From assembly GCA_016839785.1 (NCBI GenBank), contig JAEOTQ010000012.1, positions 1 through 22,508 on the forward strand: a stretch of 22,508 bases of DNA. Direction: 5' to 3'. Under the pieces are notes generated by a model. It did not search any database. It worked only from the letters and a program-made list of their open reading frames with translations, and was not told where the DNA came from. The translations under genes were made by a program, and so were the position numbers. Positions within the stretch are counted from its first letter, which is position 1. Every line of letters starts with the position of its first letter. The DNA comes from Candidatus Hodarchaeota archaeon (GTDB taxonomy: Archaea; Asgardarchaeota; Heimdallarchaeia; Hodarchaeales; Hodarchaeaceae). This document shows, in pieces, positions 1 through 22,508 of the stretch.

Positions 1-1
1 A

Positions 2-946
2 GAGAGAGCATTTGAACAGGCACAAATTCCGAATGATGGAGTAGGTTTGGCTCGTGAGGAGTTTATCATAAATTCGTACATCGGTATTCATCCTCTTGCA
101 TTGATTCACTATAAGGAGCTAAAGGAAAAAGCTGAATCGGATCCTGAAATTCGTGAAATAATTGCCAAGATTGATGCAAGGACTGCAGCTTACGAGGATA
201 AAGAAGAATTCTTTATCGAACAGTTAGCTATGGGTATTGCTCGAATTGCAGCTGCTTTCTATCCAAACGATGTTGTCGTTAGGATGTCGGACTTCAAAAC
301 CAATGAATATGCCAATTTAATCGGTGGAACTTTATATGAACCAACAGAATCAAACCCTATGATCGGTTGGAGAGGCGCAAGCCGCTATTACGATGAGTCC
401 TATGCTCCCGCCTATATCATGGAATGTGTAGCAATCAAACGAGTCCGTGATGACATGGGTTTAACAAACGTTATCACCATGATTCCCTTCTGCCGTACTG
501 TCGAGGAAGGCAAGAAAGTAATCGAAACCATGCAAAAAGCAGGTTTGAAGCAAGGTGAGAATGGATTAGAAGTCTATGTAATGGCAGAAGTCCCTTCAAA
601 CGTAATTCAAGCAGACGGTTTTGCTGAAGTATTTGATGGATTTTCCATTGGTAGTAACGATTTGACGCAATTAGCCTTAGGTCTTGATCGTGATTCTGAG
701 TTAGTCGCACATATCTATGATGAACGTAATGAATCTGTGAAAAGATTAGTTAAATCCGTTATAGAGGTTGCTAAAGCCCATAATCGAAAGATTGGTATTT
801 GTGGCCAAGCTCCAAGTGATTTTCCTGAATTTGCTTCTTTCTTAGTCGAATGTGGAATTGACTCTATGAGTTTAAATCCAGATACAGTTGTTAAAACCAA
901 ACTCGATATCGCTAAAAAAGAGAAAGAATTAGGTATTAAACCTTAA
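2..946 (+). CDS. ppsA: Phosphoenolpyruvate synthase (pyruvate,water dikinase), C-terminal catalytic domain; 5'-truncated by the window edge
   Basis: Frame is open from base 2 (ERAFEQAQIPNDGVGLAREEF), so the TTG at 47 is not the true start. PEP-utiliser C-terminal motifs: DGVGLAR, VRMSDFKTNEY, ESNPMIGWRGASRY, MAEVPSN, FSIGSNDLTQ, catalytic ICGQAPS. Confidence 0.95.
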   Translation, partial: ERAFEQAQIPNDGVGLAREEFIINSYIGIHPLALIHYKELKEKAESDPEIREIIAKIDARTAAYEDKEEFFIEQLAMGIARIAAAFYPNDVVVRMSDFKTNEYANLIGGTLYEPTESNPMIGWRGASRYYDESYAPAYIMECVAIKRVRDDMGLTNVITMIPFCRTVEEGKKVIETMQKAGLKQGENGLEVYVMAEVPSNVIQADGFAEVFDGFSIGSNDLTQLALGLDRDSELVAHIYDERNESVKRLVKSVIEVAKAHNRKIGICGQAPSDFPEFASFLVECGIDSMSLNPDTVVKTKLDIAKKEKELGIKP

Positions 947-972
947 TTCTCCTTTTTTCTATTTTTTTTATT
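947..972 (+). terminator. Oligo-T (archaeal-type) terminator after ppsA
   Basis: TTCTCCTTTTTTCTATTTTTTTTATT directly follows the TAA stop. Confidence 0.55.
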
Positions 973-1066
973 AGGGGTTATCTTTGGGAGGATAAACCAA
1001 CTTAGCTTAGACATTTTAAAAATTCTGAGAATATTTTCATTATCCGTCCTGTAGAATTACTCCGAG

Positions 1067-2140
1067 TTAAGCAAAACTCAGTTCGGGATTTAGGTAGGAA
1101 AGGAGGTATGGAGTAAGAGCATCTGAATTGATCGTTATTAGTAGTGAGATTCCTTCAATATTTCCATATTCAAAAGGAATGAAATTGACATATTTTGCTT
1201 TATCACCGTTTAATTCAATTGTTAGATGATTAACTCCAAAAGTGATTGGGTAAGATGCTGAATGTTGACCTGAATTTTCAGGAAGGGTGGAGTCCTTTAG
1301 TCTTCCTTGGAATTTCGGGAGAAGGAAAGTCATTCTTTCTAAAGCTAAGATAAGTTCTCTATAACAGATTTCCATAAATCTCAACGGAGACGGTGCCTTC
1401 CCATACGCGAATTGTGAGTAAAATAAGGAAGTCTTTTGCATTTTACTAGTAGGTAAATCAATCAATGGATTTATAATACCAGAAGCTCGGGCAATCGGAC
1501 CCGCTAGACTAGTATTACCTAATTCAGAATTCGAAAGAAATTTTAAATTGTGTAATGATTTACTAAGTGTATTCGATTTTTCGATAATCTTCAGGATTTT
1601 CTTCGCAACCTGTCTTTGAATATTGATCGATCGAATGGCTATTGGAATTGAATTATGATCGAGTATTTTTAAGGCGATACCTGGTCTCATCACATTAATA
1701 GGAAAACGAGAGCTCCATAAATTTTCAAAAGTATCTTGAACTGAAGTGAAACCTCGATTAGCAGTTTTATGAAGATCTGAAATCGAAAAAATCTGGGCAA
1801 TATTTGAAAAAAAGCTGAAAATCATAAAAACTTTTTCCCAATTCAATAAATACCCTCTATAGAGAACCATTTTCTTTGGTATAAATTGGCCAGTCAGTTT
1901 TTCGATAACTTCAGTTAAGAAAATTTGACGAGAAAGAGCTGCAAGCGGTTGGTCCTTTTCTAGGATGGAAATAACGTCTACATATGGTTGATTCTGCAAT
2001 TGACCATTTAAGGACTTTTGTTGAAGAAAAAAATTCCTTGGGATTCCTTCAAGCGTTGCAGTTACTAATTCCGTGTATTTTCTTGGTGTAACTTCATATG
2101 AATTGAGAATTTCGTTTCGTTCTCGTTCGGCCTCTTGCAT
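1067..2140 (-). CDS. Degenerate group-4 [NiFe]-hydrogenase large subunit / NuoD-like protein lacking metal-binding cysteines
   Basis: 357 aa. Keeps LAGPIARASGI (GPxxRASG of NuoD/HycE/EchE), RFPINVMRPG and the EVIEKLTGxxIP...YRxxLxxWEK helix pattern. The ERICGIC position reads EKDQPLA and the DPCxxC position reads NPELSF. Only one Cys in the protein. Confidence 0.7.
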   Translation of the reverse strand: MQEAERERNEILNSYEVTPRKYTELVTATLEGIPRNFFLQQKSLNGQLQNQPYVDVISILEKDQPLAALSRQIFLTEVIEKLTGQFIPKKMVLYRGYLLNWEKVFMIFSFFSNIAQIFSISDLHKTANRGFTSVQDTFENLWSSRFPINVMRPGIALKILDHNSIPIAIRSINIQRQVAKKILKIIEKSNTLSKSLHNLKFLSNSELGNTSLAGPIARASGIINPLIDLPTSKMQKTSLFYSQFAYGKAPSPLRFMEICYRELILALERMTFLLPKFQGRLKDSTLPENSGQHSASYPITFGVNHLTIELNGDKAKYVNFIPFEYGNIEGISLLITINSDALTPYLLSYLNPELSFA

Positions 2141-2277
2141 AGCATTTGATTCATCGCTTCCATTTAATAAAGTTCAGCTTCACTTCACCGATATATTGTA
2201 CGGCAAATTTATCTATACAAGAGCGAAATTGAGGCTGCTATTGGTATTCACTTATTATCGAATTCAGAGGTGTCAAT

Positions 2278-4377
2278 GTGGGTCTAAAGCCAGAACGTAT
2301 GAGTATTGCCAAAATTACAGTTGATCACGCATCAGGCCGATCTTTTCTACGCCAAATTGGGGCACGTCTAGATCTAGAATTAATTGATTTAGTTAAGACC
2401 ATTAATATTGAACCCAATCCCATATCTAAGACAGAATCCAAAACATTATCGTTATTAGATAACTTCTCCAGCCTCACAAATTTAATTGACTCATTATCTC
2501 TTTCACGAAAGCGTAAGAAGATGGATCTTGAACGAGATGATTTGGAGGAAACAAATCTTGAAGCTGAGAAATTATTCGATCGAATTGGTCATGTGGTTGA
2601 TGAAGTTGAAAATCTTAAGGCACAGGAACTTAATTTAAAGGAAGTTCGTACAGTAGTTCAATCCCTCGATGCATTACAAGAGTTAGATATTCATGATGTT
2701 CAAGATTTTGGGACAGGTACGCATTTTTATGCTGTTCTTGGTTTTCTCAAAGGAATTCACAGTTTTCGTTTAGAAATGGCTCTCGACCAGCTCACTGGTG
2801 GTGAATTCATCTATAAGCCTATCAGTTCAGACAAAACTAAAACAATTTGTTTGATAGGTGTTATGAAGAGATTTAGCGGTCCTTTGGATCGTCTTCTGAG
2901 CGGTTTGGGGTTCGAACCTATTACAATTCCTCCTAAAATTGTTGGTTCCCCAGAAGAAGCGAAAAATAAGGCTGAATCCTTATTAGAACATCTAGAGTTG
3001 GATTATGAACAGCTAAAAGAGAAGCTAAATACTGAATTATCATCTGAATTGAATAACATCCAGGCCATGACAGAGCAATTACAGATTGAATCTAATCGAA
3101 TTTCTCTTCTTCAACGGAGTCAATTGAAGAATGATAAGTACATCATTTGGGCATGGATCCCCAAAAGACAGATAAAATCTCTTAAGCGGATGACACCGAA
3201 AATCGATGCTAGCATTGCTTTAAATATTATTGAAAAACCTAAACTTGAGAGCGAAGAATTTCCTTCATCTATCCATAACAATGCTTACTCCCGCAATTAT
3301 GAGGATTTAATTCATGGATTCGGGACCCCTGGTTACAATGAATTGGATCCTACAAAAGTACTGAGCATTTTAATGCCCATTTTCTTTGGTATCATGTTCG
3401 GAGACGTGGTTGACGGGTTTGTGGTCTTTCTAATTGGTTTATATGGAATATCATTAAATAAAGATAGGTATTCCAAGAATTCAATGCTTTCAGAGCTTCA
3501 AACGTACTTCGATAAAGGTGGCCCTATCTTAGTTACCTTTGGAATAACTGCAATAATTTTTGGATTTTTGTTTGGTAGCTTTCGTGGTTTAGGCGGGGAA
3601 CATGCGCATCATCTTGGTCTTGAACCCCTGTGGTTTAGTCCTGAGGCTGAAGGAGGCCAATTTGCATTATTAGAATTTGCTATTGTACTTGGCATACTTG
3701 TAATTTCGCTTGCTTTGTTTTTGCAGTTCATCCATCTGTTATCACATAACAAATGGGAAGCCATATTTTTCCCTGGAATGTTCCTAATATTCTACATTTC
3801 ACTATCATTTTTAGTCTTTGCTTACGGTCCCGATCCAACAAAGTGGATTTCGGAAACTACTGGAACTGTTAACCTAATTGCGTTACAAGAAAAAACAGCT
3901 CAAAGTTTTATAGGCCATACTTACGGTCTTGACTGGGTTACCGAATTGGGTATACCTGTATTCGCCATTGGTTCTTTTAGTTACCCCATGTTCTTTTTAC
4001 TAACATCGATTATATTAACGACAATATATCAGTTCAAACATGGTATGGATGGTATTAGTGAATGGTTAGATTACTTAATCACAATGATCTCAAACACGAT
4101 ATCCTTTGCTCGAATATTCGCTTACAATATGGTGCATGGATCATTATCTTTGGTTTTCATACAAATTTTTGCAGGTAGCGGAGAAGGATGGGCGGATGTG
4201 TTACCAGGAATGATTTTAGGAGCTCCCATTGTTATCGGTCTAGAACTACTAGTATCTTTCTTACAATCCTTACGTCTCTGTTGGGTAGAATTTTTCGGAA
4301 AATTAGGTTATCTAGGGACTGGTCGTAAATTTATTCCATTTAAAGAAAACCGTTGGTTTACAGCAATTGCAGGCTAA
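2278..4377 (+). CDS. atpI: A/V-type ATP synthase subunit I (subunit a homologue)
   Basis: 699 aa with soluble N-terminal half and polytopic C-terminal half. Motifs KPERM, TPGYNELDPT, FFGIMFGDVVDG, SNTISFARIFA (essential Arg), LQSLRLCWVEFFGK. GTG start preceded by GAGGTG at 2267-2272. Confidence 0.95.
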   Translation: MGLKPERMSIAKITVDHASGRSFLRQIGARLDLELIDLVKTINIEPNPISKTESKTLSLLDNFSSLTNLIDSLSLSRKRKKMDLERDDLEETNLEAEKLFDRIGHVVDEVENLKAQELNLKEVRTVVQSLDALQELDIHDVQDFGTGTHFYAVLGFLKGIHSFRLEMALDQLTGGEFIYKPISSDKTKTICLIGVMKRFSGPLDRLLSGLGFEPITIPPKIVGSPEEAKNKAESLLEHLELDYEQLKEKLNTELSSELNNIQAMTEQLQIESNRISLLQRSQLKNDKYIIWAWIPKRQIKSLKRMTPKIDASIALNIIEKPKLESEEFPSSIHNNAYSRNYEDLIHGFGTPGYNELDPTKVLSILMPIFFGIMFGDVVDGFVVFLIGLYGISLNKDRYSKNSMLSELQTYFDKGGPILVTFGITAIIFGFLFGSFRGLGGEHAHHLGLEPLWFSPEAEGGQFALLEFAIVLGILVISLALFLQFIHLLSHNKWEAIFFPGMFLIFYISLSFLVFAYGPDPTKWISETTGTVNLIALQEKTAQSFIGHTYGLDWVTELGIPVFAIGSFSYPMFFLLTSIILTTIYQFKHGMDGISEWLDYLITMISNTISFARIFAYNMVHGSLSLVFIQIFAGSGEGWADVLPGMILGAPIVIGLELLVSFLQSLRLCWVEFFGKLGYLGTGRKFIPFKENRWFTAIAG

Positions 4378-4414
4378 GATAAATAGGATTAAAAAAGATT
4401 AAGAATGTGAAAAA

Positions 4415-5494
4415 ATGGCTTTTCATCAGATCCGTGAAGCAAAGGACTATTCTTTTATTAACGCAAAGATCAAAGCGCGTCGAAGGCAGCTCCTATCCAC
4501 AAGTGATTATGAGCACATTCTAGGTATTTCTTTGGAAGATGGAATTTCCGTACTGCTTAATCATCCCCGCTATCATGATGCATTTGAAGATATTTCATAT
4601 CAGTCGAGTCAACTCTCATTAATGATAGAAAAGTCATTAAATGACTCAATTGAGGTTGAAATACATTCATTAATAAAGAATCTTCCTAATACCGATCAAG
4701 AATTTTTATTATTCTATTTGAAAAAAAATTATCTGAAAATCATTGAAGATATTCTCCATAAATTGCATAACTCGGATACTAAACCTTTAGATTTAACAAA
4801 TCGCTATATTACCTCTCCTGAGGAACGTGTGGAACTAATTCATGCAACACAAGTCACCTCAATAGAAGAGCTCGCAGAAACAGTATCAGAAAAGTGGTTG
4901 CGTAAAGCAATTCTCTCCTCGTTAGATATATACAATGAAACACAAAATTTCCTAGAGATCGTTTATCGAATAGAGCGTGCATTCTATGAAGAACTATGGA
5001 GAGAAAAGATAGCAAATCTCAAGAGAATGAGCAAATCCATCGCTGAGAAAGTTATTGGTATAGAAATAGACTTGAACAATATTAACATTGTTCTTAGACA
5101 AAAAGCCATGGATAAAATTGTTTCTTCAACCGATTCCCTAGTTATACCCCTTTACTACCGTTTAAAAGCAAATTTTAATGATTTGCTGAATGCCCCGTCA
5201 CTTGCAAGTGCATTCTCGGTACTAGAATCAACCTATTACGTTGATTTTGCCCGAAAGGTTCATAATAGTTATACCATGAAAAATTCGATCGAAATGCTTG
5301 AACAAATTCAACAAGAATACTTCTTACAGTCTCTAACAGGTATTATGGCAGGGTATCCTTTCCATCTTGGTATTTTACTAAGTTATTATCACTATCGGAA
5401 GCAAGAGGTTGAAAACCTACGTATTATCTTCGAGTCAAAAATTAAAGATGTTGATATTGAATTTACACGAAATTTACTCATTTACAGTAAATGA
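4415..5494 (+). CDS. atpC: A/V-type ATP synthase subunit C (subunit d homologue)
   Basis: 359 aa. YSFINAKIKARRRQLLS, EIDLNNINIVLR and LLSYYHYRKQEVENLRIIF are typical of the vATP-synt_AC39 family. Lies between atpI and atpK. Confidence 0.9.
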   Translation: MAFHQIREAKDYSFINAKIKARRRQLLSTSDYEHILGISLEDGISVLLNHPRYHDAFEDISYQSSQLSLMIEKSLNDSIEVEIHSLIKNLPNTDQEFLLFYLKKNYLKIIEDILHKLHNSDTKPLDLTNRYITSPEERVELIHATQVTSIEELAETVSEKWLRKAILSSLDIYNETQNFLEIVYRIERAFYEELWREKIANLKRMSKSIAEKVIGIEIDLNNINIVLRQKAMDKIVSSTDSLVIPLYYRLKANFNDLLNAPSLASAFSVLESTYYVDFARKVHNSYTMKNSIEMLEQIQQEYFLQSLTGIMAGYPFHLGILLSYYHYRKQEVENLRIIFESKIKDVDIEFTRNLLIYSK

Positions 5495-5560
5495 TGCAAG
5501 TGAAATGATCATTGAATCCAATAGAAAATTTAAATTGATTACTCAAAAGGTGAAAAAAAC

Positions 5561-5917
5561 ATGAACACAACAAAATTAAAACACATATTTAAGGTACAAA
5601 TCGTTGTAGCCACATTAGTATTTGTCTTTCTAATCCTTACGATCTCTGTCTCTTCGGTTGTTGCCAGTCCAGAGTCAGCACAATCAGTTGCTCAAGAGGA
5701 TTCCAACTGGGGAATTGGATTAGGAGCAGGCATTGCTATTGGTTTGGCTGGTTTAGGAGCGGGACTTGGGCTTGGATCAGCTAGCTCTGCCGCAATTGGC
5801 GCAATTTCAGAAAGGCCAGAAGTATTCGGAAGAACGATTATTTTCATTGCGTTCATAGAAGGAATAGGAGTCTTCGGGTTCGTTATAGCATTCCTACTTT
5901 CCCTATCATTAGGTTGA
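5561..5917 (+). CDS. atpK: A/V-type ATP synthase subunit K (proteolipid c), single hairpin with N-terminal signal-like extension; probably H+-type
   Basis: Gly-rich helix GLGAGIAIGLAGLGAGLGLG, loop ERPE, essential Glu in FIEGIGVFG. The Q...E-S/T...Y Na+ signature is absent. AGGTGA RBS at 5548-5553. Confidence 0.93.
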   Translation: MNTTKLKHIFKVQIVVATLVFVFLILTISVSSVVASPESAQSVAQEDSNWGIGLGAGIAIGLAGLGAGLGLGSASSAAIGAISERPEVFGRTIIFIAFIEGIGVFGFVIAFLLSLSLG

Positions 5918-5955
5918 TAGGTATAGTTAGGTTTAATAACGTAATTTTATTAATC

Positions 5956-6067
5956 GATCTTTGCTTTTGAACCAGCTTAAACCATTGGATAAAGGGAAAA
6001 GGTTTTCCCTCCATACTACTGTTCATTTCAAAACTTGAAATGCAAAGATCCAAAATTTCCCTTATCC
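5956..6067. other. Nested inverted-repeat element between convergent operons (bidirectional terminator or structured RNA)
   Basis: GATCTTTGC (5956-5964) / GCAAAGATC (6042-6050); AGGGAAAA (5993-6000) / TTTTCCCT (6003-6010); CATTTCAA (6024-6031) / TTGAAATG (6035-6042); alternative pairing of GGATAAAGGGAAA (5987-5999) with TTTCCCTTATCC (6056-6067). Confidence 0.5.
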
Positions 6068-6093
6068 CTTTACAATTCCGACCAAAGATAGTT

Positions 6094-6408
6094 CTACATT
6101 TCTTCTTCTTTTTCACTTTTAAGAATCAAATTACTAAGTGTTTTCTGTTGTCTTGACACTAGAAGGGCATCTTTTTTTGCTTGATATTGTACAATAACAT
6201 ATAGTTCTATTATGGCAAGGATGAAAAAAACAATGACTGTCAATATAAGTACAAATTCACTCAAGGGAGATTCAAAATATTTTGAAAGGAAACTCCCTAT
6301 AAAAACTCCAAGAATAACCATAATTGGCAAATTGAAAGCCGAGGCCGCAATATTAGCTGGAGTGCCTAGCTGCTGTCTTCTTTTTTGTTTAATTGTCATG
6401 GTAGTCAA
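6094..6408 (-). CDS. Small two-TM membrane protein, AtpZ/ATPase_gene1-like
   Basis: Basic N-terminus, two hydrophobic helices (LPIMVILGVFIGSFLSKYFESP; FVLILTVIVFFILAIIELYVIV) and a charged tail. TTG start overlaps the stop of the Fe-S subunit gene; alternative ATG at 6399. Family call from pattern only. Confidence 0.55.
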   Translation of the reverse strand: MTTMTIKQKRRQQLGTPANIAASAFNLPIMVILGVFIGSFLSKYFESPLSEFVLILTVIVFFILAIIELYVIVQYQAKKDALLVSRQQKTLSNLILKSEKEEEM

Positions 6409-6872
6409 CTAAATTGTCTCTCATTCACGTCATATATACTCTCGATGATTTGTTTATATCCCGTACAACGACAGATAATTCCGTTTATCATCTCTTGAAT
6501 CTCTGAAAAAGTGAATCGTTGCTGTTGAGTAAGAATATAATGACCCATAATAAGGAATGCACCTGTGCAAAATCCACATTGAACTGCACCGTGCTGTATA
6601 AAAGCATTTTGCAAATTAATTGCGTGTTCTATTGTAGAAATTCCTTCCACTGTGATGACATCGCAGTTCAGTGCTTCTTGGGCTAGAACTAAACATGATT
6701 TAACTGGTTTATCGTCAAGAAGAACTGTACAAATGCCACAATCTCCAGCCCAACAGGCAGCTTTGACTGATTTCACCTGAAACTGATTTCGAAGCACATC
6801 TAATAATGTCTCATTGGAGGTGATATTCGTAAGTCGTTTCTGGCCATTCAGTGTAAGTGAAAGTGTTTTCAT
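6405..6872 (-). CDS. Xanthine dehydrogenase/CoxS-family 2x[2Fe-2S] small subunit
   Basis: KAACWAGDCGICTV...SC and QCGFCT...CRCTGY motifs. ATG at 6872 follows GAGGAG (6882-6887); the ORF track's TTG at 6896 is an alternative start. Confidence 0.93.
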   Translation of the reverse strand: MKTLSLTLNGQKRLTNITSNETLLDVLRNQFQVKSVKAACWAGDCGICTVLLDDKPVKSCLVLAQEALNCDVITVEGISTIEHAINLQNAFIQHGAVQCGFCTGAFLIMGHYILTQQQRFTFSEIQEMINGIICRCTGYKQIIESIYDVNERQFS

Positions 6873-6892
6873 TCCTGGAGTCTCCTCTTTAA

Positions 6893-7759
6893 TCAATCTA
6901 ATACCTCCTTGAGTATAGTTCTGGTAATCATTTCAGCCATGTGCATTCTATATTTCTTGCTGGCACGTATATCGTCAATTGGTCTCAAGATTGGCGTAAT
7001 TATTTCCCATATATCTCTGAATTTTGCTTCATCAAGTTCCTTTCGATCTCGAACAATATTATCGGATATATCGATCAATAGAGGAGTTGGAGCCATGGCG
7101 GTATAAGATAAGCACGTCTTTTTTTCATTGTGAAAGCAAGCTACGCCAACTAGCGCTAAGTCTTCTGAACTTCGCTTCATCTTCTTAAAAGAGGATCTTG
7201 ATCCCTTCTTAGGACGCGGTATACTAATAGAAGTAATAATTTCATCTGAAGATAAGAGATTACGTTTTACACCAGTAAAAAACTGATTGATTGGGACTGT
7301 CCGTTGCCCCTTTGCTAGGGATGAAATATTAATTTGTGCATCTAAAACGTAAAGAGAAGCTGCAGAGTCAGCTGCAGGTGATGATGTACCAATATTTCCA
7401 CCAATAGTAGCCCGATATCGAAGAATTTCGTCCGCTCAATCTGCTAAGGATTGATATAGTGCGAGATATTCCTCTTTTATAATTGGGATTGTAAGAACTT
7501 CTATAATAGGTGTGACAGCACCAATTTTAAGTTCTTGTTCCGTTATTTTTATAGTTTGAAGTTCTGGTATCATTTTCAGATTAATAAGAACTTTTGGTTG
7601 AATTAGTCGATGACGTAGTTCGATTAATAAATCTGTTCCCCCTGCAAGTAATCGTGCTTTATTTTGATACTGATCAAGAAGCTCTAAAGCTTCTTTTAAA
7701 GATGAAGGAGTAATTAAATTAAATTTTGGAAGACTTGAGAATGAAATTGAATTATTCAT
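6893..7759 (-). pseudogene. Xanthine dehydrogenase/CoxM-family FAD-binding medium subunit interrupted by one in-frame TGA (nonsense allele, sequence error or recoded codon)
   Basis: ORFs 7436-7759 and 6893-7180 are in the same frame. The 85 codons between them are open: ...YQSLAD*ADEILRYRATIGGNIGTSSPAADSAASLYVLDA...FFTGVKRNLLSSDEIITSISIP...FKKMKRSSEDLA. Full length is 288 aa with AGGTDL, RATIGGN and DDIRASKKYR motifs. TGA at 7436-7438 is codon 108. Confidence 0.88.
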
Positions 7760-10131
7760 TTTTCTTCCTCCATCAATTTTTCTTTCAAAGAAGCAATAAT
7801 CTCAGGTCTTTGCTTTTGAATTTCTGTCCATACTCTCTCTGAAGTAATAGGTAAATCAAATATATCAACATTCATTGCATCTGCAATCGCGTTTCCCAAA
7901 GCAGCAGGGACTCCTATCATTGTAAGTTCCCCAATACCTCTAGCTCCATAGGGACCATCTTCTTGAGGATTTTCAATGAAGTGTGTAATGAATTCCTTTG
8001 GAATATCTCCAGGACGAGAAATAATATAATCCACAAAGCTGGGGTTTAGAAGTTCCCCTGTGTCAGAATATTGTAGCTGTTCAGACATGGCAATCGAGAG
8101 GGCCATAACACTCCCTCCAATAACTTGTCCTTCGCACAATTGTGGGTTGATAGCTTTTCCAATATCAAAAGCGGATATTAATTTGTTAATGGTAATTTTT
8201 CCAGTTAATGCATCAAGTTCAATCTCTACTCCTTGAGCTCCAAACGTCTCAAATATTGCAGGATTTCCAGCTCCAGTTTCAGAATCCAGGATAGTCATTT
8301 TAGCAATATATTTTCCATGTCCAATGACAGGACCACCAATAGACTCACCTGTTGGATACATGTAACCCATTACAACTTCTGAAATGCTTAAGTGCTTCCA
8401 AGGCTCCCCACGGGGAGAGATTAATTCATTTTTAATGACTAAATCTTTCTTGGGAACCCGTAGAACTTGCGATGCAGTATCAAAAATCTGGTCTTTTGCG
8501 TTCAGACAGGCATTTTTAACAGCATTTCCATCCATAAATAGAGATCTTGATCCAACAGTTTGCCATGTATAGGCGTCTCTATCTGTATCTCGATCCCCTC
8601 GGATCTTAATCTTTTCTATTGGTAAACCGAGTTCATCTGCAGCAATTTGTGCAAGACTCGTTATAGTACCCTGGCCCATTTCGGAGGTTCCGATTGAAAC
8701 AATTGCACTTCCGTCTTCATTAAATTTCACGTAGGCCGAAGAAGCGCTGTTTGGGGGTTGTGCAGGCCCTTTCATAAAACCAGCAATTCCGATCCCTCTA
8801 AATATCCACGGTTTAAGAGGAGTTGTCTTCTCTTTATTCTTCTTCAGTTCGCTCCAAACTTTATCTAAACATTCATCAATACAACCAGCATCTTCTCTCA
8901 GTCGATGTTGATTTCCTGTAATTCCTGTACCTGGTTTCAGAGTATTTATCTTGCGGAAGATTAACGGATCTATACCTAGTTTTTTAGCAATAATATCGTT
9001 TTGTCGTTCAATTACCCAATGAAGCTCCAAGTGTCCAAAACCGCGGAAAGCGGTCGCATATGGCTTGTTTGTATAGACAGTGTAAGAATCTGATTTGATA
9101 TTCTCAATATCGTAGGGGCCAATTGACACATATCCAGCAGCTCTTCCTACATTCACTGCATAATCGGCACAAGCTCCTGAATCCCATATATATTCGACTT
9201 GTTGGGCTGTAATTTTCCCCTTCTTAGTCACACCTGTTTTTAATTTTGCTACCATTCCAACTCGAATTGGTGCACTTTTAAAGTTCTCTTCTCTCGTTAA
9301 AGACAATTTAACAGGACGATTGTTTGCTTTTCGAGAGAGTAAAACAGCTAGTGGTTCAAAATTTAACCCTGCCTTTCCTCCAAATCCTCCTCCTAGGAAA
9401 GGTGATTTCACAGTTATATTAGATGTCTGAGTTGCGAATGTAATTCCCAACAAATATCGTACAGTAAAAGGAGATTGTGCTGATGACCATACTACGATCG
9501 TTCCGTCTTTTCGGTAGTGTCCTATCGAAACTATTGGTTCTAGGTAAGCATGGGATATCTGTGGCATGCTATATTCATATTCGAAAATTTCATCCGCTTG
9601 TTTAAAACCATGGTCTATATTTCCTTTTCGTAATTTAAAATGGTTTGCAATGTTTGTTCCAGGAATAGGATGAAAAGCAGGTGAATGGTTATAATCAGCC
9701 ATTTTTTCATGAACTAAGCGGTCTTTAGAACTCATTGCCTCGACAGGATCGAAAATAGGCTTTAAAGGGTCATATTTAATTTTTACCAGAGATAGAGCTT
9801 CTTCAGCTATTGTTTCTGATTCTGCAGCCACAGCCACGACAGGTTGTCCAATCCAGACTACTTTTTCAACTGCGAGAATATCTCTATCTCCCGCATAAAG
9901 GCCAATTTTTACAGGCCAATCCTTTCCAGTGACTATTGCCACTACACCAGGTAATTTTTCTGCTTCGGTTGTGTCTATGGAAAGAATTTTTCCATGAGCG
10001 ATTGTAGAGGTGAGAAATTTTCCTATAAGCATATTTGGAATATAATCTATATCAAATGCATACAAAGCTTGGCCTGTAACTTTTTCGTTTGCATCTTTTC
10101 TAGCAACAGATTGACCCACGTATTTAGTCAT
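7756..10131 (-). CDS. Xanthine dehydrogenase/aldehyde oxidoreductase family molybdopterin-binding large subunit
   Basis: 791 aa. HAYLEP, LGGGFGGK, AFRGFG, SEMGQG, TVGSRS, GARGIGE motifs. GAGGTGA RBS at 10139-10145. Stop overlaps the medium subunit start (ATGA). Confidence 0.95.
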   Translation of the reverse strand: MTKYVGQSVARKDANEKVTGQALYAFDIDYIPNMLIGKFLTSTIAHGKILSIDTTEAEKLPGVVAIVTGKDWPVKIGLYAGDRDILAVEKVVWIGQPVVAVAAESETIAEEALSLVKIKYDPLKPIFDPVEAMSSKDRLVHEKMADYNHSPAFHPIPGTNIANHFKLRKGNIDHGFKQADEIFEYEYSMPQISHAYLEPIVSIGHYRKDGTIVVWSSAQSPFTVRYLLGITFATQTSNITVKSPFLGGGFGGKAGLNFEPLAVLLSRKANNRPVKLSLTREENFKSAPIRVGMVAKLKTGVTKKGKITAQQVEYIWDSGACADYAVNVGRAAGYVSIGPYDIENIKSDSYTVYTNKPYATAFRGFGHLELHWVIERQNDIIAKKLGIDPLIFRKINTLKPGTGITGNQHRLREDAGCIDECLDKVWSELKKNKEKTTPLKPWIFRGIGIAGFMKGPAQPPNSASSAYVKFNEDGSAIVSIGTSEMGQGTITSLAQIAADELGLPIEKIKIRGDRDTDRDAYTWQTVGSRSLFMDGNAVKNACLNAKDQIFDTASQVLRVPKKDLVIKNELISPRGEPWKHLSISEVVMGYMYPTGESIGGPVIGHGKYIAKMTILDSETGAGNPAIFETFGAQGVEIELDALTGKITINKLISAFDIGKAINPQLCEGQVIGGSVMALSIAMSEQLQYSDTGELLNPSFVDYIISRPGDIPKEFITHFIENPQEDGPYGARGIGELTMIGVPAALGNAIADAMNVDIFDLPITSERVWTEIQKQRPEIIASLKEKLMEEEK

Positions 10132-10170
10132 TCAATTTTCACCTCAATTAATATAAGATAATGCATTACT

Positions 10171-10467
10171 TCATCCTCCTCCTACAATTTCCAAGAATCC
10201 AATTCGATCAACTCTTAATTGGTCTTTAGTATTCAAAATCATGTCTAAACCTGTTTTAGTTTGATTAACCACATGTCCATTTACTAATAGTATGGTTGCC
10301 TGATGTAATCTATCATGATCGAGAATAAGTGTTTTCAAATCGGGATCTTTTTGGATTAACATATATACAATATCACGAATTGTTGGGTTTTCATCTAGAA
10401 TCTCTAACTCGATTTCAGAACCTAGATTCGCGCCTAATTTTCCAAAAAGTTGAACAAATATTTTCAT
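10171..10467 (-). CDS. MoaD/ThiS/SAMP-family ubiquitin-like sulfur carrier
   Basis: 98 aa beta-grasp pattern (MKIFVQLFGKL...TIRDIV...ILLVNG) ending in GGG; directly upstream of a molybdoenzyme. Confidence 0.85.
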   Translation of the reverse strand: MKIFVQLFGKLGANLGSEIELEILDENPTIRDIVYMLIQKDPDLKTLILDHDRLHQATILLVNGHVVNQTKTGLDMILNTKDQLRVDRIGFLEIVGGG

Positions 10468-10574
10468 TGTAAGTAGGATACTTTAGATATCATCTGTTGA
10501 AATATCTTCTTCTCTCTAAGGCTTAAGATACTACTTAGCAATAAAAAGAAAACCTGACCGTACTTGAAGCACAA

Positions 10575-11468
10575 TCAAAATACGATGGGAATCAATATAA
10601 AAAACACTCCCAACACGATCAAAGTTGCTGCAATTAATCTCTGGGTGATATCTTCCTGGAATAAGATACGAGCTAGAATCATCGCTAGAAATATATTCAG
10701 TGCACCAATAGGTTCTACCAAGGACACATCTAGGTAGTTAATAGAGATGATTAGTGCAAGATATGAGAAAGCGTTGGTTACCCCTGATACGATACTGATT
10801 ATTGGATTTGTCTTGAGGACATAGTTAAGATCATCTGTCTGTCCTCTAAAAGCCAGCATACTGAATAGTATGATTGTAATAAATAAATAGATTAAAAATG
10901 CGTACACTTCGGAGGGGAAATAATCAACCGAAGCAAAACCGTCGAGGATTCTTCCTATTGCCATTAAAAGTGACGCCCCTATCATTAATTGGGCTGATTT
11001 ATCCGTTAATACTTGTTTTATGGAATTTTGAAAGGATGATCCCTTATTCAGGTAGGACAAACCTAAGAATATTGAGAATACTCCCATGATTTTTAAAAAT
11101 GTAATTTCTTCTCCAAGGAATAAAGTCGAGAAAATCAATAAGAAGATCAAGTTGAAATTATACAGAGGAGTAACTAAACTAACATCTCCTTTTTTTAATG
11201 ATGCGGTATACATCCAAAAGGCAAATGAATAGAATATACTTGAAATAACAGGGAATATCATCATTCGGGTAATTTCTATACGTGTTATAGCAAAGGGTAC
11301 TAAACTTAATGCTCCAAACCCGAAGAAAATCGTTGTAATGGCTAGTGATTTATCTTCGGTTGAGTCCATTCCTAGTAATTTCAAAAAAATTCTTTCAAAA
11401 CCCAGGAGAATTATTCGTATTGATAAGGCAATCGCTAAAATGGCAGTACTCACGTCTTGACCTTCCAA
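10575..11468 (-). CDS. EamA/DMT-family transporter
   Basis: 297 aa, about 10 TM helices, two internal repeats (SLKKGDVSLVTPL...LFLGEEIT; SINYLDVSLVEPI...ILFQEDIT). Abuts the HAD gene. Confidence 0.9.
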   Translation of the reverse strand: MEGQDVSTAILAIALSIRIILLGFERIFLKLLGMDSTEDKSLAITTIFFGFGALSLVPFAITRIEITRMMIFPVISSIFYSFAFWMYTASLKKGDVSLVTPLYNFNLIFLLIFSTLFLGEEITFLKIMGVFSIFLGLSYLNKGSSFQNSIKQVLTDKSAQLMIGASLLMAIGRILDGFASVDYFPSEVYAFLIYLFITIILFSMLAFRGQTDDLNYVLKTNPIISIVSGVTNAFSYLALIISINYLDVSLVEPIGALNIFLAMILARILFQEDITQRLIAATLIVLGVFFILIPIVF

Positions 11469-12173
11469 TTAATGCGATTGGATCAAGTCTACGAGCTGAG
11501 AGTAGCTCTGAATGGTAAGAAATGATGGTGTAATCACTTTTTCAGTCTGTATCTCATTTGGGTTGAACCAAATTGGAGTGATTCCAATAAAGGAGGCTGG
11601 ATTAATATCATGATGTAAGGAATCGCCGATCATAAAGGTGTTTTCAGGAGTACCACCCATTAACGACAGAGTATGATAAAATATTAGTGGGTGAGGTTTT
11701 TCATGGCCAACAGCCTCCGATGTAACGATTTCCTCAAACATGTCCCCTAATCCGAGCAGACTTATCTTTTTATATTGGATATTCGCCTGCATGTTCGTAA
11801 TAATCCCCAAACGATAGTTTTTTCTTTGTAATAACTTCAGAGCGTCCTTTAATCCAGGATATGGAGTCATTGAGTCAAAGAATCCCAAGTAATACCCATC
11901 AAGAAGTATGGTGATCAAGTCTGTATTGGGTATTCCAGTTCTCATTTCGACGAATTTTTGAAAATATAATGCTCTCGAGTGAGATGCAGCAGAATCAGCA
12001 AGAAATCTCTTTATCCAAGATCGACTATCAGAGTAAAGTCTGCTAAATTCAGGAAATTCCATTTTTGTTTCTTTTTTATTCCAACTCAAGTGGGCTTGAA
12101 CAAGTCCTCTTCGATGGGCTGCATTATAGTCGTATAGCGTTCCATCTAAATCAAACAGGACAATTTTTGACAA
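11469..12173 (-). CDS. HAD-superfamily hydrolase (subfamily IA, YjjG-like phosphatase/nucleotidase)
   Basis: Motif I FDLDGTL, motif II IITN, motif III EKPHP, motif IV IGDSLHHDI. TTG start with AGGTGA RBS at 12180-12185. Confidence 0.9.
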   Translation of the reverse strand: MSKIVLFDLDGTLYDYNAAHRRGLVQAHLSWNKKETKMEFPEFSRLYSDSRSWIKRFLADSAASHSRALYFQKFVEMRTGIPNTDLITILLDGYYLGFFDSMTPYPGLKDALKLLQRKNYRLGIITNMQANIQYKKISLLGLGDMFEEIVTSEAVGHEKPHPLIFYHTLSLMGGTPENTFMIGDSLHHDINPASFIGITPIWFNPNEIQTEKVITPSFLTIQSYSQLVDLIQSH

Positions 12174-12250
12174 ATTATATCACCTTTGGATCGCTATAAA
12201 GAAAGAATTAAGCTTGTTTAAGAATTTTTCAGGTCATTTGCTATTATCAT

Positions 12251-12273
12251 AAGAAAAAAGAGAAAAGAGAAAG
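12251..12273 (-). terminator. Pyrimidine/oligo-T tract after the oxidoreductase beta gene
   Basis: Plus strand AAGAAAAAAGAGAAAAGAGAAAG gives a T-rich tract on the minus strand about 35 nt after the stop. Confidence 0.4.
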
Positions 12274-12306
12274 CTAAGTAAGGATTGTCTTAGCTAAGTC
12301 ATTTTA

Positions 12307-13170
12307 TTATTGACGTAACGAATCTATCAATTTCTGAAGCTGGGGTAGATTTGCATCCCGTTTAAAGAGGGGGTCCTTATTCGTTTTATAGACTGGTAAA
12401 TAGTCTTCAAACGATGGCTTTTCATTCCTGTAGAAAATTCCAAGGGGTAACTTACCTTTCTCAGTAGCTCTTTTGAAAGCTTCAGTCCTATTTGATGGGT
12501 CATGTGATCCTTCTAAGTAATATACGTTTTCTCTAAACCATTTCCAAGTATTTACCTTGTTAAATGATACACAAGGTTGAAGGATGTCAACAAAAGAATA
12601 CCCTTTAAAGGAAATGGCTTGTTTAATTACTTCTAAAGCTTTTTCTTGATCTGCAATTGAAACTCGAGCAACAAAGGCCGCATCTAAGGCAATTGCTAGT
12701 GCCAGAGGATTAAATGGTTCATTTGTTACACCTTGAACCTGAACGGGTGTAATAAACCCGAATTGACTGGTTGGGGAAGCTTGCCCCTTTGTTAAACCAT
12801 ACACCATATTATCGTGTGCAAGATGGGTAATATTCGGATTTCTCAAAATGTTATGAATAAAATGGTTGCCACCTTCACCAAATGAACACCCATCACCACT
12901 TTCAACAATAACGGTTAGATCAGGGTTTGCAGCTTTAATAGCCATTGCAGCGGCAATAGCTCGTCCGTGTAAGCCATTAAAGACATTATTTTTCAAATAA
13001 TGTGGAGTTTTTGCTGCTTGACCGATACCAGATGCCATAACTAATTCTTCTGGCTTTATATTCAATTCAGTCAATGCCTGTTTCACAATTTTTAAAATAC
13101 TAAAATTTCCACATCCTGGACACCATGCTACATCGGTTTCATGGGGCATATCAAAAATACTTGTGTCCAT
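12307..13170 (-). CDS. korB: 2-oxoacid:ferredoxin oxidoreductase beta subunit (TPP-binding)
   Basis: WCPGCGN, LHGRA, SGDG...[29 protein letters not shown]. Substrate specificity cannot be determined from sequence. Confidence 0.92.
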
Positions 13171-13182
13171 TCATATCATCTC

Positions 13183-14889
13183 CTAAAGTTTTGCAATAAA
13201 CTCCTTTATTTCTTCCACACTGAAAGGCATACCATTATATTTGAGAAATTGGTCATTGGGTCTAATTCCCAGTTCAAGAGTTAGTACTTTTCCGAATTGA
13301 GCTGTAGCGTTGTTTTCAACTACAATAAGTTTCTTTGCTTTCTTTAAGTATTCAGCAGTATCATCTGATAAAGGAAAAACTTGTTTGAAGTGTAAAAATG
13401 CAACATCTTTTCTGTCTGATAACTCTAATGCTTCTTTTATAGCACTACATGTTGATCCCCAACCTACTAGTAAGATAGAATAATCTGTAGGCCCAATTAA
13501 CTCGGGTTTAATGATGTCTTTTTTTAATAGTTTGAGTTTCTTAAATAAGCGTTTTTCTACCATTTTTGGTCTTAGATAATGGACATCTTCTGTGATATGA
13601 CCCTCTTCATCGTGCTCATCACTATCAACATTGACTAAACCAGAACCATAACCAGGGATTCCACGAGGAGAGATACCGTTGTCAGTAAGAAGATATCGTT
13701 TATAATTGGCATTGGTTTTTACTATCTGTTTTTCGTTTTTAATGTTTGAAAGATCAAGATCAGGGATAATATAATGTGAGTCAAGATAGAATTGATCGGT
13801 AAGTATGAAAACTGGAATTTGATATTTGTCTGCGAGGTTAAATGCATGTTGAGTCAAGTAAAATCCTTCTTCTGCATTCCCTGGAGCAAAAACTGCGCGT
13901 GCAAACTCTCCATGGCCAGAATTCAATACAAACTGTAAATCCTCCTGTCCTGTTCGTGTTGGCAATCCAGTTCCTGGTCCAGGACGCTGTGCGATGTGAA
14001 AAATCATTGGAGTTTCTAAAATCCCTGATAAAGATAGCCCCTCTGTCATTAGGGCAAATCCTCCACCAGAAGTTGTGATCATCGCTCTTGCGCCTGCATA
14101 CCATGCTCCAATTCCTTTATTGACCGCAGCAATTTCGTCTTCTGCTTGATCTATAACGATTCCAAAATCTTCTGCTTTTTGAGAAAGAAAGACTAATACT
14201 CCTGTTGAAGGGGACATGGGATAAGACGAGATGAAGTTCAATCCTGCTGCAATACTTCCCATTGCAATTGCTTGGGATCCATTTAGCGTAAGATAATTTG
14301 TTACTGAATCATCTTTCTTAAGGTCTATTTTTATTTTCCCATCTTCCAAAATTTTATTCCCAATCTCGCTTCCACGCTGACAGGCATTTACATTATTTTG
14401 GAGGATTGTATCTCCCTTTGAGGCAAATCTTTTGGTTAAATATGATTTAGAAATTGTCTCTTCTACCCCAAAAAGGGCGAGAAAGATACCAACAGAGACG
14501 ATATTGGTATAAATTTTGCCACCAATCTCTTTTGCTATTTTAGTAAAGTCGACTTTGATAATATTGGATTTATTTGGGCAGTATTCTTCTGCTATATTCC
14601 CTTCTTCACCGATGATAATTGTTTCTGGTGAAATTCTATTTTCCAAGTGTTTGAGCGCTTTTGAACTCAAGGGAAATAGAATATCGATCCGATCGATAAA
14701 GGCTGATCTCGATTTCTCATCTGATATACGTATTAATGTGGAGTTGGTTCCTCCTCGAATTCGTGACATGAATTCTGAAGTACTATAGACATGGTAACCA
14801 GACAATTTAAGCATTCCAGTCACAAGTTGCTCAACTGTTGCAATACCTTGTCCTGCTTCTCCGCATAATACTATTGATATGTCTTTCAT
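13183..14889 (-). CDS. korA: 2-oxoacid:ferredoxin oxidoreductase alpha subunit (fused gamma-alpha type)
   Basis: 568 aa. GEAGQGI, SRIRGG, YPMSPST, QAEDEIAA, TTSGGGFALM, QRPGPGTGLPT, VENNATAQ. Confidence 0.93.
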   Translation of the reverse strand: MKDISIVLCGEAGQGIATVEQLVTGMLKLSGYHVYSTSEFMSRIRGGTNSTLIRISDEKSRSAFIDRIDILFPLSSKALKHLENRISPETIIIGEEGNIAEEYCPNKSNIIKVDFTKIAKEIGGKIYTNIVSVGIFLALFGVEETISKSYLTKRFASKGDTILQNNVNACQRGSEIGNKILEDGKIKIDLKKDDSVTNYLTLNGSQAIAMGSIAAGLNFISSYPMSPSTGVLVFLSQKAEDFGIVIDQAEDEIAAVNKGIGAWYAGARAMITTSGGGFALMTEGLSLSGILETPMIFHIAQRPGPGTGLPTRTGQEDLQFVLNSGHGEFARAVFAPGNAEEGFYLTQHAFNLADKYQIPVFILTDQFYLDSHYIIPDLDLSNIKNEKQIVKTNANYKRYLLTDNGISPRGIPGYGSGLVNVDSDEHDEEGHITEDVHYLRPKMVEKRLFKKLKLLKKDIIKPELIGPTDYSILLVGWGSTCSAIKEALELSDRKDVAFLHFKQVFPLSDDTAEYLKKAKKLIVVENNATAQFGKVLTLELGIRPNDQFLKYNGMPFSVEEIKEFIAKL

Positions 14890-14959
14890 ATTAGTATACT
14901 TCCGAAATTATATTTTTCACACATCTGTTTTGATAGATGTGCTCTTCAAGGCAACATAA

Positions 14960-15062
14960 GGAAATTAAACACGTATTAAATCGATTAATGTTTTGTTTAT
15001 CGAAATTAAATAAAATCTAGGTAGCGTTAATTTCGCTTATTTCAAACCTAGCGTTAATTTCC
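14960..15062. promoter_or_regulatory. Cluster of direct and inverted GAAATTAA repeats in the divergent korA/Roadblock intergenic region (candidate operator array)
   Basis: Exact 13-bp direct repeat TAGCGTTAATTTC at 15022-15034 and 15049-15061; inverted cores GGAAATTAA at 14960-14968 and CGAAATTAA at 15001-15009. Confidence 0.4.
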
Positions 15063-15165
15063 ATAAAATAATCTGGAATCTCTCTTCCTTTTTAAGTTTG
15101 TAGTCCCAAATATCAAGGTGCTACATTAAGTTCCGTGAAGTTTTTATATCAAATTAGGTTATCAA

Positions 15166-15564
15166 GTGATAGGGAAACCGTTGGGAACTCACGAAATTAT
15201 CCAAGCCTTTGAAGCAGTTTTTGGCGAAATGATTGACCTCCCAGCATGCATTTCTATCTGTGACAATGATGGACTACTCATCTACTCTGTAGGAGAATGT
15301 GCAGACCAGTGGGTTCTAGAATCGTTTTTATCCTATCTAATCATGTCATACGAAGCTACACATGAAAAATTAGCACTAACAGATGAGACTCTAGACAGTC
15401 TTGTAATAACTACTGGGAATAAAGTTTATTATGTTGATAATATAGGGGGCAAAGACGGTTTGTTTATGATTATCCAAACCACTCCAGTTCTCATGAATAA
15501 AGTACTACCCTTTCTTAGAAATATTGTATTAAATGTTGAAAAATCATTATCTAAAGGAGAATAG
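15166..15564 (+). CDS. Roadblock/LC7 (MglB/LAMTOR-like) domain protein
   Basis: 132 aa with helix-strand-strand-helix-strand x3-helix pattern and ISICDNDGLLIYS signature. Confidence 0.65.
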   Translation: MIGKPLGTHEIIQAFEAVFGEMIDLPACISICDNDGLLIYSVGECADQWVLESFLSYLIMSYEATHEKLALTDETLDSLVITTGNKVYYVDNIGGKDGLFMIIQTTPVLMNKVLPFLRNIVLNVEKSLSKGE

Positions 15565-15803
15565 GGTTATACCTTCCTAACAACATTGAAAGGTAATCTT
15601 AAAGCTTCTTTTAACATGAATGAGTGTATTTCTTCTTGATTATGCGTCTTACCAATAGGATTTTACGGAAATATATTGTAAGGTCCTGTTTTATATGAAC
15701 TTCTGACCATCAAGTAACTTTTTAATTTCGCAGTTTTTCCCCTCACACTGTATAACGTATACTCATTGGCTATAATTCAGTATTTAAAGGAAGATTGGAA
15801 TTC

Positions 15804-16889
15804 ATGGGAAAAATAAGAGTAGCAATCGCGGGTTTAGGCAATTGTGCTTCAGCATTAATTCAAGGTGTCCACTATTATCGCAATGCAAAGCCAGATACGC
15901 GGGTTCCCGGACTAATGCATGTTCAATTTGGAGATTATCATGTCAGAGATTTAGAATTTGTTGCTGCATTTGAAGTAAACAAAGATAAAATTGGAAAGAA
16001 AATTAGTGATGCGATTTGGGTCGCCCCTAATTGTACGCCAAAATTCTCTGATGTCCCTGAAATTGATGTAATCGTTCAACCTGGACCTATCAATGATGGT
16101 GTCGCCCCTCATATGATGGATTCATTTCATTGCTATGAAGAATCAAAAATGAGTCCTGTTGATGTTGCTCAAGTCTTAAAAGACGTAAAAGCAGACGTTT
16201 TAGTTAATTTCCTTCCCGTAGGAAGTGAAGAAGCCACAAAAATCTATGCTCAAGCATGCTTGGATTCAGGTGTTTCCCTTGCTAATGGAATTCCGTCATT
16301 TATCGTTTCCGATCCAACAAAAGAATGGCCAAACAAATTCGAAGCGAAGGGTATTCCTATTGCTGGAGATGACATAAAATCTCAGGTAGGAGCAACAATT
16401 CTTCATCGCGTTCTAGCCAAGCTAATGTTGGATCGGGGAATTGAAATTGAAAAAATGTATCAACTAAATGTGGGTGGTAATACGGATTTTGAGAATATGA
16501 AATATGAATCTCGGTTAACGACAAAACGGATAAGTAAAACCGAAGCTGTTACAAGTTTAATGCCCCATGATATACCAGTCCGTATTGGTCCTTCTGATTA
16601 TGTTCCTTTTTTAGGAGATAGGAAGATCTGTTATTTAATGCTTGAAGGACGTAAATTTGGTGATCAACCAGTCTCAATAGAAGCGAAATTAAGTGTTATT
16701 GATAGTCCCAATTCTGCAGGCGTTATGATTGATGTCATTCGTGCTTTAAAGATTGCCAGAGATCGTAAAATCGGTGGGCCATTGATTTCAATGTCCTCTT
16801 ATTCATTTAAACACCCACCAGTCCAAATACCTGATTTTGAGGCTCATGAACGAGTTGAGTCATATATTCGCGGCGAAGTAGAAAGGTAA
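15804..16889 (+). CDS. ino1: myo-inositol-1-phosphate (inositol-3-phosphate) synthase
   Basis: IRVAIAGLGNCASALIQG, VNFLPVGSEEA, GDDIKSQVGATILHR, YQLNVGGNTDF, DSPNSAGV, FKHPP. ATG at 15804 preferred to TTG at 15795. Confidence 0.96.
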   Translation: MGKIRVAIAGLGNCASALIQGVHYYRNAKPDTRVPGLMHVQFGDYHVRDLEFVAAFEVNKDKIGKKISDAIWVAPNCTPKFSDVPEIDVIVQPGPINDGVAPHMMDSFHCYEESKMSPVDVAQVLKDVKADVLVNFLPVGSEEATKIYAQACLDSGVSLANGIPSFIVSDPTKEWPNKFEAKGIPIAGDDIKSQVGATILHRVLAKLMLDRGIEIEKMYQLNVGGNTDFENMKYESRLTTKRISKTEAVTSLMPHDIPVRIGPSDYVPFLGDRKICYLMLEGRKFGDQPVSIEAKLSVIDSPNSAGVMIDVIRALKIARDRKIGGPLISMSSYSFKHPPVQIPDFEAHERVESYIRGEVER

Positions 16890-16906
16890 AAGCTTCAAAG
16901 CACACG

Positions 16907-17842
16907 GTGCTTGATTTGAAATTAATGCCTCTGTTCCATGATATTTACGATTTAATCAGATTACCTTTATGTATACTGGGTTCTCTTGCAGGTTTTACAG
17001 CAGGATTGATTGTATTATTAGTCCAGAATCCTGGGTATAATCTTATAACTCTACTTGAACAATACTGGCAGTTAGGAGCATTAGGTCTTTCCATCCCTTT
17101 TCTTATCGTGGGTGCTTCAATGGCAATTAATGATTATCATGATTATGAAGCTGATCGAATAAATGGGCGGATGGACCGACCACTGGTTCGAAACCCAAAT
17201 CTTAAACCCAAATCTGTTCTTTATGGTTCGATTTTTATGATTGGGTTGGGAGTCTTAATTTCCGTTTTCTTATTTGACGGAAATTTCTTAGTACCCATCG
17301 GTGTAGTGATATTCAGCTTTCTATCGGTATCATATAATTTGTGGACTAAAGAAAAAGGTATCTTAGGAAACATGACAGTAGCTGGAAGTAATACTGCTCC
17401 TTATTTATTAACGCTTGTAGCTCTTGAAGCAAAAGATCAAAATACTATACTTGTTGTCGTTGTAATGGCTATTATCACGTTTTGTGGTGTATTAGGACGA
17501 GAATTGGTGAAAGGAATTATGGACATTGAAGGTGATAGAATAACTGACTCACGAACTTTTGCTGTCCAGTATGGGCCTAAAAGAGCTGTCCAATTGGCTT
17601 CATTCTTTTTCCTTATCTTGATAATTCTTATACCAATTCCAATGTTCATCAAGTTTCAAAATAATTATCTCTATCTCATTTTAATGGTGATTACCGTTCT
17701 AATGTTTCTATATACGGTGGTTATTCTTTATAATGATCCTTCTATCAAATCAGGAAAAAAAGCTCGTTCATATACTCGAACAGCACTTTGGATAGGATCC
17801 GCAGCATTTTTAGTTGGAGCTATTGCTCTCTCTGGAGTTTAA
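16907..17842 (+). CDS. UbiA-family prenyltransferase, probable digeranylgeranylglyceryl-phosphate (DGGGP) synthase
   Basis: Polytopic membrane protein with NDYHDYEADRIN...RPL, YN...K...GN and RELVKGIMDIEGD acidic motifs. Confidence 0.82.
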   Translation: MLDLKLMPLFHDIYDLIRLPLCILGSLAGFTAGLIVLLVQNPGYNLITLLEQYWQLGALGLSIPFLIVGASMAINDYHDYEADRINGRMDRPLVRNPNLKPKSVLYGSIFMIGLGVLISVFLFDGNFLVPIGVVIFSFLSVSYNLWTKEKGILGNMTVAGSNTAPYLLTLVALEAKDQNTILVVVVMAIITFCGVLGRELVKGIMDIEGDRITDSRTFAVQYGPKRAVQLASFFFLILIILIPIPMFIKFQNNYLYLILMVITVLMFLYTVVILYNDPSIKSGKKARSYTRTALWIGSAAFLVGAIALSGV

Positions 17843-17865
17843 TATACAAGCATTAAGGGTTAAAA

Positions 17866-19236
17866 TTGTTCGGAGAACCAAATAAATTCACGTGGCAAAT
17901 CGCTCAGAAGTCTAAATTGCGTGAAGGATCAGATGGTATTGACAAAATAATTAGGCAGCTCTATAGAAACCAAGATCATAAACTTACTAATAAGGAATTT
18001 GCGAAGTTAGTCGGAATTCCTGTACCAGTTATCTCTGCGGTTCGTGGGGAATTGATAAAAGCAGAATTTTTAAAAACGAAAAATATCCTAAGTTCGAAAG
18101 CTATTTCCTGGATTGAAAAAGAATTAGGTCTACGATTCGATTATAGTTTTTTTCAGGGATTTTCACCATCTTCTCCTTCAATATCAACCGAACATTTGTC
18201 ATTTTTTAAACCCATTATTGACGCATTAGATGATCGTCCCCCTCCTGAGTACAAGTATGATCAAACAAGAAGCACTACTGAGACTGTTTTGAAACGAGCT
18301 TTAATAATGGCTCGAAATGGAGATGTAGAAGGAAGAAAAATAGTTTTACTTGGCGATGATGATGGATTATCAATGGCACTTGCACATCTTGACTGTGCCC
18401 GTGAAATTGTTGTAATAGATATTGATTCACGAATTTTAAAGGTAATAGAAGATTTTTCCAAGCGAAATAACTATTCAACCTTAATACGTACCCATTTATG
18501 GGATATAAGAACCGCTTTTCCGAAGGAATGGCTAAATTACTTTGATACTTTTGAAATGGACCCACCTTACACTGTATCAGGGTTTAAATTATTTGTATCA
18601 CGCGCTCTTTCATTAATAAATCCTAGTTCAACTTCACATGGCTATATTTCATTTGGAAATAAATCACCGTTTGAAAAATGGGAGTGTCAGGAACATTTAA
18701 ACACCAATGGGCTTGTAATTGAAGAATTTATTCCTAATTTCAATAGCTATATTGGAGCGACAATTCTAGGGAGTTCATCCAATCTCTATATCGTTGGCTC
18801 AATCCCACAAAAAGTGTTTAGAACAGAATTACCAGACCAAACGCAAGCAATCTATACTTTTGACGAAAACAAAGTTAAGGATTTACCAACTGTAGGATAC
18901 CAAATTATTGCTGAACTCTATGGTGTAAGCAACGAAATCCTGACTAATGTCACATTACTAAAGGAAATCGCTTCACTTGGATTAGAGCATAGTCAACTTC
19001 ATGCAGAAGAATTCTTTTTAAAAGAATATTCTCCCTACGGACTTTCAGTCATCTTTATCTTGGTAGAAAGTCACTGTCACATCCATACGTGGCCTGAGTA
19101 TAACTACTTATCTTTAGATTTATTCGTGTGTGAAGCTAAAGAAAAAGCCGAAACATTCTTTCACTACTTATTAAAACGAATTAACCCAGTAGATTATCAC
19201 AAGTTTCAGTTTTATCGGGGACGTCCTCAACTATAA
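17866..19236 (+). CDS. bpsA: Fusion: branched-chain polyamine synthase (BpsA/DUF43-type aminopropyltransferase) plus C-terminal pyruvoyl-dependent S-adenosylmethionine decarboxylase (SpeD-type) domain
   Basis: Residues 1 to about 340: RPPPEYKYDQ, TETVLKR, GDVEGRKIVLLGDDD, VIDIDSRIL, DPPYT. Residues about 343-456: GYQIIAELYG, YSPYGLS, LVESHCHIHTWPEYNYLSLDLFVC with self-cleavage site E401/S402. One uninterrupted frame, TTG start. Confidence 0.88.
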   Translation: MFGEPNKFTWQIAQKSKLREGSDGIDKIIRQLYRNQDHKLTNKEFAKLVGIPVPVISAVRGELIKAEFLKTKNILSSKAISWIEKELGLRFDYSFFQGFSPSSPSISTEHLSFFKPIIDALDDRPPPEYKYDQTRSTTETVLKRALIMARNGDVEGRKIVLLGDDDGLSMALAHLDCAREIVVIDIDSRILKVIEDFSKRNNYSTLIRTHLWDIRTAFPKEWLNYFDTFEMDPPYTVSGFKLFVSRALSLINPSSTSHGYISFGNKSPFEKWECQEHLNTNGLVIEEFIPNFNSYIGATILGSSSNLYIVGSIPQKVFRTELPDQTQAIYTFDENKVKDLPTVGYQIIAELYGVSNEILTNVTLLKEIASLGLEHSQLHAEEFFLKEYSPYGLSVIFILVESHCHIHTWPEYNYLSLDLFVCEAKEKAETFFHYLLKRINPVDYHKFQFYRGRPQL

Positions 19237-19261
19237 GATGATCATTACGGTGTAAAAGCAA

Positions 19262-19915
19262 ATGTCAAGTCGTTTAGACGTCGAAAACAATGAATTCAAC
19301 TTTCTAAACGAACTAGGAAGGAAAGCAGTACATTTAACTGTGTTAATTATTCCGTTTAGTTACCACGTACTTAAAATTAAGTTGTGGTTCATTCAATTGT
19401 CATTATTTGGTGTTTTATGCTTTTTCATCCCAATGGAGTTGTATCGTCTAAAGGTCAATCCAAGAACCTGGCTTAACTATATTACTCGGGAAGCCGAAAA
19501 GGATGAAGTAGCAAATTATATTCCTTCAACACTAATTTGGTTAGCAGTATTGCTAGGAGTTTACTGGTTCTACTCAATGGAAGTAGCAGAATTGGCATTA
19601 ATTGCAACCACACTTGGAGATTCTGCTGCAGCGTTAATTGGAAGGGGATTAGGCCAGCACAAATTGCCTTTTACCAAGGAGAAAACAATAGAAGGTTATT
19701 TGGGAGGAGTGGTATTCACTTATATCTTCGGATTTGCTTTTCTCTCGATTATTGGAATGCCCTCATTATTACTACCCCTCCTACCAACTGTTGCAATAGC
19801 ATTTTTCGATTTTTTTGAAGATTTACCATATTGGGCTGCTGATAATCTATTTCATCCATTAATCACGCTTATTCTTGCATATATTTTGGTTCTTATGGGT
19901 ATTATAAGCACTTGA
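19262..19915 (+). CDS. CTP-dependent isoprenoid-alcohol kinase family (dolichol/phytol kinase, Sec59/Vte5/Dgk1-like) membrane protein
   Basis: ELGRKAVH, LGDSAAALIGRGLG, KTIEG and DNL motifs; hydrophobic. Confidence 0.82.
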   Translation: MSSRLDVENNEFNFLNELGRKAVHLTVLIIPFSYHVLKIKLWFIQLSLFGVLCFFIPMELYRLKVNPRTWLNYITREAEKDEVANYIPSTLIWLAVLLGVYWFYSMEVAELALIATTLGDSAAALIGRGLGQHKLPFTKEKTIEGYLGGVVFTYIFGFAFLSIIGMPSLLLPLLPTVAIAFFDFFEDLPYWAADNLFHPLITLILAYILVLMGIIST

Positions 19916-19925
19916 TAACTCAAGA

Positions 19926-20636
19926 CTATTTTCCTGTTAAGGGAATCATCTTATTTGAATTGCACAGCTCACAATGATTATTCTTGATGAAGCAATCTTT
20001 GCAATAGGGCGTATTACAACTGGAGTTTCCACATTGAACCGTCGCAAGAGCATCACATGAGTTACAGACGATTTTAGAACCAAATAAATTCCGAGATTGC
20101 CCGTAACGCTTGATCCTGTAATAAATTATTATAGAAAGCAGTAGTAGAAGAAGGAAAAGAAATGGAATGAAAAACGGAAGATCAAATAGTGTTGTGGGAA
20201 TCTCTGTAACATCAAGTAGTATCTCTGATAATGTTACTTGATAGACTAAATCTTCTAAATAGAATGGATCTGTTATATTATGAAATGCCTCTCCACTCGA
20301 GAAATCCACATCGAATGTTTTTGTGTTACCTGCCTTCATACCTAGAATACCATGTAAAAATCCAACATTTGGTGGAACAGTAAGATCTGGGTATTGTTCA
20401 TATAACTCGGAGGGTGCACTAGGATCATTTGGATCATGAACCCATACCGTACCGTTCTGTTGTTCAACTATAGCCGTTTTTACCCACAATGTATAATTAA
20501 GCTTTACAACATCATTGAGTTCTACAAGAGTATCGGGTGTAACGTCTAACGCGCTATTTAGCTGATACTGATTAACAGAAGCTGGAATCATTAAAAACAA
20601 AAGTATAGTTAGTGGTAATAAGCCTCTATAATCCAT
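19926..20636 (-). CDS. Type I membrane protein: signal peptide, FKBP-like PPIase domain, TM helix, cytoplasmic Cys8 zinc finger
   Basis: N-terminal hydrophobic LLPLTILLFLMIPAS; FKBP-like VELNDVVKLNYTLW...GFLHGILGMKAGNTKTFDV...EAF...LVYQVTL; TM FFIPFLFLLLLLLSIIIYY followed by RIKR; C-x2-C-x7-C-x4-C-x4-C-x2-C-x6-C-x2-C at 19962-20066. ATG at 20636 (alternative GTG 20648). Confidence 0.75.
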   Translation of the reverse strand: MDYRGLLPLTILLFLMIPASVNQYQLNSALDVTPDTLVELNDVVKLNYTLWVKTAIVEQQNGTVWVHDPNDPSAPSELYEQYPDLTVPPNVGFLHGILGMKAGNTKTFDVDFSSGEAFHNITDPFYLEDLVYQVTLSEILLDVTEIPTTLFDLPFFIPFLFLLLLLLSIIIYYRIKRYGQSRNLFGSKIVCNSCDALATVQCGNSSCNTPYCKDCFIKNNHCELCNSNKMIPLTGK

Positions 20637-20753
20637 TCTAAACCACACGGTAAATCAATGAGTCATTATTCTAGATAAGTTTTTTATATTTATTTCCTTA
20701 AAATAGGAGAAGAAAAATATTATGCTCTAAGAATTATCACAGGTATAGTGAAA

Positions 20754-21158
20754 ATGGGAACAAATTCAGATTTTAGATTAAAATTTGTGCTTCAAGGCTG
20801 GGCTGCTAATAGTACACGCCGATCAGAGGGAGTAGCCTTCGTGGCTCTAGATCCAGCTTCCGCTCGTGCAATAATTGAAAATTTCCGCGATAAAACTCCA
20901 AGAATCCTAATATCTCCCTTGATAGATTGGTCTTGGTCGGATATCGCTAATAATGTTGCAGGAGTTGTTACAGATCATGGAACGAGAGTATCAAGAGGCT
21001 CAGAAGTCTCAAGTATTGTACAAGTTGCTGCTGTGCTGGGAACTAGAGATGCTACTACTAAAATTAAGGATGGAGATTATATTCAGATTATTTGTGAGGG
21101 AAATGAGGCACTAGCGAAAGTTTTTGAACCAATAATAGGAAAATTAGATGATAGATAA
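20754..21158 (+). CDS. Stand-alone PEP-utilising enzyme mobile (swivel/phosphohistidine) domain lacking the catalytic His
   Basis: AGVVTDHGTRVSRGSEVSSIVQVAAVLGTRDATTKIKDGD aligns with the family pattern AGIVTDxGGxTSHAAIVARExGIPAVVGTxxATxxLKDGD; TSH reads VSR. Confidence 0.78.
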   Translation: MGTNSDFRLKFVLQGWAANSTRRSEGVAFVALDPASARAIIENFRDKTPRILISPLIDWSWSDIANNVAGVVTDHGTRVSRGSEVSSIVQVAAVLGTRDATTKIKDGDYIQIICEGNEALAKVFEPIIGKLDDR

Positions 21159-21169
21159 AAATTGGTTCT

Positions 21170-21787
21170 TTATTCTTCTTCTATTCGACTTCCCACAGAA
21201 GATTGCACTTCCTGTTCTGCTAGCTTTAGCTTAACATAACTATCCCACTCTTCTTGATTTGCTCGAAATTTCTCTTCCCATTCTGTGGCAAGGGATAATA
21301 ATTGGTTTGCATGTTGGTTTTTAATTGTTGTAAGTTGAGATTCCAGCTCAATAACGGTAGTGTTCAAACGGGAAAATTGCTTCAATGTTTCCTCTTTCTC
21401 ATTTTGTAAAGTATTCGCTCGTTGCTCCAAAATTCGTACTTGTTTTTGTAATCCGTCTGTTTCTGCTTCTTTTTTCGCTAGAGATTGTTGGAGTTCTTCT
21501 ACCTGATTAGAATCCGTTTGAGTGCTTTTTCTTACATGACTTCGAGTCTTCTTAGCAATACTGATGGAGTATTGATTGAGTAGGTCCTGATTGATTTTTA
21601 TTAGTTGATCAGTAATTTCACGAACAAAATTTTCAGCTTGATAGACTGGTACACTTGAATGAGCAGGAACACGCCTTGGAATGGATTGTAAAAATGCTTC
21701 CTGAGATTCTCCTAGCTGTTTTCTTGACTCAGAAATAAGTGGATCAAATAATTTCATAATGAAGTTACCAAGATCGGGATCTGACAT
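21170..21787 (-). CDS. Hypothetical coiled-coil protein
   Basis: 205 aa, E/Q/K/L-rich heptads from about residue 95 to 190, ATG start, fills the gap between convergent and divergent neighbours. Confidence 0.75.
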   Translation of the reverse strand: MSDPDLGNFIMKLFDPLISESRKQLGESQEAFLQSIPRRVPAHSSVPVYQAENFVREITDQLIKINQDLLNQYSISIAKKTRSHVRKSTQTDSNQVEELQQSLAKKEAETDGLQKQVRILEQRANTLQNEKEETLKQFSRLNTTVIELESQLTTIKNQHANQLLSLATEWEEKFRANQEEWDSYVKLKLAEQEVQSSVGSRIEEE

Positions 21788-21950
21788 AGAATCACATGAG
21801 GATGAAATACATGAAGTACTTGTAAGCGAGTTTATTCGCTCTTTTTAATATACGTATTTTTCGAATTCACTTTTCTCCCAGTCAGTGATACCCAAACTTC
21901 AATAAGATCACCTTTATAACAAACACGCGGAAGAACTTTAGTGTAATATA

Positions 21951-22008
21951 CTTATGTCTTATCAAGATTTCAAGAAAATGAATGTGATTGCTTATGTCTT
22001 ATCAAGAT
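21951..22008 (+). repeat. Exact 18-bp direct repeat duplicating the profilin translation start
   Basis: CTTATGTCTTATCAAGAT at 21951-21968 and 21991-22008 (40-bp period). Confidence 0.9.
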
Positions 22009-22362
22009 GATATGAATGCCCTCATACAAAATGGATACATCTCCATTGTTTCAATTCTCGATCCTAATGGGGCCCCTTATTGGACAAACCAACCCGAGTG
22101 GCAGGTTGATGGTCCAGCGCTGTTAACTTCTTGGCAAAACAAAGAACCTGGGGTTAATGTTGCTGGAGTTCGTTACTCTAGTATGGTTAATGATTGGGAA
22201 GTTGGTAACTTTGTTGCCCGAAATGTTGGTGGAGCAGGAATTATTTGCTTAGTCCGAGCCCCCAATAATTATTACTTTTTAACATGGACTCCTGGGGATG
22301 TTCAGATTCCTTCTATCAATATCCATGGCGAAGTTGCAAAGATGGCTATTAAATTCAAGTAA
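21994..22362 (+). CDS. Profilin (Asgard, eukaryote-like)
   Basis: 122 aa from ATG 21994. MSYQDDMNALI resembles the eukaryotic MSWQxY start; SILDPNGAPYW and GVNVAGVRY match profilin strands; C-terminal helix EVAKMAIKFK. Confidence 0.82.
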   Translation: MSYQDDMNALIQNGYISIVSILDPNGAPYWTNQPEWQVDGPALLTSWQNKEPGVNVAGVRYSSMVNDWEVGNFVARNVGGAGIICLVRAPNNYYFLTWTPGDVQIPSINIHGEVAKMAIKFK

Positions 22363-22363
22363 T

Positions 22364-22400
22364 TTTTTCCTCTTCCCTTCTTCTTCTTTCTTTTTTTTCT
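22364..22400 (+). terminator. Oligo-T terminator after profilin
   Basis: Long pyrimidine tract TTTTTCCTCTTCCCTTCTTCTTCTTTCTTTTTTTTCT directly after the stop codon. Confidence 0.6.
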
Positions 22401-22508
22401 CTAAGGGCAACGAAACGGTAAAAGAGAGGCTCCGCTAACAGAAAACATCACCAAAAAGATTAGTTGTCATGAAACCTCAATTAGAAATATTACATCGATA
22501 GGCCGTAT

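Follow-up and report, generated by a model that had tools for sequence, protein, structure and literature searches.

The locus described here raises the question of which amine is modified by a protein that joins a BpsA-family aminopropyltransferase to an S-adenosylmethionine decarboxylase (AdoMetDC, SpeD), the source of the donor, decarboxylated S-adenosylmethionine (dcSAM). The gene lies on the forward strand at 17866-19236 of the window, that is, the whole 22,508-nucleotide stretch analysed (positions 1-22,508 of contig JAEOTQ010000012.1 from Candidatus Hodarchaeota archaeon, GCA_016839785.1). It consists of a single 456-aa open reading frame and its stop codon, with a TTG start and no internal stops, and encodes a proenzyme of ~52.5 kDa (computed) whose N-terminus, MFGEP, agrees with MFG[DN]P in homologues. 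A first-pass annotation had read it as a single-gene module for branched polyamines.

The underlying architecture, a BpsA-type domain followed in one frame by an intact SpeD-type domain, was confirmed by profiles, structures and a model. Pfam BpsA_C (PF01861) matched residues 122-299 (18229-18762) with 159.5 bits (E 1.1e-46; gathering score 27) over profile positions 11-187 of 243, and AdoMet_dc (PF02675) matched residues 347-452 (18904-19221) with 82.2 bits (E 4.1e-23; cut-off 25) over nearly its full length (2-107 of 107). The NCBIfam equivalog for adenosylmethionine decarboxylase, TIGR03330, scored 84.4 bits, above its cut-off of 75.65, and Spermine_synth (PF01564) matched nothing in the fusion protein or in its own genome. 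A sequence search of the PDB returned 5xnc (BpsA, E 7.6e-31) and 1tlu (Thermotoga maritima AdoMetDC, E 3.4e-15). An AlphaFold2 model that drew on 66 fused sequences (mean pLDDT 89.3, pTM 0.72) led Foldseek to the same two proteins as best matches, 5xnc_B with E 1.6e-22 over 356 columns and 1tlu_A with a TM of 0.87 by target and an rmsd of 1.5 Å over 114 columns.

Four segments, all on the forward strand, can be distinguished. An N-terminal helical (winged-helix-like) domain common to BpsA occupies residues 1-121 (17866-18228); it is helical in the model with a pLDDT of 90-96, and a profile of 18 homologues aligns its positions 5-294 to residues 21-311 of the 5xnc chain. The Rossmann, or aminopropyltransferase, domain follows at residues 122-334 (18229-18867), as defined by PF01861 and by invariant residues that reach Y330/T331. 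A short linker of varying length among homologues (residues 335-341, 18868-18888) lies where the model has its lowest mean confidence (57 at residues 331-340). The class-1b AdoMetDC domain spans residues 342-456 (18889-19233), as assigned by PF02675, TIGR03330 and the sequence and fold of 1tlu, with predicted beta and alpha chains at 342-401 and 402-456.

The fusion is real and not an assembly artefact. Among the congeneric genomes, 19 of 21 carry the fusion gene, 17 as full-length single-frame copies (one with a single TGA, G005) and two more as copies cut by contig ends; in genome G023 three in-frame stops lie between the two halves. Contigs from two metagenome runs of one study bridged the junction without gaps (18638-19130 and 18592-18983). 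A faulty assembly or binning, or decay of the gene, might also account for the frame, and the fragmented, 84.5%-complete assembly, the TGA and the three stops just mentioned fit this view, but it is extremely improbable in view of the 17 full-length copies, the gap-free contigs, the invariant catalytic residues and the presence of both Pfam domains in 108 of the 120 database relatives listed. As side observations, the study behind the two bridging runs may be that of the source sample. A run from a second study (X4) covered both domains and left 18783-18892 uncovered, so the junction was unbridged there. A 3-base omission at 18134-18136 stems from unrelated contigs that matched over 35 bases and had loose ends to either side, and only 0.07 of the words were found in an RNA run.

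The fused architecture is also widespread. It was present in 37 of the best 150 cluster representatives and extends to Loki archaea, Paenibacillus and Xenorhabdus, with homologous fused subtypes of ~440 aa and ~500 aa. Furthermore, a scan seeded on the SpeD motif found at least five fused and at least eight paired loci among 80, the matches listed being a sample and not a census. The first-pass annotation had held that its proposal would fall if the architecture turned out to be both widespread and characterised; the former is the case, and as to the latter, our literature search found no published description of a fusion between a BpsA-family protein and an AdoMetDC. Its view of BpsA as normally stand-alone does not hold, as a paired or fused speD is common for BpsA-family genes.

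In the SpeD domain, the ESH motif (residues 401-403, 19066-19074, forward strand) contains the predicted serinolysis site E401/S402 (GAAAGT, 19066-19071), where S402, invariant in the 66 fused sequences, aligns with T. maritima S63. HTWPE (residues 407-411, 19084-19098) and DLFVC (418-422, 19117-19131), both on the same strand, place H407 and C422 at T. maritima H68 and C83, and H407, W409, P410, E411 and C422 are invariant across the 66 sequences (catalytic stretch 19084-19131). S63, H68 and C83 are given as processing and catalytic residues of class-1b AdoMetDC in the available part of Li et al. 2023 (PMC10407285). Cleavage here would yield products of ~45.7 kDa (residues 1-401) and 6.8 kDa (402-456), and the coordinates and the alignment with S63 agree on the site and the 55-aa alpha chain predicted at first pass. 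The same annotation had the alpha chain released, which needs correction: a class-1b alpha chain remains bound after cleavage, as the T. maritima structure shows, and presumably does so in the fusion protein as well. Over all 66 fused homologues, with identity down to 25%, the invariant residues are D132, Q133, G163, D164, D165, D232, P234, Y235, Y295, Y330, T331, S402, H403, H407, W409, P410, E411 and C422, and both active sites are under selection.

Neofunctionalisation of SpeD into arginine or ornithine decarboxylases is widespread according to the available part of Li et al. 2023 (PMC10407285), where one Pro is described as fully conserved in bona fide AdoMetDCs but not in the arginine decarboxylases that derive from them. 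Two prolines, P390 and P410, could be the one intended; each is invariant among the 66 fused sequences, so that the Pro is present in either case. Were the SpeD-type domain such a pyruvoyl decarboxylase, the fusion would couple the supply of a diamine, and not of dcSAM, to the transferase; the failure to find a pyruvoyl ArgDC of the PdaD type in the own genome would fit this reading, which we nevertheless regard as very unlikely. It is opposed by the score against TIGR03330 and by the presence of the Pro, and for the same two reasons the early caveat about arginine or ornithine as substrate probably does not apply. Besides, a separate PLP decarboxylase adjoins an agmatinase-like gene, and the transferase would be left with no source of dcSAM in the genome. 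Finally, GDDD, the predicted dcSAM-binding motif, goes with AdoMet_dc from family to family: BpsA-like genes do occur in family f3, where AdoMet_dc was found in 0 of 6 genomes, and the two of them that were examined carry GDSD at this position.

On the transferase side, GDDD itself (G163-D166, 18352-18363, forward strand, as all motifs below) stands at the position of the BpsA GDDD; in the 66 fused sequences the first three residues never vary and D166 has a conservation of at least 90%, and a 29-sequence set shows no variation at any of the four. As described in the available part of PMC12979288, the GDDD of Thermococcus kodakarensis BpsA (Tk-BpsA, G157-D160) positions the aminopropyl group of dcSAM, and the acceptor is activated by Asp225, Glu259, Tyr290 and Tyr316. 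The fusion protein has a DID motif at residues 185-187 (18418-18426) and, at D232-T236 (18559-18573), a DPPYT motif that reads DPPE in thermophile BpsA; D232, P234 and Y235 are invariant among the fused homologues (n=66), and alignments equate D232 with Asp225. They likewise equate Y295 (18748-18750), also invariant, with Tyr290. Judged from sequence alignments, the position of Glu259 is taken by K266 or S267, according to which alignment is used, and the equivalent of Tyr316 is possibly, with uncertainty, Y308. The set of four acceptor-activating residues thus appears incomplete, with D232 and Y295 kept and an equivalent of Glu259 seemingly absent.

The transferase domain ends in IYTFDE (I329-E334, 18850-18867), which is kept across the DPPY subfamily with Y330 and T331 invariant. 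That this motif corresponds to the C-terminal acidic lid of BpsA, as initially guessed, is uncertain, as MAFFT places the motif elsewhere and its placement is ambiguous. The Thermococcus and Aquifex BpsA proteins end in an acidic cluster of the ELYNDEE or FYLDEE type; in Tk-BpsA this cluster (E339, D342, D343, E344 and E345) is flexible and serves as carrier of the aminopropyl group. A cluster of this ELY-DEE type was unrecognisable in the MAFFT alignment of the fusion protein, which has IYTFDEN and then the linker instead; D333 and E334 could replace it.

These differences bear on whether the protein is a true branched-polyamine synthase, which would aminopropylate N4 of spermidine with the fused AdoMetDC as donor source and obtain its spermidine by uptake or by iterative action of the same enzyme. 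Its nearest relatives in sequence and structure are indeed BpsA, with which it shares the N-terminal domain, GDDD and the equivalents of Asp225 and Tyr290. In a quick IQ-TREE phylogeny of 90 rows with the Thermococcus and Aquifex proteins as root, however, all DPPY-type proteins, the fusion protein included, formed one clade of 80 rows (SH-aLRT 99%) that excludes Thermococcus and Aquifex. The Thermococcus, Aquifex and Aquificaceae proteins scored 400, 386 and 329 bits against BpsA_C over positions 1-243 (2-243 for Aquificaceae), as against the partial match at 159.5 bits here. The residues K266/S267 at the Glu259 position, DPPY in place of DPPE and the unrecognisable terminal acidic cluster point the same way. 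Nor does the setting look hyperthermophilic: the proteome has a charged-minus-polar bias of 0.28, which does not suggest a hyperthermophile, and the window was found in marine-sediment sequencing runs. The IVYWREL fraction of 0.411 would correspond to ~50 °C by the Zeldovich formula, a formula subject to bias when genomes are AT-rich. The available text of PMC12979288 presents Tk-BpsA and its Thermus thermophilus counterpart (Tth-BpsA) as the sole characterised members of the family and gives the secondary amine of spermidine as their target, short diamines being poor substrates.

A spermidine source is equally hard to recognise. In the own genome, 84.5% complete, the only AdoMet_dc match and the only BpsA_C match of a profile search both fall on the fusion gene, and an SpeE-type spermidine synthase (Spermine_synth) was not detected; NspC was found in 0 of 41 genomes. 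Taken with the separate clade, the partial profile match, DPPY, the Glu259 position and the acidic cluster, the failure to find SpeE or NspC leaves the branched-polyamine identity assigned at first pass unsupported, and we consider that identity unlikely.

Gene co-occurrence among relatives speaks to a different role. Of 41 related genomes, 29 hold AdoMet_dc, and a BpsA-like gene is present in every one of them; in 28 the two form one gene or stand side by side, and in G022 each lies on its own short contig. This pattern backs the earlier proposal that donor-making and donor-using activities form a predicted module. A strong SpeE match occurred in one of these 29 genomes (G010, 194 and 167 bits), all other matches being at most 36.5 bits; 20 of 21 congeners were without a strong match, and two Loki genomes with the fusion gave SpeE matches of only 29 bits. 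The BpsA family is not a general substitute for SpeE, since Paenibacillus, Xenorhabdus and Thermococcus carry BpsA-family genes beside a strong SpeE in the same genomes.

Deoxyhypusine synthase is encoded in the own genome on contig C148 (329 bits, above cut-off), where it adjoins a decarboxylase of the alanine-racemase fold (PLP) and an agmatinase-like gene; a second agmatinase, above its cut-off, lies on contig C137. The synthase was at first taken to prove that the cell must make its own spermidine. That argument lost its decisive weight, since the gene occurs in 39 of the 41 relatives, including families f3 and f5, which have no AdoMet_dc, and its presence alone does not call for a route through dcSAM.

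We consider it probable that the fusion protein is bifunctional, with two working domains that together make up an aminopropyltransferase fed with dcSAM. In the scheme that we favour, the class-1b domain would first cut itself at E401/S402, as its conserved residues suggest, and convert S402 to the pyruvoyl group, with the 55-aa alpha chain remaining bound and the beta chain staying covalently joined to the transferase. The SpeD domain would then decarboxylate S-adenosylmethionine to dcSAM, and the BpsA-family domain would bind dcSAM at GDDD and transfer its aminopropyl group to an amine. The last step is the least certain. Since the genome, like those of nearly all congeners, holds this protein as its sole AdoMetDC and aminopropyltransferase, the acceptor would most likely be agmatine or putrescine, supplied by the decarboxylase/agmatinase-like cluster on C148. 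The enzyme would then be a primary triamine synthase, making spermidine or aminopropylagmatine in place of SpeE, and further aminopropyl additions may or may not occur. A basic polyamine synthase is likelier than a branching enzyme because these are the only AdoMetDC and aminopropyltransferase detected in the genome; whether the fusion is the primary polyamine synthase of its lineage is, in our judgement, evenly balanced. Several facts count against this reading. The characterised BpsA enzymes use spermidine and handle short diamines poorly, the family does not generally replace SpeE, and deoxyhypusine synthase alone does not call for dcSAM. Furthermore, the genome is incomplete, so an SpeE may have been missed, and the fusion gene sits apart from the polyamine genes of C148, among lipid-type genes whose operon is conserved.

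In that operon, all on the forward strand, a myo-inositol-1-phosphate synthase (15795-16889) and a UbiA-family prenyltransferase resembling DGGGP synthase (16907-17842; 6m31, E 3.4e-19) lie upstream, the latter ending 23 nt before the fusion gene. A 217-aa membrane protein (19262-19915) starts 25 nt after it, with a weak CTP_transf_1 match (E 3.4e-07; 1.2e-06 for the homologue at locus L029) and no relative found in the PDB. The four co-oriented genes are spaced by gaps of 17-25 nt and keep their order in all five f1 loci that were compared, the most distant of them at 52% identity; in family f2, the inositol-1-phosphate synthase precedes or adjoins a split bpsA/speD pair. The gene might accordingly belong functionally to its operon, the acceptor being another amine such as the head group of a membrane lipid or a compound derived from inositol. 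In favour of this, DPPY is a motif of the amino-methyltransferase type, and the domain weakly matches N6-adenine and HemK-type methyltransferases and METTL5. Synteny among close kin may, however, reflect inheritance and not function, and in f4, f3, Loki and bacteria the neighbours are different. This assignment would also leave the polyamine precursor genes without use and the genome without a triamine route, and we know of no aminopropylated lipid of such kind; we regard it as distinctly unlikely.

Returning to the primary triamine synthase, we tentatively propose that in Hodarchaeales and the Loki group the triamine for growth and hypusination comes from a BpsA-family enzyme that carries its own AdoMetDC in the same chain, a possible non-orthologous replacement of spermidine synthase. 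Hypusination of (a/e)IF5A requires spermidine, and the route of spermidine synthesis in Asgard archaea, the closest archaeal relatives of eukaryotes, was not addressed in the literature that we found. If the proposal is true, the 'thermophile-only' BpsA family gains a large mesophilic branch that uses primary amines, and the SpeE-type spermidine synthase and class-2 AdoMetDC of eukaryotes do not descend from these archaeal genes. A fusion that acts as spermidine synthase would amount to a new way of catalysing a universal step, would extend BpsA chemistry beyond thermophiles and would bear on the origin of the eukaryotic polyamine pathway. The AdoMetDC scenario in the available part of Li et al. 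2023 (PMC10407285) is at odds with a simple model of an Asgard archaeon plus an alpha-proteobacterium. With synthesis and use of dcSAM encoded in one gene, the fusion would also offer a compact means of producing aminopropylated amines.

Among known systems, BpsA (EC 2.5.1.128; T. kodakarensis and Thermus thermophilus; PDB 5xnc, 5xnf, 5xnh, 6j26-6j28) is the best match in sequence and structure and has the same two-domain fold (N-terminal helical plus Rossmann), GDDD and the residues equivalent to D232 and Y295. In contrast, the fusion protein is 26% identical to it, falls in a separate well-supported clade with a partial Pfam match, has DPPY and not DPPE, is ~16 residues shorter from Y295 to the end of the domain, is joined to an AdoMetDC, and comes from a genome with no detected SpeE as a source of spermidine. 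T. maritima TM0655 (1tlu) and B. subtilis-type SpeD likewise have the full-length domain, the ES site, HTWPE and the S63/H68/C83 equivalents. The T. maritima alpha chain, however, has 68 aa (from S63 in a 130-aa chain) as against 55 here, and here SpeD is the C-terminal domain, with its beta chain joined to a 341-residue N-terminal extension.

Unfused speD and bpsA-like pairs (Heimdall family f4, Archaeoglobaceae, Methanocellales, Bathyarchaeia, Chloroflexota and Bipolaricaulota) encode the same two activities side by side, but as two genes, with speD usually upstream, the reverse of the fusion order, and with transferases on other branches of the tree. Fusions of an N-terminal AdoMetDC to an SpeE-family aminopropyltransferase are said to have been described by Green and colleagues in 2011 from some beta-proteobacteria. 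The AdoMetDC-aminopropyltransferase fusions of Ca. Pelagibacter also make and use dcSAM in one polypeptide; as presented in the available part of Li et al. 2024 (PMC11107197), their AdoMetDC is N-terminal and its partner belongs to the SpeE (Spermine_synth) family, whereas here the order is reversed and the partner is of the BpsA family. The SpeD-SpeDC double fusions in the available part of Li et al. 2023 (PMC10407285) resemble the present protein in joining a class-1b SpeD to another polyamine enzyme, with self-cleavage within a longer chain; there SpeD is joined to another SpeD homologue that acts as an ornithine decarboxylase, and here to a transferase, and in that part of the paper none of the SpeD fusions is reported from archaea. 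As predicted from its sequence, the arrangement described here, a BpsA-family transferase N-terminal to an AdoMetDC, is unlike that of the SpeD-SpeE-type fusions.

The fusion gene is a single intact ORF at 17866-19236 on the forward strand (456 codons, TTG start, no internal stops), and every motif named in the first-pass annotation lies where that annotation had placed it: GDDD (residues 163-166), DID (185-187) and DPPYT (232-236) in the transferase half, and ESH (401-403), HTWPE (407-411) and DLFVC (418-422) in the decarboxylase half. The positions of the predicted cleavage site, E401/S402 (19066-19071, +), and of the 55-residue alpha chain C-terminal to the cut were likewise correct. In Pfam, BpsA_C matched residues 122-299 (159.5 bits) and AdoMet_dc residues 347-452 (82.2 bits), the latter over its entire profile. 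The closest solved structures by sequence were Thermococcus kodakarensis BpsA (5xnc, E 7.6e-31) and Thermotoga maritima AdoMetDC (1tlu, E 3.4e-15). An AlphaFold2 model, with 66 fused homologues as input, had a mean pLDDT of 89.3, its sole weak stretch being the linker at about residues 331-340; Foldseek with this model returned BpsA as top match (E 1.6e-22) and aligned with 1tlu at a TM of 0.87 and an rmsd of 1.5 Å.

The source assembly comprises 4.04 Mb in 248 contigs at 84.5% completeness. In the assembly's genus-level group, 19 of 21 genomes carry the fusion gene; it is full length and in a single frame in 17 (one of them with a single TGA) and truncated by contig ends in 2, and it was not found in the other 2 searched. 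Both Pfam domains occur on 108 of the best 120 database relatives, the nearest of which are Hodarchaeales and Heimdallarchaeota proteins by their source names, which assigns the window to the Heimdall group of Asgard archaea. The junction between the domains is spanned gap-free by contigs of two metagenome runs (one study, possibly the source sample). A run of a second study covers both flanks of the junction and not the junction itself.

In the decarboxylase domain, S402, H407 and C422 correspond to S63, H68 and C83 of the T. maritima AdoMetDC. Li et al. 2023 (PMC10407285) report one proline as invariant among genuine AdoMetDCs but not among the arginine decarboxylases derived from them; both prolines of the region, P390 and P410, are invariant in the 66 fused sequences, so that the feature is present whichever one is meant. 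The score against TIGR03330, the adenosylmethionine decarboxylase equivalog, was 84.4 against a cut-off of 75.65. Because of these residue matches, prolines and score, the earlier caveat that this SpeD homologue may decarboxylate arginine or ornithine is unlikely to apply.

The transferase, judged by its sequence, appears to be a member of the Pfam family but to lack several defining features of characterised BpsA. The 2026 BpsA review (PMC12979288) gives the working parts as GDDD, Asp225, Glu259, Tyr290, Tyr316 and a C-terminal acidic cluster. GDDD, D232 (for Asp225) and Y295 (for Tyr290) are present and invariant here, whereas the Glu259 position is K266 or S267, DPPE has become DPPY, and the domain ends in IYTFDE in place of an ELY-DEE-type cluster. 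Furthermore, the fusion protein matches the BpsA_C profile at positions 11-187 only, against scores of 329-400 bits across virtually the full profile for the Thermococcus, Aquifex and Aquificaceae proteins. In a 90-row tree, all DPPY-type proteins fall in one 80-row clade (99% support), with the thermophile enzymes outside.

We consider it probable that the fusion gene encodes a self-supplying aminopropyltransferase with these two activities as such. The SpeD domain would cut itself into two chains, one of 45.7 kDa that carries the transferase and the beta part, and the pyruvoyl alpha chain of 6.8 kDa, which would stay bound; once cleaved, it would make decarboxylated S-adenosylmethionine (dcSAM). 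The transferase domain would then pass the aminopropyl group to an amine. Since neither a second aminopropyltransferase nor an alternative spermidine route can be recognised, and genes for precursors lie beside deoxyhypusine synthase, agmatine or putrescine is the favoured acceptor, which would make the enzyme the primary triamine synthase of its lineage; this last step has about an even chance. Specifically, the 84.5%-complete genome has one AdoMet_dc and one BpsA_C match, both within the fusion gene, and neither Spermine_synth nor pyruvoyl arginine decarboxylase was found in it. Deoxyhypusine synthase (contig C148; 329 bits, above cut-off) adjoins an agmatinase-like gene and a lysA-like, alanine-racemase-fold decarboxylase under that model's cut-off; an agmatinase above its cut-off lies on contig C137.

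AdoMet_dc occurs in 29 of 41 related genomes, all 29 with a BpsA-like gene: fused in family f1, to which the window's genome belongs, split in frame in G023 (family f2), on separate short contigs in G022, and with speD adjacent and upstream in seven genomes of family f4. Carboxynorspermidine decarboxylase was found in none of the 41, and strong spermidine synthase (SpeE) only in G010 (two tandem copies, 194 and 167 bits), the remaining matches reaching at most 36.5 bits. Strong SpeE was also not found in two Loki genomes carrying the fusion. Against the triamine-synthase reading, characterised BpsAs prefer spermidine, as stated in PMC12979288, deoxyhypusine synthase also occurs in families without AdoMet_dc, and the bacterial fusion carriers keep SpeE, strong matches being present in Paenibacillus and Xenorhabdus, as in Thermococcus. 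Among the congeners, canonical polyamine genes occur in G010 alone (tandem SpeE-type genes, C1:4527515-4528974; a 124-aa SpeD homologue besides the fusion, C1:84734-85054), which looks like acquisition.

Family f3 has BpsA-like genes in 6/6 genomes and AdoMet_dc in 0/6. The two examined (L034 7839-10363 in G038; L035 6507-9122 in G024) read GDSD, not GDDD, at the dcSAM site, and both adjoin a lysA-like PLP decarboxylase. This family is a useful natural control for the donor site; that its GDSD proteins use a different donor, e.g., SAM itself followed by decarboxylation, is pure conjecture.

An acceptor other than a polyamine also stays in play on account of the operon. A co-oriented block (15795-19915, +; gaps of 17-25 nt) comprises inositol-1-phosphate synthase, a DGGGP-synthase-like UbiA prenyltransferase, the fusion gene and a CTP_transf_1-like membrane protein, and its order is kept in 5/5 f1 loci examined (including L028-L031); in f2, inositol-1-phosphate synthase precedes the split pair. 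Such lipid-type neighbours are unexpected for a polyamine enzyme. Upstream, a 132-aa ORF (15166-15564, +) has its counterpart, 142 aa long, at the equivalent position in the related loci L029 and L030, and gave no match in Pfam, NCBIfam or PDB. A PEP-utilizers_C protein cut by the window start (47-946, +) and a 136-aa protein with the PEP-utilising mobile domain only (20748-21158, +) are separate, 20 kb apart. A 124-aa ORF (21988-22362, +), with no Pfam match, resembles PDB entry 6yrr (E 2.7e-36), titled just "Profilin" and which we take to be the Heimdallarchaeota profilin, and more weakly 5zza and 7pbh (the latter also titled profilin); as a eukaryote-signature gene, it fits the Asgard origin of the window.

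The architecture is recurrent and public. When 1.84 billion cluster representatives were scanned in full with HMMER, 3742 matched (E ≤ 0.001); among the best 150, purpose-built HMMs recognised both domains in 37, 36 of them in the order transferase to decarboxylase. Among the 80 loci listed from a motif-seeded species-genome scan, at least five carry fused ORFs (three Promethearchaeota, Paenibacillus motobuensis and Xenorhabdus hominickii) and at least eight have separate neighbouring speD and bpsA-like genes, in archaea (two Archaeoglobaceae, Methanocellales, Bathyarchaeia, one uncultured archaeon) and bacteria (Chloroflexota, Bipolaricaulota, Fimbriimonadales). Fused and unfused states interchange at least six times on the 90-row transferase-domain tree, and the taxonomic spread that the first-pass annotation had left to be checked is wide, with Asgard and bacterial carriers. 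One 17-row clade (95% SH-aLRT) holds the Asgard fusions (Heimdall f1, a 500-aa Heimdall type, Loki) and the f2 split form. In the latter (G023, L036 45-1601, −), bpsA-like and speD genes keep the order and frame of the fusion, parted by three stop codons within five codons; this pair could have arisen by fission, represent the state before fusion, or be an error.

The bacterial fusions (X. hominickii, L048 2899-4422, 507 aa; P. motobuensis, L043 2863-4197, 444 aa) come from cultured organisms and have a CxxC...CxxC zinc-ribbon-like insert between the domains; in Xenorhabdus, a TetR regulator lies before the gene, with an IS1 fragment and a GNAT acetyltransferase after it. In a 13-row clade of ~440-aa fused proteins (P0153, P0155, P0156, P0161, P0167 and others), Asn-Ser, Thr-Ser or Gln-Ser replaces Glu-Ser, the altered residue directly preceding the predicted pyruvoyl serine, and the following His is often Asn.

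NCBI names these fused proteins plainly "adenosylmethionine decarboxylase." We found no description of a BpsA-AdoMetDC fusion in the literature on BpsA, aminopropyltransferases, branched-chain polyamines or DUF43/PF01861, nor in that on Asgard polyamines and hypusine; the words fusion, fused, Asgard, Heimdall and Lokiarchaeo are absent from the accessible text of PMC12979288. SpeD-SpeD fusions are known, with none found in archaea according to Li et al. 2023 (PMC10407285). AdoMetDC-SpeE-type fusions are described by Li et al. 2024 (PMC11107197), and relative to these the present fusion has the reversed domain order.

Follow-up and report, generated by a model that had tools for sequence, protein, structure and literature searches.

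A conserved membrane protein of Heimdall-group Asgard archaea combines a predicted FKBP-fold ectodomain with a B-box-1-like cysteine finger

The folding of surface and secreted proteins outside the archaeal membrane is poorly known, and the origin of the eukaryotic ER-lumenal folding machinery is an open question. In bacteria, Legionella Mip, FkpA and PrsA are extracytoplasmic folding helpers, two of which (Mip and FkpA) have the FKBP fold. Some of these proteins are soluble, others carry a lipid anchor or dimerise through helices, and we know of none among them that joins a transmembrane helix to a cytoplasmic zinc finger. The closest eukaryotic system is human FKBP11, a transmembrane FKBP that belongs to the ER's ribosome-bound secretory translocon (PMC12804085). 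According to that study, its positively charged C-terminal helix adjoins uL22 and 28S rRNA and matters for ribosome binding, and FKBP11 itself is argued to be an adaptor that does not work as a prolyl isomerase at the translocon (PMC12804085). An analogy with FKBP11 therefore gives no support to catalysis.

We characterized a 236-aa membrane protein encoded on the reverse strand of a 22,508-nt stretch of DNA (the window) from a Heimdall-group Asgard archaeon. The gene spans 19926..20636 (-), exactly as originally predicted, and terminates with a TAG stop codon (19926..19928, -). A longer version of the open reading frame begins at a GTG (19926..20648, -), and the homologue alignment places the start used by all homologues at the ATG at 20636. 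Sequence searches returned 30 homologues at E ≤ 0.01, and full-length orthologues were found in 17 of the 20 other genomes of the same genus; therefore, the open reading frame did not arise by chance. Among the 61 genomes of families f1, f3, f4 and f5, 58 encode the C-terminal finger, and sister lineages carry the FKBP-TM-finger genes in tandem arrays of two to three paralogues. The window's own genome also encodes FKBP-TM paralogues with different tails. The protein was not assigned to any family by Pfam or NCBIfam. Its layout, consisting of a leader, an FKBP-fold ectodomain, one transmembrane helix and a finger with eight cysteines, is real and conserved. Two 151-nt contigs from an RNA-library run also fall inside the gene; they are possibly DNA carry-over, and we do not count them as evidence of transcription.

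Across the 17 orthologous loci, synteny with the gene was maintained by a BpsA/AdoMetDC gene (17/17), a CTP_transf_1-like gene (17/17), a coiled-coil protein (17/17) and a small PEP-utilizers mobile-domain protein (15/17). Because all 17 loci come from one genus and these neighbors have no obvious link to the protein, we drew no function from the gene neighborhood.

The model of the ectodomain (residues 33-144; 20205..20540, -) has a pLDDT of about 90. When the model was compared with known structures using VIA, SlyD superposed with a Z-score of 12.6 (rmsd 1.7 Å over 87 residues, 21% identity) and FKBP13 with a Z-score of 11.7. In total, 253 of 993 chains had Z-scores of at least 8, and all those listed were FKBP or trigger-factor domains. 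Foldseek returned 19 matches at E ≤ 0.001, with a probability of 1.00; its matches include the FKBP domain of ttSlyD (E = 3.1e-5), FKBP2 (TMt 0.75) and Mip structures. Sequence comparisons reach the same family only by way of relatives. The Pfam FKBP_C model (PF00254) did not match the window protein even at E ≤ 10, and a narrow profile of the window family gave nothing significant against PDB sequences; its best row, 6jdd (E = 0.026), was dismissed as a chance patch. Yet, among the 46 remote relatives found with the window family profile, 23 pass the FKBP_C cut-off (best 9.4e-16), and a wider family profile retrieved the archaeal FKBP 1ix5_A from the PDB (E = 1.4e-7), along with the PPIase domains of trigger factors (3e-7). 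The predicted fold and this transitive sequence homology confirm that the modeled ectodomain is a divergent FKBP, which upholds the FKBP-like domain of the original prediction.

The failure of FKBP_C to match the window protein, and of the narrow profile to match any PDB sequence significantly, indicates that the ectodomain is very divergent and that catalysis may have been lost. The substrate pocket of FKBP12 is formed by Y26, D37, F46, W59, Y82 and F99. Using the profile alignment and FKBP12 numbering, we tentatively take Y48, E58, Y82, F93, F118 and Y132 as the candidate equivalents. In the homologue alignment Y132 is invariant, and the equivalent of FKBP12 Tyr82 is Phe118 in the window clade. 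By this tentative assignment, the pocket positions appear to be largely kept.

The window protein has two hydrophobic segments (residues 5-21 and 155-171). The first forms the core of an N-terminal leader, MDYRGLLPLTILLFLMIPASV (residues 1-21; 20574..20636, -), modeled as a helix at residues 3-20 that leads into a linker predicted with low confidence (18-31); homologues carry a basic residue ahead of the hydrophobic core. The original prediction had called this segment a signal peptide. The hydrophobic leader is indeed present, but it could serve either for export, as a signal peptide, or to anchor the N terminus. The second segment lies within a single transmembrane helix (L153-Y173; 20118..20180, -), as anticipated, with a hydropathy peak of 3.14 at 155-171 and a model helix spanning 156-182. 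It is followed by the basic juxtamembrane stretch RIKRYGQSR (R174-R182; 20091..20117, -), in which R174 is invariant and I175, K176 and R177 are each at least 90% conserved, in agreement with the positive-inside signal previously read from its RIKR motif. In the window protein, the 12 residues past the segment contain four lysines or arginines and those before it contain none.

The same asymmetry holds across the family and suggests that the FKBP domain lies outside the cell with the finger in the cytoplasm. Averaged over 30 core-clade sequences, the number of K+R is 3.7 after the transmembrane helix and 0.07 before it. In addition, all eight cysteines of the window protein are located in the tail, with none in the ectodomain, and N-x-S/T sequons are concentrated in the ectodomain (mean of 3.5 in the same 30 sequences). 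Three of these sequons stand out in the homologue alignment: N47-Y-T49 (20490-20498, -), N61-G-T63 (20448-20456, -) and N120-I-T122 (20271..20279, -). Residues N47, T49 and N120 are invariant, and N61 and T63 are at least 90% conserved. The conserved sequons could be glycosylated, though the NYT and NGT sequons also overlap core motifs of the FKBP domain.

The finger of the tail (C191-P232; 19941..20066, -) begins about 17 residues past the membrane. Its cysteines have the spacing C191-x2-C194-x7-C202-x4-C207-x4-C212-x2-C215-x6-C222-x2-C225, precisely as first described, and none of the eight varies among the 25 homologues aligned; they probably coordinate two zinc ions. Residues K213 and F216 and an S227-N228 motif are also strictly conserved. 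The model of the tail (residues 183-236) is confident (pLDDT 90.4, pTM 0.71) and has a beta-beta-alpha-beta layout. The top structural matches are all RING, U-box, B-box or ZZ domains. The closest in VIA were the RING of BIRC7 (Z-score 5.6-5.7), IDOL (5.2), cIAP1 and XIAP (5.2) and the B1-box of PML (5.0), and E2-binding RING domains overlapped 52-53 of the 54 tail residues; all of these Z-scores are at or below 5.7, which is below 8 and within the range that the tool rates as common. In Foldseek, the tail alone had no match at E ≤ 0.001, and its top match was the PML B1-box (E = 0.09). Together, the models confirm a predicted fold of the RING/B-box/U-box class, putatively a cross-brace, so that the RING- or B-box-like cytoplasmic finger proposed from the sequence is borne out, in place of simple zinc ribbons.

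Within this class, the best sequence link is to a B-box. A B-box 1 has the spacing C-x2-C-x(7-10)-C-x2-C-x(4-5)-C-x2-C/H-x(3-6)-H-x(2-8)-H. The first six ligands of the finger fit this spacing in remote family members (C3-x2-C4), whereas the window clade has C3-x4-C4, and the last two ligands are cysteines where B-box 1 has histidines. The tail profile matched PML B-box 1 with six cysteines in register (E = 3.2e-4, 23.7 bits), its sole significant sequence match, followed by weaker matches to TRIM28 (E = 0.28) and MID1 (E = 0.76). The Pfam model ANCHR-like_BBOX remained sub-threshold (E = 2.7 for the window protein and 8.7e-4 for the remote member P0046), and zf-B_box did not match the finger. 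A search of the ESM Atlas with the tail gave a best score of 0.81, inside the range of shuffled sequences. Outside the class, the tail weakly matched other finger proteins, a vWA-RING-type protein of 398 aa and a tail-anchored B-box-like protein of 107 aa, which we set aside. Overall, the modeled finger resembles a docking module of the B-box type and is not a proven ubiquitin ligase.

The same tail is also found on a thioredoxin-like enzyme. In genomes G145 and G127, a signal peptide, a Redoxin/Thioredoxin domain and a transmembrane helix precede the same finger, and full-length thioredoxin-finger proteins occur in 12 of the 83 genomes searched in the class, together with one copy cut at a contig end; all of them belong to family f3. 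With the queries used here, no thioredoxin bearing this tail was found in the window's own genome or genus. There, the thioredoxin homologues of the genus carry a four-cysteine ribbon and the copy in the window's own genome is tailless. A tail that an FKBP shares with an exported thioredoxin-like enzyme fits a docking tag common to surface folding catalysts better than it fits a substrate-specific ligase.

We consider it about an even bet (a probability of roughly 0.5) that the protein is a surface foldase or holdase tethered to the membrane, in a layout like that of human FKBP11, with a basic zinc-finger tail that serves for docking or assembly. It would span the membrane in type I orientation (or be anchored as a hairpin), with its FKBP-fold domain facing the cell exterior; tethered there, this domain would isomerize prolyl bonds in proteins emerging from the membrane or act as their holdase, after the model of bacterial Mip, FkpA and PrsA and of the FKBPs of the ER. 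In the cytoplasm, the last 45 residues would fold into a B-box-1-like finger, basic and with two zinc ions, that keeps the foldase bound to a partner there, for example the ribosome or Sec translocon, much as the basic tail of FKBP11 does. Alternatively, the tail could drive self-association, as in B-boxes. Both the PPIase or chaperone activity of the ectodomain and the docking partner of the tail are proposed here by analogy. We count the missing thioredoxin-tail fusion in the window's own genus against the docking role.

Self-association could also serve a different purpose. PML and TRIM B-boxes self-associate, and the multimer-forming PML B1-box is the tail's best match both by sequence and in Foldseek. 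The protein might then be a signaling or clustering receptor in which the FKBP-like domain, too divergent for Pfam to recognize, is a non-catalytic binder of ligands or peptides, and in which the B-box-like tails assemble so as to relay occupancy or to form a lattice close to the membrane. Tandem arrays like those of the sister lineages are common in receptor families. However, a conserved downstream signaling gene beside the target was not found in the 17 orthologous loci, the candidate FKBP pocket positions are mostly retained, and remote members contain canonical FKBP_C domains. Consequently, we regard a receptor as unlikely.

A transmembrane E3 ligase was the function first proposed for this gene, by likeness to the PA-TM-RING proteins. 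In that scheme, the FKBP ectodomain would recognize surface proteins that are unfolded or contain proline, and the finger would recruit an Asgard E2 to ubiquitylate either itself or its client. The genome encodes the machinery that such a ligase would need, as had been expected: ubiquitin-like proteins, a ThiF-type E1, three UQ_con E2s (one of them with a W-S-P-A loop), JAB deubiquitylases and true RINGs. The RING-like predicted fold, with structural matches to the E2-binding RINGs of BIRC7, IDOL, cIAP1 and XIAP, and this complete ubiquitin system keep a ligase role alive as a possible one. The finger itself, however, does not have the features of a RING. Its second, third and fourth spacings (x7, x4 and x4, without a histidine) depart from the RING consensus C-x2-C-x(9-39)-C-x(1-3)-H-x(2-3)-C-x2-C-x(4-48)-C-x2-C, in which the first loop has 9-39 residues. 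Moreover, RING family models did not match the finger (Prok-RING_1, E = 2.2, 8.7 bits compared to a cut-off of 29.1), although true RINGs in the genome are readily detected, with zf-RING_2 finding six other places and not the target gene.

The positions by which RINGs contact their E2s are hydrophobic residues at C1+2 and in the helix, a proline after C7 and a basic linchpin after C8. In the family tails, C1+2 is I, L or V in 5 of 23 (serine in the window protein), C6+4 is hydrophobic in 0 of 16, and C8+1 is K or R in 9 of 23 (asparagine in the window protein). Only the proline at C7+1, which gives a RING-like C-P-x-C at the last cysteine pair, reaches 12 of 23 tails, and the window protein has a glutamate there. 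By this alignment, the family does not conserve the positions at which RINGs canonically contact an E2. In addition, none of the 17 orthologous loci has an adjoining gene of the ubiquitin system, and a tail shared with a thioredoxin-like ectoenzyme is unexpected in a dedicated ligase. We therefore consider a ligase role for the finger possible but unsupported, and the E3 reading as a whole quite improbable. The coupling of surface quality control to ubiquitin-type tagging likewise has no positive support; the tail's best link is to PML B-box 1, and sister lineages place the same tail on an exported thioredoxin-like enzyme.

Very improbable is a finger that binds nucleic acid or acidic lipid, without a protein partner, and simply helps to keep a surface FKBP in the membrane or to secure its topology: the net charge is positive in 23 of 23 aligned tails (+1 to +13; from R174 to K236 the window protein has 9 K/R versus 3 D/E), the finger is close to the membrane and the zinc-binding archaeal small-subunit ribosomal protein 9fhl_a is among its VIA matches (Z-score 4.5), but the window finger (183-236) carries only +2, the strict conservation of F216, K213 and S227-N228 suggests a specific protein surface, and many FKBP-TM paralogues get by with other tails.

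Several Heimdall-group lineages thus keep a family that, on its predicted topology and folds, joins an outward FKBP to a eukaryote-like finger of the B-box/RING superfamily. A full-text search of the literature returned no paper describing an FKBP-TM-zinc-finger architecture, and the main text of a preprint on Asgard structural clustering refers to RING E3 ligases in passing, with zero occurrences of FKBP, B-box, prolyl or zinc. The literature therefore agrees with the earlier statement that a prokaryotic protein of this kind had not been described, except that remote family members already carry the annotation of FKBP-type PPIases in public databases. Returning to the tethered foldase, a broader proposal would be that Asgard archaea, the archaea most closely related to eukaryotes, already hold an FKBP (and, in a sister family, a thioredoxin) outside the membrane by a common B-box-1-like tail that docks at the translating ribosome or Sec translocon; in its bolder form, the tail would also recruit an Asgard E2 as a primitive membrane quality-control ligase. 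We find this proposal doubtful. If it were true, translocon-associated foldases of the ER lumen such as FKBP11 would have a prokaryotic forerunner in this family, and a B-box-type finger would for the first time be given a functional context outside eukaryotes. In either case, the family offers a specific candidate, open to testing, for a folding station tethered to the membrane, and the finger is a small, well-behaved archaeal domain for asking whether non-eukaryotic B-box/RING-like fingers bind E2s, ribosomes or each other.

Among known systems, SlyD and the archaeal short FKBPs (ttSlyD 3cgm, Methanococcus FKBP 1ix5 and MjFKBP26 3prb) match the ectodomain best in both structure and sequence and share with it a Phe, rather than a Trp, in the G-F helix motif. 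Unlike the window protein, they are cytoplasmic and soluble, contain a chaperone domain inserted in the flap, and have no leader, transmembrane helix or such zinc finger. The type 1 B-boxes (PML B1-box 2mvw/6imq, MID1 B-box 1 and the ZFYVE19/ANCHR B-box) resemble the modeled finger in their two-zinc fold and, for PML B1, in the register of six cysteines, but they end in histidines where the finger has eight cysteines, and the finger is membrane-proximal, archaeal and not part of a TRIM protein. The PA-TM-RING E3 ligases (RNF13, RNF43 and GRAIL/RNF128) also place a single transmembrane helix between an ectodomain and a cytoplasmic finger of the RING superfamily. In contrast, their ectodomain is a protease-associated domain rather than an FKBP, and the window finger is no RING-H2, as it has no histidine and matches no RING model.

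Human FKBP11 (FKBP19; PDB 9n9j) comes closest in overall layout. The tails differ, being a basic helix in FKBP11 and a zinc finger in the window protein, and the likeness could quite possibly have arisen by convergence; so far, the parallel with FKBP11 at the translocon is to be taken as a mere likeness, not as demonstrated homology. With that distinction, translocon-bound FKBP11 (9n9j_A) aligns with the model in VIA over 135 residues (Z-score 11.5, 14% identity), and its transmembrane helix superposes on that of the window protein (model range 32-188). In layout only, the two proteins have the same succession of a leader, a non-cytoplasmic FKBP domain, one transmembrane helix and a short basic cytoplasmic tail.

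The gene under study lies in a minus-strand ORF at 19926..20648 that opens at a GTG in the window's ORF list, and an ATG at 20636 yields a 236-aa protein (P0001). The originally predicted coordinates (19926–20636) proved exact because the alignment places the start methionine of every homologue at this ATG. The N-terminus is hydrophobic, and a second hydrophobic stretch (L153–Y173) is followed by R174-I-K-R177 and then by eight cysteines (C191-x2-C194-x7-C202-x4-C207-x4-C212-x2-C215-x6-C222-x2-C225), all as the original prediction had read them. These cysteines are invariant across 25 homologues with 45–83% identity to the window protein, as are G203, N204, T209, K213, S227 and N228. Scoring hydropathy and charge by script in 30 sequences of the core clade, we found that the 12 residues flanking the membrane helix contain on average 3.7 lysines and arginines after it, compared to 0.07 before it. 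Every tail holds eight cysteines, and the ectodomains hold 0 to 2 each (10 in total) together with 3.5 N-x-S/T sequons per ectodomain. The charge asymmetry, cysteine placement and sequons fit a topology with the FKBP domain outside and the finger inside; the hydrophobic N-terminus is a putative signal peptide.

No Pfam family matched the window protein at E ≤ 0.01, and relaxing the limit to E ≤ 10 brought up only noise-level rows (Prok-RING_1, 2.2; ANCHR-like_BBOX, 2.7; CEBP_ZZ, 4). An AlphaFold model built from 25 sequences reached a pLDDT of about 90 across residues 40–140 and gave 19 PDB matches in Foldseek at E ≤ 0.001; the matches listed are FKBP domains (SlyD, archaeal FKBP26, FKBP13 and FKBP11), followed between 1e-3 and 5e-3 by FKBP2, Mip, trigger factor and other FKBPs. 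A second structural comparison with VIA placed 253 of 993 chains at Z ≥ 8, including Thermus SlyD (Z 12.6, rmsd 1.7 Å over 87 residues, 21% identity), FKBP13 (11.7) and FKBP2 (11.5). A profile of the protein and its close homologues retrieved just 52 proteins at E ≤ 0.001 from 1.84 billion representatives, and FKBP_C was detected at E ≤ 0.01 in 25 of 46 scanned relatives (23 above cut-off). The named relatives carry the database label 'FKBP-type peptidyl-prolyl cis-trans isomerase' and are assigned to Heimdallarchaeota or Hodarchaeales. When the wider-family profile (50 rows) was compared to the PDB, it matched the archaeal FKBP 1ix5_A (1.4e-7), trigger-factor PPIase domains (3e-7), FKBP26, FKBP3 and FKBP2. 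The modelled ectodomain is a divergent FKBP, in line with the FKBP-like domain first proposed, with transitive sequence support that agrees with the structural matches. From this profile's PDB alignment, the homologue alignment and FKBP12 numbering, we tentatively take Y48, E58, Y82, F93, F118 and Y132 to be the equivalents of the FKBP12 pocket residues Y26, D37, F46, W59, Y82 and F99, respectively; catalysis by the ectodomain is likewise putative.

The finger alone (residues 183–236, 50-row alignment) was modelled confidently as a beta-beta-alpha-beta fold with a pLDDT of 90.4 and a pTM of 0.71. Foldseek found no PDB match to it at E ≤ 0.001; the first row was the PML B1-box (E 0.09), followed by the RINGs of TRAF6, Ring1b, Bre1, IDOL and cIAP2, the ZFYVE19 B-box and the p62 ZZ domain. 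An independent VIA search of 48,161 chains gave Z ≥ 5 in four (BIRC7 RING, 5.6; IDOL RING, 5.2; Prp19 U-box, 5.2; MIB1 RING, 5.0), with lower-ranked chains nearly all RING, U-box, B-box or ZZ, and a second look gave Z ≥ 5 in 16 of 944 chains, including PML B1 (5.0). The Z-scores are modest but the matches uniform in kind, and the modelled finger is placed in the RING/B-box structural superfamily rather than among pairs of simple ribbons, in line with the original prediction. That prediction had likened the first six cysteines to a B-box; the tail-only profile (23 rows) aligned six cysteines in register with PML B-box 1 (E 3.2e-4) and more weakly matched the CPEB1 ZZ (0.048), ZFYVE19 B-box (0.22), BIRC7 RING (0.28), TRIM28 B-box (0.28) and MID1 B-box 1 (0.76). 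Between the third and fourth cysteines, remote members have the B-box-1-like C-x2-C, compared to C-G-N-x-S-C in the window clade; the sixth ligand is cysteine in most members and His, Asp or Ser in one subgroup.

We consider it improbable that the finger acts in ubiquitin transfer, which would make the protein a transmembrane E3 ligase. The genome does hold the machinery that the original prediction expected, namely three UQ_con E2s above cut-off, two ubiquitin-like frames, an operon of ubiquitin-like, ThiF E1, E2 and JAB genes, a separate E2–JAB pair and six zf-RING_2 matches (two above cut-off), but the gene is absent from those six matches, and its neighbours belong to the ubiquitin system in none of the 17 orthologous loci. 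RINGs follow a spacing consensus and solved RING–E2 complexes define their E2-contact positions; the finger misses that spacing at three places, has no histidine, and the contact positions vary across the 23 aligned tails. The second residue after the first cysteine is Ile, Leu or Val in 5/23 tails (Ser in the window protein), the fourth after the sixth cysteine is hydrophobic in 0/16, Pro follows the seventh in 12/23 (Glu in the window protein), and Lys or Arg follows the eighth in 9/23 (here Asn). Instead, the family conserves Phe or Tyr after the sixth cysteine (22/23) and Ser (18/23) and Asn (17/23) after the eighth, and closes its last finger strand with a hydrophobic residue and a proline.

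The same tail also occurs on a second enzyme. Two of four long frames fetched (genomes G145 and G127) encode a leader, a Redoxin/AhpC-TSA/Thioredoxin domain (WCPPC / WCSPC), a membrane helix and the same finger. A search of 83 genomes of the class with this protein finds full-length copies in 12 and a further copy truncated where its contig ends, all in the sister family f3 and none in the window's own genome, whose homologous exported thioredoxin-like protein is tailless. That two different extracytoplasmic folding catalysts share a cytoplasmic module is an argument against a substrate-specific ligase and in favour of a tag for docking or assembly. In the window's genus, the exported thioredoxin-like protein ends in a four-cysteine zinc ribbon (CPKCG...C-x2-CG; loci L065, G241:C1, and L066, G262:C107); therefore, more than one kind of zinc-binding tail is attached to exported folding enzymes.

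Full-length orthologues (E ≤ 1e-85) are present in 17 of the 20 other genomes of the genus, which is the whole of family f1; among the remaining three, one has a weaker paralogue-type match and two, 74% and 70% complete, have none. The tail-only profile detected the finger in 18/20 genomes of f1, 28/29 of f3, 11/11 of f4 and 1/1 of f5, and did not find it in f2 (0/2), f6 (0/3) or f7 (0/11); in other classes it appeared in only five genomes (301 genomes of the phylum sampled), and one public homologue is labelled Thorarchaeota. Nearly all matches terminate frames of 210–280 aa. In f3, finger genes stand in tandem, two or three to an array, and the array that we opened encodes three proteins of 226, 201 and 217 aa with signal peptide, FKBP-like domain, membrane helix and finger, two of which pass or touch the FKBP_C cut-off. 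A gene for a Ras/Rab-like small GTPase immediately precedes this array (L056, G202:C5:17300-20300), and comparable two- or three-gene arrays occur in at least 14 other genomes.

The window's genome also encodes FKBP–TM paralogues with other tails. Two membrane-anchored, finger-less ones (C57:8689-9162 and C137:22840-23229; L017 and L019) differ in build: one has a stalk rich in Thr and ends in the charged sequence '...KELRELAES...KFRRRR', and the other has an extra ectodomain of about 130 aa. A decayed paralogue (C11:32784-33019; minus strand of L006, ~1500-1740) retains only the membrane helix and finger, in two frames; the gene convergent with it encodes a 219-aa paralogue of the CTP_transf_1-like protein described below. 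Another genome of the genus (G119:C66) carries the same remnant.

Around the gene, a 456-aa ORF combining BpsA_C (branched-chain polyamine synthase) and AdoMet_dc (S-adenosylmethionine decarboxylase; 17866-19236, plus strand) is kept upstream in 17/17 orthologous loci. A 217-aa multi-pass membrane protein (19262-19915, plus strand) weakly matches CTP_transf_1 (E 3.4e-7), a family that takes in CDP-alcohol and dolichol/phytol kinase-type enzymes. Its gene is convergent with the target in 17/17 loci and downstream of inositol-1-phosphate synthase and UbiA prenyltransferase genes, with which it may form a lipid-head-group or polyprenol-phosphate set. A gene divergent from the target (20748-21158, plus strand), kept in 15/17 loci, encodes a stand-alone 136-aa PEP-utilizers 'mobile' (phosphohistidine swivel) domain. 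Elsewhere in the window, on the minus strand, one in-frame TGA at 7436-7438 (...SLAD-stop-ADEILRYRATIGGN...) interrupts the FAD-binding medium subunit (FAD_binding_5 + CO_deh_flav_C; 6893-7801) of an aldehyde-oxidoreductase/CO-dehydrogenase-type operon; the gene could be a pseudogene, or the codon could be recoded or a sequencing error. Adjoining molybdopterin aldehyde-oxidoreductase genes, a 98-aa ThiS/MoaD-family beta-grasp protein (10171-10467, minus strand) is more likely a sulfur carrier than a ubiquitin.

Full-text literature searches turned up no description of an FKBP–TM–zinc-finger architecture, and to that extent the claim that no such prokaryotic protein had been described stands, but remote members are already annotated as FKBP PPIases. 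The tethered extracytoplasmic FKBP is a known kind; this one has an unusual, eukaryote-like zinc tail. The protein would act as a membrane-tethered surface foldase or holdase, and its basic tail (nine Lys/Arg and three Asp/Glu in R174–K236) would either anchor it to a partner in the cytoplasm or let it self-associate. Its nearest known layout is that of human FKBP11, whose structure (9n9j_A) aligns with our predicted model over 135 residues, including the membrane helix (VIA Z 11.5). FKBP11 is described as binding ribosome-associated translocons, with a positively charged C-terminal helix that adjoins uL22 and 28S rRNA and matters for ribosome binding, and is argued to be an adaptor there rather than an isomerase (PMC12804085). 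The likeness between the two proteins is a resemblance of layout, which may reflect either descent or convergence.
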